From an uncultured delta proteobacterium (GTDB lineage Bacteria; Desulfobacterota; RBG-13-43-22): a stretch of 64,000 nucleotides of DNA. The first letter of the stretch is position 1; every line of letters begins with the position of its first letter. Below the pieces are notes generated by a model. The model saw nothing but the letters and a program-made list of their open reading frames with translations, was not told where the DNA came from and did not search any database. The stretch covers positions 704,001-768,000 of the forward strand of contig CAWBOS010000006.1 in the NCBI GenBank assembly GCA_963790475.1, given 5' to 3'. The translations under genes and the position numbers were made by a program. Shown here piece after piece: positions 1 to 64,000 of the stretch.

Positions 1-309
1 CGCTCCTAATTCAATCAACGAGGAGACCCGCCCATTCATCCGAACCGTGCCGGAATCGGGCTTATAGATCCCGGTCATGACCTTAAGCAGCGTGCTTTTC
101 CCGGATCCGTTCCGGCCGATGACCCCCAGGCTGATTCCCTGGGGAATTTCCAGGTTTAAATCTTGAAAAACAACCCGGGTTTCTTCTTTGGACTTGCCCT
201 TTATGGAAAAGGGATTCAAGAGCAGGGATTTCAGGGTAATATAGTCCCGCCTGAGAGTAATTTGTTTAAACCCTTTGGAGATCCCTTTTAAGATGACGGC
301 AGGAGCCAT
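1..309 (-). CDS. wzt: Polysaccharide ABC transporter ATP-binding subunit (Wzt-like), 5' part; runs off window start
   Basis: Manual translation MAPAVILKGISKGFKQ...GVIGRNGSGKSTLLKVMTGIYKPDSG...SSLIELGA contains a Walker A motif; immediately downstream of wzm. Confidence 0.9.
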   Translation of the reverse strand, partial: MAPAVILKGISKGFKQITLRRDYITLKSLLLNPFSIKGKSKEETRVVFQDLNLEIPQGISLGVIGRNGSGKSTLLKVMTGIYKPDSGTVRMNGRVSSLIELGA

Positions 310-315
310 AGAGGT

Positions 316-1110
316 TTATACCTTCTCGGCAAAGGTTTCTTTGTGGCGTTCAAAAAAGAACATGCCGATCCCCAATAAAAGCAGGGACAGGACCATAAAA
401 ACTGAAAGAATCCTCAGGTCCGGATTACGGTTATAAAAAAAAACATCCTGGTAGGCCAGGGTGATTTGGGCCATAGGATTGAACAGGACCCACCTGTTGA
501 AAGGGCTCGGGACTTGGGAAAGAGGATAGAGAATGGGTGTTAAAAAAAACCAAAGGGTCAATAAATTAGATAGGATATGTTGGACATCCCGAAAAAAAAC
601 ATTAATCGTAGCCAGGATCAAAACCAGGCCTTCAATAAACAGCAAGTGGAGAAAGATAATCACCGGCAGCCAAAGCAGAGGCCAATCCTGATAGACCCCC
701 ATGGCCCACAGGAACCCAAAAAGAATCGGAAAACTCAACAGGTAGTTTATCAAGTTGGCCAAAACTTTAACGACCGGCAGGACCTGACTGGGGAAAAGGA
801 CCTTGGTGACCAAGCTGCCGCCGGCGGTAATCGAATTGGTTCCCTCCAATAAAGAGCTGGAAAACCAGATCCAGGGGAGTAAGCCGACAAACATGAATCC
901 GGCATAATGTTCTACCCGAATCCTGAGATAAAAATTAAAAACCAGGGCATAGACCCCCAAGAGTAAAAGAGGATTCAGGAAAGTCCATAAAAACCCCAGG
1001 AAAGATCCTCGATAACGGGCTTTCAGTTCCCGGATCACGAGACTATTTACCAGACTTCGGTAACGAAACAATTCCCGGATATGTTGGAGGATCAATGAGA
1101 GCATATTCAT
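316..1110 (-). CDS. wzm: Polysaccharide ABC transporter permease (Wzm/RfbA family)
   Basis: RELKARYRGSFLGFLWTFLNPL N-terminal signature; hydrophobic, 264 aa. Confidence 0.9.
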   Translation of the reverse strand: MNMLSLILQHIRELFRYRSLVNSLVIRELKARYRGSFLGFLWTFLNPLLLLGVYALVFNFYLRIRVEHYAGFMFVGLLPWIWFSSSLLEGTNSITAGGSLVTKVLFPSQVLPVVKVLANLINYLLSFPILFGFLWAMGVYQDWPLLWLPVIIFLHLLFIEGLVLILATINVFFRDVQHILSNLLTLWFFLTPILYPLSQVPSPFNRWVLFNPMAQITLAYQDVFFYNRNPDLRILSVFMVLSLLLLGIGMFFFERHKETFAEKV

Positions 1111-1120
1111 TTAATCTGCG

Positions 1121-1229
1121 AATTCAGAATTCAGCAGTCAGAAGTCAGAATAATAAAGTTTGAATGATCAGGGTATTTAATTGCCATTTTCCTTCCTGCC
1201 TTCTGGATTCTTACTCCTGGATTCTGGGT
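1121..1229. repeat. Inverted pair of degenerate heptamer tandem arrays (TCAGAAT-like / TTCTGGA-like)
   Basis: attcagaattcagcagtcagaagtcagaat ... ttctggattcttactcctggattctgg. Confidence 0.6.
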
Positions 1230-1237
1230 TTTGTTTA

Positions 1238-2635
1238 TTAACACGCTTCCTTGCTGAGTATTCCCTTCCAAAGGGTCTTAATTAAAATTTTGGTATCCAG
1301 GTAAAGTGACCAGTTCTCAATATAATACAGATCGAACTCGATCCGTTTTTCCAGGGAGGTATTCCCCCGCCAACCATGAATCTGCGCCCAGCCGGTCATA
1401 CCGGCTTTCATTTTGTGGCGTAACATATATTTGGGAATCTTGTCTTTGAAACTTTGAATCAGTTCCGGTCGCTCCGGGCGGGGTCCGACCAAACTCATCT
1501 CCCCTTTGATGACGTTAATAAGCTGGGGCAGTTCATCAAAACTTACTTTTCTTAATATCCGGCCCAGGAGAGTCCTCCGGGGGTCTTCTTTTTGCGCCCA
1601 AACCGGACCGGTTTCTTTTTCCGCACCGACCACCATGGAACGGAACTTCAACATTTCAAAGTCACAGCCATCCAGCCCCATCCGTATCTGACGGTATAAA
1701 ACCGGTCCTTTCGAGGTGACTTTGACGGCCAGGGCAATTAATAGAAGGACAGGAGAAAATAGGATCAGGACCAGGCAGGCCAGAATGATATCAAAAGACC
1801 TTTTCAAAATTCGATTCCAGCCGACCATAGGGGATTCCCTTAAATTGATGAAGGGCAAACCCTCAAATTCCTCAACGCCGCCCCGCAAACTGATAAACCG
1901 ATATAAATCGGGAACGATCTTGATGTCCACCATTTCGTCGCGAATCCGGTTTAAGAGCTCCTCCAGTTTTTGATGAGCGGTTAAGGGCAGGGCGAAGATG
2001 ACCAGATTGATTCCCCGGTTTTGGATCACTTGATCAATTTCTTCGTACAATCCCAGGACCTCGATCCCCCGGATTTCAGTCCCAACCTTTTGAGGCACCC
2101 GAGTTAAGAATCCGCTGATCTTCAGGCCTAACTCAGGATGCTTCCGGATGGTTTCGGCCACACTCTGGGCCAATTCCCGGACCCCAACAATCAAAACCCT
2201 TTCCGAACTGAGATGCTTTTTTTGCAGAGTAATGTAATAGCCCTTGAAAAACAACCGGCTTAAAGAAAGGAACAGGAGACTCAGGAGACTGAAATAGAGA
2301 AAGACCAGTCGCGAAAATTCGGTCCTTTTAAAGAAAAAGGTGATAAAGACCAGGACCATCAAGGCAAAGAAGTTGGCCTTGAACAGGGCTATGATTTCCT
2401 GAGTACGAGTAAAAAAACGACGGTACAACCCGGTTAAACGAAGGGACCCTAACCAGATGACCAGGGCAAAAACAAGCAGGATCAGATAATCTTCAAAATG
2501 AGGAACACCCTTAGTCACCGGGATAAAGGGGGTATAAAACCGCAGATAAAAGGCCGCAATCCAACAAACCGTGAGGATAATGAGATCATTAATAAAAAGC
2601 AAAGATTGAAATAGTTGCAGTCTCTTTTTAAACAT
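1238..2635 (-). CDS. Undecaprenyl-phosphate glucose phosphotransferase (WcaJ/WbaP family)
   Basis: KRSFDI, KFRSM, DELPQLINVIKGEMSLVGPRPE, GMTGWAQ motifs. Confidence 0.93.
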   Translation of the reverse strand: MFKKRLQLFQSLLFINDLIILTVCWIAAFYLRFYTPFIPVTKGVPHFEDYLILLVFALVIWLGSLRLTGLYRRFFTRTQEIIALFKANFFALMVLVFITFFFKRTEFSRLVFLYFSLLSLLFLSLSRLFFKGYYITLQKKHLSSERVLIVGVRELAQSVAETIRKHPELGLKISGFLTRVPQKVGTEIRGIEVLGLYEEIDQVIQNRGINLVIFALPLTAHQKLEELLNRIRDEMVDIKIVPDLYRFISLRGGVEEFEGLPFINLRESPMVGWNRILKRSFDIILACLVLILFSPVLLLIALAVKVTSKGPVLYRQIRMGLDGCDFEMLKFRSMVVGAEKETGPVWAQKEDPRRTLLGRILRKVSFDELPQLINVIKGEMSLVGPRPERPELIQSFKDKIPKYMLRHKMKAGMTGWAQIHGWRGNTSLEKRIEFDLYYIENWSLYLDTKILIKTLWKGILSKEAC

Positions 2636-2700
2636 GGGTTAAGGACCTCTCCACGGCTTGAGGAGAAAGGAAGATGAGGCAGGAGAAAATTTTGAGGTTT

Positions 2701-3063
2701 TTAGTCCCCGCGGGCCTTTTCTATGGCTTCTTCTTTTTTCTTGCAGTCAATACAGTGGGTGGTAACTGGTCGGGCCTTTAAACGCTGCTCTGAAATATCC
2801 TCCCCGCATTTTTCACAGATCCCAAAACTTCCATCCTCAATCCGTTCCAGGGCTTCTTCTATCTTCAGAATGAGTTTCCGTTCCCGGCCTCTTATCCGGA
2901 GAAGAAAATTGCGGTCCGATTCCAAAGTGGCCCGGTCAGTCGGGTCGGGGAAATTTTCTTTGGAATCCGTCATCCCGCTGACTGTTCTTTGGGCTTCATG
3001 AATCAAGACACTCCTTTGTTCCTGCAAGAGTTTCTTGAAAAAAGCAATTTTTTTGGCGTTCAT
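2701..3063 (-). CDS. dksA: RNA polymerase-binding protein DksA
   Basis: PDPTDRATLE coiled-coil tip; CEKC...CIDC zinc finger. Confidence 0.95.
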   Translation of the reverse strand: MNAKKIAFFKKLLQEQRSVLIHEAQRTVSGMTDSKENFPDPTDRATLESDRNFLLRIRGRERKLILKIEEALERIEDGSFGICEKCGEDISEQRLKARPVTTHCIDCKKKEEAIEKARGD

Positions 3064-3073
3064 TACTTTTCTC

Positions 3074-3646
3074 CTATACCTTTACTTCATTGTTTGCCTG
3101 AGAAAATTCCTTTCTAAGGTAAACCCCGCTTTTCCCCCCGGATTTCTTTATCAGACCGAGATTCGTTATCTGAATCCCTCGATCAACCGCCTTACACATA
3201 TCGTAAATCGTCAGGGCGGCTACTGCCACTGCTGTTAAGGCCTCCATTTCCACCCCGGTTCGGTCCGCAGCCTGAACTTTAGCCACTATCTCCACCCGGG
3301 GAGGCTCTTGGGCCAGGGAAAAGGATACCTCCACCCCGGTTACCTGAAGCGGATGACAAAGAGGAATGAGCTCATGGGTCTTCTTGGCGGCCATAATGGC
3401 CGATACCTTGGCAACACCCAGGACATCCCCTTTTTTCAAGGAATTCTCTTCTATCCCCCTTAAGGTCTCCGCTTTAACCCGGACCGTTCCAGACGCTATG
3501 GCCTCACGCCGAGTTATCTTTTTTGTACTGACATTGACCATCCGGGCTCGACCCTTGGAATCCACATGGGTCCAGTCCTTCAAGCCAGGAAGGGGATTCC
3601 GGTCTTCAGGCTTTTCAATGAAGCGATTTCCCGACCTTTTTCCCAC
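3074..3646 (-). CDS. moaC: Cyclic pyranopterin monophosphate synthase MoaC (start uncertain)
   Basis: [41 protein letters not shown] motifs. Confidence 0.93.
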
Positions 3647-3875
3647 GATCCTTGCCTAATAACTCTTTTTTGCCGACGGTTAACTCCATCTCGACAGGTA
3701 AATCCACCTTTCCGGCAGCAATTTCCCGGAGTGCGACAACTACTTCTTTATTTTTGGACTGAATCCGAGGGCCATCACCAGACCGTAGTTGTTTAACTCT
3801 TTGAAATGCCAAATGAATCAATGAAAATCGATTAGGAACTTGCTCAAGGCAATCTTCAATGGTAACTCTGGCCAT
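3615..3875 (-). CDS. rpoZ: RNA polymerase omega subunit
   Basis: [15 protein letters not shown]...ALREIAAG; preceded by AAGGAG RBS. Confidence 0.93.
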
Positions 3876-3991
3876 ACTTGCTCCTTCCTAAGAGTATCTT
3901 TCTAAAATAAATTATGTTATATAACTTATTCTTCAGCAAATGTAAATCCTTTTCTTTGAAAACCTAACTGTTTTAAAATGAATATCTTCCC

Positions 3992-4020
3992 TTGCAAAAA
4001 ATTCATCTTTTTTCTATAAT
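3992..4020 (+). promoter_or_regulatory. sigma70-type promoter
   Basis: TTGCAA-17 nt-TATAAT, about 300 nt upstream of the comM-like gene. Confidence 0.6.
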
Positions 4021-4322
4021 TTAGTTCAAAATTCCTTTCGTCGTTAATCGTTCGGCGTTCGGTAAAAATCTAACCAAAAATATTTAAAATGTTGGGTTGG
4101 TCATAGGAGGTCTTGGTTATAATAACTTCTTATTTTATCATAGAAAAGGTTGATTATGGTTAGGAGTAGAAAATTTAAGAACAAGACCCAGAAGGACCCG
4201 TGCAATAACTATTAGAAAAAAGGTCTAAATTTAAAGATATCAGTGACTAAATTCACGTTTCCTGGTCTCCGTATCAGGGGCGTCAAAAACAATCATTAAC
4301 TAACCGCTACGACCAAAAAACC

Positions 4323-5852
4323 ATGATTGCCAAAACTTTCAGCACCGCCATTTCTGGGATTGATGCCTATATAGTCCAGGTTGAGGTCGATATCGCCAGG
4401 GGGCTACCGGCTTTTTCCACAGTTGGATTGCCGGAAGGGGCTGTCCGGGAGAGTAAAGACCGGGTCAAATCGGCCATTAAGAATTCCGGATTTGAATTTC
4501 CCAGCCACCGGATTACTGTAAATCTGGCCCCGGCCGATATAAAAAAAGAAGGGTCGGCCTTTGACCTGCCCATAGCCATCGGTATTCTGGCGGCGACAGA
4601 CCTCATTTCTTCCACCGTTCTGTCTTCTTACCTGATCTTGGGGGAGCTTTCCCTGAATGGAGAAATAAAACCTATCCGGGGCACATTACCGACGGCTCTA
4701 TCGGTAAAGGATAACGGCTTTCGTGGGCTGATAATTCCCGAGGCCAATGCCATAGAGGCCTCGGTGGTGGAAGGGATTGAGATCATCCCGGCTCGGACCT
4801 TGGGACAGGTGGCTGAATTTTTAAGAGGAATCTCCTCGATCGGCCCACTCCCCCTGGATCAAACTCGACTTTTGTCCTTTTCTCAGGACTATCCTTTTGA
4901 TTTTAATGAGGTGAGAGGTCAGGAGCATGTCAAGCGGGCCTTGGAAATTGCAGCCGCCGGAGGTCATAACATCATTATGGTTGGACCTCCCGGTTCGGGA
5001 AAAACCATGTTGGCCCAAAGGCTGCCTTCTATTCTGCCCGACCTTACTTTTGAAGAAGCCCTGGAAACATCAAAGATTTACAGTGTGATCGGATTGATGC
5101 CGGCCGATCAGGCCCTTATTACTTCCCGGCCTTTCAGGTCCCCTCATCATACAGTGTCCGATGCCGGTTTGATTGGAGGCGGACAAATTCCCCGCCCCGG
5201 CGAAGTCAGTCTATCTCATAACGGGGTACTTTTTTTAGATGAATTGCCCGAATTCAAAAAAAACGTCCTGGAAGTCCTTCGGCAACCCCTTGAGGACGGC
5301 CGGGTTACCATATCCCGGGCTATCACTTCCCTGACCTATCCGGCCCGCTTTATGCTGGTGGCGGCTATGAATCCCTGCCCTTGTGGATTTTTATCCGATC
5401 CGCAGCGGGAGTGTCATTGTACCTATCCACAAATCCAACGCTATAAATCAAAAATTTCCGGTCCTTTGTTGGATCGTATTGATCTCCATGTAGAGGTCCC
5501 TTCCGTTAAATTCAAAGAACTGGCCGGACAATCGGATGGAGAATCGTCGGGATCCATCCGGGAACGGGTCAAGGCCGCCCGAGAAAAGCAAAAAGCCCGT
5601 TTCCACAGTAAAACCATTTTTTGTAACGCCCAGATGGGGCCGAGGCAGATAAAAAAGTACTGCACCCTTTCCGCCGATTCCCAAAACCTTCTGGAAAAAG
5701 CCATGGATTATCTGGGGTTGAGTGCCAGGGCCTATCATCGCATATTAAAGATCTCCCGGACAATTGCTGATCTGGAGAAAGGTGAAACAATTGGTCCGCA
5801 TCATGTCTCGGAAGCCATTCAATACCGGAATCTGGACCGCCGCCTCCTCTAA
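4323..5852 (+). CDS. comM: YifB/ComM family Mg-chelatase-like AAA+ ATPase
   Basis: [49 protein letters not shown]. Confidence 0.9.
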
Positions 5853-5855
5853 GAA

Positions 5856-8150
5856 ATGCCTTCATCATCCGCTAAATCTCGTGTTCGTCCCAAGCCAAAA
5901 AAACGTAAAAAATTTTTTAGCCGGCTTTTGCTCTTTATAACGATCTTTGTGTTGGTCACCTCCTTTTTGTCCGGTATTTTCTATCTGTTCCTGCTGTTCC
6001 AGTTACCGAACATTAAATCCTTGAGCGATTATAATCCCCCCCTGGCCACCCGGATTTTATCAGCGGACGGGACCGTGATCGGATACCTTTTCAAGGAAAA
6101 AAGGATTCTGGTATCCCTTTCCGAATTGCCTCCCCATTTGATTCAGGCCTTCGTCTCCTCGGAAGACGCCCGTTTTTTTAAGCATCGAGGGGTGGACTTT
6201 TTAAGCATCCTACGGGCCCTGTGGAAGAATATCTGGGCCGGAGAGATCGTTCAGGGTGGAAGCACCATTACCCAACAAGTTACCAAATCCCTCCTGCTTT
6301 CCCCTGAAAAGAGCTTTTCCCGAAAAATCAAGGAGGCCGTTCTTTCTTACCGTTTGGATCAAAATCTTTCCAAGGAAGATATCCTTTATATTTATCTCAA
6401 TCAGATTTATCTGGGGCATGGGGCTTATGGGGTGGAGGCAGCGGCCCGGACCTATTTCGGGAAAAGGGCCCGGGACCTCTCCTTAACCGAAAGCGCTATC
6501 CTGGCCGGTCTTCCTCAAGCCCCCAGCCGGTACTCCCCCCTGCTTCATTTACAAAAGGCCAAGGAAAGACAACGATACGTTCTCAATCGGATGGTCGAGG
6601 ACGGCTATATTTCCGAAACCGAGGCCCGGACTGCGGCCGAACTCCCTGTTTCTTTCAACGGCAACCAGGAGCCCAATTTATCTATCGCCCCTCATTTCGT
6701 CGACCTGGTTCGAAAATATTTATATCAGACCTGGGGTTCGGAATTTGTTTTAAAGGCCGGCCTGGTGGTCCAGACTACACTGGACCTTTCCTTCCAGAGG
6801 GCGGCGATGGAAGCTGTCCTTAATGGGACACAGGCCGTTCAGAGTCGTCATATATACTCCAGGACCATCAAAAACATTCCTCCAGAAGAATTCGACAACT
6901 ATTGCCCGAAACAGGACCAGCCTATCCCCGAAGCCAACAGGAAGAGACCCGAATTCACCAACGGGTTGGTGGTTCAAGTAGATCCTATGGCCCAAACCGC
7001 CAAAGTCTGCCTGGGTCAGGAATGGGCGGTCTTACCCCTGCCAAGGCTGGCGCCTTCTTCCTCACAGGTCAAGGGCCAAGGGGATGATGAAGGGCTGATA
7101 AAAATGGAACCTCCAGCACCGCCTTTTAGGGTCGGAGATGTCGTTCGTTTGCGCCGGGATCCGGTCAGTTTCTCCTGGACGATTTTAGATCAAAATCAAG
7201 TGGAGGCTGCAATACTTTGTGTTGAAACTCGGACCGGATCAATAAAGGCCCTGGTCGGGGGAAAAAATCACAGCCAGACGGAATTCAATCGGGCGGTGCA
7301 AGCCAGACGTCAGCCAGGTTCCTCTTTTAAGCCGATTATTTATGCCGCCGCCCTTGAAAAAGGGCTTACCCCGGCCACGGTCCTGATGGACAGCCCCATA
7401 TTTTTTCGGGGGTCTCCGCCCTGGGTTCCCCAAAATTTCGATCATAAATTTCTCGGCCCAACAACTTTAAGAACAGGATTAATCCAATCCCGAAATATCG
7501 TTTCCATCAGGATCCTTCAACGAATCGGGATCCCCTATGCCATTAACTTTGCCAGACAGCTGGGCATTTCCTCACCCTTATATCCCAATCTTTCCCTGGC
7601 CCTGGGTTCTTCCGCGGTCTCCCTTTGGGAGATGGTTACGGCTTACAATTGTTTCCCGAATTTAGGCCAGCGACTAGCTCCTTATTATATCCAACAAATC
7701 TTCGATCGCAATAAACAGTCGGTTTATACCTATATGCCTAAAGCGGAACAGGTCATGGAACCCTATACCGCTCATACAATGAACCAGCTTCTTGAAGCTG
7801 TCGTCAAAGAAGGAACCGGCTGGAGGTTGAAGGCCCTCGGAAAACCTGTGGCCGGGAAGACCGGAACTACCAATGACTTTCGCGATGCCTGGTTTATGGG
7901 GTTCACCCCTCAATATACGGCCGGTGTCTGGGTGGGTATTGACGATTTAACCCCTTTAGGACCGGGGGAAACCGGGGCCCAGGCGGCCAGTCCAATCATC
8001 CTGGAATTTTTCCAAAAGGCCCTGTCCCAAATACCCGCCCAAGAATTTCCGCTCCCCCAAATCCAAGAAAAAGATTCCGGGGCATTTCAAGACCTGCAGA
8101 GAGATTCTAAGGGGTTTCGAGAAGGGCCACTCCACCGGGATATTGAGTGA
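5856..8150 (+). CDS. mrcA: Penicillin-binding protein 1A (transglycosylase/transpeptidase)
   Basis: EDARFF, GGSTITQQ, RKIKE; SSFK, SRN, KTGT transpeptidase motifs. Confidence 0.92.
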   Translation: MPSSSAKSRVRPKPKKRKKFFSRLLLFITIFVLVTSFLSGIFYLFLLFQLPNIKSLSDYNPPLATRILSADGTVIGYLFKEKRILVSLSELPPHLIQAFVSSEDARFFKHRGVDFLSILRALWKNIWAGEIVQGGSTITQQVTKSLLLSPEKSFSRKIKEAVLSYRLDQNLSKEDILYIYLNQIYLGHGAYGVEAAARTYFGKRARDLSLTESAILAGLPQAPSRYSPLLHLQKAKERQRYVLNRMVEDGYISETEARTAAELPVSFNGNQEPNLSIAPHFVDLVRKYLYQTWGSEFVLKAGLVVQTTLDLSFQRAAMEAVLNGTQAVQSRHIYSRTIKNIPPEEFDNYCPKQDQPIPEANRKRPEFTNGLVVQVDPMAQTAKVCLGQEWAVLPLPRLAPSSSQVKGQGDDEGLIKMEPPAPPFRVGDVVRLRRDPVSFSWTILDQNQVEAAILCVETRTGSIKALVGGKNHSQTEFNRAVQARRQPGSSFKPIIYAAALEKGLTPATVLMDSPIFFRGSPPWVPQNFDHKFLGPTTLRTGLIQSRNIVSIRILQRIGIPYAINFARQLGISSPLYPNLSLALGSSAVSLWEMVTAYNCFPNLGQRLAPYYIQQIFDRNKQSVYTYMPKAEQVMEPYTAHTMNQLLEAVVKEGTGWRLKALGKPVAGKTGTTNDFRDAWFMGFTPQYTAGVWVGIDDLTPLGPGETGAQAASPIILEFFQKALSQIPAQEFPLPQIQEKDSGAFQDLQRDSKGFREGPLHRDIE

Positions 8151-8210
8151 AACAATATAGTCTGTGACGGATGCCAAAATAAAAATATTTCTTTGTTTCC
8201 AGCCACAACA

Positions 8211-8256
8211 AAAAAAGCCCCTTGCCTTCCGTTTCTGAAAGTCAAGGGGCTTTTTC
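8211..8256. terminator. Bidirectional intrinsic terminator
   Basis: AAAAAAGCCCCTTG...CAAGGGGCTTTTT between convergent genes. Confidence 0.8.
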
Positions 8257-8277
8257 GTGAACTCGGGTTAAAAAATA

Positions 8278-8946
8278 TTAGATATCTTTAAGGGAATCTT
8301 TGATTACATAGAGGAGGATAAAATTTTTATCCAAATCTTCGGTCAAGGCTTTTAATTTGTCCTCAGGTATATCTTTGATTCGGATATACACATGACGGCA
8401 GTTCTCCTCACACATGTCATAGGAGGTCAAGATGCTGACCATCCGGCCACCGTGTTTTCGTATAACATCAGCCACATCTTTTATGGAGCCTGGGCGATCT
8501 TCCAGGTTAAAAGCCAATTGGATACCTCCCCGATAAATACCGGTCAGGGAAACCAGGACCTTGAATATGTCCCCCTGAGTGATCACCCCAACTACTTTCC
8601 CCTTATCATTGACTACCGGCAACCCTGAAATTCGATGTTCCAGCATCTTAACGGCTGCCTTCTCCACCGTTTCTTCAGGCCCGATAGTAACTACATTTTT
8701 TGTCATGATATCTTTTATTTTTAACTCTGAAAGCAGGTAATACAATTCATGAATATCTAACGTGGTGGCCTTGGAAGGGGATGCTTCTTTAATGTCCCGG
8801 TCGGTAACCATGCCGATCAATTTTCCTTTATGCAAGACCGGCAATCGGCGGACATTATTTTCCTTCATAATCTGAGAAGCCTTCATCATGGAAGTATCTT
8901 CGTCTATGGTAATAACGTCGCTAGTCATCCATCCTTTAACTAACAT
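8278..8946 (-). CDS. CBS-pair + ACT domain protein (AcuB-like)
   Basis: Two CBS repeats (RRLPV..GMVTDRD; ISGLPVV..GVITQGD) and C-terminal EDRPGSI ACT domain. Confidence 0.88.
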   Translation of the reverse strand: MLVKGWMTSDVITIDEDTSMMKASQIMKENNVRRLPVLHKGKLIGMVTDRDIKEASPSKATTLDIHELYYLLSELKIKDIMTKNVVTIGPEETVEKAAVKMLEHRISGLPVVNDKGKVVGVITQGDIFKVLVSLTGIYRGGIQLAFNLEDRPGSIKDVADVIRKHGGRMVSILTSYDMCEENCRHVYIRIKDIPEDKLKALTEDLDKNFILLYVIKDSLKDI

Positions 8947-9210
8947 GAGTTTTCCTCCGCTGATATTAGTAGTTTAAAGCCTTGGCTTCCCGAAATGATT
9001 CAAAAAAATCCTATTCCCATTTTTATTGATATATTATTATGATTGCCAAGATTGTCAAGTTTTATTTGGAACAAGGATGACCTCCCTCAGGAGATTGGAG
9101 GATCCGGCTTCAGGCGGATTTCCGGCTGGTATAAATCTTTTCTTGATTTTCAAAAGCGGATCTCTCTAAGTGGAGCCTTTTAACAGAAAAGGGGCAAGCC
9201 CAAATAACCC

Positions 9211-9239
9211 TTGACAGGCAATCCCCATTTTTTTAAAGT
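9211..9239 (+). promoter_or_regulatory. sigma70-type promoter
   Basis: TTGACA-17 nt-TAAAGT upstream of the methyltransferase pseudogene. Confidence 0.5.
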
Positions 9240-9370
9240 TGCTCATTGCCTAATCTATTATAATTGTTTAACAATAAAGTAGTGGGAGCCAAAGAAGCCT
9301 TACATCGTTTTTTTTTATCAGGTCTTATTGTTTATTTGATTATCTTTGGGAAAGTTAGAAAACTTCAATC

Positions 9371-9901
9371 ATGCCGGATCGTGAATATGAAATCATGTAT
9401 CGGTTGGAAAACACTCACTGGTGATTCGTGGCCAAGAAAAAGTACATCAAAATTATTTTGGATTGCCATTTGAAAGATAGAAGAGGTAACATCCTGGACG
9501 ATGAGGAAGTGCTTGAGCAGATTCATGAGTTGCTGGATCCCAACAGGTTACTATTAATAACCGATTCGGCCTTTGAATTTTTAATGAGTACCCATGATAT
9601 TGCGGTAATGGCCAGGCACCGCTATACCTTGAAAGAACTAAACACCAAATTAAGATCATCCCATTTTTTAATACAACAGAGTACTTATCTTTATTTCACC
9701 ATTTTTCCCATTGTTGTTCTATTCAGGGTATTGGGAAAACTGGGCTTGATTTTCTCAAAGCCAACCATTCAATCCGATTTAAAACAAACCAGCCCCTATC
9801 TGAATAAATTTCTGGTGGCTTTTGGGTTGGGAGGCAAACTTACTCAAACTTTTAACTTTCTCTGGGGATCATCGCTGGTGATCTTGGGGGAAAAAAGGTA
9901 A
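9371..9901 (+). pseudogene. Class I SAM-dependent methyltransferase pseudogene (nonsense codon plus internal deletion)
   Basis: MPDREYEIMYRLENTHW*FVAKK has TGA at 9422-9424 in a WW motif; NILD is joined directly to DEEVL with the GxG motif missing; C-terminal HD...RHRYT motif retained. Confidence 0.75.
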
Positions 9902-9904
9902 CCC

Positions 9905-10270
9905 ATGTCCCAATTACTTTTGATTTTGGCCTCGGTGGCCTTGACTTCCGTCGGCCAATTATTTTTTAGGAAAGGAATGATGATTTTAGATCATTCTCAC
10001 CAGCACGCTTCCATGTGGAAGTTAATGGGCTATGGTCTTATTAATGGCTATGTCCTCCTTGGATTTTTGTCTTTTGGGGCCGGAGCTGTTTTGTGGCTGG
10101 CCGTTCTGGCCAAAGAAGAGGTTAGTTACGCCTATCCCCTATCCAGCCTGGGATATATTATCGTCCTGATCGGCTCTTTCCTTTTATTCGATGAACATAT
10201 CTCCCCGGCCCGGATCATTGGGGTGCTATTGCTTATCTTAGGGGTTTTTTGTATAGCATATAGCCGTTGA
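9905..10270 (+). CDS. Small multidrug/EamA-like 4-TM protein (ArnE/ArnF-like flippase subunit)
   Basis: SVGQLFFRKG, WLAVL..EVSYAYPLSSLGY, FDEHIS motifs. Confidence 0.8.
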   Translation: MSQLLLILASVALTSVGQLFFRKGMMILDHSHQHASMWKLMGYGLINGYVLLGFLSFGAGAVLWLAVLAKEEVSYAYPLSSLGYIIVLIGSFLLFDEHISPARIIGVLLLILGVFCIAYSR

Positions 10271-10431
10271 ACCGAGGTAAATTTCATTTTACTTACCATT
10301 GAAACAACACAGCAAAAAGATTAAATAGATTTATAGACTTACAAAGATATTATTGATATATTCATTCTATCGCCGTTTGTCTTGGATAATGAGAATAACC
10401 TCCGAGGGATAAGAGGAAAAGATACAAAACA

Positions 10432-10860
10432 ATGATGAATAAGCGGGTTAAAGAGGCTATCTTTCGGCAAGTAGGCCGGGAGCCGTTTGCTGAAAAGTTC
10501 GGTTTGAAACTGGTTGATCTCGAGGAGGGCTATTCCAAGGTGACCATGGTCTTCACCCCGGACATGGAAAACATATTTGGCATGGCCCACGGAGGGGCTG
10601 TTTTCGCCTTGATCGACGAGGCCTTTCAAACCGCCTGCAATGCCTATGGTACGGTAGCCTTAGCTTTAAATATGAATATCACTTATATTGCCTCTCCGGC
10701 TCCCGGAAACCAACTGACGGCCGTGGCTCAGGAATACAGCCGGACTTCTAAAACGGCAAATTATGACATCCGGGTGAATGACAACCAGGGAAATTTGATC
10801 GCTTCCTGTCAGGCCCTGGCTTATCGCAAAGGGCAACCTTTGCCATTCTTGGAACCGTAA
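10432..10860 (+). CDS. PaaI family hotdog thioesterase
   Basis: NIFGMAHGGAVFALID motif. Confidence 0.9.
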   Translation: MMNKRVKEAIFRQVGREPFAEKFGLKLVDLEEGYSKVTMVFTPDMENIFGMAHGGAVFALIDEAFQTACNAYGTVALALNMNITYIASPAPGNQLTAVAQEYSRTSKTANYDIRVNDNQGNLIASCQALAYRKGQPLPFLEP

Positions 10861-10898
10861 GCTATCAAAAAAACTTTTATTAGGCTATTATTTTCTGA

Positions 10899-10927
10899 TT
10901 GACGGGGGACACCATTTCCGATACTAT
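10899..10927 (+). promoter_or_regulatory. sigma70-type promoter
   Basis: TTGACG-17 nt-TACTAT. Confidence 0.55.
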
Positions 10928-11008
10928 TTCAGTCTTGATTTTTGAATATTTGATCAATAATATGAGCAGGATAAATTTTAACTCCATAAATCAAAAGGAA
11001 AACAACTC

Positions 11009-11692
11009 ATGCAGGAACCTCAAAAAATCATCGAATCGGCTTTAAAAGAAGGCAGGACGACTCTATCGGAGTATGAATCAAAACTTGTTCTTACCCATTA
11101 CCAGATCCCTATTGCCCGGGAAAAACTGTGTAAGAACTCAGGCGATCTAAAAGAAGCTGCCCGGGAAATTGGATATCCCCTGGTTCTAAAAGGCAATGCC
11201 CCGGATATCGCCCATAAAACCGAAAACGACCTTATTCGGCTTGATATCCGAAATGAAGCGGAAGCAGGGCAGGCCTTTAATGAAATTATGGAGCGAATGA
11301 AGGGAAGTTCAGGAACAGTTTTAGTCCAGGAGATGATCAAAGGAAAACGAGAATTTTTGGCCGGTCTGACGCGGGACCCTCAATTCGGACCTTGTGTCTT
11401 GTTTGGTCTGGGTGGGATATTTACCGAAGTACTTAAAGATGTTTCTTTTCGGGTTGCCCCCTTCGACAGGAAAGAGGCCCTGGAAATGATGGGAGAAACC
11501 AAAGCCCACAAACTGTTGGAAGCTATCCGGGGCATGGAGGCCGTTGATAAAAATGTTCTGGCCGACATCCTGGTCCAACTCGGGCAAATTGGATTGGAGC
11601 AAGAAAAAATTAAAGAAATCGATATCAATCCTTTGATAATTTCGGGAGCCAGACCCGTAGCCGTTGATGCCCTTATCGTCCTTTCCTCCTAA
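11009..11692 (+). CDS. ADP-forming acyl-CoA synthetase, stand-alone beta (ATP-grasp) subunit
   Basis: LSEYESK, GYPLVLK..HKTE, DPQFGP..FGLGG, EIDINPL. Confidence 0.9.
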   Translation: MQEPQKIIESALKEGRTTLSEYESKLVLTHYQIPIAREKLCKNSGDLKEAAREIGYPLVLKGNAPDIAHKTENDLIRLDIRNEAEAGQAFNEIMERMKGSSGTVLVQEMIKGKREFLAGLTRDPQFGPCVLFGLGGIFTEVLKDVSFRVAPFDRKEALEMMGETKAHKLLEAIRGMEAVDKNVLADILVQLGQIGLEQEKIKEIDINPLIISGARPVAVDALIVLSS

Positions 11693-11770
11693 CGGACGAC
11701 TTCCTGAGTCATTGTTCTGTTGTTAAACCCTCATGTCCGGCTGGGGCGCCACGAACCATGAGAATGACCC

Positions 11771-11799
11771 GTAGAGGCGGGTTTGAAACCCGCCCCTAC
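11771..11799. repeat. REP-like palindrome (GTAG-type)
   Basis: GTAGAGGCGGGTTT-G-AAACCCGCCCCTAC between convergent genes. Confidence 0.75.
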
Positions 11800-11841
11800 A
11801 AGGCCCCAATTGAGGTTAGGGGCGTTGAAAACAGTATAAAG

Positions 11842-12474
11842 TTAAGGTCTTGGTCTTTTCGATCGAAGAGACGGATCCAGGGCCTGCGCCGGATTGAATT
11901 CCTGCTGAGTCCATTTGGGGGCCTGCTTTAATTCCAAGGCCATTTGGGCTAGAACCGGCGGGGTATGCCATTGGGGTACCACTGTTGTCCTAAACTCTCC
12001 CGCCACCTGGCCCGACAGAATGAAACCCATGGATTTTTTTATCTCCGTAATTGAAATCCGAACCCCCGCCCACCGTCCGTATAATTCCTGATCCAAAGGG
12101 CCTTTGATATCCATGGCCAGATAATCAATCAATTTTTTGGAAATCAGAAACGCCAGAACCTCCGGCCGGGTGCCATTGGTATCCAATTTAACCGCCAACC
12201 CCAGCCCATGAATCCGATCCAGAAGTTCCGGCAAATCGGGATGGAGGGTTGGTTCGCCTCCGGTGATGCAAATCCCATCCAACCAGGGTCGTAAGGCCTT
12301 TAACCTTTGCTGCACATAATCCCAAGGATAGACGGCGAACCGTTCGGGGTGCAAAGCCAGCTCATGGTTATGACAAAAAGGGCAGCGAAGATTACAGGAA
12401 GGCAGGAAAAGGACGGCACAAATCTTCCCCGGCCAGTCAAGAAAAGAGGTCTCAATAAAGCCTTTAATTTCCAT
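11842..12474 (-). CDS. nrdG: Anaerobic ribonucleotide reductase activating radical SAM protein
   Basis: CNLRCPFCHN, ITGGEPT, KLDTNG; in the nrdD cluster. Confidence 0.92.
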   Translation of the reverse strand: MEIKGFIETSFLDWPGKICAVLFLPSCNLRCPFCHNHELALHPERFAVYPWDYVQQRLKALRPWLDGICITGGEPTLHPDLPELLDRIHGLGLAVKLDTNGTRPEVLAFLISKKLIDYLAMDIKGPLDQELYGRWAGVRISITEIKKSMGFILSGQVAGEFRTTVVPQWHTPPVLAQMALELKQAPKWTQQEFNPAQALDPSLRSKRPRP

Positions 12475-12712
12475 TCTGATGGCTTAAATATTTTTTAATC
12501 GGAATGGCCCCGATCACCGCCGAGCTGTCATCCAGGATTAAGATGGGTAATTCTTTTTGAGCCGTTTCGATCAACTCGTGCCAAGCCAAATGGGCCAGGG
12601 CCTCGGGATTATCCTCGCCGAGAATCTCTTCCTGAATTCCAAGGGAAGGAAGATTAAAATGATCTTTGATGTAAAGACATTTCTGGCAATCCGCCTTGGT
12701 AAATAAAGTCAT
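12464..12712 (-). CDS. Small glutaredoxin/NrdH-like CxxC protein (82 aa)
   Basis: ATG at 12712 after a GGAGG RBS; TLFTKADCQKC ... ELPIL thioredoxin-fold pattern. Confidence 0.75.
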   Translation of the reverse strand: MTLFTKADCQKCLYIKDHFNLPSLGIQEEILGEDNPEALAHLAWHELIETAQKELPILILDDSSAVIGAIPIKKYLSHQNGN

Positions 12713-12736
12713 ATTCAGCCTCCTTCTATAATAATT

Positions 12737-12825
12737 GGAGTGATGGGTTTTTGGAGTATTGGGCATTGGATATTGATTTAATTTGTTCCATTCCTCCAAT
12801 ACTCCAGTAATCCTTTACTCCCACT
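12737..12825. repeat. Inverted octamer-type short repeats (GGAGTATTGG / CCAATACTCC)
   Basis: ggagtgatgg, ggagtattgg ... ccaatactcc, tactccc. Confidence 0.55.
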
Positions 12826-12883
12826 GGTTTGCATTGAATTAACTCGTCCTGAATTAAGCAGATCGGTTGTAACTAATAAAAAC

Positions 12884-15031
12884 TCAGAGGGGGTTTTCCA
12901 CTGGACCGGGAGCTACTCCCTCCCTTCCCTGAAAATACGGGCTGTTTCTATATCGATCTCTGAGTTCCCCGATTTTTCCTTTATTCCAACTAGAGATTTT
13001 GGTGAAATATCCGGTGATGCGGGTAATTCCATCCACATCGGAAGATCCGCAATAAGAGCACTTTTCTGCCAAGCCCCGCGAGGTTTGCCCGCAGGCCCGG
13101 CAGGTGGTAAATTCCGGTGAGAAGGCGATCTGATCGTTCTTGGTCAGCCTGAAGGTCTTGATAATAAAATTGGACAAGGATTCTTTATCGGGTTTTGATT
13201 CCCCGATCCAGATATGAGTCAGGGCACCCGCTTCAATCAAAGGATGGAACAGTCCTTCATAACGGACCCGATCCACGGGGTTCATAGGTACCGAAACATT
13301 AAAAAGGGTTGAATTGGTATAATAGACTTCTCCCTGGGACTTGTTTCCCTTAATCACTTTTCCGGCCTGCTCCGGATATTTTTGGATATCCAGCTTGGCA
13401 AAACGATAAGCGGTACTTTCAGCCGGTGTCTGTTCCAGTACAAAACGCATACCGTGTTTTTGACCGAACCGGTCGGCTAACAGCTTCATATAGGCAATAA
13501 CCTTGAGACCGAACTTGATGGCTTTTTGAGATTGATGGAGTTCCTCTCCCGTATGGTACTGGACCAGCTCATTCAGCCCCACCATACCGATCAGGTAGGT
13601 GGCCCGAGATGGGCGCAGATAGGGCGAGCCATCCTGGTTCATGGTCAATAGAGATAAGGGGCCCTTTTCCCCGAGTGAAAGGAGTTTAAGGATAAAGGCG
13701 CTTTTCTGTAAATGCGCTTGCACGGCCAGTTCGACACTTTCGGCCAACTTGGAAAAAAGAGCGGTATCACTCCCCTCGGCCCGGTAAGCCAGACGAGGGA
13801 AATTGACAGTAACGTTTTGAAGTGCACAATAACGCATTTTCCAGGGCTCATGGGCATCGAGTAAATCCTGGGCCTCGAGTTTAAAACTTAAGCGGCAACA
13901 TTCGGAAATCTTGGCCGTCTGTCCCCGATCAAAAACAAAATAAGTATTTCCTTTCAAGCCGGCCACCTCACAGATATGATTCAAAAACTCCTGGTGACCC
14001 GGAGTCTGGAAAAATTTCTCGGTGATATGAACCAGGGGTTTGGGGAAAAAAAACGGACGTCCGGCCCCGTCTCCCTCTTTATAAACCTGGAATAGGAGCC
14101 AAACAAATTTTTGGGCCAAAGGCAGATAATCCGAATAAGTTTTGCCCGTATATACCCCTCCCGGTCCGATAGCCGGCACACCTTCAAAATGACGGGGGAT
14201 TTCCCAGTAGAGATTGATGTCTGTAAAAATGGCCTGACCCCCCCGGGCCACGGCCTGTTGAGAGAATTCAAAGATCATCATCTGGGCCAGTTGTTTGATC
14301 TCCCGGTCCGACAACCCCTCAAGATAAGGGGCAAAAAAGAGATTGACCGCATCCCAGCCGATTGCTCCGGCAAAATGACTTTGAAGGGCCGCAGCAAATT
14401 TGACCATATGGGCCAGCAAAACCTCGGGGTGCTTGGCCGGTTTGGCCATCGATAGGGCATTAGGCAGATTCAACCCGAATTTTTTTATGTACTCCAGCGA
14501 TTGTCCGGAACAGTAGGGCCGGTCGATGAAACCCAGGTCATGGAGATGGATATCCCCCCGCATGTGGGCATCCCCGACCTTAGGAGAAAAAACATTGAGC
14601 AGGGCGTATTCCTTCTTGATCCCTTCGGCCAGGGTCAGGTTGGTGGCCTCCGGCCCGTGGGGCACGTTGGCATTTTCCTTATTGGGATGGACAATCATCT
14701 GGTCCACATCATAAAGGGGCACTCCCAGACGGGTATGCATTATCCGGGCCTTCTCCAAGCCACGTTCTATCAGTTTGGAGTCTACCAGTTCCCGGATCAA
14801 GGGGGCGGTGACCATGGAGATTTTAGTGGAAAAAATAAACTCCTCCACCTCTTTGCTGATGGCCTCGGCGGTATCAGGATCAACCAAGGTCTCCCGAACC
14901 AGGGCGTCAATGATCCTCTGGCGGTTCCAGGTAACCAGGTCCTCGTTGGAGGTCCGAACAAAGAGAGCCAGATCTGTAGTCTCTTCGACTTCCAATCCCC
15001 GATCCTGATGCAATTCGACTATGGTTCCCAT
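12884..15031 (-). CDS. nrdD: Class III (anaerobic) ribonucleoside-triphosphate reductase with ATP cone
   Basis: HLHDL, SECCRL finger loop, TPAESTAYRFA, YYTNS, CxxC...CxxC, RITGY glycyl radical motif. Confidence 0.96.
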   Translation of the reverse strand: MGTIVELHQDRGLEVEETTDLALFVRTSNEDLVTWNRQRIIDALVRETLVDPDTAEAISKEVEEFIFSTKISMVTAPLIRELVDSKLIERGLEKARIMHTRLGVPLYDVDQMIVHPNKENANVPHGPEATNLTLAEGIKKEYALLNVFSPKVGDAHMRGDIHLHDLGFIDRPYCSGQSLEYIKKFGLNLPNALSMAKPAKHPEVLLAHMVKFAAALQSHFAGAIGWDAVNLFFAPYLEGLSDREIKQLAQMMIFEFSQQAVARGGQAIFTDINLYWEIPRHFEGVPAIGPGGVYTGKTYSDYLPLAQKFVWLLFQVYKEGDGAGRPFFFPKPLVHITEKFFQTPGHQEFLNHICEVAGLKGNTYFVFDRGQTAKISECCRLSFKLEAQDLLDAHEPWKMRYCALQNVTVNFPRLAYRAEGSDTALFSKLAESVELAVQAHLQKSAFILKLLSLGEKGPLSLLTMNQDGSPYLRPSRATYLIGMVGLNELVQYHTGEELHQSQKAIKFGLKVIAYMKLLADRFGQKHGMRFVLEQTPAESTAYRFAKLDIQKYPEQAGKVIKGNKSQGEVYYTNSTLFNVSVPMNPVDRVRYEGLFHPLIEAGALTHIWIGESKPDKESLSNFIIKTFRLTKNDQIAFSPEFTTCRACGQTSRGLAEKCSYCGSSDVDGITRITGYFTKISSWNKGKIGELRDRYRNSPYFQGREGVAPGPVENPL

Positions 15032-15097
15032 GGTCTTTGACCTTTCCCTTTCGGTATTCCGTTCTCTCTTTTTGATCCTTTATCTTGTATGGAGGGA

Positions 15098-15126
15098 AGG
15101 GTAAAATACAATATATGGTATGTCAA
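15098..15126 (-). promoter_or_regulatory. nrdD promoter with an NrdR box between -35 and -10
   Basis: Minus strand TTGACA-TACCATATATTGTATTT-TACCCT; ATACCATATATTGTAT matches the NrdR-box consensus (acaCwAtATaTwGtg). Confidence 0.75.
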
Positions 15127-15271
15127 GGAAAAAAATGGAAGATCCGGAGGTTGCCTTCTAAGCCCTTTTAATCAAAAGGATTTTAGTTCATTTTTTTTAG
15201 GGGGGTTAAAAAGGATCGGCAGGAAACTTCTTTGTCGTCAATTTATGGTGACAAAACATCCAGTATTTTCA

Positions 15272-15640
15272 TTATGATAGGGAATTGTTACCAGGGTCTC
15301 GACGCTGAACCTTGCCCCTGGCCAGAGATAAAAATATGCCGACAAAACAAAGCGTTCCGTTGATAACCAAGGCAATTTTCACACTTTTAAGGAAAAGGGG
15401 ATAAAGGTGCGGCGTGATACTTACCTTGCCCATGAGAATAGAGAATATCATCATAGCCATCCCCATACTGAACATTTGTCCGATCAACCGCATGGTCCCT
15501 ATAGTTCCGGAAGCAACTCCGTAGTGGCGCCTTTCAACTGAACTCATAACCGCATTCGTATTGGGGGAAGAGAACAGGGGCGAATCCGAACCCCAGGAGC
15601 AGAAGAGGGAAAACAATATAGGAAAATCCGGTGTGAACAC
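15272..15640 (-). pseudogene. 3' remnant of a DHA2/EmrB-type MFS transporter
   Basis: LFSSPNTNAVMSSV..YGVASG..GTMRLIGQMFSMG covers only the last helices; no 5' half upstream. Confidence 0.7.
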
Positions 15641-15828
15641 CGATGAGGATAGGTCCTCAATTCAGCATGAAAATAGACACGAAGCCTGAGGCAAGAGGAA
15701 TAAGGCGAGAATCGAGAGAGCATTTTGCAAAAGTCCAGTAACGGAATTTGCAAGACCGGTAAGAATTTCGATAGGTAGAAAAATTTCTTTATACCGCACG
15801 CCTCTGGCCTCGTCCCTCAGGCCTGGTC

Positions 15829-16746
15829 TTAGTTAAGATAGGTTAACCAGGACCGGTAGCAGTCTTCTTCCCCCTTAACGGCTTTAAAGAAACTATTTTG
15901 TATTTTTTTGGTGATTGGACCGGGACGGCCCGTCCCAATCTGGCGGTTGTCCACTTCCCGGATGGGGGTGATCTCGGCCGCCGTCCCGGAAAAGAAAGCT
16001 TCATCGGCCAGATACAACTCATCCCGAGTAAACCGTTCTTCGACAATTTCTATCCTTAGGTCACGGGCGATGGTCAGGACCGAATCGCGGGTAATCCCGG
16101 GCAGGATCGAAGTCAGAGGTGGGGTTTTTATTTTTCCTTTTTTGACCAGAAATATATTTTCCCCGCTGGCTTCGGAAACGTAGCCTGCGGTATCCAACAT
16201 GATTGCTTCATCATACCCATCCCGGGTCACCTCTCTTTTAGCCAGGATGGAATTGACATAATTGCCGCAGGTTTTGGTCTTGGTCATCATGACATTGACG
16301 TGGTGCCGGGTATAGGAAGACACTTTGACCCGGATTCCTTTTTTAAGCCCTTCGTCCCCCAGATAAGCCCCCCATTTCCAGGCGGCGATGGTCAGCCGCA
16401 CGGGATTATCCTTGGGATGGACTCCCATAACCCCGTCCCCGATAAAAACCAGGGGCCGGATATATCCATCCTTCATGCCGTTGACTTTCAGAATTCGGCA
16501 GCAGGCCTCCCGGATTTCCTTTTGGCTGAAGGGAATCTCGATCTCCATGGCGTGGGCCCCGCCAAAAAGCCTTTCCACATGCTCCGGAAGCCGGAAGATG
16601 GCCGACCGTCCATCCGAGCAGAGGTAGCAGCGAATCCCTTCAAAAATACCCAGGCCGTAATGCAAGGTATGGGTCAAGACGTGGATTTGGGCCTTTTCCC
16701 AGAGAACGAACTTTCCATCCAACCAGATCTTTTTTTCTTTTTCCAT
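15829..16746 (-). CDS. ilvE: Branched-chain amino acid aminotransferase
   Basis: [43 protein letters not shown]. Confidence 0.95.
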
Positions 16747-16749
16747 TTG

Positions 16750-17655
16750 TTATCCTTTTAGTCTCCCCACATTGATGAGTTCTTGTCGCAGTCGTTCCCG
16801 ATTGGCCGGGCGCATAGGCACCAGGGGAAGCCGAAGCGGCCCTGCCGGAAGACCCATCATCTGCATAGCCTCTTTCACCGGAACAGGGTTAGTTTCTATA
16901 AACAAGGTATTGACTAAGGACAGGGTCTTGTAGTGAATCTCCCTGGCTTCAATCCATTTCCCTTCTTTCATCAGCTTACACAACAATGTATATTCCCGGC
17001 CGATGACATTGCCTACGGCACAGATGACTCCATCTCCTCCTAAGGCCATTAAAGGATAGGTCAAGGCATCTTCCCCGGAAAGGACAAAAAAGGGTTTCCC
17101 CTTCTTTTTGGTTCCGGCGATAATTTCCATGGTCTGGGCCATATCGCCGCAGGCATCTTTAAGCCCAATGATATTGTCTATGTCTGAAAGTTTAATCAAA
17201 GTCTGGGGATCGATATTCCGCCCTGTCCGCCCCGGAATGTTATAGATAAAAATAGGCAGACTGGTGTTTCGGGCAATAGCCTCAAAATGGGCCAGCATCC
17301 CATCCATGGTCGGCTTATTATAGTAAGGCCCTACTTGCAAGGTCGCGTCGGCCCCGACCTCCTCAGCATGTTTGGTCATCATAATGGCCTCTTGAGTACT
17401 GTTGGATCCGGTTCCGGCAATCACCGGAACCCTGCCCCGGGCTTCATTCACGGTAATTTCGATGACTCTATTATGTTCTTCGTGATTAAGGGTCGGGGAC
17501 TCGCCGGTGGTTCCGCAAGGGACCAATCCATTGATCTTTTCCTCATCAATTAGATAATTGATCAGGCGGCGAAGTCCGTCTTCATCCAATGAGAAATCGT
17601 CTTTAAAGGGGGTGACCAAAGGGATATGGCACCCGGAAAAGTCTTTTATTGCCAT
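16750..17655 (-). CDS. dapA: 4-hydroxy-tetrahydrodipicolinate synthase
   Basis: GTTGESPTL, AGTGSNST, PYYNKP, YNIPGRTG, GLKDA, ETNPVPVK. Confidence 0.95.
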   Translation of the reverse strand: MAIKDFSGCHIPLVTPFKDDFSLDEDGLRRLINYLIDEEKINGLVPCGTTGESPTLNHEEHNRVIEITVNEARGRVPVIAGTGSNSTQEAIMMTKHAEEVGADATLQVGPYYNKPTMDGMLAHFEAIARNTSLPIFIYNIPGRTGRNIDPQTLIKLSDIDNIIGLKDACGDMAQTMEIIAGTKKKGKPFFVLSGEDALTYPLMALGGDGVICAVGNVIGREYTLLCKLMKEGKWIEAREIHYKTLSLVNTLFIETNPVPVKEAMQMMGLPAGPLRLPLVPMRPANRERLRQELINVGRLKG

Positions 17656-18041
17656 GGCATACCTCCTAATTGGATATTGGCCTCAAGGATCAGGTTAAGA
17701 AAAACCGGGGATAGCGTAGAGCTTTTAAAAATGCACACCTTTGCCCATTGTAGGCATTAGACTCAATGTTTAATTTTCGAAAAACGAATTGTATTCCTGT
17801 GATTAAAATTTTTGTCTTCCCTGACCCTGAACAAAAGTGAATTTTTTTCAAAGCCCTCGGTTTAATCAGCCGGGGTTAAGTCGCCGGCTTTAGGTCCTTC
17901 TTCTCCACCTTTATCAAAAACATAGACGAAAGGCTGAACCTTGTCAATATCTTAAGTTATTTTAAATAGTATTGCAAAAATAAAATGAATAAATTAAACT
18001 GAAATATAATTCGGTCAGGATGGCAAGACAAGGAGGTCTAA

Positions 18042-18695
18042 ATGAGGATTCGTTTCAGGATCATCTTTCCGGTTGTTTTTCCTCTGTTGTTATGGGGATG
18101 CACCACTATTCAGACCCTGGACTTAAAATACTCACCGAGTATTGTCCCTTCGTCTGTCCCAAGCCAGGTTAAGATAGCGGTCCTCCCTTTTGAAAATGCC
18201 ACCTGGAACGGCCAGGAAAATTCCTATTGGGTAGGGCAGGCCTCACTCTATGGAATGAAACTATATAGTCCGACCAGTGTATCCTATCTGGTCACCCAGG
18301 GAGTAAAGAAAGAGATGGGGGCTTATGGCTATCAACTCAGTCCCGATGAGATCTATACCATTCATATCAATAAAGAAGATATCAAGACCTTACTCAGCAG
18401 GGTCCCCCATATTCACGTCGATTTTCTGGTCGGAGGGGTTATTTCTCAATTTTTTATCCAGCAAGTCGGTCGGTTTATCGGCGAGGTGGAAATAGAGGCT
18501 TACCTGGTACAACCTCCCCAGGGAGATATTGTCTGGAGCAAAAAAATCGGCTACCGGGAGGTCCGGATACCTTTCAGTTCGGATAACTTCACTTCTCAAA
18601 GTCAGGAAATCCTCAATAATCTCCTGGATAAGACCATGAAGGACCTGTTTTGGAATTCGGATTTTAGACTGCGAACCATGAAAGAAAAGAAGTAG
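18042..18695 (+). CDS. Putative lipoprotein
   Basis: Signal peptide with lipobox LWGC; AGGAGG RBS; IAVLPFEN motif. Confidence 0.75.
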   Translation: MRIRFRIIFPVVFPLLLWGCTTIQTLDLKYSPSIVPSSVPSQVKIAVLPFENATWNGQENSYWVGQASLYGMKLYSPTSVSYLVTQGVKKEMGAYGYQLSPDEIYTIHINKEDIKTLLSRVPHIHVDFLVGGVISQFFIQQVGRFIGEVEIEAYLVQPPQGDIVWSKKIGYREVRIPFSSDNFTSQSQEILNNLLDKTMKDLFWNSDFRLRTMKEKK

Positions 18696-18830
18696 GCTCG
18701 GTGACGGTTCTACCAGGAGAAAGGGGTTCGGTGTTAGGAGAATAATACCCGCATCCCGAACTCTTACTTTTGAACTCCCAACTCAAAACTTGTCTTACGA
18801 TACTTTTCGGCCCCAAACCTTTTAGGACTT

Positions 18831-20003
18831 ATGGGAACCCGGGTTAAACAGATCATCCATCTGGACATGGACGCCTTTTATGCCTCGGTAGAAATGTTGG
18901 ATAACCCGGCATTGAGGGGCCAACCGGTTATTGTCGGTGGTCCGAAACAAAGGGGCGTAGTTTCCGCTGCCTCTTATGAGGCCCGAAAATTTGGGGTTCA
19001 TTCGGCCCTGCCTATGGCCGTCGCAATGCGCCTGTGTCCCCGGGGGGTTTTTTTGCCAGTGCGTATGCCCCGCTACAAAGAAATCTCAGATCAGATTTTC
19101 GAGATCTTCCTTGGCTTCACCCCTCTGGTGGAACCCCTTTCCATTGATGAAGCCTTTCTGGATGTAACCGCCTCCGTACGGCTCTTCGGGCCGGCGGAAG
19201 AAATTGCCAAACAGATAAAAAACCAGGTTCGAGAAGAGATCGGCCTGACGGTATCAGCCGGCGTCGCCCCTTCGAAGTTAGTGGCCAAAATTGCCTCTGA
19301 TTTAAACAAACCGGACGGCCTGACCGTGGTCCCTGAAGGAAATGTGCAACAATTTCTGGATCCCCTTCCGATAGAAAAACTCTGGGGGGTCGGGAAAATG
19401 ACCCAAAAGGACCTTTCCCTGCTGAATGTAAAAACCGTTGGAGAGTTGAGCCGGCTGCCCAAAGATCTGTTGCGCAGGAGATTCGGGGCTCAGGGTCTTC
19501 AGTTGTATTTTCTTTCCAAGGGAATCGATGACCGGGAAGTACAACCAGAGAGAATGATAAAATCCATAGGGCGGGAAGAAACTTTTTCGGAAGATATCTT
19601 AGTCAAGGAAAGAGCCGTGAAAGAGGTCCTGAATTTAAGTCAGCGGGTGGCCCGACGATTAAGGAGGCATGGGAAGGCGGGAAGGACTATCACCCTTAAG
19701 GTGACCTATGACAATTTCACCCAGATCACCCGGTCTTTGACCCTGCCGGCGGCTACGGATGACGGGGGGAAGATTTATCAGGTAGCTTCTGACCTGCTGG
19801 AAAAGACCGAGATCGGGAAAAAGCCTATTCGGCTTTTAGGGATTTATCTATCTCATCTGACCCTACCCGGAGAAGGGCAGTTGTCCTTATTTGATCAAAC
19901 TAATGGATTAAAGAAAAGAGGCCGGCTTAATCAGGCCCTGGATGCCATCCAGGATAAATATGGTGACCTGGCCATTCGACCCGGGAGTCTTGTCGAGGAG
20001 TAG
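18831..20003 (+). CDS. dinB: DNA polymerase IV
   Basis: HLDMDAFYASVE, SAASYEAR, SIDEAFLD, AKIASD..KPDG. Confidence 0.95.
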   Translation: MGTRVKQIIHLDMDAFYASVEMLDNPALRGQPVIVGGPKQRGVVSAASYEARKFGVHSALPMAVAMRLCPRGVFLPVRMPRYKEISDQIFEIFLGFTPLVEPLSIDEAFLDVTASVRLFGPAEEIAKQIKNQVREEIGLTVSAGVAPSKLVAKIASDLNKPDGLTVVPEGNVQQFLDPLPIEKLWGVGKMTQKDLSLLNVKTVGELSRLPKDLLRRRFGAQGLQLYFLSKGIDDREVQPERMIKSIGREETFSEDILVKERAVKEVLNLSQRVARRLRRHGKAGRTITLKVTYDNFTQITRSLTLPAATDDGGKIYQVASDLLEKTEIGKKPIRLLGIYLSHLTLPGEGQLSLFDQTNGLKKRGRLNQALDAIQDKYGDLAIRPGSLVEE

Positions 20004-21074
20004 TTGCTTTCATTGCAATCTTTTCCCCAAAAAGAACTAATTTCTTGGTTTCAAAAACATCACAGAGACCTGCCCTGGCGTAGCCGACGTACCCCTTATT
20101 CCACCTGGATCTCGGAAATAATGCTTCAGCAGACCCAGGTTCAACAAGTAGTGCCCTATTACCGCCGATTCATGGGCCGGTTTTCATCCATCGACTCCCT
20201 GGCCAAGGCGCCGGTTTTACAGGTACTCAAGGCCTGGGAGGGGATGGGGTATTATAGCCGGGCCCGCCATATTCATCAAACGGCCAAAATAATTGTCAGC
20301 CGATTCGGGGGTCAAATCCCCGCCGATTTTCAAGACCTTCTCCAACTGCCCGGTATCGGCCGATCGACGGCCGGGGCTATCCTCAGCCTGGCCTATGATC
20401 AACCCCTTCCTGTCCTGGATGGAAATATCCGCCGGGTGTTGATACGATTTTTTTATATTGATCAGGACCCAGGAAAAACAGCTACCATTAATACGCTCTG
20501 GTCCATTTCCCAAAACATCATCCCCATTAAAAACGCCGGTCTGTTCAATGAGGCCCTGATGGAATTGGGGGCCTTGATCTGCAGCCCAAAAAATCCGGAC
20601 TGTGTCCACTGCCCTCTTAAAAAAAAATGTTTAGGATTTTGCTCGGGGTGCCCGGCTTCTCTTCCAATTAACAAACCCAAAAAGCCGATCCCCCATTTTG
20701 ATGTCACGGCGGCCATAATACAAAGCAAGAAAAAAATCCTTATAACCCAACGGCCGGAAAAGGGGTTGTTGGGTGGTCTGTGGGAATTCCCCGGAGGGAA
20801 AAGAGAACCCGGAGAGTCTCTGGAGCAGTGTTTAAAACGGGAAATTCAGGAAGAGTTAGATATTGAAATCAAGGTCGGAGAATGTTTTATTCAGGTCCGC
20901 CATGCCTACACCCATTTCAAGATCACCCTGCATTGCTTTTTCTGCCGCAAGCTGAAGGGAAGAATCCGGCCCATAGGGGTAAAGGATTTTCGCTGGGTTT
21001 TCCCAGAGGAGTTGGATCGATTTCCTTTCCCCCGGGCCGATCAAAAGGTGATTGACTTTTTACTCCAAAAATAA
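20004..21074 (+). CDS. mutY: A/G-specific adenine glycosylase with C-terminal NUDIX-like domain
   Basis: RDLPWR, SEIMLQQTQV, GYYSRAR, LPGIG, CxxxxxxCxxCxxxxxC 4Fe-4S motif; WEFPGGK...E..EE. Confidence 0.93.
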   Translation: MLSLQSFPQKELISWFQKHHRDLPWRSRRTPYSTWISEIMLQQTQVQQVVPYYRRFMGRFSSIDSLAKAPVLQVLKAWEGMGYYSRARHIHQTAKIIVSRFGGQIPADFQDLLQLPGIGRSTAGAILSLAYDQPLPVLDGNIRRVLIRFFYIDQDPGKTATINTLWSISQNIIPIKNAGLFNEALMELGALICSPKNPDCVHCPLKKKCLGFCSGCPASLPINKPKKPIPHFDVTAAIIQSKKKILITQRPEKGLLGGLWEFPGGKREPGESLEQCLKREIQEELDIEIKVGECFIQVRHAYTHFKITLHCFFCRKLKGRIRPIGVKDFRWVFPEELDRFPFPRADQKVIDFLLQK

Positions 21075-21224
21075 GGAACAGGGATTCAGACCCCATTTGA
21101 CTGAACGGACTTAACCCTCCTAAAAAAATCTTTCTTGGGCTCTTTATTTACATTTTAAATCTGGTAGCGTATAGTCCACAAGATTGAGCAGGATGATTTC
21201 AGTGCACCTCCCCGGTAATCGAAA

Positions 21225-24200
21225 TTGGAGTCGAGAATGAATCCAGGTCAACCATTGGAAAAGATCTTTCGGTGGCTGATTGAAGCCTGTTTTATCGGAC
21301 CAGGCCTACTGGGCTTGTTGGTTCTGTTAAGCTGGATTTTCGGGAGTCCGATGCTGGGTGCCTTCGGTCCGGAATATATCCCTGTGGCCCCAGGAACAGC
21401 CGGGTTGATGATCCTGCTCAGTTGGGGCTTATTCCTTCAACGGCACCGACCTTCAAACCGATCCACTCGCCGGTTTGGCTATTTTTCCATCATTATCGTT
21501 GGGGTCAGCAGTCTACTGGTGTTGAGTCAATACTTTATTGGCCTTGACTTTCCGCTGGTACAATGGCTGGCCTCCCGCGCCAAAACCGCAAGAGATATCC
21601 CCCTAGGGCGCATGTCTCCTTTAACTGCTTTTTCTTTCCTGGGAACCTCCCTGGCCCTTTGGTTCGAGTTGCCCCCTTTGGGAGTCCGTCGCGGATATCG
21701 ACAAACGGCCGCGGGGGCCGCCCTGGCCGTATTAATAGTCAGTCTGGTGATACTTCTCAGCTATGGGATTGGAGCCCCGTGGCTTTATGGTGGGCGGTTA
21801 TTTCCCATGGCTCTTTTAACCGCAGTTTCATTTGCCTTCCTGGGTATAAGTCTCCTGGGAGCCGCCGGTTCCCAAACCTGGCCCCTTTCTTTGCTCAAGT
21901 CGGAATATGTAAGCCCTGCTCTATTTTTTAAAGGTCCTTTAGCTATCTTTTTGCCGCTCTTTTTTATGATCAGCGTTGCCGGATTATTTTATATTAAACA
22001 TCAATTGAATGAATTTCGCCGGGCGGCTTTTCAGGAGATCAGCGCCGTTGCCGAATTAAAGGTCAATCAAATATCAAGATGGTATGAAGAACGATTGTCC
22101 GATGCCGGTTATTTTTTTGAAGCACCGGAAGTTTCGGAAGTGGTTCAGTCCTTTTTGGCTGACCCCTCCTCCCCTAAGGCGAAAACCCGTGCTTTGGCTT
22201 TGATGACTTCAGCCCAGACTAACCTCCATTATACCCGAGTCCTGCTCCTGGATCAAAACCAACAGATGCGTCTGGCGGTCCCCCAGGAAAGAAACTGGAT
22301 GAACCCGACGGAGAAGTCTTTTGCCGACCAGGCACTCCAGACCAAAAAGATCCTGGTTTCTGATCTGCATTTTTCCATTAAGAATCCGGGGATCATCGTT
22401 CTGGAAATTTTTATACCCCTATTGCCTTTATCAGGAAATTCCGGCGCTTCCTTGAAGCCGGTCGGGATTTTGATGGTTGAGATCAATCCCTATGATTTCC
22501 TTTTCCCATTTATCCAGAACTGGCCTACTGCCAGCCCTACAGCGGAGACGCTGTTGGTCCGCCGGGAAGGTAACGAAGTCGTTTTTTTAAGTGAATTGCG
22601 TCACCGCCAAAAAACCGCTTTGGTGCTGCGCAGGCCTGTCGAAAGACATTCAAAACTACCTGCGGCCATGGCCGCCGGGGGCCAGGAAGGCTTGGTAGAG
22701 GGTAGAGATTATCGGAATGAGCCGGTGTTCGCCGCCCTGCGCTCCATCCCCGGAACTCCCTGGGCTTTAGTGGCCAAAGTGGATAAGGATCAAATCTATA
22801 CCACCATGCGAAAACAGACCTTGATCATAGGATTTGTGGTCGTCGTCGCCTTTATTGCAGCGGCCATGGGTCTGGGCCTGCAGTGGCATCAGCATGATAA
22901 TCTTTTGCTCCGAAAACAATTGGCGCTTGAGAAAGAACGCCAAGTCCTGGACGAGCGCATCCTTTCTCTGAACAAACAAGCCAATGACATCATCCTCTTG
23001 ATGGATCAGAGTTGGCGCATCTTGGAGGCCAATGACCGCGCCCTTCAGGCCTATGGCTATTCCCTGGAAGAACTTCAAGACAAGAGGGAGCCGGATTTAA
23101 GTCCAGCGGATGCCCAGTCCGTGGTTCTCCGGCAAACCGGAAAAGGGGAAATCTGGGACGGTATTATCCTGGAGACCATTCATCAGCGTAAAGACGGTTC
23201 CCAGTTTCCGGTGGAGACCAGTGTTCGGGCTGTGGTAATCGGAGGGAAGAAATATTACCAAAGTATCATCCGCGACATCACCGAGCGCAAGAAGGCCGAG
23301 GAAGACCTGCGGACCTCCGAGTCGTTTCTCAATAGCATTATCGATCAGAGTCCTTCTCCCATGTGGATTGCCGATAATAAGGGCACCCTCATAAGGCTCA
23401 ATCAGGCTTTCCGGGACTTGCTGAATATTTCAGACGAAGAGGTGGTCGGTCAGTACAACATCCACAAAGACACGGTTTTGGAGGCCCAAGGTTTGATCTC
23501 GGAGGTCAGGCGTGTTTTTGAAGAAGGCAAGACCGTGAGATTCGAAATCCATTATGACAGCTCTCAGCTTAGAAACCTGGAATTGAGGAAATTTGCCTTT
23601 GTCTACCTGGATGTTACCATATTCCCTATTAGAAATGGGGAGGGCGAGATCACCAATGCCGTAGTCCAGCACTGGAACATTACCGAACGCAAGCAGGCCG
23701 AGGAAGAAATTTTTAGGCTTAACGCCGAATTAGAACAACGGGTCATCCAACGCACGGCCCAACTGGAACAGGCCAACAAGGAATTGGAGTCTTTTTCCTA
23801 TTCCGTCTCTCACGATCTTCGCGCCCCCTTAAGGTCTATAGACGGCTTCAGCCAGGCTCTGATAGAAGATTATAGCGCCGGAATAGACGAGCGGGGGCGG
23901 ACTTATCTGGATCGGATGCGCGCCGCCACGAGGCGCATGGGGTTGTTGATCGATGACCTGCTCAAGCTTTCCCGGGTGACCCGGGGCGAAATGAAACGCA
24001 CCGAATTGGATCTCAGCCGATTGGCGGGGTCAGTGGCTGTGGATTTACAGGAGATCCACCCTGAAAGACGGATACAATGGGTTATCGCTCCCGGTGTTCG
24101 TGCCCAGGGGGATGAACGTTTAATGGAAATCGTCTTGAAAAATCTGATGGAAAATGCCTGGAAGTTCACCGCTCGGCATCCTTCCGGCCGCATAGAATTT

Positions 24201-24455
24201 GGCCTTCAGGAACAGCAAGGAACTGCAGTTTATTTTGTTCGAGATGATGGCGCAGGGTTTGATATGGATTACGCGGGAAAACTCTTCGATACCTTTCAAC
24301 GTCTGCATAGTCAGGATGAATTCGAGGGAACAGGGATCGGACTGGCCATCGTGCAGAGAATCATTCACCGCCACGGCGGACGCATCTGGGCCGAAGGAGC
24401 CCTCGAAAAAGGCGCGGTTTTTTATTTCACCCTTGGAGAAAAAGAGAGGATCTAA
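21225..24455 (+). CDS. Membrane sensor histidine kinase with Cache-like and two PAS domains
   Basis: Multiple TM helices, DITERK PAC ends, SHDLRAPL H-box, NAWKF, DDGAGF, GTGIGL. Confidence 0.92.
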   Translation: MESRMNPGQPLEKIFRWLIEACFIGPGLLGLLVLLSWIFGSPMLGAFGPEYIPVAPGTAGLMILLSWGLFLQRHRPSNRSTRRFGYFSIIIVGVSSLLVLSQYFIGLDFPLVQWLASRAKTARDIPLGRMSPLTAFSFLGTSLALWFELPPLGVRRGYRQTAAGAALAVLIVSLVILLSYGIGAPWLYGGRLFPMALLTAVSFAFLGISLLGAAGSQTWPLSLLKSEYVSPALFFKGPLAIFLPLFFMISVAGLFYIKHQLNEFRRAAFQEISAVAELKVNQISRWYEERLSDAGYFFEAPEVSEVVQSFLADPSSPKAKTRALALMTSAQTNLHYTRVLLLDQNQQMRLAVPQERNWMNPTEKSFADQALQTKKILVSDLHFSIKNPGIIVLEIFIPLLPLSGNSGASLKPVGILMVEINPYDFLFPFIQNWPTASPTAETLLVRREGNEVVFLSELRHRQKTALVLRRPVERHSKLPAAMAAGGQEGLVEGRDYRNEPVFAALRSIPGTPWALVAKVDKDQIYTTMRKQTLIIGFVVVVAFIAAAMGLGLQWHQHDNLLLRKQLALEKERQVLDERILSLNKQANDIILLMDQSWRILEANDRALQAYGYSLEELQDKREPDLSPADAQSVVLRQTGKGEIWDGIILETIHQRKDGSQFPVETSVRAVVIGGKKYYQSIIRDITERKKAEEDLRTSESFLNSIIDQSPSPMWIADNKGTLIRLNQAFRDLLNISDEEVVGQYNIHKDTVLEAQGLISEVRRVFEEGKTVRFEIHYDSSQLRNLELRKFAFVYLDVTIFPIRNGEGEITNAVVQHWNITERKQAEEEIFRLNAELEQRVIQRTAQLEQANKELESFSYSVSHDLRAPLRSIDGFSQALIEDYSAGIDERGRTYLDRMRAATRRMGLLIDDLLKLSRVTRGEMKRTELDLSRLAGSVAVDLQEIHPERRIQWVIAPGVRAQGDERLMEIVLKNLMENAWKFTARHPSGRIEFGLQEQQGTAVYFVRDDGAGFDMDYAGKLFDTFQRLHSQDEFEGTGIGLAIVQRIIHRHGGRIWAEGALEKGAVFYFTLGEKERI

Positions 24456-24468
24456 AGGAAAACAAAAA

Positions 24469-26235
24469 ATGGGAATCCCATTGAACGTTTTGATTATTGA
24501 AGATTCAGAAGACGATACCCTGTTTTTGCTCCGAGGGCTTGAAAAGGGCGGCTATGATCCGGTTTACCAGCGGGTGGAAACCGCCGAGGCCATGAGGGCG
24601 GCCCTAAAGGAAAAGACCTGGGATATTGTATTGAGCGATTACCACCTCCCCCGATTCAGTGGTCTCCAGGCCCTTTTGCTGTTTAAGAAAACGGGAATCG
24701 ATATTCCCTTCATCCTGGTTTCCGGAATGATCGGCGAGGAACTGGCCGTCGAGGCCATGAAGGCCGGGGCTCATGATTATATCATGAAGGGCAATCTAGC
24801 CCGGTTGATCCCGGCGATTGAACGGGAGTTGCGCGACGCCGGGGAACGGGAAAAACACCGGGAAATGGGATACGCCCTTCAAAAGGAAAAAGACCGGGCC
24901 GGCCTTTATTTGGAGATTGCCGGGGTAATGATCGTGGTTATCAATCAAAATGGAATAGTTACTTTGATCAATCGTAAGGGGTGTGAAATCCTGGGGTACG
25001 CCCGGGATAAAATTATCGGGAAGAACTGGTTCGACATTTTTATCCCCCAGGGAATTAAGGAGAAATTGAAGGAATCTTTTTTTCAAATCCTGGCCGGGGA
25101 CATAAAGCCCATTGAATATTTTGAGAATCCGGTGATAACCCGAGAAGGAAAAGAGAGGCTGATTTCCTGGTACAATAATTTTTTAATAGGCGAATCCGGT
25201 AAAATTACCGGCAGCCTGAGTTCCGGGGAAGATATCACCGAACGAAAAAGAACCGAGGAAGAACTGCGGGAATCCGAAGAGCAATACCGGGATCTGGTTG
25301 AAAACATCAACGATATTCTTTATCTGTTTGATGAAAAAGGCACCTTCACCTATGTAAGCACCCCGGTGCTAAGTATGCTGGGATACAGCGCTTCAGAGAT
25401 CGTCGGCCGAAACTTCCGGCAATTTGTCCATCCTAAAGACCTGCCCTATGTGCAGAATCAGTTTGAGAGGGTTCTCTCCGGTCAGCTTGAACCCAGTGAA
25501 TATCGAATCCTTAATAAATCCGGTGAAATTGGATGGGTCCGCTCTTCGAGCCGCCCTATGATCAAAAATGGAAAAACCATAGGGCTCCGGGGGATATTGA
25601 CCGACATAACCAAACGTAAAAAGGCGGAAGAAGAAAGTCAGCGAACTTTAATCAACCTGCGAAAAGCCATGGGCGGGATCATCCAGGCCATGGCCGCCAC
25701 GGTAGAGACTCGGGACCCTTACACTGCCGGGCATCAACGCCGTGTGGCCGATCTGGGCCGGGCTATAGCCCGGGAGATGGGTCTGACAGATCATCAAATC
25801 GATGGAATCCGCATGGCCGGAATCGTCCATGATCTGGGCAAGATTTCCATACCGGCCGAGATCCTCAGCAAACCGACGAAGTTATCCGATATTGAATTCG
25901 CCCTTATCAAAACCCATCCCCAGATAAGTTATGACATTTTGAAAGATATCGATTTCCCCTGGCCGGTGGCCCGGACAGTTTTTCAGCATCATGAACGAAT
26001 CGACGGGTCCGGTTATCCCTTGGGTCTCAAGGGAGATGAGATCCTTCTCGAAGCCCGAATACTGGCTGTAGCCGATGTGGTCGAGGCCATCGCCTCCCAC
26101 CGGCCTTACCGGCCGGCTTTCGGGATGGAGGCGGCCCTGGATCAGATTTCGAGAAACAAGGGAATTCTTTATGATACGGGTGCAGTCGATGCCTGTTTGA
26201 AACTGTTTAGGGAACAAGGATTTGTGTTGGAGTAA
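24469..26235 (+). CDS. REC-PAS-PAS-HD-GYP response regulator (putative c-di-GMP phosphodiesterase)
   Basis: ATG at 24469; IIEDSEDD/LSDYHLP receiver; RDPYTAGH, HDLGK, HHERIDGSGYP. Confidence 0.92.
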   Translation: MGIPLNVLIIEDSEDDTLFLLRGLEKGGYDPVYQRVETAEAMRAALKEKTWDIVLSDYHLPRFSGLQALLLFKKTGIDIPFILVSGMIGEELAVEAMKAGAHDYIMKGNLARLIPAIERELRDAGEREKHREMGYALQKEKDRAGLYLEIAGVMIVVINQNGIVTLINRKGCEILGYARDKIIGKNWFDIFIPQGIKEKLKESFFQILAGDIKPIEYFENPVITREGKERLISWYNNFLIGESGKITGSLSSGEDITERKRTEEELRESEEQYRDLVENINDILYLFDEKGTFTYVSTPVLSMLGYSASEIVGRNFRQFVHPKDLPYVQNQFERVLSGQLEPSEYRILNKSGEIGWVRSSSRPMIKNGKTIGLRGILTDITKRKKAEEESQRTLINLRKAMGGIIQAMAATVETRDPYTAGHQRRVADLGRAIAREMGLTDHQIDGIRMAGIVHDLGKISIPAEILSKPTKLSDIEFALIKTHPQISYDILKDIDFPWPVARTVFQHHERIDGSGYPLGLKGDEILLEARILAVADVVEAIASHRPYRPAFGMEAALDQISRNKGILYDTGAVDACLKLFREQGFVLE

Positions 26236-26254
26236 ACAATTTCCGATTTTAGAT

Positions 26255-27322
26255 TCAAATCCACCTTTTCCTTCTGAAATAGAACAGCATAAAGACGGCC
26301 ACGGCCAACATCAGGGCCAGGACCAGGGGATATCCCCAGGGCCACTCCAATTCCGGCATGTTTTTAAAATTCATCCCGTATAACCCGACAATGAAGGTCA
26401 AAGGAATAAAGAGGGTGGAGATGATGGTCAGGACTTTCATGACTTCATTCATCCGGTTGCTGATGCTGGAGAGATAGATGTCCATCATTCCCGAGAGCAT
26501 GTCGCGGAAGGTTTCGACGTTGTCGATGACCTGAATGGTATGATCGTAGATATCCCTCAAATAGATAAAGGTGGATTCCTTGATCAGGGAGGATTCTCCT
26601 CTTTCCAGACTCCCGATCACCTCGCGCAGGGGCCAAACGGCTTTGCGTAAAAATATCATTTCTCTTTTTAATTGGTAAGTGGCCTGCAAGGTGGCCGGAC
26701 TGGGGCTGGTGACCACTTCTTCTTCCAGGAATTCCACCTGCTCCCCCAATTTTTCTAAGACGACAAAATATTGATCGATTATGGCATCCAATATGGCATG
26801 TACCAGATAATCCGGTCCCATTTTCCGGATACGCCCCTTCCCGTTTCGAAGGCGGTCTCGAATCGGCTCAAAAAGGGGGCCTTCTTTTTCCTGGAAAGAA
26901 AGGACAAAATTAGAACCCAGTATCAGGCTGACCTGTTCGCTCTCGACTTTATCTCCCTGGCCAGTGCCCAGGAAGAGGGCTTTTAAAACGATGTACAGAT
27001 AATCGCCGTAATCTTCCATTTTGGGACGCTGTTCGGTATTCAGGATATCCTCCAGAACCAGAGGGTGTAATCCGAAACAGCCGTTCAGTTCTTCCAGGAC
27101 CTCCACCTGGTGAAGCCCGATGACATTGATCCAGGTCACCATAGAGTCCTTTTTGAAAAGAAGACATTCTTTGGCCTGGGTTAATTCCTTTTCCTCCGCC
27201 TGATGTTCATTATAGTCAAACAAAGTGATCCGGGTTTTTTCGCTTTTTCTCTCCCCAATATGAATTGGGGTTCCGGGTGGAAGGCCTGCCTTTTGGGATC
27301 TTTTTTTAATGGGTCTGGGCAT
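26255..27322 (-). CDS. corA: Magnesium/cobalt transporter CorA
   Basis: GLPPGT, HPLVLEDI..QRPK, YGMNF..MPEL signature. Confidence 0.95.
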   Translation of the reverse strand: MPRPIKKRSQKAGLPPGTPIHIGERKSEKTRITLFDYNEHQAEEKELTQAKECLLFKKDSMVTWINVIGLHQVEVLEELNGCFGLHPLVLEDILNTEQRPKMEDYGDYLYIVLKALFLGTGQGDKVESEQVSLILGSNFVLSFQEKEGPLFEPIRDRLRNGKGRIRKMGPDYLVHAILDAIIDQYFVVLEKLGEQVEFLEEEVVTSPSPATLQATYQLKREMIFLRKAVWPLREVIGSLERGESSLIKESTFIYLRDIYDHTIQVIDNVETFRDMLSGMMDIYLSSISNRMNEVMKVLTIISTLFIPLTFIVGLYGMNFKNMPELEWPWGYPLVLALMLAVAVFMLFYFRRKRWI

Positions 27323-27596
27323 GGTTCAGCGCTCCTTGAAATCACTTGACACACTGCCGGGGCTTACTTAGAATATCCAACTTGCGCCTGGTGTCAACAA
27401 TTTAATGTGAATATAAGGTGATAATAATTCCGGTATAAGATATATGGTTTAAGGATTGCGGTTTTCATTTGGACCTCCTGCTTGCCCGCAGGTCTCGAGC
27501 CTTAAACCCTTTAAGTCCATAATCTCATCCTCTCAATTACTTGGGAGAAACACCGCAAAAAGTTTAGGATCGATAGGCGATTCGGAAAAGGATGCC

Positions 27597-29696
27597 ATGG
27601 ATTTTTTCTTCGAGCCCAAGGGGGTGGCGGTGATCGGCGCTACGCCTGATCGTTTTGGTGGAGGACGTAATCTATTAATCAATCTTAGCCTGGGTTACGA
27701 CGGACCTATCTATCCGATCAACCCTAAATATGATGAACTTTTCGACAAGAAGTGTTACCCCTCTATTTTAGATGTGCCGGATCCCATTGATCTGGCCCTG
27801 GTCTTTATCCCGGCCCGGGCCGTTCCGGCCGTGCTGGAGCAATGCATTGCTCGAGGTGTTCGAGGGGCCATCCTCGAATGCAGCGGCTTTGCCGAGATTG
27901 GATCCGAGGGGAAGGCCCTTCAGGATCATTGTCTGTCCATCGCCCGGAAAGGGGGATTACGTCTCTGGGGACCCAATTGTATGGGACTCATCGATCTCTC
28001 TAAAAAATATGTTTTCTCTTTTATCCAGCCTGAATCCTGGGAAGGGACCTTCAATCCCGGAGGGGTGTCTTTAATCGTTCAGAGCGGACTCCTGTCCGGT
28101 GGATTTATCACCACCCTCATGGCCAATAAGAGCCTGGGTCTGGCCAAGGCCTGCTCCATCGGGAATAAGTGTGATGTGGAAGAAACCGAGTTGTTGGAAT
28201 ATTTTTTAAAAGACCCGGCCACCAAGGTCATAGCCATGTACCTGGAATCCATTCCCAATGGAAAACGGTTTTTTGAAACGGTCCGTTCATCTCAAAAGCC
28301 GATCGTGGTTCTTAAAGGCGGGAAAATGCCCTCCGGGGCCAGAGCCTCAGCCAGCCACACCGGCTCCCTGGCCGGTAATTATGAAGTGGTTCGCGGTGCC
28401 CTGGAACAAGCCGGCGTATATCAGTCCGATGATTTTTTTGAAATGGTCGATATGGCCCGCTGTTTGGAAAAGGGCTTCCCCCTACCGCGGTCCCTGGAGA
28501 GAAAACCACAAATTGCCGTCTTAACTTACAGCGGAGCGGCCGGAATAGTTAATTCGGACTATCTGGAGAAATACGGTCTGGCCTTGGCCGAGCTGTCACC
28601 CCAAACCCTTAGGCGCCTGGAAGAAATATCCCCTCCCTGGATGCCGATAAAAAATCCGGTGGACTTTTATCCGACCATGGAACAAATGGGCCAGCGCAAG
28701 GCTTACCAGGCCGGGATCGCTATCCTTCATGAAGCCCCCGAAGTGGATGGGATTATCGTTCATATGTTCCCCCCGGCCGGAAGCAAGACCACGAAACTGG
28801 CCGAAATGCTCTCGAGAATCCCGGCTTCCGGTCCTCAGAAGCCAATACTCTTCTGGGTATTCGGATCGGGTGAAGGTTATGAAAATACCCGTTTGACCCT
28901 GGAAAATTTAGGTTATCCGGTCTATTTTGAAATCCACCGTCTTAGCAAGATCATGGCCAATCTTTTTGAAGGCCGGCAAAAAATAACCGTTTCCGTTTTG
29001 CCGGCCCTTTCAGAAATCCCCATTGTTTTGAAAGAAGAAATACAAAACAGGGCCAAGGCCGGTCCCAGGATTGTTGATGAACAGGAGTCCAAAAAGTGGC
29101 TGAAGGATGCCGGATTGACCGTGGTGGAAGAAAAAAAAGCCGGCCGAATGGAGGAAGTCCTGTCGGCTGCCGAGGAATTAGGCTATCCGGTGGTTCTCAA
29201 AGGCCTTCAGGAAGGTCTAATCCATAAAACCGAGGCTGGGCTGGTCAGATTGAATTTGAATACCCCGGAGCAGGTGGTCTCTGCCTGTCAGCAGATGGGC
29301 ATTGAAGGAAACCGACCCGCATCGTTTTTAGTTCAACCTATGCTTAAAGGAGACCTGGAGCTGATCGCCGGGATCATTCGAGACCCCCAATTCGGACCGG
29401 CTGTCATGCTGGGACTGGGCGGGGTCCGGGCCGAGATTTATAAAGATGTGGTCTTCCGTCTGGTCCCTTTAAACCCGGCGGATGTTTATCGGATGGTATC
29501 CAAACTGAAAGGGCAGGTCTTGTTCAAAGGATTTCGAGGCTCCACGCCGGTGAACATGGACCTCCTGGCCCAATGGCTGATCCGCTTAGGAGAGATGGCT
29601 TTATCCCTGGAGCAGGTCCAGGAGATAGATGTCAACCCCCTGTTGATTGTTGATGGCCTACCAATTGCCGTGGATGCCTCCATTATCCTGAAATAA
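27597..29696 (+). CDS. ADP-forming acyl-CoA synthetase (fused alpha-beta)
   Basis: PKGVAVIGA, GPNCMG, SHTGSLAG (phospho-His), C-terminal ATP-grasp; start reassigned to ATG 27597. Confidence 0.88.
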   Translation: MDFFFEPKGVAVIGATPDRFGGGRNLLINLSLGYDGPIYPINPKYDELFDKKCYPSILDVPDPIDLALVFIPARAVPAVLEQCIARGVRGAILECSGFAEIGSEGKALQDHCLSIARKGGLRLWGPNCMGLIDLSKKYVFSFIQPESWEGTFNPGGVSLIVQSGLLSGGFITTLMANKSLGLAKACSIGNKCDVEETELLEYFLKDPATKVIAMYLESIPNGKRFFETVRSSQKPIVVLKGGKMPSGARASASHTGSLAGNYEVVRGALEQAGVYQSDDFFEMVDMARCLEKGFPLPRSLERKPQIAVLTYSGAAGIVNSDYLEKYGLALAELSPQTLRRLEEISPPWMPIKNPVDFYPTMEQMGQRKAYQAGIAILHEAPEVDGIIVHMFPPAGSKTTKLAEMLSRIPASGPQKPILFWVFGSGEGYENTRLTLENLGYPVYFEIHRLSKIMANLFEGRQKITVSVLPALSEIPIVLKEEIQNRAKAGPRIVDEQESKKWLKDAGLTVVEEKKAGRMEEVLSAAEELGYPVVLKGLQEGLIHKTEAGLVRLNLNTPEQVVSACQQMGIEGNRPASFLVQPMLKGDLELIAGIIRDPQFGPAVMLGLGGVRAEIYKDVVFRLVPLNPADVYRMVSKLKGQVLFKGFRGSTPVNMDLLAQWLIRLGEMALSLEQVQEIDVNPLLIVDGLPIAVDASIILK

Positions 29697-29823
29697 CCTT
29701 CTGCTCTTCCCCTATTCCTGGGAGAAAAGGAAATTTCAGGGTTAAGGTGTTTAATCAGACCTGATAAGAAACTGGGAAAAATTAAAGCAGTCGGATGAAC
29801 CTTTTATTGGAAGGGGGATTGGG

Positions 29824-30177
29824 ATGGAGAAAACTTTTGGCAGAGAAAGAAGAAAATACCCGAGGTTAAGTGCAACCTTTGTCGTCAGCTACAAAATTAA
29901 AAGTATCCCCAATGATTTTGACCTTAGTCAGACAAAAAATGTCGGCCAGGGAGGAGTGATGCTTACTACCAACAAGAGATTTGCTCCCGGGACGCAACTG
30001 GCCATCATGATAAAATTTCCTTTTGTCCCGGAGCGCATAGAAGTCTCGGCCACTGTAGTTGATTCCAAAGAGATTGCCAAGGACGTGCTTTATGAAACCA
30101 GAATTTCTTTTGCTGATTTAGATAAAAAGTTTTTCCAGGAACTGGGCGAATTCATTGGAGAGCGGTTGGGTAAATAG
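29824..30177 (+). CDS. Single-domain PilZ protein
   Basis: ERRKYPR and NVGQGG (RxxxR...D/NxSxxG-like) motifs. Confidence 0.8.
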   Translation: MEKTFGRERRKYPRLSATFVVSYKIKSIPNDFDLSQTKNVGQGGVMLTTNKRFAPGTQLAIMIKFPFVPERIEVSATVVDSKEIAKDVLYETRISFADLDKKFFQELGEFIGERLGK

Positions 30178-30293
30178 GTTTAGGAAGGGGTTCACCCGGC
30201 ACACAGAGCACCTGGGTTCCCGCTTTCCCGGGAAGGACAGGAAAAGGCTTTTAGCAGAAGTGCGGTCCCGGCTGTTAAGATTGTGAGGTAAAG

Positions 30294-31190
30294 ATGACCA
30301 TAATTCGTTCCATCGGCAAATTTAAATACCAGAGACCGGGATCATTGCCGGAGGTGCTGAAGATTTTGGAGACATCGACTCCTGCCAGGAAGGTTCTGGC
30401 CGGGGGCACTGACCTTATTTTGCAGATGAAGCAGGGGATTGTCCGGCCTCCTCTGGTGGTGGATGTTAAGCAGGTTCCCGAATTGAATAGGCTGGAATGG
30501 AACACCCGCGTGGGATTGCGCGTCGGGGCCGCGGTACCTTTGATTCGGTTGCTGGTCTTCACAGAACTGCCTAAAGCTTTCAGTATGCTATTGCAGGCTT
30601 GCTCCCTTATCGGTTCCCGGCAGATAAAAAATCGGGGCACTGTCGGGGGTAATATTTGTAATGCCGCCCCATCGGCCGATTCGGCGCCTCCACTGCTGTG
30701 TCTGGGCGCCCGGGTTGTTTTGGTTTCCCCTAAGGCCACCCGCACCCTCCCCTTAGAGGACTTCTTCCTGGGGCCGGGGAAGACCGCTATAGCCGATGAT
30801 GAACTCCTGGTGGAAGTAGAGGTCCCGACACCTCTTGAGCATTCGGCCGGTTGTTATCTGAGACATACCACCAGAGAAGAAATGGATATCTCGGTAGCCG
30901 GAGTGGCCTCTTTTTTAACTTTGTCTCCGGAAAATGGGCGGTTGAAGTCCGCTCGAATCGCTTTGGGGGCCGTGGCGCCCACACCTGTCAGAGCACAGAG
31001 AGCGGAAGGGATTCTGGCCGGCAAAGCGGTAACACCGGAGTTGATTCGACAGGCCGCTGATCAGACGGCCGCGGAAGCCGACCCGATTTCGGATTTGCGG
31101 GGTTCTTCGGAATATCGACGGGAGTTAGTGCGGGTTCTTACCCGCAGAACGCTGGTGAGAGCCTGTGAAGAACTCGGCATCGAGGTTTAG
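30294..31190 (+). CDS. Xanthine dehydrogenase family FAD subunit (CoxM-like)
   Basis: LAGGTDL, QIKNRGTVGGN..NAAPSAD, DLRGSSEYR. Confidence 0.92.
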   Translation: MTIIRSIGKFKYQRPGSLPEVLKILETSTPARKVLAGGTDLILQMKQGIVRPPLVVDVKQVPELNRLEWNTRVGLRVGAAVPLIRLLVFTELPKAFSMLLQACSLIGSRQIKNRGTVGGNICNAAPSADSAPPLLCLGARVVLVSPKATRTLPLEDFFLGPGKTAIADDELLVEVEVPTPLEHSAGCYLRHTTREEMDISVAGVASFLTLSPENGRLKSARIALGAVAPTPVRAQRAEGILAGKAVTPELIRQAADQTAAEADPISDLRGSSEYRRELVRVLTRRTLVRACEELGIEV

Positions 31191-31223
31191 GATAAAAGGA
31201 CTTAGTTAATTTGAGGAGAAACC

Positions 31224-31691
31224 ATGAAAATCAATGTCAATGGCCGGGATTACAAGATTGCCGCCCAGCCTTGGCGCACCTTATTAGATGTACTTCGAAA
31301 TGAACTGGGATTCACCGGAACCAAAGAAGGCTGCGGGACCGGCAGCTGCGGTTCCTGCACGGTTCTGATGAACGGCCAGGCCGTCAACGCCTGCCTGGTA
31401 TTTGTTGCCGAGGCCAAGGGGAAAGCCATCACCACCATCGAGGGAATATCCCGGGAAGGAAAACTCCATCCCTTACAACAGGCCTTCATCGATGAGGGTG
31501 CGGTGCAATGCGGCTTTTGCACCCCGGGAGTGATTCTTACGGCCAAAGCCCTTCTGGATTCGAATCCGCAGCCTTCTGAAGCTGAAATAAGAGAAGCCAT
31601 AGCCGGTAACCTCTGCCGCTGTACCGGTTATGATAAGATCGTCCGCGCCATCATGAACGCTGCCCAGGCAGCAGATAAGGAGAGGGCCTAA
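31224..31691 (+). CDS. Xanthine dehydrogenase family 2x[2Fe-2S] subunit (CoxS-like)
   Basis: GCGTGSCGSCT, QCGFCTPG, GNLCRCTGY. Confidence 0.94.
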   Translation: MKINVNGRDYKIAAQPWRTLLDVLRNELGFTGTKEGCGTGSCGSCTVLMNGQAVNACLVFVAEAKGKAITTIEGISREGKLHPLQQAFIDEGAVQCGFCTPGVILTAKALLDSNPQPSEAEIREAIAGNLCRCTGYDKIVRAIMNAAQAADKERA

Positions 31692-33943
31692 TGGCGAAAT
31701 ATTCCGTTGTCGGGCGGCGTTTACCCAGAGTGGACGCGCTCAGCAAGGTGACCGGGGAGGCCCTTTTCAGCGGCGATATCCAGTTACCCCATATGCTTCA
31801 AGGCCAGGTGCTCAGAAGCCCTCATCCCCATGCCCTGATCCGTCATTTGGATGTGAGGAAAGCGCAAGGTTTGAACGGGGTTATGGCGGTCATTACCGCC
31901 GCAGACGTACCAGGATTTAAGAAGAGAAATGAACTGACCTTCTCCGAATTACCTCACCTGGCCAAGGATAAGGTCTTTTATGCCCAACAACCCGTAGCGG
32001 TGGTGGCAGCCGTAAGCCGGGAGATCGCCGAAAAGGCCCTGGACTTCATCAAGGTGGAGTACGAGGTTTTGCCTCCAGTCCTCAATCCCCTGGAGGCCCT
32101 GGAACCGACATCGCCTTTAATCCATCCGGATTTATATACCAACGTCATCATCAACCCCCAACCCGGCAAAGATGATCGGCCCAGTAATGTTGCCTATCAC
32201 ATGAAAGTGATTAAAGGAGATATTGAAGCCGGATTCCAGGAAGCCGATCTTATTCTGGAAAACACCTATCGGACCCAAAAGGTTCACCATGGATTTATTG
32301 AGCCCTTTGCCGCTGTGGCGGCTGTGGAGGTAAACGGGAAGGTGACCATCTGGACCCAAAGCCAAGGCCTGTTCATAGCCCGGCAGATGATCGCCCAGTT
32401 CTTGGGCCTGCCCCGCAACCGAGTAAAAATAGTGCCCGTGGAAATCGGTGGCGCCTTCGGGGGTAAGACCTATCAGCCGCTGGCCCCTCTTTGCGCGCTG
32501 CTGGCCATAAAATCAAGACGCCCGGTCCGGATGGAAATGACTAGAGAGGAAGTGCTGGCCGACAGTCGCCCGGCCCCCGAATCCAATATTACCGTTAAGA
32601 TGGGGGTTACCAGACAAGGTCTCATTACGGCCGCCTCCGTCGACCTGATTTATGATGCCGGGGCCTTTCCGGAAATGTCCCACGGGATGTTTGTCGGCGG
32701 CAATGTCTTGGGTCAGTATAAAATCCCCAATGTCCGTCTGGACACCAAAGATGTGCTCACCAATAAGGTGCCCTCGGCTTATTACCGGGCACCGGGAATC
32801 CCTCAGGCCCACTTTGCCGTCGAATCCCATCTGGATATCATAGCCCGTACCCTGGGCCTGGACCCCTTGCAAATGCGTATTCAAAATGTGGCCGAGGCGG
32901 GGGATACCCAACCCAACGGGGAAGTCTTACCCCGGGTCGGATTTAAGGAAACCCTGGAGAGGATGGGGGAGTATTTGAAGGAGAAAGGTAACTGGACCGG
33001 CAAGAACCGGGGCCGCGGCATTGCCTGCGGGTTCTGGCACGGTGGGGTAGGAAGCTTCGGCGCCTATATTCAGGTTAACAATAACGGCTCGGTCAACCTG
33101 GTGCTCGGGATAACCGACATCTCCGGGAGCCGGACCAGTGTCGCCCAGATTGCGGCCGAAGAACTCGGTCTGCCATTAAATAAAGTAACGGTCGTCATCG
33201 GCGATACGGAAACCGCTCCCTGGGCGACTATGTCGGTGGGCAGTCTGACCGTCTATTCTTTAAGTACCGCGGTTTATCGAGCCTGTCAGGATGTGAAGAC
33301 CCAGATGGGCGCTCTGGCCGCCAAAAGTCTGGGAGTGGACCCCGCCGAACTTGAATTCTTCCAAGGACTTTTTCGGGTCAAAGGCGACAAGGGGAAGTCA
33401 ATCTCCTTTGAGGAAATAGCCCGATCTACGGCCCTGTTCTTCGGCGGGGGACCCGTCATGGGCCGGGGCGCCTTGAACGGGCTCCCCCCGGCCCCGACAT
33501 TATCCGTTCACGCCGCGGACGTGGAGGTGGACGATGAAACCGGCAAGGTCAGGATCAAGGCCTATGCCGCGGCCCAGGATGTGGGTCTGGCCATTAATCC
33601 GCTTTCCGTTGAAGGCCAAATCCAGGGCGCCGTTACTCAGGGTATCGGCTGGGCCTTGATGGAAAACTATATTTTTGAAAAGGGGATGATGCAGAATACC
33701 ACCCTTCTGGATTACAGAATGCCAACCGCCAGCGATGTTCCCATGATAGAGGTCTTGATCGTTGAGGTCGGTTCTTCCCGGGGGGTATACGGCCTGAAAC
33801 ATGTAGGTGAGCCGCCCATGATACCCGTCCTGGCGGCAATAGCCAATGCGGTTCACAGTGCTACGGGGGTGAGATTCAAAGAATTACCCCTGACTTCGGA
33901 GGTCGTATTAAAGGGCATTAGGGAACATCTCGACTCACGATAA
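31691..33943 (+). CDS. Xanthine dehydrogenase family molybdopterin subunit
   Basis: KVTGEA, GGAFGGK, YRAPG, EGQIQGAVTQGIG, KHVGEPP. Confidence 0.92.
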   Translation: MAKYSVVGRRLPRVDALSKVTGEALFSGDIQLPHMLQGQVLRSPHPHALIRHLDVRKAQGLNGVMAVITAADVPGFKKRNELTFSELPHLAKDKVFYAQQPVAVVAAVSREIAEKALDFIKVEYEVLPPVLNPLEALEPTSPLIHPDLYTNVIINPQPGKDDRPSNVAYHMKVIKGDIEAGFQEADLILENTYRTQKVHHGFIEPFAAVAAVEVNGKVTIWTQSQGLFIARQMIAQFLGLPRNRVKIVPVEIGGAFGGKTYQPLAPLCALLAIKSRRPVRMEMTREEVLADSRPAPESNITVKMGVTRQGLITAASVDLIYDAGAFPEMSHGMFVGGNVLGQYKIPNVRLDTKDVLTNKVPSAYYRAPGIPQAHFAVESHLDIIARTLGLDPLQMRIQNVAEAGDTQPNGEVLPRVGFKETLERMGEYLKEKGNWTGKNRGRGIACGFWHGGVGSFGAYIQVNNNGSVNLVLGITDISGSRTSVAQIAAEELGLPLNKVTVVIGDTETAPWATMSVGSLTVYSLSTAVYRACQDVKTQMGALAAKSLGVDPAELEFFQGLFRVKGDKGKSISFEEIARSTALFFGGGPVMGRGALNGLPPAPTLSVHAADVEVDDETGKVRIKAYAAAQDVGLAINPLSVEGQIQGAVTQGIGWALMENYIFEKGMMQNTTLLDYRMPTASDVPMIEVLIVEVGSSRGVYGLKHVGEPPMIPVLAAIANAVHSATGVRFKELPLTSEVVLKGIREHLDSR

Positions 33944-34289
33944 CCGTTTCATTTTTACTCTTGCCCCTTCGCGAACGGCGATTTTTTTGTTTGCGGATTT
34001 TTTCGGCCTGCTGTTGATGAAGACTTATTCCGCTTTGAAGGGCCTCCACTTTCTCGGCCAGAAGCCGCCAGGCCAGAAAGCGGTTTAAGGCCTGGGATCG
34101 CTCCTTCTGCATCTTGACCTCCAGGCCGGTAGGGAGATGCTTTAAATAAACGGCCGAGGAAGTTTTATTGACCTTCTGTCCGCCCGACCCCTGGGAGCGG
34201 ATGAACTGCTCGATCACCTCTTCTTCCCGGATGTTCAATTTTAAAAGGGTTTTCTGTAAGGCTTTTTGTTTTTCGGGACTGACGGCCAT
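33918..34289 (-). CDS. Stand-alone RF-1-domain peptidyl-tRNA hydrolase (ArfB/C12orf65-like)
   Basis: GSGGQKVNKTSSAV GGQ motif, ERSQ..NR, basic C-terminal tail. Confidence 0.88.
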   Translation of the reverse strand: MAVSPEKQKALQKTLLKLNIREEEVIEQFIRSQGSGGQKVNKTSSAVYLKHLPTGLEVKMQKERSQALNRFLAWRLLAEKVEALQSGISLHQQQAEKIRKQKNRRSRRGKSKNETVIVSRDVP

Positions 34290-34294
34290 ATCAC

Positions 34295-35245
34295 CTAAGA
34301 AATCACAGGAAGTTTTTGGGGGAGAATTTGAAACCGGGCCGGAAGGCGGCCCACCAGTTCCCCGTCCAGATCGATGAGGACCTCTTCTTCGGAGGTCAGT
34401 TCAATGGTCCGGGCCTGAAAGGTCTTGACTTTAGGGTGTTCGGCGATATTCCCGCGATAAAGACGGGTGATATTGGTCAACACCTCTGTTTTAGACACAT
34501 CACCGATAACTACCAGATTGAAAAAACCATCATTCACACGAGCTTCCGGGGCTACCCACATCCCTCCACCGAAATATTGTCCATTGGCGATTACGATGGA
34601 ACTGGCCCTTACTTCAAAATCTTCTTTTTCATCAATAGCGATATGAACCTTTTTGTTTTGGTACCGGAACAGGGTTACCAGGACCCCTTTTAAAAAACTG
34701 AGTTTTCCCCCCAGCCTCTTGGAGTGACTGTTTACATAGCGGACCAGATCCCCGCCGAACCCCACATCGGTAACATTGACAAAATACCGTTGGACCGGAC
34801 GGCCCTCCAGATCTGTAAAACTGACTTGTCCGATATCGATAGGATGGGCTGAGCCTTGCCGGGCCTGCCGGGCGGCATCAGAAAGGGAATGGGAAATCCC
34901 CAGGGTGCGAACCAGATCGGCGCCGGTCCCGCTGGGCAAAAGGGCCAAGGGAATCGGCGCGGAAGAGTTGTTTACAATTCCGTTGACCACTTCATTAAAG
35001 GTGCCGTCTCCGCCATGGACGGCTATGGTGGTGACGCCGAGGTCGACGGCTTTTTGGGCCAGTTCACGGGCCTGACCGGGGTGGGTGGTGTGCCAGGCTT
35101 CAAAGGGAGGCAAAAGATTCCGAAATAAGGTTTCGTTCTCGGGCCACTGCCGGCCTGTTCTGCCATCGGCGCTGGCCGGGTTGGCGATCACGATCCAGGA
35201 GGGACTTTTTGACAAGTCTTGACTCAAGGGGGCTCCAAATATCAA
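34295..35245 (-). CDS. Diacylglycerol kinase family (YegS/BmrU) lipid kinase
   Basis: IANPAS, GGDGTFNEVVNG, PSGTG, NGQYFGGG, DGE. Confidence 0.9.
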   Translation of the reverse strand: MIFGAPLSQDLSKSPSWIVIANPASADGRTGRQWPENETLFRNLLPPFEAWHTTHPGQARELAQKAVDLGVTTIAVHGGDGTFNEVVNGIVNNSSAPIPLALLPSGTGADLVRTLGISHSLSDAARQARQGSAHPIDIGQVSFTDLEGRPVQRYFVNVTDVGFGGDLVRYVNSHSKRLGGKLSFLKGVLVTLFRYQNKKVHIAIDEKEDFEVRASSIVIANGQYFGGGMWVAPEARVNDGFFNLVVIGDVSKTEVLTNITRLYRGNIAEHPKVKTFQARTIELTSEEEVLIDLDGELVGRLPARFQILPQKLPVIS

Positions 35246-35268
35246 AAAATTGGATATTGAATTTTGAA

Positions 35269-36456
35269 TTACAGATTCTGTAAGGCCTGCCCGGCTTTTT
35301 GACCCAGTTGGAAAGCGGCCTCGATCCCCTGGGGTCCGGGAACAAATTGAATCTTCAGGCCCGGATCGATCAATTCAAATTTTGCCTCTTCCAGTTCCTT
35401 GTTGATCAGCTTGACGGCTTCGCCGCTCCAGCCATAAGAGCCGAAGGCGGCAGCGATTTTTTTGACGGGTTTCAGCCCCTTCATATAAGTCAGAAAATCC
35501 ATGACTGTCGGAAAAATACCGTTGTTCATAGTGGGGGATCCCACCAGAACCGCTCCGGCATCCAGAATTTCGGTCATGACCTCGCTCCGATGACAGGTTC
35601 TGAGATGCATGGGCTTGGCCTCCACTCCGGCCTGACATAACCCGTCCACGATGGCCTCGGCCAGTTTTTGGGTACTTTTCCACATGGTGTCGTAAACAAT
35701 TACGGCCTTCTTTTTCGGTTTCTGTTGGCCCCATTCCACATAGGCCTTAATAATCTTGGCCGGGTCCTGCCTCCATATGACTCCGTGGTCGGGACAAATC
35801 GTCTTGAGCGCCAGACCCATTTGATGGACCTTGTCCACCAACTGCAGGACCAGAGGGGCGTACAACAACAAAATATTGGCGAAATAGGATTTAGCCTGAC
35901 CCATGACGGCCTCTCCCCCTTGGTCGTCAAATCTTTCCGGACCGGCATAGTGCTGGCCGAAGGCATCACTGGAAAAGAGCAGTTCCTCTTCTTTCATATA
36001 GGAAAACATACTGTCCGGCCAGTGAAGCATCCGGGTTTCCAAAAAGGTCAAGGTCCTTTTCCCCAAATTCAACACCCCGCCGTTTTCCACCGGTTTATAA
36101 TTCCATTTTTCCGGGAAATGGAGAGAGAGATTCTTTTGCCCCACCTTCGAACAATACAGGGGTTTGTCTTCTCCGATTTTATGCATGACCCGGGGCAGTC
36201 CGCCGGAATGGTCCATCTCCGTATGATTGCTGATCACATAATCTATTTTTTTGGGGTCGATGATCTGAGCAATGCTCTCCAAAAGGTTATCGGCGAATTC
36301 CTTTTTGACCGTGTCGATCAAGGTCACTTTTTCATCCAGGATCAAATAGGCGTTATAGGTGGAACCCTGAGGAGTGGCATGCCCATGAAATTCCCTCAGG
36401 TTCCAATCGACAGCCCCGACCCAAAAAATATCTTTAACAATTTCTATCGGTTTCAT
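35269..36456 (-). CDS. fprA: Flavodiiron protein (FprA/ROO family O2/NO reductase)
   Basis: HTEMDHSG, HWPD, SDAFGQH, PDHG; flavodoxin FGSYGWSGEA. Confidence 0.94.
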   Translation of the reverse strand: MKPIEIVKDIFWVGAVDWNLREFHGHATPQGSTYNAYLILDEKVTLIDTVKKEFADNLLESIAQIIDPKKIDYVISNHTEMDHSGGLPRVMHKIGEDKPLYCSKVGQKNLSLHFPEKWNYKPVENGGVLNLGKRTLTFLETRMLHWPDSMFSYMKEEELLFSSDAFGQHYAGPERFDDQGGEAVMGQAKSYFANILLLYAPLVLQLVDKVHQMGLALKTICPDHGVIWRQDPAKIIKAYVEWGQQKPKKKAVIVYDTMWKSTQKLAEAIVDGLCQAGVEAKPMHLRTCHRSEVMTEILDAGAVLVGSPTMNNGIFPTVMDFLTYMKGLKPVKKIAAAFGSYGWSGEAVKLINKELEEAKFELIDPGLKIQFVPGPQGIEAAFQLGQKAGQALQNL

Positions 36457-36622
36457 AATTTCTACCTCTGCTTATTAATGATGATTAAAGAAAGAAAAGG
36501 CAAAAGGCCGGTTTAGTTCAGAGTGCGAAGTTCGGAGCAAAAACCTAATACTCCGAATATCAACTTGTATTTCAAAAACCTCGAATCCTGTTTGAACGCA
36601 AAAAAGTTTAGGACACCTATTA

Positions 36623-37705
36623 TTATTGTAAAAGAGGCAAAGAAATTTTGACTATAGTCCCTTTCCCTTCTTCACTTTCCAACACCAAGGTGCCTCCGGG
36701 ATGCTCTTCGATAATCTTCTTGGAAACGATAAGTCCCAAACCTGTGCCCTGTTGTTTGGTGGTAAAAAAGGGGGTGAATAGTTTGTCCCGGTCTTTGGGC
36801 TGGATCCCGGGGCCATTGTCGGAAATGCTGATTTCCACCCGGTCAGGTAACCGTCGGGAGCCGATAGTCAGGCTCCCCCCCCTTTCCATGGCCTCCATGG
36901 CGTTTTTGACCAAATTTAAGAAGACCTGTTTCAACTTACCCGGATCACCTTCCACAAACAAAGGATCTTCGTCTGTCTCCAATTGAAGAGATATATCGGA
37001 AACCTTACAATCCTCTTTGGATAAAGAATAAATCTCTTTCAACAGGGTGTTGATATTGACCTTTTCGAAACTCAATTTTTGAGGACGGTACACTTCCTTA
37101 AGTTCCAGAATAAGATTTTCCAAGCGCTGGACCTCATCGGTAATAATTTTGAGCTTGGACTGACTCTTCTCATCCTGGACTGTTCGCGAAAGCTGCCTGG
37201 CGAATCCGCCGATCATGATCAAAGGATTTTTGATCTCATGGGTGATTTCCGCCACCATTTGACCCAAGGCGGCCAGACGTTCGGATTGGGCGACCTGTTC
37301 TTGAAGGGCCTTTGTTTCCGACAGGTCTCTTATGATTCCGGTAAAATAAAGCCGGCCCTCTACTTCCGAAACTGAAAAAGAAATGGAGAGAGGGAACTTC
37401 TCTCCACTCTTTCGTGTCGTCAGAAATTCGGTTTGATGGCCGATGAGTTTGGATTTCCGGGTCTCTAAAAACCGGGATACCGCCTGTTTGTGACCTTGCT
37501 CGCACTCCGGAGAGAGAATCAATCCCAAGTCTTTTCCGATGACCTCCTCCCGGGAATATCCGAATATCTTTTCGGCGGCCTTATTAAAAATGATCACCTG
37601 ATGGTTTTCATCAATGGTAACAAACCCCTCGTTGGTATTTTCGGTTGCTCCCCGAAGGATAACCGCTTCCCGATTAGAAGAGGGGCTCTCCCCATTTTTT
37701 TCCAT
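36623..37705 (-). CDS. Cytoplasmic PAS histidine kinase (FixL-like PAS)
   Basis: FNKAAEKIFGYS PAS; HEIKNPL, NAMEA, DNGPGI, GTGLGL. Confidence 0.9.
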   Translation of the reverse strand: MEKNGESPSSNREAVILRGATENTNEGFVTIDENHQVIIFNKAAEKIFGYSREEVIGKDLGLILSPECEQGHKQAVSRFLETRKSKLIGHQTEFLTTRKSGEKFPLSISFSVSEVEGRLYFTGIIRDLSETKALQEQVAQSERLAALGQMVAEITHEIKNPLIMIGGFARQLSRTVQDEKSQSKLKIITDEVQRLENLILELKEVYRPQKLSFEKVNINTLLKEIYSLSKEDCKVSDISLQLETDEDPLFVEGDPGKLKQVFLNLVKNAMEAMERGGSLTIGSRRLPDRVEISISDNGPGIQPKDRDKLFTPFFTTKQQGTGLGLIVSKKIIEEHPGGTLVLESEEGKGTIVKISLPLLQ

Positions 37706-37719
37706 TCAGGGACGGCCTC

Positions 37720-37878
37720 TTATTCCTGTTCAAACTTGTCTTTGGTGGCCCCGCAAACCGGGCAGGTCCAATCCTCGGGCAGGTCTTCAAATCGGGTCCC
37801 TGGTTTAATCCCATTATCGGGATCGCCATTCGCCGGATCGTAAATATAGCCGCATACCGAACAGACATATTTTGCCAT
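37720..37878 (-). CDS. Rubredoxin (52 aa; absent from the supplied ORF track)
   Basis: Manual translation [52 protein letters not shown]; GAGGAG RBS. Confidence 0.96.
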
Positions 37879-37904
37879 TTCTTGAATCTCCTCTCGTCTG
37901 GTTA

Positions 37905-38105
37905 TTAATCGACTACCTCATAGCCCGCTTTTTTTATCTTATCTTTAATCAGGGTCTTGTCAACCGGTTTTGTTTCATTAAAGGTAGCCTGGCCTTTTTC
38001 AAGATCGACGGTCACATCCTGAAGTCCTTCGATCTCTTTTAAGGCTTTGGTTGCCGCCATGACACAGTGCTGACAGGACATGCCTTTGATTTTAATCGTC
38101 GTCAT
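37905..38105 (-). CDS. Heavy-metal-associated (CopZ-like) chaperone
   Basis: GMSCQHC motif. Confidence 0.9.
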
Positions 38106-38239
38106 TCTGATATTCCTTTCGTCTAATTAAATGGTGGACGGTTTAAGGTCCGAGGTTTAAGAAAAAGAATCTTTATGAGAGTTTTTTCCCTCAAGCCTCA
38201 CGCCTTTTTCCTTTAACCTGAACCCTTACACCTTGAACC

Positions 38240-39409
38240 TCACACCCCCTTCTTATATAAGGGCGACATGGCCCTTAAGGTTTGAACCACATCCTTCAAT
38301 ACCGTCAAAAAGCGGTCGATTTCAGCTTCCGTGTTTTCCTTCCCGAAGGTGATGACCAGGGTCCCCTGGGCATCGGCGAAATCCCGGTTTATGGCCAAAA
38401 GGACGTGAGAGGCCTGGAGGGCGCCCGCGGCGCAGGCCGAGCGGGTGGAGACCAGGATTTTTTCCTCATCCAACATAAGCACAATCCCTTCGCCCTCAAT
38501 GTATCTGATGGATACCGAAACCAGATTAGGCAGGGACAGTTCCGGGTGTCCGTTGATGAAAATGTCTTCGATGTTATCCTTCAGGCCCTGGATCAATTTC
38601 TTTTTAAGGCCGAGGCAATGGTTGATCCGGGAATCCATATCACGAAGAGCCAGGTCGGCCGCCGCCCCCAGACCGATAATGCTGATAAGGTTTTCGGTTC
38701 CGGCCCGTTTGTTGTTTTCCTGGACTCCCCCATCCAATAAAGGCCATAGGCTGGTCCCCGAACGGATATAAAGACCGCCGACACCCGAAGGGCCGTAAAA
38801 CTGATTGGCCGAAAAGCTTAACAGGTCCACCCCTAACTTTTGCACATCCACCGGAACCACACCCACGGAGGTCACGGCATCGCAATGGAAGGGGATTTTT
38901 CTTTCCCGGGTGATCCGGCCGATCTCTTCGATAGGTTGGAGGGTGCCGATCTCATTATTGCTGTGCATGACGGTAACCAGAATGGTTTCTTCGGTGATCG
39001 CTTTGGCAATATCCTCGGGATTCACCCGGCCGTTTTCATCCACCGGCATTGAGCTGACCTTATAATCCATCATCCGCAGCCGGCGCAGGGTCCGAAGGAC
39101 AGCGTTATGTTCGATGTTGGAGGTGATGATATGTTTTCCTTTTTTGGCATTGGCCAGGGCCACTCCTTTGATGGCCTGGTTAATGGACTCGGTCCCACCG
39201 GAGGTAAAAACGATCTCTTGCGGAGAGGGGCTGTTGACTAAACGGGCTGCCGACTCCCGGGCCTTTTCCAGGGCCTCGGCGGCCAGGTCTCCCACCTGGT
39301 GGGGGCTGGAAGGATTACCGTGATTGGCCCGAATGGCCGCAATCATGGCCTCCTGGACTTCCGGCAAAAGGGGATTGGCGGAGAGATAGTCGAGATAGAT
39401 CAGTTCCAT
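38240..39409 (-). CDS. IscS/NifS-fold protein with degenerate PLP site
   Basis: FTSGGTES, NNEIGTLQP, RAGTEN, SACAAG..SHVL; but SFSANQFYGP replaces SFSAHKFYGP. Confidence 0.88.
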   Translation of the reverse strand: MELIYLDYLSANPLLPEVQEAMIAAIRANHGNPSSPHQVGDLAAEALEKARESAARLVNSPSPQEIVFTSGGTESINQAIKGVALANAKKGKHIITSNIEHNAVLRTLRRLRMMDYKVSSMPVDENGRVNPEDIAKAITEETILVTVMHSNNEIGTLQPIEEIGRITRERKIPFHCDAVTSVGVVPVDVQKLGVDLLSFSANQFYGPSGVGGLYIRSGTSLWPLLDGGVQENNKRAGTENLISIIGLGAAADLALRDMDSRINHCLGLKKKLIQGLKDNIEDIFINGHPELSLPNLVSVSIRYIEGEGIVLMLDEEKILVSTRSACAAGALQASHVLLAINRDFADAQGTLVITFGKENTEAEIDRFLTVLKDVVQTLRAMSPLYKKGV

Positions 39410-39426
39410 CAGTCACCTTCCTTCTA

Positions 39427-39969
39427 TTAAAGCTTCTTCAGCATTTTGCCGCATCCGACACAGAACAGGTCCTCTTCGGTCACTTCCTTACTGCAGTATG
39501 GACAATAGCATTTTCCCCCCTCTTCCTGATCATGATCATGTTCATGTTTATCTTCCCTCTGAGGTTTCGGGCGGACGATTCCGGCCTTTTTGTCTTCATA
39601 ATCCTGGATGGCCAGATGAAGGGCATCGGCTCCCAGATTGGAGCAGTGGAGTTTGTTTTTGGGCAATCCCTCCAGGGCTTCGGCCACGGATTTGTTGCTG
39701 ATTTTTTTGGCCTCGGCCAAGGTCTTGCCTTTGGCCATCTCGGTGAGCATACTGGAAACGGCGATGGCCGCCCCGCAGCCAAAGGTTTTAAACTTGATGT
39801 CTTTAATGGTATCCTCTTCGATCTTCAGGTAGATAGTCATCATGTCGCCGCATAAGGGATTGCCTATCTCGCCTACCCCATCGGGATTTTCGATCTCTCC
39901 TACATTTCGGGGATTCTTAAAATGATCCATTACGGTAGCTGAATACATTGCCTTTTCCTCCTCTTCCAT
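39427..39969 (-). CDS. iscU: IscU/NifU-N Fe-S scaffold with His-rich linker and C-terminal zinc ribbon (start may be 39948)
   Basis: DHFKNPRNVG, PLCGD, FGCGAAIA, LPKNKLHCS; tail HEHDHD..CYCPYC..CVGCG. Confidence 0.9.
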   Translation of the reverse strand: MEEEEKAMYSATVMDHFKNPRNVGEIENPDGVGEIGNPLCGDMMTIYLKIEEDTIKDIKFKTFGCGAAIAVSSMLTEMAKGKTLAEAKKISNKSVAEALEGLPKNKLHCSNLGADALHLAIQDYEDKKAGIVRPKPQREDKHEHDHDQEEGGKCYCPYCSKEVTEEDLFCVGCGKMLKKL

Positions 39970-40167
39970 CCGTGGTTCATTGCCGGATAGCCATTTTTCG
40001 CAAAATTCCTTGATCTAAGTCAAAGATAATAAAGAAACTATTTCCTTTTTTCAGGAATCCATCGACAATGATACTTATAGATACTAATCATGATGAAAAT
40101 AATTGTAAAGAGGGGCCGGGAAGTTTCCGTTTAATACTCTGAAAAAAGGGAAAGGTCCGGTGCTCCC

Positions 40168-40500
40168 TTAGTAGGGTATCTTGGTCAGGGGTCGCCGTTC
40201 CGGGACATAAGGATGAGGACCTTCGGACTCATTCCAGGCCTTGGAGACATAGAGGTTACAATAACAACTTCCGTAATCCGCCACATCCTGAGTCCGGTAA
40301 ACACAGGGGCAGATGATGTCCTGGTCGAGCGACCGGACTCCGGAGGCCAGACGACAGGGGCAGCACATATAGCCATACCGTTCCTTATTAAGAAGCAGGC
40401 CCGTGAGCAGGTCGTTGACCCTGTCCCGGTCTTTGTTAAAGAAATAACCTTTTGGTTCCTGGGCTTTCTTTAACAATTCATACAGTTCATTTTCATTCAT
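40168..40500 (-). CDS. Ferredoxin:thioredoxin reductase catalytic-subunit-like protein
   Basis: CPC...CPC...CYC motif set. Confidence 0.9.
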   Translation of the reverse strand: MNENELYELLKKAQEPKGYFFNKDRDRVNDLLTGLLLNKERYGYMCCPCRLASGVRSLDQDIICPCVYRTQDVADYGSCYCNLYVSKAWNESEGPHPYVPERRPLTKIPY

Positions 40501-40745
40501 AACCCGAGGGCTCCTTTGATTTCATCTTCTTTAAAACCGACGATACACTTGTCACCGATGAGGATGGTAGGGAAGGAGCAGTTGGGGTTATATTTTTTTA
40601 CCTCTTCAATCATGTCGGCCCGTTCCTGCCCTTGAAGCTGATCCACGTCAATAAAGTCATAGGGGACTCCCAACTCGTCAAGAAATTGTTTGGTGTGTTT
40701 ACAATGGCTGCAGGTACTCAAGGTGTAAATTTTGACCGGCGGCAT
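40497..40745 (-). CDS. Glutaredoxin/NrdH-like protein
   Basis: YTLSTCSHC, SFPTI..IVGF; overlaps the FTR gene. Confidence 0.9.
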   Translation of the reverse strand: MPPVKIYTLSTCSHCKHTKQFLDELGVPYDFIDVDQLQGQERADMIEEVKKYNPNCSFPTILIGDKCIVGFKEDEIKGALGL

Positions 40746-40828
40746 AATATCCCCCTTAATCGTTTTATTAAAGTGATAATATTATAGCAATGGTAAGGAA
40801 ATAAAAGCAATTGGTTTCTCAATGGCGA

Positions 40829-42166
40829 TTATTCTCTACCGCCCTTTTTTTGATACCACCGGGCCAAGCGGTTGGGAGATATTCCCGCTAAGTAGCCGGC
40901 TAAGATAAATTGATTTATCAGACTGGTTCGCCAGACCCCATATCGCTGCCACCTTCGGGATGAAGCGATGACCGGAACCGGGGCGATGGCAATACTTCCC
41001 TGGCGTCTTAAGCGACGAATCAGATCCAGATCTTCCAGGATTGGAATATCAGCAAAACCATCCAGTGCTCGGAACCGGTCGGCCCGGAGAAATATCGCCT
41101 GGTCTCCATACGGCCATTGTAAGGTCCTGGCGCGCCAATTAGCCAGTTTTTCAATGAACTGCAGACCAGGCAAGGGTGGATGGAATTTGAGTTGGAAGGC
41201 CCCGGCGGAGACCCCTGGCCTGGAGAGGATAGCGGAGATATAATCGGCAAACCCATCAGGCAGGAGGGTGTCGGCATGGAGGAAAAGGAGGAATTCTCCT
41301 TTGGCCTCCCAGGCCCCGGCATTCATCTGCCGGGCCCTTCCTCTCGGGGAGTCCAAGACCCTTATTCCGGCAGAAAAGGCTGACTCCCGGCTATTATCGA
41401 TACTCCCTCCATCGACCAGGATGACTTCCATCCCCGGTGTCTTGGGGATCCGGGATAGTGTGGTAGATAACCGGGCCGCTTCGTTAAGGGTCGGAATGAT
41501 GATGGAGAGACTGGGGTTGACCGCGGTTTCCAATGGAAGTCCGGTGAATTTTTCCCAGACAGGCAGGTCCTGGGGACGATCAATATCATCAAGAGGTTCT
41601 AATAGGAACTGGTTCAGGCCCAACCTCTGGGCTGTCTCCCGGGTCCGGTTGAAGACTTCTTCTGTTCCCCAGGGAATATCGACAAAAAGCGGGAGTAGAC
41701 AGCGGTTTAATCCAATGAGGTAATATCCTCCGTCCCGAGCCGGACCAATGACCAGATCGTGGTCAACAAGGCCATCAAAGGCCTGTCGCAATATTTCCGG
41801 TGTCAGGCCCGGACAATCGGACCCGACGATAACCACCCGCTTGGCTCCCGATTGAAAGGCCTCTTGAAAGGCCCGCTCCAGGCGGAGGCCCAGATCGCCA
41901 TTGCCCTGGGAAGCAAAAAACAGATTCGATCCCAACCATTGTTTCATGAGGTCCTCGTGGCCTCCCTCATAACGGACCTCAAAAACTTCAGGACAGGCAG
42001 CGGAAAAAATCCTGAGCTGATGTGCGGTATGCTCTGTCATCTTCCGGTGCAGTTCACAGGAACCTCCTGGGCCCAGGGCCGGGATAAGGCGGGTTTTGAC
42101 CTCGCCGGCCACCGGATACCGGGTAAAAAGAATCAATCGGTCCGAATTTGCGGAAAACGGGATCAA
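40829..42166 (-). CDS. Fusion of DUF2064/TIGR04282-like and GT2 TIGR04283-like arsenosugar-associated glycosyltransferases
   Basis: N: VKTRL, QGNGDLG.RL, GSDCP, GPARDGGYYLIG, DIDRPQDL; C: IIIPTLNE, GRARQMNAG, FLHADT, YGDQ, SSRRW. Confidence 0.85.
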   Translation of the reverse strand: MIPFSANSDRLILFTRYPVAGEVKTRLIPALGPGGSCELHRKMTEHTAHQLRIFSAACPEVFEVRYEGGHEDLMKQWLGSNLFFASQGNGDLGLRLERAFQEAFQSGAKRVVIVGSDCPGLTPEILRQAFDGLVDHDLVIGPARDGGYYLIGLNRCLLPLFVDIPWGTEEVFNRTRETAQRLGLNQFLLEPLDDIDRPQDLPVWEKFTGLPLETAVNPSLSIIIPTLNEAARLSTTLSRIPKTPGMEVILVDGGSIDNSRESAFSAGIRVLDSPRGRARQMNAGAWEAKGEFLLFLHADTLLPDGFADYISAILSRPGVSAGAFQLKFHPPLPGLQFIEKLANWRARTLQWPYGDQAIFLRADRFRALDGFADIPILEDLDLIRRLRRQGSIAIAPVPVIASSRRWQRYGVWRTSLINQFILAGYLAGISPNRLARWYQKKGGRE

Positions 42167-42190
42167 GGATTTAACCGCCTTTAGCTATGA

Positions 42191-42210
42191 TGTCCTGTAC
42201 CTCAGGGACA
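42191..42210 (-). other. Candidate bacterial SECIS hairpin
   Basis: Minus strand TGTCC(C)TG-AGGTA-CAGGACA begins 12 nt after the in-frame TGA; apical loop is 20 nt from the TGA and contains GG/GT. Confidence 0.7.
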
Positions 42211-43194
42211 AATCGCCCCCGCTCAGGTGAACCCAGCTCCGGCTGTACAAGCATAACAATGGTCGGAAACGGTGATAGGCTGACCCGGGATGAGGGACCC
42301 GGTCATGTCCGAGACATGGATTTTTCGACCTCCCAGGAAAAGATTTTGGGCCAGATTGAAATCACAATCGAAAAGATAACCATCCCAGGAAACAGATACC
42401 GTGGATCGGCACATAACTCCGTCCAGGACGGACGGATTGAAGGACCTGACCAGCTTTTGTCGATAAGATTCCAAGGTGTCGGATTGAACGAGTCCCTGGA
42501 GAAACCGGCCCAGAGGGACATTGGCAAAGGTGTACAGATGATTGAAATCCACACCCCATCCCTTCTTCAGATCGGTGCGAAAACGCTTTTCAGTTTCATC
42601 CTGGAAGGAAGGAAGATCCATCCCTGCCGGATTGACAACCAGATTCAGGTCCAGATCTGATCCCTCCTGACCGTATCCCATAGCATTCAGGGATTGTAAC
42701 ACTTCGATGGATTTTCGAAAAATTCCCGGCCCCCGCTGGGCATCGGTTAGAGTGCTGTTCAAAGAGGGCAAAGAGGCGATGATGGCTACCCGATACTCTT
42801 TTAATAGGGGCATCAAGGAATCCCGGTTTCCGTCGGCTAAGGCCGTCAGATTGGAGCGGAGCATTATCCGGGGAATTGATGAAGAGATTTCTTTAATCAA
42901 AAGGGGCAGGTGGGGATTTAATTCCGGTGCTCCACCGGTGATATCCACGATCTGAAAATTCCCCCTTCGAGCAAAGGCTGCCGCCTCACGAACGGTTTCA
43001 GCGGTCATTAACTCCGAACGATTAGGGCCGGCCTCAAGATGGCAATGGCGGCAGGCCTGATTGCACAGCAGGCCCATATTGATCTGTAAGGTGGTGGTAT
43101 TGAGTCGAGTGAGACTGAGCCGATTTTGAGACAGAGTCCTGGAAAAACGGGGGATGACCTTGTTCAGATTGGTTTCAAAGATTGAACTTTCCAA
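42202..43194 (-). CDS. arsS: Arsenosugar biosynthesis radical SAM (seleno)protein ArsS; TGA at 42223-42225 read as Sec
   Basis: CNQACRHCH, DITGGAPE, VMCR..SVSWDG..DCDFN, HCYACTAGAGFT-U-AGAICP. Confidence 0.82.
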
Positions 43195-43324
43195 AAAACA
43201 CCTCTGGACCTTTTTTTAGAGTCCTATCCGGCTTAGACACCTGGGTGAGACGGCGATAATTATAGCAAGGTAAGCGCGTTGAAGCAATGAATAGTTGGAG
43301 CGGATGATTAAGAATCCGAAGGTG

Positions 43325-45994
43325 TTATAAGAACCTCCTTTTATAAAATTTTTCCAGTTCCATGATCCAGAAGAGGATAGTGGATAGGATCAGAGTTAAT
43401 GACAATTCATTGAAGGTCAAGGGCACGGTTCTAAAGACGGGATTCAGGAACGGCAAATAAACGGTGGCCATTTGGAGAACAAAGGTCAAAACAACAGCCC
43501 CTAAAAGAGGCTTATTGGTCCATAAGCCCTGACTGAAAAGGGACTCCCTTTCCGACCGTATGGCCAGCACGTTACCGAGTTGTGTCAGACAGAGCACATT
43601 GAAAACCATGGTCTGCCAGTGGCTGTTTCCGATCTTAATCTGCCAAACCTGAACAAGAAGGACGGTTACCCCCATCAAAAAACCCAGCCAGAGGGCGTGA
43701 AGGCCCAGGCCCCGAGCCAAAATACCTTCTTTGGGATGTCTTGGGGGACGCTTCATCACCTCTCCTTCTGCCGGTTCGAAAGAAAGGGCCAGGGCCGGAA
43801 GCCCGTCAGTGACCAGATTTACCCAAAGGATATGGATAGGCAACAGCGGGATGGGCAGACCCATCAAAGGCGCCAGGAAGAGGGTAAAGATTTCACCGGA
43901 ATTGGTAGTCAATAAATATTTTATGAATTTCCTTAGGTTGTCGAATATCTTCCGGCCTTCTCTGATCGCTTTGACAATGGTGGCAAAGTTATCATCCAGC
44001 AGGATCATGTGGGCGGCTTCTTTGGAGACATCGGTACCGGTGATACCCATGGCGATTCCTATGTCGGCCCTCTTCAACGCCGGGGCATCATTAACCCCGT
44101 CCCCGGTCATGGCCACGAATTGGCCTTTTTCCTGAAGGGCTTTGACAATTTTCAATTTTTGTTCCGGGGCCACCCGGGCATAGACCCGGATTTGTTCGAC
44201 CTGTTTTTCGAATTCTTCCAGAGACAACCCTTCCAGTTCCCTGCCGGTCATAACGGATTCCGAGCCGGCCTCGATGATTTCCAGTCGTTCGGCTATGGCC
44301 CGGGCGGTAACCGGATGATCCCCGGTGATCATAACCGGTATGATCCCTGCTGTCTTGCACAGGCGGATTGCTTCTCGGGCCTCATCCCGGGGTGGATCCA
44401 TCAATCCGGCCAGACCTAAAAAGGTCAATCCTGTTTCTACCGATTCAGGAGATACTTTTTCCGGAAAAGTCTTCCAGCGGCGCATGGCCACAGCGATGAT
44501 CCGTAAACCCTCGGCGCCCATTTTTTCATTGATGGCATTGATGGTGTTTTTGTTGAGGGGGCCAAGACCTTCGGTGGTCAGAATATTCTCCGATTTGTCC
44601 AGCAAAACATCCACGGCCCCTTTGGTAAAGGAGATGGTTTCCGGCCTTTGTCCCTTGACACCGGAAACCCGATGGATGGTGGTCATGCATTTTCTGTCGG
44701 CATCAAAAGGGAGTTCCCCGGTGCGGGGGAAGATTTCTTCCAAATCTTTTTTCCCGAATCCCCTTTCTGCGGCCCAATGGAATAAGGCCAACTCAGTGGA
44801 ATCACCGATCAGATTCGCACCTTGATCCGTCTGGACATCATTGTTCAAGGCCAGGGCGGACAGAAAAGCCGAGGCCGGTAGAAAGCCCTCCTTCAACCAA
44901 TCATGCTTAAAAGGTTGGCCCTCAGGACTCCTAACTCCGAACTCCTTGCCCCGAACTGTTTGCCCGTCCACATACATCTCTTCGACAGTCATCTTATTCA
45001 GCGTCAAAGTCCCGGTTTTATCCGAACAGATGTAGGTCACCGATCCCAGGGTTTCCACAGCCGGAAGTTTTCGGATCAAGGCGTTTTCTTTCACCAGCTT
45101 TTTTGCCCCCAGGGCCAATGATATGGTGACTACTGCCGGGAGTGCTTCCGGAATAGCGGCCACGGCCAAAGAAATGGCCGTAAGTAACATCAGAAGCAGG
45201 GGCTCATTTCTTAGCAATCCAATGGAAAAAATAATGGCGCAAATGGCCAGGGCGGCCAGGGCCAGATTTTTACCTAAAACGGTCAGCCTTTTCTGTAGGG
45301 GGGTCTTGACCTCTTCTTCATCCCGGATCAAAGTGGCGATCCGGCCCAATTCGGTTTCCATGCCGGTGAATACGGCGATCCCGTTACCCCGGCCATGGGT
45401 GACAAAGGTTCCCTTAAAAACCATATTTTTTCTATCACCCAGGGGTAAAGATGGATCTTCAAGGGACTGGGGGTGCTTTTCCACCGGGACCGACTCCCCG
45501 GTCAGGGCCGCCTCTTCAACTTTTAATTGAAACCCTTCGATCAACCTCATGTCGGCCGGCACTACATTCCCGGCATCGAGGAGGATGATATCCCCGGGAA
45601 CAATCCGGGCGGCCGGTATTTGGGTCGCCTGATGATCTCTCAGGACGACTGCATGAGTGGCGGCCATTTTCTTAAGGGCGGCCATGGCTTTTTCAGCCCG
45701 GAATTCCTGGGTAAAGCCGATGACCGCATTGAGGACAACGATGACCATGATGGCTAGGGTATCGGACGGTTCGCCGATGATGCCGGAGATGAGGGCGGCG
45801 GCTATCAGGACCAGGATCATGAAATCCTTAAATTGATCCAGGAAAATCATGAACCCGGTTTTTTTCTTTTTCTCTTTCAATTCATTGGGACCATATTGGT
45901 CAAGACGCTTTTGAGCCTCTGCCGAATCCAGACCCTGAAGGGATGAACTCAGATCCCCGATGACCGTGCTAATTTCCTTTTGATGCCATTCCAT
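43325..45994 (-). CDS. P-type cation-translocating ATPase (P2A, Ca2+/Mn2+ type)
   Basis: TGES, IPEAL, DKTGTLT, KGA, TGDH, TGDGVNDAPAL, NLVTD. Confidence 0.94.
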   Translation of the reverse strand: MEWHQKEISTVIGDLSSSLQGLDSAEAQKRLDQYGPNELKEKKKKTGFMIFLDQFKDFMILVLIAAALISGIIGEPSDTLAIMVIVVLNAVIGFTQEFRAEKAMAALKKMAATHAVVLRDHQATQIPAARIVPGDIILLDAGNVVPADMRLIEGFQLKVEEAALTGESVPVEKHPQSLEDPSLPLGDRKNMVFKGTFVTHGRGNGIAVFTGMETELGRIATLIRDEEEVKTPLQKRLTVLGKNLALAALAICAIIFSIGLLRNEPLLLMLLTAISLAVAAIPEALPAVVTISLALGAKKLVKENALIRKLPAVETLGSVTYICSDKTGTLTLNKMTVEEMYVDGQTVRGKEFGVRSPEGQPFKHDWLKEGFLPASAFLSALALNNDVQTDQGANLIGDSTELALFHWAAERGFGKKDLEEIFPRTGELPFDADRKCMTTIHRVSGVKGQRPETISFTKGAVDVLLDKSENILTTEGLGPLNKNTINAINEKMGAEGLRIIAVAMRRWKTFPEKVSPESVETGLTFLGLAGLMDPPRDEAREAIRLCKTAGIIPVMITGDHPVTARAIAERLEIIEAGSESVMTGRELEGLSLEEFEKQVEQIRVYARVAPEQKLKIVKALQEKGQFVAMTGDGVNDAPALKRADIGIAMGITGTDVSKEAAHMILLDDNFATIVKAIREGRKIFDNLRKFIKYLLTTNSGEIFTLFLAPLMGLPIPLLPIHILWVNLVTDGLPALALSFEPAEGEVMKRPPRHPKEGILARGLGLHALWLGFLMGVTVLLVQVWQIKIGNSHWQTMVFNVLCLTQLGNVLAIRSERESLFSQGLWTNKPLLGAVVLTFVLQMATVYLPFLNPVFRTVPLTFNELSLTLILSTILFWIMELEKFYKRRFL

Positions 45995-46063
45995 TCTTAC
46001 TCTCGGATCAATCGAATAATTCCGCTAAAGAGGATACCCCATTGATGTCGTCCATAGGATAAT

Positions 46064-46300
46064 TCATTTTCGGGTCTCCTTACCTTTGCGCAGGGTTGAA
46101 AGTTTGCTCTTAACCTTATTGATCAGGTTTCTTGCCCAGACAAATTCAGTGGCCAGAATGGCCAAGGCCAACGGGATAACCAGTAAGGCCGGACCGGGCA
46201 GAACAACCATCACCAGACCGATGGCCAAGACCGTGAAACCGATGACCGCTATAACCACCCTTCTGACCTGCCTGAGGCCCTTAGAATAATAAGCAGTCAA
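46064..46300 (-). CDS. PGPGW-family small membrane protein (start uncertain)
   Basis: VLPGPALLVIPLALAILATEFVWA. Confidence 0.75.
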   Translation of the reverse strand: MTAYYSKGLRQVRRVVIAVIGFTVLAIGLVMVVLPGPALLVIPLALAILATEFVWARNLINKVKSKLSTLRKGKETRK

Positions 46301-46339
46301 GTCTTTCTCCCCTCGTCATCCCCCAGGTCTGTTTTCACC

Positions 46340-46383
46340 AAAAAAAAACCTTTACCTCGATGTTATTTCATCGCGATAAAGGT
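46340..46383 (-). terminator. Riboswitch-coupled intrinsic terminator
   Basis: ACCTTTATCGCGATG-AAATAA-CATCGAGGTAAAGGT-TTTTTTTT overlapping the aptamer 3' strand. Confidence 0.85.
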
Positions 46384-46472
46384 CTGGCCAATCAGGATCT
46401 CCCCAACCAACGGCACCGGCCTGCTTGAAACAGACGTCTTGACGATTACCGCTGTTAAAGCTACTCCCCTTT
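46378..46472 (-). ncRNA. yybP-ykoY (Mn2+) riboswitch aptamer
   Basis: AAAGGGGAGTAGC ... CGTCAAGAC ... GGCCAGACCTTT; TTGACA promoter element at 46507-46512. Confidence 0.88.
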
Positions 46473-46666
46473 AATTAAAGTTTAATTTAATAGCGTTATC
46501 GAATTCTGTCAAGAGGAATCCAATGGCGTTTCTTTCAAGACCGTCAGGAGTAGACCCCTGAATCGATTCATTGGAGTTCTACACAAATCCCGATGACCTT
46601 ACCGCTAACGGAGGTCTTGTTCTCCCTGTTAATATCCCTGGCTTTCAGTGAGTTCGGTTAATGCCT

Positions 46667-48736
46667 CTAACCGGAAGTTTTCGGGTGCAGGCCGTTTCGG
46701 CCCGATGGAGAAACGGTTTCTTTTTTAAAGGTCAGTAAAATATCTCCGGTTTCTACAGCCTGGCCTGGCTGAACCAAAACCTTTTCCACCTCTCGGTCAC
46801 CGGGAGAGGCCACATAACTTTCCATTTTCATGGATTCGATACTCACCAGGTCTTGTCCGCGATAAACCCGGTCTTCGGGTTTGACCAAAACCGAGACCAC
46901 CAGCCCGGGCATAGGGCAAAGCAGTTCATTCTGGGCCGAGGCCGCTTTGGGCTTGGGCATGTATTGAGATAAAGCCCATTCCCGGGGGGTATAGATTTCA
47001 AAGGTTCGGGTTAACCCGCAATAGGCGACCCCGATAAAGTTGCCCTCATATTGAAGAGCAAACATGGGGGCCAGATGGTCGATCTTCAGTCTCAACCGAC
47101 GGCGGAAAAATTCAAATACCGGCGTTTTGACCTGATACTTGGACCCGTTGACCCAGACCGCCCATTCCCGGGGACCTCCCTTCTTGAGTACGCGTACTTC
47201 AAAACGATCGTCTTCCGCTTTGACCGTATACTCTACCCATTCGGAAAGCAGGTGGGTCAGCCCTACATGGGTGGCCATAGGTTTCAAAGATTCACGGACT
47301 AAGTTGTTGCGATTGTGATAAACCAAGGTGGCGGCAATCACCATAAAATGCAGGACCTCAACCGGCCAGGGGCATTTCCTGCGGCCTTCCTCAAAGTGCT
47401 CGGCGATGAAGTCAGTGGATAATTCTCCGGCGGAATAGGACGGATGGGTCAACACGGCATTAACAAAATTCAGATTGGTGGTCACCCCTTCCAGGTGATA
47501 GCCGTTCAAGGCCTGGACCAAAGTTTCCCGGGCCTCCTCCCGGGTTTCCCCCCAGGCCGATACTTTGGCCAAGAGCGAATCATAATAGACACTGATCAGA
47601 CTGCCGGCCTCGATCCCGCTGTCCAAACGGATGTTTTTCCCCTTGGGAACCGCTGAACGGGTGATCATACCCGTGGCCGGGAGGAACCCTCTGGAAGGAT
47701 CCTCGGCACAAATTCGGGCCTCCATGGCCCAGCCTTTGAATGCTACTTCGTTTTGTTGGAAAGGAAGGGATTGACCGGCGGCGATCCGGAGTTGAAGTTC
47801 CACTAAATCCAGACCGGTGACCCATTCCGTCACCGGATGTTCCACTTGAAGCCGGGTGTTCATCTCTAAAAAATAAAAGTCCCCTTGCTGGTCCAGCAAA
47901 AATTCTACGGTGCCGGCATTGACATAACCGGCTACCTGAGCGAGGCTACAGGCCAATTTCCCGATCCCCCTTCGTTGGGACTCGGACAAAGCCGGGGATG
48001 GGGTTTCCTCAATGATTTTTTGATATCGTCGCTGAACGGAACATTCCCTTTCCCCCAGATGAATCACCCGGCCGAAAGAGTCGGCCAGAATCTGAACTTC
48101 TATGTGCCGGGGTTTTTCCAGGTAGCGCTCTAAAAAAATGTGGTCATCACCAAAGGCTTTACGAGTCTCTTCCTGACAGGTTTTCAAGGCGGTGGCCAAT
48201 TCTTCCCGGCGGCGGACGATCCGCATGCCCTTGCCGCCGCCTCCGGCCGCGGGCTTGAGTAAAAGAGGGAAACCGATGGCATCGGCCAGGTCCTCGATTT
48301 TATGATGGTCGGAAAGGGCCTGGGCCGGCCCGGGGACCACCGGCAACCCGGCTTTGACGGCCAATTTTTTAGAGGCGATTTTATCGCCCAAAAGGGCTAT
48401 GGCCGAGGCCGGAGGACCGATAAAAGTCAATCCGGCCTCCGAAACCAAGCGCGCGAATTCAGGGTTTTCGGAAAGGAAACCGTACCCGGGGTGAATGGCT
48501 TGACACTTTTCCTTTAAAGCCAGGGCAATAATTTTTTCCTTATTCAAATAGGAGTGTTCCGATCGGGCCGGGCCCAACAAAAAGGCCTGGTCGGCTTCCT
48601 GGACATGATGAGATCTGGAATCCATTTCCGAATAAACGGCCACAGTCTCGATATTCAACCGCTTGCAGGTCCGGATTACCCGTATAGCTATTTCTCCTCG
48701 ATTGGCGATGAGGATTTTGTCGAACATAAGAGACAC
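46667..48736 (-). CDS. pccA: Acyl-CoA (propionyl-CoA-type) carboxylase alpha subunit (biotin carboxylase + BCCP)
   Basis: ANRGEIA, HPGYGFLSEN, GGGGKGMR, EMNTRLQVEHPVTE, ESMKME. Confidence 0.88.
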   Translation of the reverse strand: MSLMFDKILIANRGEIAIRVIRTCKRLNIETVAVYSEMDSRSHHVQEADQAFLLGPARSEHSYLNKEKIIALALKEKCQAIHPGYGFLSENPEFARLVSEAGLTFIGPPASAIALLGDKIASKKLAVKAGLPVVPGPAQALSDHHKIEDLADAIGFPLLLKPAAGGGGKGMRIVRRREELATALKTCQEETRKAFGDDHIFLERYLEKPRHIEVQILADSFGRVIHLGERECSVQRRYQKIIEETPSPALSESQRRGIGKLACSLAQVAGYVNAGTVEFLLDQQGDFYFLEMNTRLQVEHPVTEWVTGLDLVELQLRIAAGQSLPFQQNEVAFKGWAMEARICAEDPSRGFLPATGMITRSAVPKGKNIRLDSGIEAGSLISVYYDSLLAKVSAWGETREEARETLVQALNGYHLEGVTTNLNFVNAVLTHPSYSAGELSTDFIAEHFEEGRRKCPWPVEVLHFMVIAATLVYHNRNNLVRESLKPMATHVGLTHLLSEWVEYTVKAEDDRFEVRVLKKGGPREWAVWVNGSKYQVKTPVFEFFRRRLRLKIDHLAPMFALQYEGNFIGVAYCGLTRTFEIYTPREWALSQYMPKPKAASAQNELLCPMPGLVVSVLVKPEDRVYRGQDLVSIESMKMESYVASPGDREVEKVLVQPGQAVETGDILLTFKKETVSPSGRNGLHPKTSG

Positions 48737-48737
48737 C

Positions 48738-50366
48738 TCACAAAGGGATATTGCCGTGTTTCCGTAACGGCTTGTTGATTTGCTTGCCTTCCAGAACCTG
48801 CAGTCCTCTAATCAGGCGGTGCCGGGTACTTCGGGGGAAAATGACGTCGTCAATATAACCCCTTTGGGCGGCCAGAAAGGGGTTGGCGAAGGTTTGACGG
48901 TATTCCTCGGTTTTTTGCGACAGAAGGGCTTCCGGATCAGGGGCCTTTTGAATCTCTTTTCGATAAATGACTTCGGCGGCACCTCTGGGGCCCAACACGG
49001 CGATTTCGGCCGTCGGCCAGGCATAATTGATATCGCAGCGAATATGTTTGGAATTCATCACCACGTAGGCCCCCCCATAGGCTTTGCGAACGATAACCGA
49101 AATCCGGGGGACCGTAGCTTCGACAAAGGCATACAGCAGCTTAGCGCCGTGGCGTATGATTCCACCGTGTTCCTGTTCCGGTCCGGGCATGAAACCGGGG
49201 ACATCCACCAGACAAATCAAAGGGATATTGAAGGCGTCACAAAAACGGACAAATCGAGCGGCCTTAGTCGAGGCATTGGAATCCAATACCCCGGCCAGGA
49301 CTGCCGGCTGATTGGCGATCAGACCTATCGTCTGCCCGCCCAGGCGGCCGAACCCGCAAAGGATGTTCCGGGCAAAACGGGCTTGAATTTCCATAAACTC
49401 CGCGCCATCAAGAATGCTGTGAATTAAAACCTTCATATCATAACTCTGATTGGGGTTGATGGGAACCAGGTAGTCCAGGGCCGGATCTTCGCGGTCGGCT
49501 GGGTCCCTTAGATCCAGAATAGGCGCTGTCTGCCGATTATGCGATGGAAGATAATTAATCAGGCGCCTGATTTCCCTCAGGCAAAGAATATCATTCGGAA
49601 AAACAAAATGAGCCACCCCGCTTTTCTGGTTGTGAACCGCAGCCCCACCTAGATCTTCGGAACTGATTTCCTGATGGGTCACGGTCTTAACTACGTTAGG
49701 TCCGGTGACAAACATATTGGAAGTATGTTCCACCATGAAAGTAAAGTCGGTCATGGCCGGACTATAAACCGCCCCGCCGGCACAGGGACCCATAACGCAG
49801 GAGATTTGAGGGACTACCCCGCTGGCCAGGACGTTGCGATTAAATATCTCACCATAAGCGGCCAGGGCGTCCACGCCTTCTTGAATACGCGCCCCTCCGG
49901 AATCGTTAAGTCCTATTATCGGGGCCCCTACCCGGACGGCATGATCCATGACTTTGCAGATTTTTTGGGAATGGGCCTCTCCCAATGATCCGCCGACCAT
50001 GGTAAAGTCCTGGCTGAAGACAAAAACCTCTCGACCGTCAATGGTGCCGTGACCGGTAATCACGCCATCCCCCGGATAGTTGCGCTCTTTTCCAAAAGCA
50101 CCTCCCCGACCGGTTTTCAATAGATCAAATTCTTCCATAGACCCTTCGTCCAACAGCAGATCGAGACGTTCCCGGGCGGAGAGTTTTCCTTTTTTATGCT
50201 GAATGGCTATCTGCTCTGTTCCGCCCCCCTGGATGGCTTCAATACGCATCCCCTGCAGGACACCCAGATTATTTTGGATGGGTGTGGTGTTATCTTCGGG
50301 AGGGGATGCCGGCTTTGTTTTCTTCTTGGACGATAGAGTTTTTCCCGGGATCGTTTTCCGATTCAT
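48738..50366 (-). CDS. pccB: Acyl-CoA carboxylase beta (carboxyltransferase) subunit
   Basis: DSGGARIQEG, GPCAGGAVYSPA, DVPGF, RKAYGGAY, KHGNIPL; start set at ATG 50366 after GGAG. Confidence 0.88.
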   Translation of the reverse strand: MNRKTIPGKTLSSKKKTKPASPPEDNTTPIQNNLGVLQGMRIEAIQGGGTEQIAIQHKKGKLSARERLDLLLDEGSMEEFDLLKTGRGGAFGKERNYPGDGVITGHGTIDGREVFVFSQDFTMVGGSLGEAHSQKICKVMDHAVRVGAPIIGLNDSGGARIQEGVDALAAYGEIFNRNVLASGVVPQISCVMGPCAGGAVYSPAMTDFTFMVEHTSNMFVTGPNVVKTVTHQEISSEDLGGAAVHNQKSGVAHFVFPNDILCLREIRRLINYLPSHNRQTAPILDLRDPADREDPALDYLVPINPNQSYDMKVLIHSILDGAEFMEIQARFARNILCGFGRLGGQTIGLIANQPAVLAGVLDSNASTKAARFVRFCDAFNIPLICLVDVPGFMPGPEQEHGGIIRHGAKLLYAFVEATVPRISVIVRKAYGGAYVVMNSKHIRCDINYAWPTAEIAVLGPRGAAEVIYRKEIQKAPDPEALLSQKTEEYRQTFANPFLAAQRGYIDDVIFPRSTRHRLIRGLQVLEGKQINKPLRKHGNIPL

Positions 50367-50383
50367 GCTTTCTCCATTAATAA

Positions 50384-50423
50384 TGATAAAATCGTAAAAA
50401 GTCGTCACCCCGGCGAAAGCCGG
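50384..50423 (+). repeat. Left half of an intergenic palindromic repeat (family A), truncated at the DUF1670-like cassette
   Basis: TCGTAAAAAGTCGTCACC and CGGCGAAAGCCGG are also present in the complete copy at 59093-59270. Confidence 0.8.
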
Positions 50424-50565
50424 TCCCGCCTATAATTGTGCCATATGGCATTGAATGGTAAAATGATGATCATGATTGGTAAAGGAGTTAAGTCTACCCA
50501 GGCGAAGAAATCCAAGCCACGGGTTAGACCGAAATCCGTTTTTCAACCTCAAGGGGAGGACCGGC

Positions 50566-51387
50566 ATGATCAACAACTCAGCACTCCAAAAATGGGATCG
50601 ACTGGCCCAGAAACAATTGGATCGACAGTTCATGAATGAAATCATCCAAGGTCTGCAATGCTCGCCTTTCGAAGCCGGTGCCATCCTGGACACCGTCTAC
50701 AAAGTGTATCGACCTTATTTTGAAACCAGTGGCACGCTTAAGCCAGGGCAATTACTCTTTCAGGTAATTGCGGTGGAAGCGTCCCCGAATAAACCTTTAG
50801 CTCAGGGCCGACAAGTGACCGTAACGCTGACTCTCGATTCCGGTCCGGAGGACCTGAAGATCCGAAAGCAAAAAGGGATCATCGGACTCAGGCAGCACCG
50901 ACTCCAGCGGGTTTGTCACGAAGCCTTCCAACAAGGAGGCTTGTTGACCCTGGAGGACTTGGCCAATCGGTTGTTCAATTGTGGCGAAAGAACCCTGTCT
51001 CGAGATCTGCAGGCCCTCCAAGAAAAAAAGGTTCTCTTGCCCCTTCGTTCCACGATTAAAGATATGGGCCGTTCCATTTCCCATCGTAACCTAATCGTCC
51101 AGGAATGGCTCCAAGGAAAAGAATATACCGAAATCGCTCAGACCACCCATCATAGTATTCCTGCCATAAAAAACTATATCGACAAATTCAAACGGGTCAT
51201 CGCTTTAACCGAGGAAGGATTTGACCGCCATACCATCGCCTTCCTGGTCAAACTTTCGGCTCAACTGGTTGAAGTCTATTATCAGCTTTATCAAACTCTT
51301 ACGATCGTTCCTCATCGGAAAGAAGAATTGTGCCTTTTTCTAAAAAAAAAGAGCCCCTTCCCGACGCCGCCCAGGAGGATCCGATGA
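50566..51387 (+). CDS. DUF1670-like protein A (273 aa)
   Basis: ATG 50566 after GGGGAGGA; LKPGQ, EAFQQGGLLTLEDLA, RTLSRDL, LPLRSTIKDMGRSISHR, HSIPAIKNY. Confidence 0.78.
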   Translation: MINNSALQKWDRLAQKQLDRQFMNEIIQGLQCSPFEAGAILDTVYKVYRPYFETSGTLKPGQLLFQVIAVEASPNKPLAQGRQVTVTLTLDSGPEDLKIRKQKGIIGLRQHRLQRVCHEAFQQGGLLTLEDLANRLFNCGERTLSRDLQALQEKKVLLPLRSTIKDMGRSISHRNLIVQEWLQGKEYTEIAQTTHHSIPAIKNYIDKFKRVIALTEEGFDRHTIAFLVKLSAQLVEVYYQLYQTLTIVPHRKEELCLFLKKKSPFPTPPRRIR

Positions 51388-52133
51388 TTAAAGCGCCGGA
51401 CAGTCAAAAACGATATAACGCCGCCAGAGATCGCTTCCTCCAGGCGGGAATGATCAACTTTTTCGCCCGTGAATTCCCCAAACTCTTTGGCCCAGTGATG
51501 CGGCAAAAACTGGCCGAAGAAATTGTTGGTCTTTTTGAAAGCCTATCCCCGGAAGTCAAGCGACTGAAACCGGGGCAAATCCTTTGGAATGCCCTGGACC
51601 AGAAAACACGGGGCGATTCACCCCGCCGCAGATATGTTCCGGTCGTGTTATCCATCATTACCCCGGAGGATGTAGAACGACTGGCTCAAGGCCAGCCCCT
51701 GTCCCAGATCGCTGAAAAGGCCATCGCCCGCATAATCTTGGAAGCTCATGACCAAGGCGGCATCCTTTCCATGCGCGATATCGGCTTGCTCCTCTTAAAA
51801 CATCCATCCCAGGTCTCTCGGTTAAGAAAAAATTATGAGAAAGATCAGGGCTGCACTCTGCCGCATACCGGTGCCTTACATGACATGGGATCTTGTCTGT
51901 CCCATAAAACCACCATTCTGCAGAAGGTACTTGTCGAAAAAAAAGATCCGGCCGATGTCGCCAGAGAATGTCGTCATACTCAGCAAGCGGTCGACCGATA
52001 CCTTAAAGACTATCATCGTGTTAAAACGGTTTATGACCAAAATCAAGACCTAAATTATATCCATATCGTAACCGGATTAGCCAAACATGTGGTTAAACAG
52101 TACATTAACATCGTCAATCATGAAAACTTTTAA
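51384..52133 (+). CDS. DUF1670-like protein B (249 aa), paralogue of A
   Basis: AGGAGG RBS, ATGA overlap with the A stop; LKPGQ, EAHDQGGILSMRDIG, LPHTGALHDMGSCLSHK, HTQQAVDRY. Confidence 0.78.
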   Translation: MIKAPDSQKRYNAARDRFLQAGMINFFAREFPKLFGPVMRQKLAEEIVGLFESLSPEVKRLKPGQILWNALDQKTRGDSPRRRYVPVVLSIITPEDVERLAQGQPLSQIAEKAIARIILEAHDQGGILSMRDIGLLLLKHPSQVSRLRKNYEKDQGCTLPHTGALHDMGSCLSHKTTILQKVLVEKKDPADVARECRHTQQAVDRYLKDYHRVKTVYDQNQDLNYIHIVTGLAKHVVKQYINIVNHENF

Positions 52134-52154
52134 CTTGACCCGCCTACGGCGGGA

Positions 52155-52250
52155 TTGCCCTCATCCTTCATCATTGCGACGTACTTCTACGTACGTCTCA
52201 TTCCTCAGGATTTCGGGCGCCTTGTATCTGGACCTTTTTGAGCAACCTGT
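52155..52250. repeat. One arm of a second intergenic palindromic repeat (family B), truncated at the cassette
   Basis: TTGCCCTCATCCTT..GACGTAC-TTCTAC-GTACGTC..AGGATTTCGGGC..CCTTTTTGAGCAACCTG; the terminal CTTTTTGAGCAACCTG arm has no partner on the cassette side; family recognised from recall. Confidence 0.55.
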
Positions 52251-52275
52251 TAATAATGAGTTTTTCTACAAACAG

Positions 52276-53013
52276 TTAACTTATACCCGCGTTTGCTCTT
52301 TTTTGAAGAATCCGCCTGGCCGCCATTCGGACCGCAGCCGGAAGCATCAACCATTCATAAGGCAAGACCACTTCCTGCAGGGCCTTGGCTGCCTGTTTCG
52401 GATCCATCAACCCTTCACAAAAACCCTTTACGATGGTGCCCGGTATCAAAACTGCCTGCCGCAATAACATATCCCCGCCGTCATAATCCAACGTGGCCTT
52501 ATGCACGGTCGGATAGGTATAAAAATTATCCAACACCGTTTTCTTGGCGCGATAAATTAAGTCTTTCACTTCTTCCAGGACATGCTGGTGAACGGCCAGG
52601 GCGTACATCTTATCCCCGCCGTGACGGGCCGGATCGGCCGGATGAATATTATATATGTCCATCCCTTCAATCGGATAGACCTTATGAATACAGCCGACCA
52701 GAAAAATCAAATCCGTAAAGGTCGATTTCAAGATCCTGTTAACTGCGGCATTGAAATGATCCAACCCGGAATATTCTTTGTAATCGATCACCTCGCTGCG
52801 CACTCCATGGCTCCGGGCTTTTTCCAGACAACCGGCCCCTTTCCTGGTGCTGATCAGTATCGGCGGATTAATCTCCGGGATACATCCCGCCTCCCAGGCG
52901 GCCATGATGGAATTGGCATCCGTGCCGGAACCGGAAGCAATTAAGGCCAAATTAATCTTATCCGTGCCTGAGCTGCTTTTTGGCGAATAATCCTGTTTCA
53001 TTCCCTTTTCCAT
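52276..53013 (-). CDS. Formyltransferase family protein (divergent PurN-like)
   Basis: IASGSGTDA, NIHPAD, PTVH..YDGG. Confidence 0.75.
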   Translation of the reverse strand: MEKGMKQDYSPKSSSGTDKINLALIASGSGTDANSIMAAWEAGCIPEINPPILISTRKGAGCLEKARSHGVRSEVIDYKEYSGLDHFNAAVNRILKSTFTDLIFLVGCIHKVYPIEGMDIYNIHPADPARHGGDKMYALAVHQHVLEEVKDLIYRAKKTVLDNFYTYPTVHKATLDYDGGDMLLRQAVLIPGTIVKGFCEGLMDPKQAAKALQEVVLPYEWLMLPAAVRMAARRILQKRANAGIS

Positions 53014-53152
53014 ACTTCTCTCCTTTATTAACCTGACTCACCTCGCCTCACGAGTCTCTTTTTCAGACAAGATTATTTCATTTCCCGAAAGAATCTCAAA
53101 CGGCTTGCAGACCCCCAAATCCCTCAGAATCATATTTTTGATCGAACTCGTT

Positions 53153-56100
53153 TTATTTTGTTGCTTCTTCGACGGTCTTGATCTCCTCCTCTGTCAGCCC
53201 ATATAGATCATAAACCAGTTGGTCGATTTGGAGGTCGGTTGCGTCGATCTGGCGCTGGAGGACGATCTTTTCTTGGTCAGTTTTGGCCTCGGCCACTTGC
53301 TTATGTAAGGACAGCATTTGCTCGACATGGGCGACCATTTGGTCATGATGGGCCGTTTCTGCGGAGTCGCGCTTCATAATAGAAACTATTGGTAATTGCG
53401 CCAGGAATTGACGGTTGGCAGAAAGCCAGCCCCCTCGAAAGGGTGCACTGACAAAAGGAAAATACCAACGCAAAAGTTTTGAATTAAGCAATCCGAGAAG
53501 ATATATCATACCCAGCTCTTGAAATGCAGGCTTTAAAGTAATACCCCCAACGTCCACATTGTCCAGGAAATGACTGCCTTCTTGGTCATAAGCAGCATAT
53601 AATTTATCGACAAGGCGTGGAACGCACAGCTTTGGGAAAGATTGTCGTGCCATGTTTTTAAGGTAAAGATATCCGTACCAATGTGTTCCCTTTGCTTTTC
53701 CTTTTTCGCGTTCTTCTAATCGCTTTCTATTCTTTAGAAGGTATTCTGCGGTTTTTTGATAATTTTTAGAGATCAGATTGAAGTCAATCAATTTTACTAC
53801 TGAGTTTTCAATTCTATAGGGGAAAAGAATATATTGGCGGCGTGGCAAAGCGCGGTACCGGTTTACGTCTGATCCACTCACTAATGGGAACAATATATCT
53901 TTCTCAAATATCCAATCATCCCCAAGGGATTTGGATTTCAACCGCAAGGTGCGCGGTGTCTCTTCGATAAAATCCATAATGAATACATCATCTGCACTTG
54001 TTTGCAATCCAACAAAAACATCGGCTACCAATCCCAATTTTAAAGGTATCTCATTCAATCTCTCAAAAAGTCCAGCACTTTTTCCAATGGTAAAATTCCA
54101 TTCAGAAGGAGTAATTCTTGTTGAAGGAATTATTCTCTCGTTTGCCTTTCTCGTTTTGCTCCAGATATTCAAATCATCTACCTTAATAAATTGGAATTGT
54201 CTTGTACCTACCTTATCCAAGAATAAAAGACATGTATAAGTCGTCGCTCCGTCGAAGACCTGCTGTGCTCCAAAATGAACTATTTGAGAAAGGTGATTTC
54301 CCATTGAGATTGCATTGCGGAGAGGCTGGCCATACTGGGAATTAAAGAACTTGTGCGGCAGAATGAAGCCTAAATGCCCTTTAGGATTCAGAAGGCTCAG
54401 TCCTTTTTCAACAAAAACGACGTAAATGTCGTAATTGCCTTTACCGGCGGAAGCATAACGTTTCTTGTAAAACTCCACTTCAATAGGCGCCCACTCCTTT
54501 AAGGCTTGGATTCGCATGTAGGGTGGATTGCCAATGACTGCATCGAATCCCCCTGATTTCATGGCCTCGGGAAATTCGGTCTTCCAGTCAAAGGCATTGA
54601 TTCGATAAGCCTCATCTTCGTTCAAAAAGCTTAATTGCTGTCCTTGAGAAAAATCCGGCCCAATGAGGGAGTTGCCGCATTTGACATTATTGCCCAAATC
54701 TGGCAGGGCTCGTTCACGGAACAACTTGAGCTGTCTGGAGAAGGTTTGTTCGTTTTCTCCTTCCAGCACTTTTAATAAAAGCGATAGCTTGGTAACCTCC
54801 ACGGCTTGGGAGTCGATGTCCACTCCATAAATATTGTTCAGCAAGATGCGCTTACGCTCGGCAGTGGTTAGCTTCCACTCCCCCCTGTGACCTTGGCATA
54901 AAACAGGAGAACGTCCGGTGGTCCATTTCCGGGGTGTATTTTTCTGGTACCAGTCCAAATGCCAGCCCAGTAAATACTGATAGGCATTGATCAGGAATGA
55001 ACCCGACCCACAGGCCGGGTCCAAAATACGAATTTTAGCCCCCTGTTTGGGCGTCTTTCCGGTTACCAATTTCCCCAGGGTATTTTTAACGATGTAATCC
55101 ACAATATAAGTGGGAGTGTAATATACTCCACCGGCCTTCTTGACCTCCGGCTTGTCCTCTACGACTGCCCGGTGTCCGGCAGTCAGACGAATGACCTTCC
55201 CCAAAAACTGTTCATACACCTGGCCGAGGATATCGGCCGGCAGAACGAAAAATTCATAAGGGCTGTCGGGATAGTAAAGGTCCTTGATGATTTCCTTCAG
55301 CGGCGCATCATCAATAATCAAGTTGGGGGTGAGCCGGTCCGGTTCTTCATTCCGCCCTTTTTCTAAGGAAAAATGAAACAGGCCGGAATTATAACGTTCA
55401 TCGGCCAAACGGAAAAAATGATCAAGGCGGCGGTAAACATTGGTCCCATTGACTAACGATAAAAGCCGGTTGTAGTCTTCAATGCCCCGGTCCTCACAGA
55501 TACGCAGGAAAATGATCCGGTCGATAATTCGTTGGACGGAAAAGTTGAGCTCCCGCTGTGTGAGGTCCGGATTGCGCAGGGCCAGATTGCGGGCCAGGAG
55601 TTCCCGCCAGGATTCGATCTCTTTAAGAAAGGCCGTGTCCACCTCGGCCGTTCCTTTTTTCCCCTTACCCGCTTCGGCATATTTATCAAATGAACCCTTA
55701 AGAACCGCCTCATGAGAAAAGACAGAGACAATTTCTTCCCAATGTTGAACATATTCCTGTACGGTTAGATAAAGGACGCGGGCGGTTGAGGCTTTATCGG
55801 CCTTATCCGGTTTGATCCGGCAGTCATAAACAGCGAATTCTTCGAAATTGGTCAGGATACTCAAGGGAAGTTTAGCCGACCAGGCATAGCGGCGAAGCTG
55901 AAAGGCCGCGCCAATGTCTTCCTTAATCTTGATCGAGGGTTTCTTGGCTTCAATGAAAAATTTTCGGGTGCCGCCGATTCGGAAACAGTAATCCGGGGCT
56001 TTGGTCACTCCCCCCACTTTAATGGCATCTTCATGAATGACATCCTTATAGGACTCGGCATACCCCTGCTTGTTGTTCACGTCCCAGCCCAAGGCCTCAA

Positions 56101-56221
56101 AAAAAGGATCGACAAACTCCCGGCGCAACTGGGTCTCGTTGTAAGGGTCGGAATGATAGGCTTGATGGTTTTGTTCAAACCGGTTGATCAGTTCGGTGAT
56201 AACAGGAGGAAGTGCGATCAT
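53153..56221 (-). CDS. Type IIG (Eco57I/TaqI-C-like) fused restriction-modification enzyme
   Basis: PDY..FFIEAKK nuclease; GVYYTP, DPACGSG motif I, GNPPY motif IV; C-terminal TRD and IDQLVYDLYGLTEEE. Confidence 0.9.
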   Translation of the reverse strand: MIALPPVITELINRFEQNHQAYHSDPYNETQLRREFVDPFFEALGWDVNNKQGYAESYKDVIHEDAIKVGGVTKAPDYCFRIGGTRKFFIEAKKPSIKIKEDIGAAFQLRRYAWSAKLPLSILTNFEEFAVYDCRIKPDKADKASTARVLYLTVQEYVQHWEEIVSVFSHEAVLKGSFDKYAEAGKGKKGTAEVDTAFLKEIESWRELLARNLALRNPDLTQRELNFSVQRIIDRIIFLRICEDRGIEDYNRLLSLVNGTNVYRRLDHFFRLADERYNSGLFHFSLEKGRNEEPDRLTPNLIIDDAPLKEIIKDLYYPDSPYEFFVLPADILGQVYEQFLGKVIRLTAGHRAVVEDKPEVKKAGGVYYTPTYIVDYIVKNTLGKLVTGKTPKQGAKIRILDPACGSGSFLINAYQYLLGWHLDWYQKNTPRKWTTGRSPVLCQGHRGEWKLTTAERKRILLNNIYGVDIDSQAVEVTKLSLLLKVLEGENEQTFSRQLKLFRERALPDLGNNVKCGNSLIGPDFSQGQQLSFLNEDEAYRINAFDWKTEFPEAMKSGGFDAVIGNPPYMRIQALKEWAPIEVEFYKKRYASAGKGNYDIYVVFVEKGLSLLNPKGHLGFILPHKFFNSQYGQPLRNAISMGNHLSQIVHFGAQQVFDGATTYTCLLFLDKVGTRQFQFIKVDDLNIWSKTRKANERIIPSTRITPSEWNFTIGKSAGLFERLNEIPLKLGLVADVFVGLQTSADDVFIMDFIEETPRTLRLKSKSLGDDWIFEKDILFPLVSGSDVNRYRALPRRQYILFPYRIENSVVKLIDFNLISKNYQKTAEYLLKNRKRLEEREKGKAKGTHWYGYLYLKNMARQSFPKLCVPRLVDKLYAAYDQEGSHFLDNVDVGGITLKPAFQELGMIYLLGLLNSKLLRWYFPFVSAPFRGGWLSANRQFLAQLPIVSIMKRDSAETAHHDQMVAHVEQMLSLHKQVAEAKTDQEKIVLQRQIDATDLQIDQLVYDLYGLTEEEIKTVEEATK

Positions 56222-57495
56222 TTCTTTTTTTTCGTGTTTCGGTTATGGGCGGGCAGGGATAGTCGCCACAAGGCATCCACCGGCAAAGCCTGCAATCGGG
56301 ATCCAAAGGGAATGGATTCGGTCCCGGTGTAAAAGACCAAACCCCGATGAAATCGTTTTCCGACTTCTTCTGATAAAAATTTTATTGATTTAAAGTCGTG
56401 GATACCCACGGTATTGCTGGCCTTGATCTCGATAGCCGTCAATCGCCCCTGGGCATCCTCCAGAATAATATCTACCTCTTGTCCTGATTGGGTGCGGAAA
56501 TGAAATAATTGCGGCTGTGTCCGACTCCAGGAAATTTGTTTCCGAAGTTCCATGACCACAAAATTTTCAAGAAGAGGTCCGACGTGGGAGGTATAGGCCA
56601 TACCCTGATCCGCCCTTAGTCCTAAAAGATGGGCCAGCAAACCCGTGTCAGTGAAAAAGATTTTGAAGGATTTAACCAGCCTTTTACTTAGGTTTCCTGA
56701 CCATGAGGGAAGCGTTTGAATCAGAAAGGTTATCTCCAACAGACTCATATAACGTTTGAGTGTCGTTTGGGGAATGGTGGTGCTCCGGGAAAGTTCTGAA
56801 AAATTAAGCAGGGAGGTACTTCGAACTGCCAAAAGAGAAAGCAATCTTGGCAGCATGGTAAGGCCTTCGATCTGAGCCAGATCACGCACTTCACGTTGCA
56901 GAATAGTGTTTACATAAGAATTGAACCAAGCTCTGCGTCGGGATTCCTGCGATCGAGCGAGAATCTCCGGGAAACCACCAGGCAAAACAATCTTCGTGAA
57001 AAGATCGGTGCGGGATGCTGGGTCCCCGACCAAGACCGGCAATTTTTCACTGAAGACGGCATCGATAAAATTTTTTTGAATACCTTCTTTTTCACCCTGG
57101 GAAAAAGGCCAAAGGGTAAGGATTTCCATCCTCCCCACGAGGGATTCGGAAAGAGAGGGCAGAAATAAAACATTAGCTGACCCGGTGAGCAAAAATCGGC
57201 CGGGTTGGCGATGGCGATCCACTTCGGCCTTTATAGCCAGGAAAAGATCAGGAACCCTTTGGACTTCATCCAAGACTACCGGTCCTTCCAGACCGGCCAG
57301 AAACCCGGCAGGATCATGTCGGGCGGCTGACAAGATAACCGCATCATCAAAAGTGAGATAACGGGCAGGATGCTCTCCGGAGGCCAACCAGCGGACCAAG
57401 GTGCTTTTCCCTGTTTGACGAGCACCGATCAGCATTACCACCGGGGTATCGTTTAAGGCTTCCAGAAGAAACGGGGTGATATTTCTCCGAATCAT
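56218..57495 (-). CDS. AAA_14 ATPase + DUF4143 (C-terminal PD-(D/E)xK-like) protein
   Basis: GARQTGKST, LDEVQR, LTGS, ESLVGR, GGFPE, DTGL, EVD...IEIK. Confidence 0.88.
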   Translation of the reverse strand: MIRRNITPFLLEALNDTPVVMLIGARQTGKSTLVRWLASGEHPARYLTFDDAVILSAARHDPAGFLAGLEGPVVLDEVQRVPDLFLAIKAEVDRHRQPGRFLLTGSANVLFLPSLSESLVGRMEILTLWPFSQGEKEGIQKNFIDAVFSEKLPVLVGDPASRTDLFTKIVLPGGFPEILARSQESRRRAWFNSYVNTILQREVRDLAQIEGLTMLPRLLSLLAVRSTSLLNFSELSRSTTIPQTTLKRYMSLLEITFLIQTLPSWSGNLSKRLVKSFKIFFTDTGLLAHLLGLRADQGMAYTSHVGPLLENFVVMELRKQISWSRTQPQLFHFRTQSGQEVDIILEDAQGRLTAIEIKASNTVGIHDFKSIKFLSEEVGKRFHRGLVFYTGTESIPFGSRLQALPVDALWRLSLPAHNRNTKKKK

Positions 57496-57611
57496 GGCTA
57501 AATTTTAACCGAATGCCGGTTAATTTTCAACCAAAAAATTTAAGGATGTCGGGACGGATTATGAGCGACTAAGGTGCATTAAGATAAGAGATTTTCCCTT
57601 CTATTGGGGAA

Positions 57612-59000
57612 TCAGAGGTTGCCTTCCTCTTGCATCTTTCCAATCGATCGTTGGAATACGGCCCTGGCTGTATGGTAATCCCACCCGGCCTCGACCTGGG
57701 TGGCCAGGGCTCGGGCTAAAGCGGTCTGAGAATCCAAGAGATCGGTTACCGTTCCGGCCCCTGCTTCATATCGTTCCTTGGCCAACCGCATACTCTCCTG
57801 GGCATCCTGAACCAAGACTTTGGCGGCTTGCACCGCCTCATAGGCTTCTTTTAATTTAGAATGGGCTGTCCAGACCTCCTGCCGTAACTTTAAAAGAAGC
57901 TGCTTGGTCTCCGCCTCTTCCTTGTAAACCTCGACCTTAGTCCTGGCCAGATGATGCTGCCGGAAAAACCCGGTAAACAGGGGCCATTCAATGGAAACCC
58001 CGGCCAGCCATTCTTCATCTTGGGGGAAAAAATCGGTGTCCCTCCGGCCATAACTTCCTTCGGCCCGAACCTTAGGTCCAAAGGCGCTCTTGGCCGCCTC
58101 CACGCCCTCCTTAAGGGCTTCTATTCTTTTTTTGGCGGCTTTGATCTCCGGGCGATTTCGAATGGCCTGATCCAGGGCCTTCGAAAGATCGGGGAAATCC
58201 GGGGAGATTATATCTTCTTCCTTGATTTCAAGGGCAAGAGGACTTTCTACGGCCAAGCCCATTATGGTGTTTAAACTTCCTTTTGAAATTTGGATCAGAC
58301 TTTTAGCCCTGACCAGGGTCAGCTCGGCGTTGGACGTTTCCACCTGGACCCGGAGCACATCGGCCCGAGAAACCGCCCCGGCCGCATTCCGTTCTTTGGC
58401 CAATCGTAAATGATCGTTGGCCCGGCTCAGATTTTTTTCCGCCACTGAAAACATTTCCATGGCCGCGGTCAATCCGTAAAAACCCTGATAAACACCCAGT
58501 ACCAGATCCTGCGTTATCCTGGCTTTTTCCTCCTCGGCCACCCCCTGTCTGGCCAGGGCCGAACGATATTGGGCCCTCCGTTCGCCGCTGTCGAAAAGGG
58601 TATAACGGACCCGGAATCCGGCCTTCCAGTCGTCAGTTGGCCCAATGATTGTGGGGATGGGATGGCCAATGGAATTGCCAAGGACAGAAAGCCCGCTGGG
58701 CAAAAAGGCATGTTGTTGCCAGCGGGAATACCCGGCCTGGACGCCCAACTCGGGATAATAAGGGGCACGAGATTCTGCAACGGTCTCCCTGGCCGTTTGG
58801 ACACCCTTCCCGGCCGCCTCCTGAAGGGGGCTGGTCTCCAGGGCGATTTTGATACAGTCCTGGAGTGATAAAGGCTTGTTCGATGGGTCCTTACTGAGAG
58901 ACTCGGCCCTGACCGGCGCGATACTCACCATCAGGATGACCACAATTCCCATGAATCGAATTATCAGGTTGTTTCTTTTAGTCCTATTGAAAGGAATCAT
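57612..59000 (-). CDS. TolC family outer membrane efflux protein
   Basis: Signal peptide; two OEP repeats (YYPEL.., ERYEAGAGTVTDLLD). Confidence 0.9.
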   Translation of the reverse strand: MIPFNRTKRNNLIIRFMGIVVILMVSIAPVRAESLSKDPSNKPLSLQDCIKIALETSPLQEAAGKGVQTARETVAESRAPYYPELGVQAGYSRWQQHAFLPSGLSVLGNSIGHPIPTIIGPTDDWKAGFRVRYTLFDSGERRAQYRSALARQGVAEEEKARITQDLVLGVYQGFYGLTAAMEMFSVAEKNLSRANDHLRLAKERNAAGAVSRADVLRVQVETSNAELTLVRAKSLIQISKGSLNTIMGLAVESPLALEIKEEDIISPDFPDLSKALDQAIRNRPEIKAAKKRIEALKEGVEAAKSAFGPKVRAEGSYGRRDTDFFPQDEEWLAGVSIEWPLFTGFFRQHHLARTKVEVYKEEAETKQLLLKLRQEVWTAHSKLKEAYEAVQAAKVLVQDAQESMRLAKERYEAGAGTVTDLLDSQTALARALATQVEAGWDYHTARAVFQRSIGKMQEEGNL

Positions 59001-59092
59001 CGCCTTCTCCTTGTTAGCGGGTAACTGTAAAAAGTTCGGAGTATTGAGATTTTTACTCCAAATTATTCATTCTGAACTAAAAACTGCCGGCG

Positions 59093-59270
59093 TCGTAAAA
59101 AGTCGTCACCAAGCCTGCCCCGGAAGATTTCAATCCGGCGGCGAAAGCCGGGGTCCAGGAAATTTTACCTACTTAAGAAAACTGGATTCCGTCTGGAGTC
59201 TATCCCGCACTTGATGCGGGACCGGAATGACTTCCATTTGGAATCCGCGATTTTTTACGAGTTCATCAAA
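59093..59270. repeat. Complete family A palindromic repeat with two internal hairpin insertions
   Basis: TCGTAAAAAGTCG ... CGATTTTTTACGA terminal inverted repeats; inner GTCA..CCGG..TCCAG / CTGGA..CCGG..TGAC arms. Confidence 0.8.
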
Positions 59271-59346
59271 ACTAATTCCTTGTATCCTGACACCTTGGAT
59301 ACTATTTCAAGTCGCTGCATCCGACACAAGCGGATCCTCTATTTTC

Positions 59347-60477
59347 TTACGACATGGTTTTTCGAAATCGTTTTGAAGCCGTCCAAAGTACGATCAGACC
59401 CATAACGGCCAAGGCCGCCATATGATGCCAGAGAATAGTCACCCCCACCCCTTTGAGAAAGATGCCCCGAATAATGATCAGGAAATAACGCAGCGGATTG
59501 AGATAGGTCAGCCACTGGATGACCTCAGGCATATTGGCGATAGGAAAGACAAAACCGGAAAGCAACACCGCCGGAAATTGAAAAAAGAAGGCGCTCATCA
59601 TGGCCTGCTGCTGGGTTCGGCTGATGGTGGAAATTAAAAGCCCGGCCCCCAGGGTGGTCATGACATATAGGCCAGTGGCCAAAAGGAGCAGCAAGAGATT
59701 CCCGCGGATGGGGACCTCGAACCAAAAAACCCCGACCAGCGTAATCAGGAGCACATCAATAAAACTGATTAAGGCAAAAGGGACGGTTTTCCCCAAGATA
59801 AATTCCATGGGTGTAATAGGAGTGACCATGATTTGTTCCATGGTCCCGATCTCCTTTTCCCTGACAACGGCCATGCTGGTCAATAACAGGGTAATGAGCA
59901 TGACCAGCAGGGCGATCACCCCGGGCACATAAAAGTTCCGACTCTCCAGATTTTCGTTGAACCAGGCCCGCGTCTCGAGTTCCACCTGGCCGGGAAACGG
60001 GTTTCCACCCGACTGACGGAAATATCGATCGGCCAGGATTTCCCGGGCGTATTGGGCCACAATTTTACTGCTGTAGTTCAGAACTATAGCCGCCGTATTG
60101 GAATCGGTCCCATCCACGATCAGTTGTAAAGGAGCCGTTTCTCCGGTATTCAGAGTTTGACCAAACCCTTTGTTGATGCGTACCAAGGCCTGGACCCGGC
60201 CATGATCCAACAGTTCGGGGAGCTGGCTTTCCCTGTTTATATGTTCCGCGATCTTAAAATAACCGGATCGGACCATACGGTCCACCACTTCCCGGCTCTG
60301 AATAGTGTTGTCCTGATCGTATAAGGCCGTAGACACATTCTTGACATCAGTGGTCACCGCATAGCCGAAGATGATCACTTGAAAAACAGGCATCGCAAAA
60401 ACCATACCCCTGGCCCGGGGATCGCGGAAGATCTGAATGAATTCTTTAATCAGGATTTGTTTGATTCTCTCCCACAT
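59347..60477 (-). CDS. ABC-2 permease (YbhR-like)
   Basis: KEFIQIFRD, DGTDSNTA, VREKEIGTMEQ, LLSGFVFP. Confidence 0.9.
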   Translation of the reverse strand: MWERIKQILIKEFIQIFRDPRARGMVFAMPVFQVIIFGYAVTTDVKNVSTALYDQDNTIQSREVVDRMVRSGYFKIAEHINRESQLPELLDHGRVQALVRINKGFGQTLNTGETAPLQLIVDGTDSNTAAIVLNYSSKIVAQYAREILADRYFRQSGGNPFPGQVELETRAWFNENLESRNFYVPGVIALLVMLITLLLTSMAVVREKEIGTMEQIMVTPITPMEFILGKTVPFALISFIDVLLITLVGVFWFEVPIRGNLLLLLLATGLYVMTTLGAGLLISTISRTQQQAMMSAFFFQFPAVLLSGFVFPIANMPEVIQWLTYLNPLRYFLIIIRGIFLKGVGVTILWHHMAALAVMGLIVLWTASKRFRKTMS

Positions 60478-60479
60478 GA

Positions 60480-61613
60480 TTAGACCAGTTTCTTTTTAAA
60501 TTTTCTATTAGCCAAGATAAACATCAACAAGGCAAAAAAAATCAGGAAAATCCCTTCCGCTGCCAGAACCCTGGGGCCGACACCTTTTAAGTAAATCCCT
60601 TTTAAGAGGGTGACGAAATATTTGGCCGGGATGAAATAAGTAATTCCCTGCAGCACCTTGGGCATACTGCGGATCGGATAAGCAAAACCGGAAAGTAAGA
60701 AGGCCGGTAAAAAGGTAGCGACCATGGCGATTTGACTGGCTAACAACTGGCTTTTGGCAACGATGCTGATCAGCAGACCCAGGGACAAGGTCCCGACCAA
60801 AAAAACGGCGGCCTGGCCGAAGATCAGGGCCGGGTTACCCCGGAGAGGGACATGGAAAAGAAACTCCCCCATCAGGACGGCCAGAAGGACATCAAACATC
60901 CCGATACAAAAATATGGGAACAGTTTTCCAAGGATCAATTCCGGGGCCTTGACCGGCGTGGAAATCAATTGCTCCATGGTCCCTTGTTCCCATTCCCGGG
61001 CAACGGTCAGAGAGGTCAATAAGGCGGCTATCACCATCATGATGACTGCGATGAGTCCGGGGATAATATAATTCCTGGATTCCAGGTCGGCGTTGAACCA
61101 GACCCGGGGCTGGAAGTCAATGGGAGGGTTAAAGGTACGCCCCCCTTTCCGTTGAATTTCTTTCAGGGCGATGTCCTGATTAAAGCGTATAGTGATTCCT
61201 TCGGCATAGCCCATGGCAATGGTAGCCGTGTTGGAATCGCTTCCGTCCATGATCAACTGGAGAGGGGCCTTGCGCCCCGATGCCAGGCGGCCGGAAAAAT
61301 CCGGCGGGATAATCAGCGCGGCCAAAGCCTGGCGGGAGTCAATAGCTTCTTCAACTTCCCGGTAGTTATTCATAAAACCATGGAGAGAAAAATAGCGAGA
61401 GCCCAAGAAGCGGCTGACTATTTCCCGGCTGACCAGGGATCGGTTTTGGTCCCAAATAACCACAGGCACTTTATCCACGTCCAGGGTCAAGGCATATCCG
61501 AAAAGGATCAGCATGATCATGGGCATGGCAATGCCCATCCCCAGGCTTCTCGGATCCCGGAAGACATGAATGAATTCCTTACGGGCCATAGCCCAGGTGC
61601 GCATAAATTTCAT
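60480..61613 (-). CDS. ABC-2 permease (YbhS-like)
   Basis: KEFIHVFRDPRS, DGSDSNTA, AREWEQGTMEQLISTP. Confidence 0.9.
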   Translation of the reverse strand: MKFMRTWAMARKEFIHVFRDPRSLGMGIAMPMIMLILFGYALTLDVDKVPVVIWDQNRSLVSREIVSRFLGSRYFSLHGFMNNYREVEEAIDSRQALAALIIPPDFSGRLASGRKAPLQLIMDGSDSNTATIAMGYAEGITIRFNQDIALKEIQRKGGRTFNPPIDFQPRVWFNADLESRNYIIPGLIAVIMMVIAALLTSLTVAREWEQGTMEQLISTPVKAPELILGKLFPYFCIGMFDVLLAVLMGEFLFHVPLRGNPALIFGQAAVFLVGTLSLGLLISIVAKSQLLASQIAMVATFLPAFLLSGFAYPIRSMPKVLQGITYFIPAKYFVTLLKGIYLKGVGPRVLAAEGIFLIFFALLMFILANRKFKKKLV

Positions 61614-62584
61614 TTCCGAACCTCTTCTTGAGGCTGCTCGGCTCGGTCCCGGGCCTCGATCAGGGAAACAAAGACGTCTTCCAGGGATGGGAGGATTTTC
61701 TCGATCTGAAAAACCTTGAAACCTCGTTCAACCAAAGTCCTTCGTATGTTCTCAACGGCCTTCTCAGCATCCTCCACCACAATATGAATCCCCTTTCCGA
61801 AAAGGGCGGTCTCCCGGACATAGGATAGGTTTTCAAGAAATTCCATGGCTTCCTGGGGCCGTTCGCACAGACATTCCAGAACATCCTCTTTCATCCATTG
61901 GGTCTTCAGTACTTCCGGAGTCCCCAGGGCAATCAGTTCTCCCCGATAAATCAAGCCGATCCGGTCGCAGTACTCGGCCTCATCCATATAATGGGTGGTC
62001 ACAAAAACCGTCACCCCTTTGCCCGCCAATTCATAAATGAGATCCCAGAAGCGGCGACGGCTGATCGGGTCCACGCCGGAAGTGGGTTCGTCCAAAAAAA
62101 TGATCGGCGGTTCGTGGAGAATAGCACACCCCAAGGCCAGGCGTTGTTTCCAGCCTCCGGAGAGCTCGGCTGTTCGCGAATGGCGATGGTCTTCCAGGTC
62201 GGCCATCCGCAGCACCCAATCTTTCCGTTGTTCTTTTTTCTGCTCGGGAATATTGTAGATGCCGCTGTAGAAGTTGATGTTTTCTTCCACAGTCAGATCT
62301 TCATAGAGGGAAAATTTCTGACTCATATACCCGATGTGGGTCTTGATCTTTTCCGCTTCTCGCAAGATATCAAACCCGGCTACTGTACCCGAGCCGCCGC
62401 TGGGGGCCAAAATCCCGCAGAGGATACGGATAGTGGTGGACTTGCCGGCCCCATTAGGACCCAGAAACCCAAAAATCTCTCCTTTTTTTACCTCAAAACT
62501 GATCCGGTTTACAGCCATGAAACTGCCGAAACGCCTTTCCAGATCCTTTACGACGACCGCATTATTATTTCCGAACCCTTCCAT
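61610..62584 (-). CDS. ABC transporter ATP-binding protein
   Basis: GPNGAGKST, LSGGWKQR, LDEPTSGVDP, TTHYMDEAE. Confidence 0.93.
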   Translation of the reverse strand: MEGFGNNNAVVVKDLERRFGSFMAVNRISFEVKKGEIFGFLGPNGAGKSTTIRILCGILAPSGGSGTVAGFDILREAEKIKTHIGYMSQKFSLYEDLTVEENINFYSGIYNIPEQKKEQRKDWVLRMADLEDHRHSRTAELSGGWKQRLALGCAILHEPPIIFLDEPTSGVDPISRRRFWDLIYELAGKGVTVFVTTHYMDEAEYCDRIGLIYRGELIALGTPEVLKTQWMKEDVLECLCERPQEAMEFLENLSYVRETALFGKGIHIVVEDAEKAVENIRRTLVERGFKVFQIEKILPSLEDVFVSLIEARDRAEQPQEEVRK

Positions 62585-62664
62585 AATTAACGGATCATAG
62601 CCCTTTCCTGGTCTTCATGCCGGTGGAATCCGGAATCCGGTGAAAAAAAAGATCTTAGGATTCA

Positions 62665-63645
62665 TCAGGAGTCCCCGCTTTTCTGAGAAAGATCTGTCTG
62701 AGCAAGTCCAATAGGAAGATTATCCATTTGTTGAGATACAACCGATATAAAGACATCTTCAAGAGAAGGTTCAATGGGCCTGATCCCCGCCGAGGAGAAA
62801 CCGGCCTGAGTGATGATCTTTTCAACATTTTGCAAATTTTCATCGGAATTTTCGGTAACCAGGTGGATCCGATCACCTAACAGACCCACCGAATCGCTAG
62901 CATAATGTTCCCTAAGCAGGGCTTTAACCTTCCGTGGCTGGTCGGAACGAATCTCCAGGATCGTTCCCTTCATGAGCTGTTTCATTTCTTCGGGAATCCC
63001 CATGGCCAATATTTTTCCTTTATGAATAAGGCCGATCCTATTACACCTTTCCGCCTCATCCAGATAAGCGGTAGAAATAAAAATAGTCACCTTTTCTTTG
63101 AGCAGTTGATAAAGGATGCGCCAGAAGTCCCTCCGGGAAACCGGGTCCACTCCATTGGTCGGCTCATCGAGGAATAAAACTTCGGGGGTATGGATCAGGG
63201 CACAGACCAGTCCCAATTTCTGTTTCATCCCCCCGGAAAGATTCCCGGCCTGTCTTTTTCTGAAAGCAGTCAGGTTACTGAAACTTAAGAGGCGGTTGAT
63301 TTTTTCTTCCCGCCCCTTTCGGGGGACCCCGTAAATATCGGCATAAAATAAAATATTTTCCATCACCGTAAGATCGGGATAGAGACCGAAACGCTGGCTC
63401 ATGTATCCGATTTTCTCCTTGATGGCTTCCGGGTCTTTGGCAATGGAGTGGCCGGCCACCCAGGCCTCCCCGGAGGTGGGATCGAGGATAGCCGTAAGCA
63501 AACGCATGGTCGTGGTCTTGCCGGCGCCGTCGGGGCCTACCAACCCGAAGATCTCACCCACGGGGATTTCCAGATTAAGGGAGTCCACGGCGGTCAGTTC
63601 CTTGAAGATTTTCGTCAGGTTTTCGGTTTTTATTGCTGCCGACAT
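62665..63645 (-). CDS. ABC transporter ATP-binding protein
   Basis: GPDGAGKTT, LSGGMKQK, LDEPTNGVDP; start set at MSAAIK (63645). Confidence 0.9.
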   Translation of the reverse strand: MSAAIKTENLTKIFKELTAVDSLNLEIPVGEIFGLVGPDGAGKTTTMRLLTAILDPTSGEAWVAGHSIAKDPEAIKEKIGYMSQRFGLYPDLTVMENILFYADIYGVPRKGREEKINRLLSFSNLTAFRKRQAGNLSGGMKQKLGLVCALIHTPEVLFLDEPTNGVDPVSRRDFWRILYQLLKEKVTIFISTAYLDEAERCNRIGLIHKGKILAMGIPEEMKQLMKGTILEIRSDQPRKVKALLREHYASDSVGLLGDRIHLVTENSDENLQNVEKIITQAGFSSAGIRPIEPSLEDVFISVVSQQMDNLPIGLAQTDLSQKSGDS

Positions 63646-63739
63646 TTTAAAGCTTTTCATCACTCTTTTTGAGGGAATAGAGAAAATGTAACAATTTAGG
63701 TTTTGAAACTTTTGCTCTATTAGAAAATCATTAGAACCC

Positions 63740-63934
63740 AAATCCCCTCAATCCCTCTTTTCAAAGGGGGAAGTTTTTCCCCCTCCCTTTGGGAAAGGGA
63801 GGTCGGGAGGGATTTATGAAGGCTTTTTCAATTAAATTAAACTGATGCCGAAGATTTAATATTCGGTATCTATTTTTTTCTTATTCATCGGTCTCTTCTT
63901 CCCCCCCTTTGAAAAAGGGGGTAGGGGGGATTTT
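63740..63934. repeat. Cluster of CCCCCTTT..AAAGGGGG palindromes
   Basis: aatcccctcaatccctcttttcaaagggggaa; ccctccctttgggaaagggaggtcgggagggattt; cccccctttgaaaaagggggtaggggggattt. Confidence 0.75.
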
Positions 63935-64000
63935 TTATTTTGGCTGTTCTGTAATCGTCCGATGAATCACCGACAACACAGCATCTGTTTCAATTAAAAC
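63935..64000 (-). CDS. 3' end of a possible DUF559/Vsr-like endonuclease (runs off window end)
   Basis: VLIETDAVLSVIHRTITEQPK* resembles the DUF559 C-terminal helix; adjacent palindrome type is often found beside such genes (recall). Confidence 0.4.
   Translation of the reverse strand, partial: VLIETDAVLSVIHRTITEQPK

What the first reader, a model, noticed from the sequence alone, without database searches (positions are those of the whole stretch)
50424..52154. Candidate new mobile element class: DUF1670-like gene pair, no transposase, inserted in a 17-bp hairpin
Seen: left junction ..GCCGG-T-CCCGCCTA-TAATTG.., right junction ..TAA-CTTGA-CCCGCCTA-CGGCGGGA... The 8-mer CCCGCCTA is exactly repeated (50425-50432, 52139-52146) and lies 5 nt after the last stop codon. 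Deleting the 1714 bp between the repeats restores a perfect hairpin TCCCGCC-TAC-GGCGGGA. The only cargo is two paralogous genes with no DDE, HUH, serine or DEDD motif that I can recognise. Established: DUF1670 is, to my knowledge, a family of unknown function. Inference: the two proteins are the recombinase of an autonomous element that either targets such hairpins or leaves them as excision footprints.
Basis: partly seen in the sequence, partly recalled or inferred. Interest (0 to 1): 0.9.

Follow-up and report, generated by a model that had tools for sequence, protein, structure and literature searches.

The report
Hairpin-targeting mobile element with DUF1670 genes
This is a small jumping-gene element, found in many bacterial phyla, that slips without a scar into the loop of DNA hairpins and carries only two related DNA-binding proteins that resemble no known transposase.

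Summary
The sequence is as described: the 8-mer, the hairpin and two DUF1670 genes are all present. The boundaries need correcting.

The unit is a 1.7-kb IS-like element, present as two copies differing at 3 of 1712 bases, a 525-bp fragment inside an RND pump gene, and a 13-nt remnant.

Across 49 related loci with both flanks, the left end (TATAAT...) abuts the C-rich 5' arm of a hairpin. The right end is followed by the 2-4 nt loop and the 3' arm. There is no target duplication. The arms differ between close relatives, so they belong to the target.

The intact right end is CTTGACCCGCCATTTGGCGATAAC.

Joining right end to left end would give TTGACC-17-TATAAT, a split promoter seen in 40 of 63 elements. 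This implies a circular intermediate, which was not observed.

Both proteins are under purifying selection. They are multi-HTH proteins with no detectable nuclease or recombinase fold. Whether they catalyse the reaction or recruit a host enzyme is open. No paper in the library mentions DUF1670.

The parts
50401..50423 (+). Left-flank REP-like module GTCGTCACCCCGGCGAAAGCCGG. This is host repeat sequence, not part of the element.
   Evidence: 181 matches with up to 4 mismatches in the genome.
50424..50430 (+). 5' arm of the target hairpin, TCCCGCC.
   Evidence: Complementary to 52148-52154. There are 28 such hairpins in the genome against about 1.9 expected. Arms differ between related elements.
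50431..50450 (+). Left end of the element. TATAAT (the -10 half of the proposed junction promoter) occupies the first six bases of TATAATTG and is followed by the 12-bp palindrome TGCCATATGGCA.
   Evidence: Identity with copies 2 and 3 starts here. The left end is conserved in relatives. A -10-like hexamer sits at left-end bases 1-6 in 52 of 63 elements.
50451..50565 (+). Non-coding leader upstream of gene A. It holds only a weak stem-loop in this lineage.
   Evidence: Fold z-score is -0.07. In 27 of 63 relatives this position holds a conserved structured motif. No sigma-70-like promoter was found here on the + strand.
50566..51387 (+). Gene A, a DUF1670 protein of 273 aa from the ATG.
   Evidence: PF07900 E 1.6e-46. 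AF2 model pLDDT 91.8, multi-HTH. pN/pS 0.15-0.35.
51384..52133 (+). Gene B, a paralogous DUF1670 protein of 249 aa. Its start overlaps the stop of A (ATGA).
   Evidence: PF07900 E 6.6e-48. 23% identical to A. pN/pS 0.11-0.32.
52134..52144 (+). Truncated right end, CTTGACCCGCC. It holds the -35-like TTGACC and the first half of the right-end palindrome. The last 13 nt of the intact right end (ATTTGGCGATAAC) are missing.
   Evidence: Comparison with copy 2 and with relatives.
52145..52147 (+). Loop of the target hairpin, TAC.
   Evidence: In relatives, 2-4 loop bases follow the right end in 35 of the 36 loci that have a stem of 5 or more pairs.
52148..52154 (+). 3' arm of the target hairpin, GGCGGGA.
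52155..52266 (+). Second host repeat of about 112 bp. Elsewhere in the genome this repeat begins with the same kind of hairpin.
   Evidence: 12 other BLAST matches longer than 100 bp. C10:1619442 and C12:359425 show an empty hairpin followed by this repeat.

Best explanation
The feature is one copy of an IS-like mobile element of about 1.73 kb when intact. Its only genes are two paralogous DUF1670 proteins.

Shown:
- The element is multi-copy and nearly identical within genomes, and it is sporadic among relatives.
- Its left end starts at TATAAT. A 12-bp palindrome lies 8 bp inside the left end.
- Its right end is C-TTGACN followed by 17 nt, and those 17 nt contain a similar palindrome.
- It sits with the left end directly against the C-rich 5' arm of a short GC-rich hairpin. 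The right end is followed by the whole 2-4 nt loop and then the 3' arm.
- There is no target duplication, and the element can sit in either orientation relative to the host repeat.

Inferred:
- It excises as a circle in which the right end abuts the left end.
- That junction would assemble a sigma-70 promoter (TTGACC-17-TATAAT) driving genes A and B.
- A and B bind the subterminal palindromes, probably as a heterodimer. They then insert the circle by conservative exchange at a C|T step. That step is shared by the donor junction (..AAC|TAT..) and the target (..CC|T..).

Whether A or B carries the active site or recruits a cellular enzyme is not known.

The window's copy is a defective derivative. 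It lacks the last 13 nt of the right end. A hairpin at C10:1434287 holds exactly those 13 nt. The simplest reading is one aberrant excision that used the CCCGCC inside the right end, followed by reinsertion of the shortened circle at 50430/50431.
For: Mobility:
- Copy 2 differs from the window's copy at 3 of 1712 positions.
- A 525-bp left-end fragment interrupts an AcrB-family gene near profile position 47.
- PF07900 scores above its cut-off in only 1 of 40 related genomes, and that match is a broken fragment.
- G041 has 5 copies and G042 has 3, with sharp boundaries.

The arms belong to the target:
- L096 is 87% identical in DNA but sits in CCCCCTCCC/GGGAGGGGG.
- Copy 3 has coding sequence directly against TATAAT.

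Hairpin rule (49 loci with enough flank):
- A perfect stem of 5 or more pairs is present in 36 of 49 loci, and of 7 or more in 19 of 49.
- With shuffled right flanks the figures are 4.6% and 0.5%. With permuted partners they are 22% and 3.8%.
- Among the 36 loci with a stem of 5 or more, the left offset is 0 in 29 and the right offset is 2-4 nt in 35.
- The left flank ends in CC in 41 of 49.

No target duplication: in G041, L058, L061 and L057 equal empty members of a repeat (..TCCCC-TAAA-GGGGA..) plus the element between arm and loop.

Split promoter:
- 40 of 63 elements have both halves at 17-18 nt spacing across an abutted right-end/left-end junction. 12 have only the -10 half, 5 only the -35 half and 6 neither.
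- No resident promoter was found upstream of A.

C|T step: the left flank ends in C in 57 of 63, the left end starts with T in 55 of 63, the right end ends in C in 56 of 63, and the next base is T in 40 of 59.

Genes:
- 62 of 63 elements carry exactly two ORFs of 180 aa or more.
- pN/pS is 0.11-0.35 for both genes.
- Fused forms with two or three DUF1670 units exist.

Remnant: the 13-mer occurs twice in the genome, at the right end of copy 2 and at the arm|loop junction of the hairpin at C10:1434294. About 0.19 occurrences are expected by chance.
Against: - No circle junction was seen. Only assembled contigs of 4 runs were available. The single joint found was a paralogous empty hairpin.
- Neither protein shows any nuclease or recombinase fold. 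Foldseek gave no PDB hit with E at or below 0.001 for the whole protein or for residues 1-125. A PDB sequence profile found only wHTH regulators.
- The A-B complex prediction gave only weak support: score 0.36, best control 0.00. Among the calibration's solved complexes, only 7 of 80 passed with a score of 0.60 or under, and both mismatched pairs that passed scored in that range.
- All three multi-copy hosts also carry IS110-type and Y1 HUH transposases, which could act in trans.
- Copy 3 has 1-2 extra C at its right junction that the scarless model does not explain.
- No clean empty allele of the window's own site was found in relatives.
- Many relatives lie on short MAG contigs, so their host assignment is unreliable.
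Confidence: 0.7

Rival explanations
1. The element is non-autonomous. A and B are only DNA-binding or regulatory proteins. Cutting and joining is done in trans by another enzyme in the cell: an IS110-type DEDD recombinase, a Y1 HUH or REP-associated transposase, Xer, or a hairpin or junction nuclease.
For: - A and B are predicted to be all-helical multi-HTH proteins with one beta hairpin and no catalytic fold.
- The best matches for the N-terminal domain are HU/IHF, but they are not significant (E 0.3-0.4).
- G000, G041 and G042 all hold PF01548 and PF01797 genes.
- A C|T step, scarless insertion and a junction promoter are also IS110 traits (PMC11208160, passages read).
Against: - The ends and both genes are conserved together across many phyla, with pN/pS 0.11-0.35.
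- The split promoter would boost A and B exactly when a circle exists. That fits proteins needed for integration.
- IS110 donor recognition relies on an RNA specific to each IS, whereas these ends are nearly constant across lineages.
- PF01548 and PF01797 are common anyway (6 of 14 control genomes each), so their presence says little.
Confidence: 0.22
2. The element is the 1714 bp between two CCCGCCTA copies, the 8-mer is the recombination core or a target duplication, and the hairpins are excision footprints.
For: - The 8-mer repeat is real.
- This particular copy may indeed have integrated through a shortened circle whose junction shares CCCGCCTA with the target. That is an inference.
Against: - Copy 2 shares only CCCGCC and continues with 13 more conserved right-end bases.
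- 62 relatives with motif-defined ends show the same full right end.
- Arms vary between relatives.
- Empty hairpins are members of host repeat families.
- No duplication is seen in relatives.
Confidence: 0.04
3. Targeting is RNA-guided, in the manner of bridge or seeker RNAs. The structured RNA encoded in the left-end leader and expressed from the junction promoter would select the hairpin.
For: - A stem, 7x7 internal loop and hairpin motif in the leader shows strong covariation. 95.1% of cells are paired against 70% in shuffles. 14 of 16 pairs have changes on both sides. Slid controls give 31-48%.
- It occupies the same position as the IS110 non-coding RNA (PMC11208160).
Against: - The loop sequences are nearly invariant while target arms differ between lineages.
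- The core motif is missing, by a criterion of up to 3 mismatches, in 36 of 63 elements, including the window's lineage.
- The window's leader is not significantly structured.
Confidence: 0.04
4. The unit is not mobile. It is a pair of transcription regulators duplicated by recombination between host repeats.
For: - The proteins look like regulators.
- Both full copies lie inside repeats.
Against: - Boundaries are identical to the base in unrelated loci and genomes.
- A fragment lies inside a coding gene.
- Copy number is 5 and 3 elsewhere.
- Distribution is sporadic.
- The ends and the split promoter are conserved.
Confidence: 0.01

Closest known systems
IS110/IS1111 family (IS621, ISPpu9, ISPpu10)
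   Same: - Insertion is scarless, without target duplication.
- Targets are specific and often REP hairpins.
- A circular right-end/left-end intermediate rebuilds a sigma-70 promoter.
- There is a long non-coding left end.
- The crossover has a C-T core.
Sources: PMC11208160, passages read; PMC1525189, abstract read; the ISPpu9 and ISPpu10 papers were seen only in the search listings.
   Different: - There is no DEDD RuvC-like domain or Transposase_20 domain. The proteins match only PF07900.
- There are two paralogous genes instead of one.
- 12-bp subterminal palindromes are present.
- There is no sign that an RNA sets the target.
IS200/IS605 family
   Same: - There is no target duplication.
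- The ends are asymmetric and carry subterminal palindromes.
- Insertion lies directly 3' of a short specific sequence.
- There is a link to REP-like hairpins.
These family properties are recalled. PMC3333891 was seen only in the listing.
   Different: - There is no Y1 HUH domain.
- The palindromes have 2-nt centres, which fits sites for dimeric HTH proteins better than single-strand hairpins.
- A junction promoter implies a double-stranded circle.
Copy-out-paste-in DDE elements (IS3, IS30, IS21, IS256 families)
   Same: A junction promoter is formed when the two ends are joined in a circle (recalled; IS2 and IS911 work was seen only in the listing).
   Different: - There is no DDE or RNase H fold.
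- There is no target duplication.
- There are no terminal inverted repeats beyond the palindromes.
IS1397/ISKpn1 and group IIC introns, which also use REP or terminator hairpins as safe sites
   Same: They choose hairpin loops or positions next to hairpins as insertion sites (recalled; IS1397 was mentioned in papers listed).
   Different: - IS1397 is an IS3-family DDE element that makes duplications.
- Group IIC introns have a ribozyme and a reverse transcriptase. No Rfam family matched here.

Membership tests
Pfam PF07900 (DUF1670) | Match to the family profile above the gathering score. | tested here: met
   A scores 158.9 bits and B 163.4 bits against a cut-off of 25.
IS110/IS1111 | A DEDD RuvC-like domain (PF01548) plus Transposase_20 (PF02371) in the element's protein. 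| tested here: not met
   Pfam scan of A and B at E up to 1 returned only PF07900 and weak HTH families. No fold match was found.
IS110/IS1111 | Scarless insertion without target duplication. | tested here: met
   Copy 3 may have 1-2 duplicated C.
IS110/IS1111 | A circular intermediate whose right-end/left-end junction forms a promoter. | tested here: inconclusive
   Both promoter halves are present at the correct spacing in 40 of 63 elements. The circle itself was not observed.
IS110/IS1111 | A non-coding RNA whose loops pair with target and donor. | tested here: not met
   A structured leader RNA exists in 27 of 63 elements, but its loops do not vary with the target.
IS200/IS605 | A Y1 HUH transposase (PF01797) encoded in the element. 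| tested here: not met
DDE insertion sequences | An RNase H-like DDE domain and a target duplication of fixed length. | tested here: not met
Tyrosine or serine recombinases | The catalytic fold with an R-K-H-R-H/W-Y signature or a resolvase domain. | tested here: not met
   No Pfam match and no Foldseek match at E of 0.001 or lower. A run R161-K165-H173-R174-H196-Y204 in A was noticed, but it lies inside ordinary HTH motifs and is partly lost in B.
Insertion sequence (general definition) | A short element with defined ends, multiple near-identical copies at unrelated sites, and only genes for its own movement. | tested here: met
   That the genes serve movement is inferred, not shown.
Group II intron (class C) | An intron ribozyme and a reverse transcriptase. 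| tested here: not met
   No Rfam match at E of 0.1 or lower other than chance miRNA hits. No RT domain was found.

The most novel reading that the evidence does not exclude
The DUF1670 pair is itself a previously unrecognised kind of DNA recombinase or transposase, unrelated to the DDE, DEDD, HUH, serine, tyrosine and Cas1 enzymes. It would recognise the 5' arm|loop junction of DNA hairpins or cruciforms and insert a circular element there without a scar. PF07900 (1253 clusters at 50% identity) would then mark a widespread, unannotated insertion-sequence superfamily of bacteria and archaea.
Probability: 0.4. Interest if true: 0.92.

Novelty: categorically new. Interest (0 to 1): 0.82.

Why it matters
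All catalogued prokaryotic insertion sequences are defined by a handful of transposase chemistries. This is a compact, widespread element with clear ends, a precise structure-related target rule and the hallmarks of a circular intermediate, yet its only two proteins match none of those chemistries.

Either outcome would be new. One possibility is a new catalytic class. The other is an element that encodes only site-selecting DNA-binding proteins and borrows a cellular enzyme.

There are practical consequences.
- PF07900 genes, now annotated as 'DUF1670 domain-containing protein', could be annotated as mobile-element genes.
- A scarless insertion system aimed at short hairpins would be of interest as a tool.
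- The element helps explain how REP-like repeats and terminator hairpins act as safe landing sites.

Tried and rejected
**Empty allele of the window's site.** The orthologous carboxyltransferase locus in same-genus genomes (G012 at 85% and G004 at 84%) loses synteny right at the gene start. No empty site could be compared.

**Circle junction or excision in reads.** The look-up of sequencing runs returned only Logan contigs. Laying X1-X4 showed no right-end-to-left-end joint. The one joint found ('skips 1730' with AAA between, in X2 and X4) is a paralogous empty hairpin repeat like C12:963381, not an excised allele. Contigs cannot show rare forms, so this counts neither for nor against.

**A-B binding.** Complex prediction gave only 'weak support'. 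It is used only as stated in the Against line.

**Catalytic fold.**
- Foldseek on the whole model and on residues 1-125 gave nothing at E of 0.001 or lower. The HU/IHF likeness of the N-domain (E 0.3-0.4) is a lead only.
- The ESM Atlas gave only HTH_23-like clusters scoring below 0.9.
- Plasmid tblastn found no match.

**Tyrosine-recombinase-like residue spacing in A.** I considered it and set it aside. The residues sit in ordinary HTH motifs and no fold match supports the idea.

**Target-like palindrome idea.** I considered that the target simply resembles the element's own palindrome. It holds for CCGCC-type arms but not for CCCC or CCCTT arms.

**Trans-acting enzyme by absence.** PF01797 and PF01548 are present in all three multi-copy hosts, so nothing could be excluded.

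**Rfam.** There was no real match in the window's element or in 10 relatives.

**Prior description.** Full-text searches for 'DUF1670', 'PF07900' and phrases for new IS or transposase families found 0 papers. Supplements are closed and subscription journals are not covered, so a mention there cannot be excluded. ISfinder was not available. My statement that no IS family uses such proteins is from recall.

**Rows dropped.**
- One search examined 107 sources (copy 2 plus L016-L121) and found both end motifs in 64.
- L081 was dropped as a spurious match, leaving 63.
- One search used the 49 with at least 20 nt of left flank and 26 nt of right flank.
- One search dropped L091, L110, L114 and L099 because of odd ORF calls. 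Together with L053, which has only one ORF, that left 58.
- One search left out L041, 1 of the 34 distinct motif sequences, because its 3' half is missing.
Full report
**Observation.**
- CCCGCCTA lies at 50425-50432 and at 52139-52146. The second copy starts 5 nt after the last stop codon.
- The flanking TCCCGCC (50424-50430) and GGCGGGA (52148-52154) would form a perfect hairpin with loop TAC if the intervening DNA were removed.
- Two + strand ORFs fill the interval. A most likely starts at ATG 50566 behind a GGGGAGG ribosome-binding site and ends at 51387. B runs from 51384 to 52133, overlapping A by ATGA.
- Both match PF07900 DUF1670 (E 1.6e-46 and 6.6e-48). Beyond that there are only sub-threshold HTH families.
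- NCBIfam and PHROGs add nothing.

**Copies in the same genome.** The window is G000:C6:704001-768000.
- A second full copy lies at C10. A 525-bp piece lies at C12.
- Inside the element the two full copies differ at 3 of 1712 positions. There is one amino-acid change in A and none in B.
- Copy 2 also sits at TCCCGCC|TATAATTG. Its right side reads CTTGACCCGCC-ATTTGGCGATAAC-TTT-GGCGGGA.
- Copy 3 has the same left end directly against coding sequence of an AcrB-family gene (PF00873, E 2e-106, profile positions 47-452). It stops at an internal GTTGACCC.
- The flanks of copies 1 and 2 are host repeats. The left module has 181 matches with up to 4 mismatches. The right flank is a 112-bp repeat with 12 other long matches.
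- TCCCGCC-N(0-25)-GGCGGGA occurs 28 times, against about 1.9 expected. Several occurrences sit in exactly the repeat context of copy 2 but are empty.

**Relatives.**
- PF07900 is over its cut-off in only 1 of 40 related genomes, as a broken fragment.
- Protein A has 1525 hits at E of 1e-3 or lower among 2109 candidates. The best 120 are 67-93% identical, and the few that carry a name are called hypothetical, uncharacterized protein YerC or 'DUF1670 domain-containing protein'.
- An all-against-library search finds 1253 clusters at 50% identity, including proteins with two or three DUF1670 units.
- Scans returned 80 loci from species genomes (105 confirmed) and 27 from metagenomes. By record title they span Bacteroidota, Desulfobacterota, Chloroflexota, Acidobacteriota, Planctomycetota and others, plus a few archaeal bins. 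Many are contigs of about 2 kb, so bin assignments are weak.
- One Bacteroidales genome (G041) has exactly 5 copies and one Acidobacteriota genome (G042) has 3. Identity stops sharply at the element ends.

**Ends and target.**
- In 63 elements with both end motifs, the left end starts TATAAT, TATATT or TACATT and carries TGCCATATGGCA 8 bp inside (64 of 107 sources had both motifs; L081 was dropped). The right end is C-TTGACN followed by 17 nt that include a similar palindrome and end ..TAAC or ..TATC.
- Outside these ends the sequences differ between lineages but are complementary to each other.
- Of 49 loci with enough flank, 36 have a perfect stem of 5 or more pairs and 19 have 7 or more. 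With shuffled right flanks the figures are 4.6% and 0.5%. With permuted partners they are 22% and 3.8%.
- Among the 36 loci with a stem of 5 or more, the stem starts directly at the left end in 29 and 2-4 nt after the right end in 35.
- The left flank ends in CC in 41 of 49, and its last six bases are 72% C.
- The closest relative, L096 (87% DNA identity), sits in CCCCCTCCC/GGGAGGGGG. The arms are therefore target sequence, not element sequence.
- G041 has 28 TCCCC-N4-GGGGA sites (reversed-pattern control 0). Of these, 11 have a TAAA or TTTA loop, and many lie in one repeat family.
- Three of the five G041 copies (L058, L061, L057) equal that repeat plus the element between the arm and the loop. 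They occur in both orientations, with nothing duplicated or lost. L059 and L067 carry one extra C.

The second CCCGCC is the left half of the right-end palindrome CGCCATTTGGCG. The window's copy lacks the following 13 nt (ATTTGGCGATAAC) that copy 2 and all relatives have.
- That 13-mer occurs only twice in the genome. One occurrence is at the right end of copy 2. The other is at C10:1434294, between the 5' arm and the loop of a TCCCGCC hairpin. A paralogue of that hairpin at C12:111481 is empty. About 0.19 occurrences are expected by chance.
- The remnant and the window's copy are complementary in structure.
- I infer one aberrant excision that exchanged at the right-end-internal CCCGCC| instead of the right-end terminus. 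It would have left the 13 nt behind and released a shortened circle, which re-entered at 50430|50431.
- This is an inference. It is also the only indirect evidence for excision and reintegration.

**Split promoter.**
- The -35-like hexamer lies 17 nt from the right-end terminus (18 nt in some lineages), and the left end begins with a -10-like hexamer.
- Abutting the ends of copy 2 would give TTGACC-17-TATAAT.
- Both halves are present in 40 of 63 elements, only the -10 half in 12, only the -35 half in 5 and neither in 6.
- Bacteroidota elements start with TAnnTTTG. From recall, that is the -7 motif of that phylum.
- No sigma-70-like site lies upstream of A in the integrated copy.
- A promoter rebuilt across right end and left end is described for IS110 circles (PMC11208160, passages). 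From recall, it is also known for IS3, IS30, IS21 and IS256 elements.
- In the window's copy the spacing would be 4 nt, so this copy is probably crippled.

**Crossover point.** The last target base before the left end is C in 57 of 63. The first left-end base is T in 55 of 63. The last right-end base is C in 56 of 63. The next base is T in 40 of 59. Donor junction and target therefore share a C|T step. This recalls the CT core of IS621.

**Proteins.**
- 62 of 63 elements carry exactly two ORFs of 180 aa or more.
- pN/pS in six pairs is 0.15-0.35 for A and 0.11-0.32 for B.
- The AF2 model of A (77-row alignment, pLDDT 91.8) has three N-terminal helices, a beta hairpin, a long helix, a winged HTH, a conserved linker (P-L-R-S-x3-D-x-G-x4-H-R) and two more HTH units.
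- Foldseek against the PDB gave no hit at E of 0.001 or lower. The best was the MntR wHTH at 0.12.
- Residues 1-125 alone (pLDDT 91.6) gave HU/IHF at E 0.3-0.4, which is not significant.
- A PDB profile search found only wHTH regulators.
- An A-B complex was weakly supported, with score 0.36 against a best control of 0.00.
- The proteins therefore look like site-specific and perhaps structure-specific DNA binders. The active site, if they have one, is not recognisable.

**Leader RNA.**
- In 27 of 63 elements the leader between the left end and gene A holds a stem of 12 or more pairs, a 7x7 internal loop (GGAAGGA / GACTGGA) and a GGGC-GTA-GCCC hairpin.
- On 33 distinct sequences, 95.1% of cells pair against 70% in shuffles. 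14 of 16 pairs change on both sides. Slid controls give 31-48%.
- Rfam has no match.
- The loops do not vary with the target, and the window's lineage lacks the motif. I therefore treat it as a regulatory element rather than a guide.

**Verdict.** The boundaries, the meaning of the 8-mer and the origin of the hairpins are corrected. The catalytic role of the DUF1670 pair remains untested. The main rival is mobilisation by a resident IS110-type or Y1 enzyme, both of which are present in all three multi-copy hosts. No paper in the searchable library mentions DUF1670 or PF07900.

Noticed in passing
Relatives' leader regions, e.g. L017:3914-3983, L055:3887-3956, L092:60-129: A conserved structured RNA candidate sits between the left end and gene A. 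It has a long covarying stem, a 7x7 internal loop (GGAAGGA/GACTGGA) and a GGGC-GTA-GCCC hairpin. In L092 the inner stem is swapped to GCCC/GGGC. It is not in Rfam.
   Followed up: yes
G000:C10:1434287-1434316 (outside the window): A TCCCGCC hairpin holds exactly the last 13 nt of the element's right end at the arm|loop junction. This is a likely remnant of a lost copy and the reciprocal of the window copy's defect.
   Followed up: yes
window 50381-50423 and genome-wide: A REP/MITE-like repeat family is present (GTCGTCACCCCGGCGAAAGCCGG ... CTGGATTCCGGCTTTCGCCGGAATGAC). The left module has 181 matches with up to 4 mismatches. The centres are modular, and some carry the TCCCGCC hairpin. The same module is abundant in same-genus genomes.
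   Followed up: partly
window 52155-52266: A second host repeat of about 112 bp has 12 other long matches. At other loci it starts with an empty TCCCGCC-NNN-GGCGGGA hairpin.
   Followed up: partly
G000:C12:1412919-1413438 (outside the window): An AcrB/RND-family gene is interrupted near its 5' end by the 525-bp element fragment. It also carries an in-frame TAG just downstream of the insertion point, so it is a probable pseudogene.
   Followed up: partly
Relatives L016-L039 and others: In many relatives the reading frame of A stays open from base 8 of the left end (a GTG inside TATAATTGTG), giving ORFs of 316-323 aa. This is not so in the window's lineage. It is unclear whether an extended A is ever made from a junction transcript.
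   Followed up: no
G000 genome-wide: There are many copies of other mobile-element genes: 17 PF01548 (IS110-type) matches, ten of them with identical scores, and 20 PF01797 (Y1 HUH) matches. The genome is rich in repeats and insertion sequences.
   Followed up: no
window 46667-50366 and 52276-56221, minus strand: Neighbouring genes were noted. A carboxyltransferase (PF01039, E 1.5e-189) lies directly left of the element. A formyltransferase-like gene (PF00551, E 3e-6) lies to the right. A 1022-aa ORF at 53153-56221 looked by eye like a fused restriction-modification enzyme and was not tested.
   Followed up: partly
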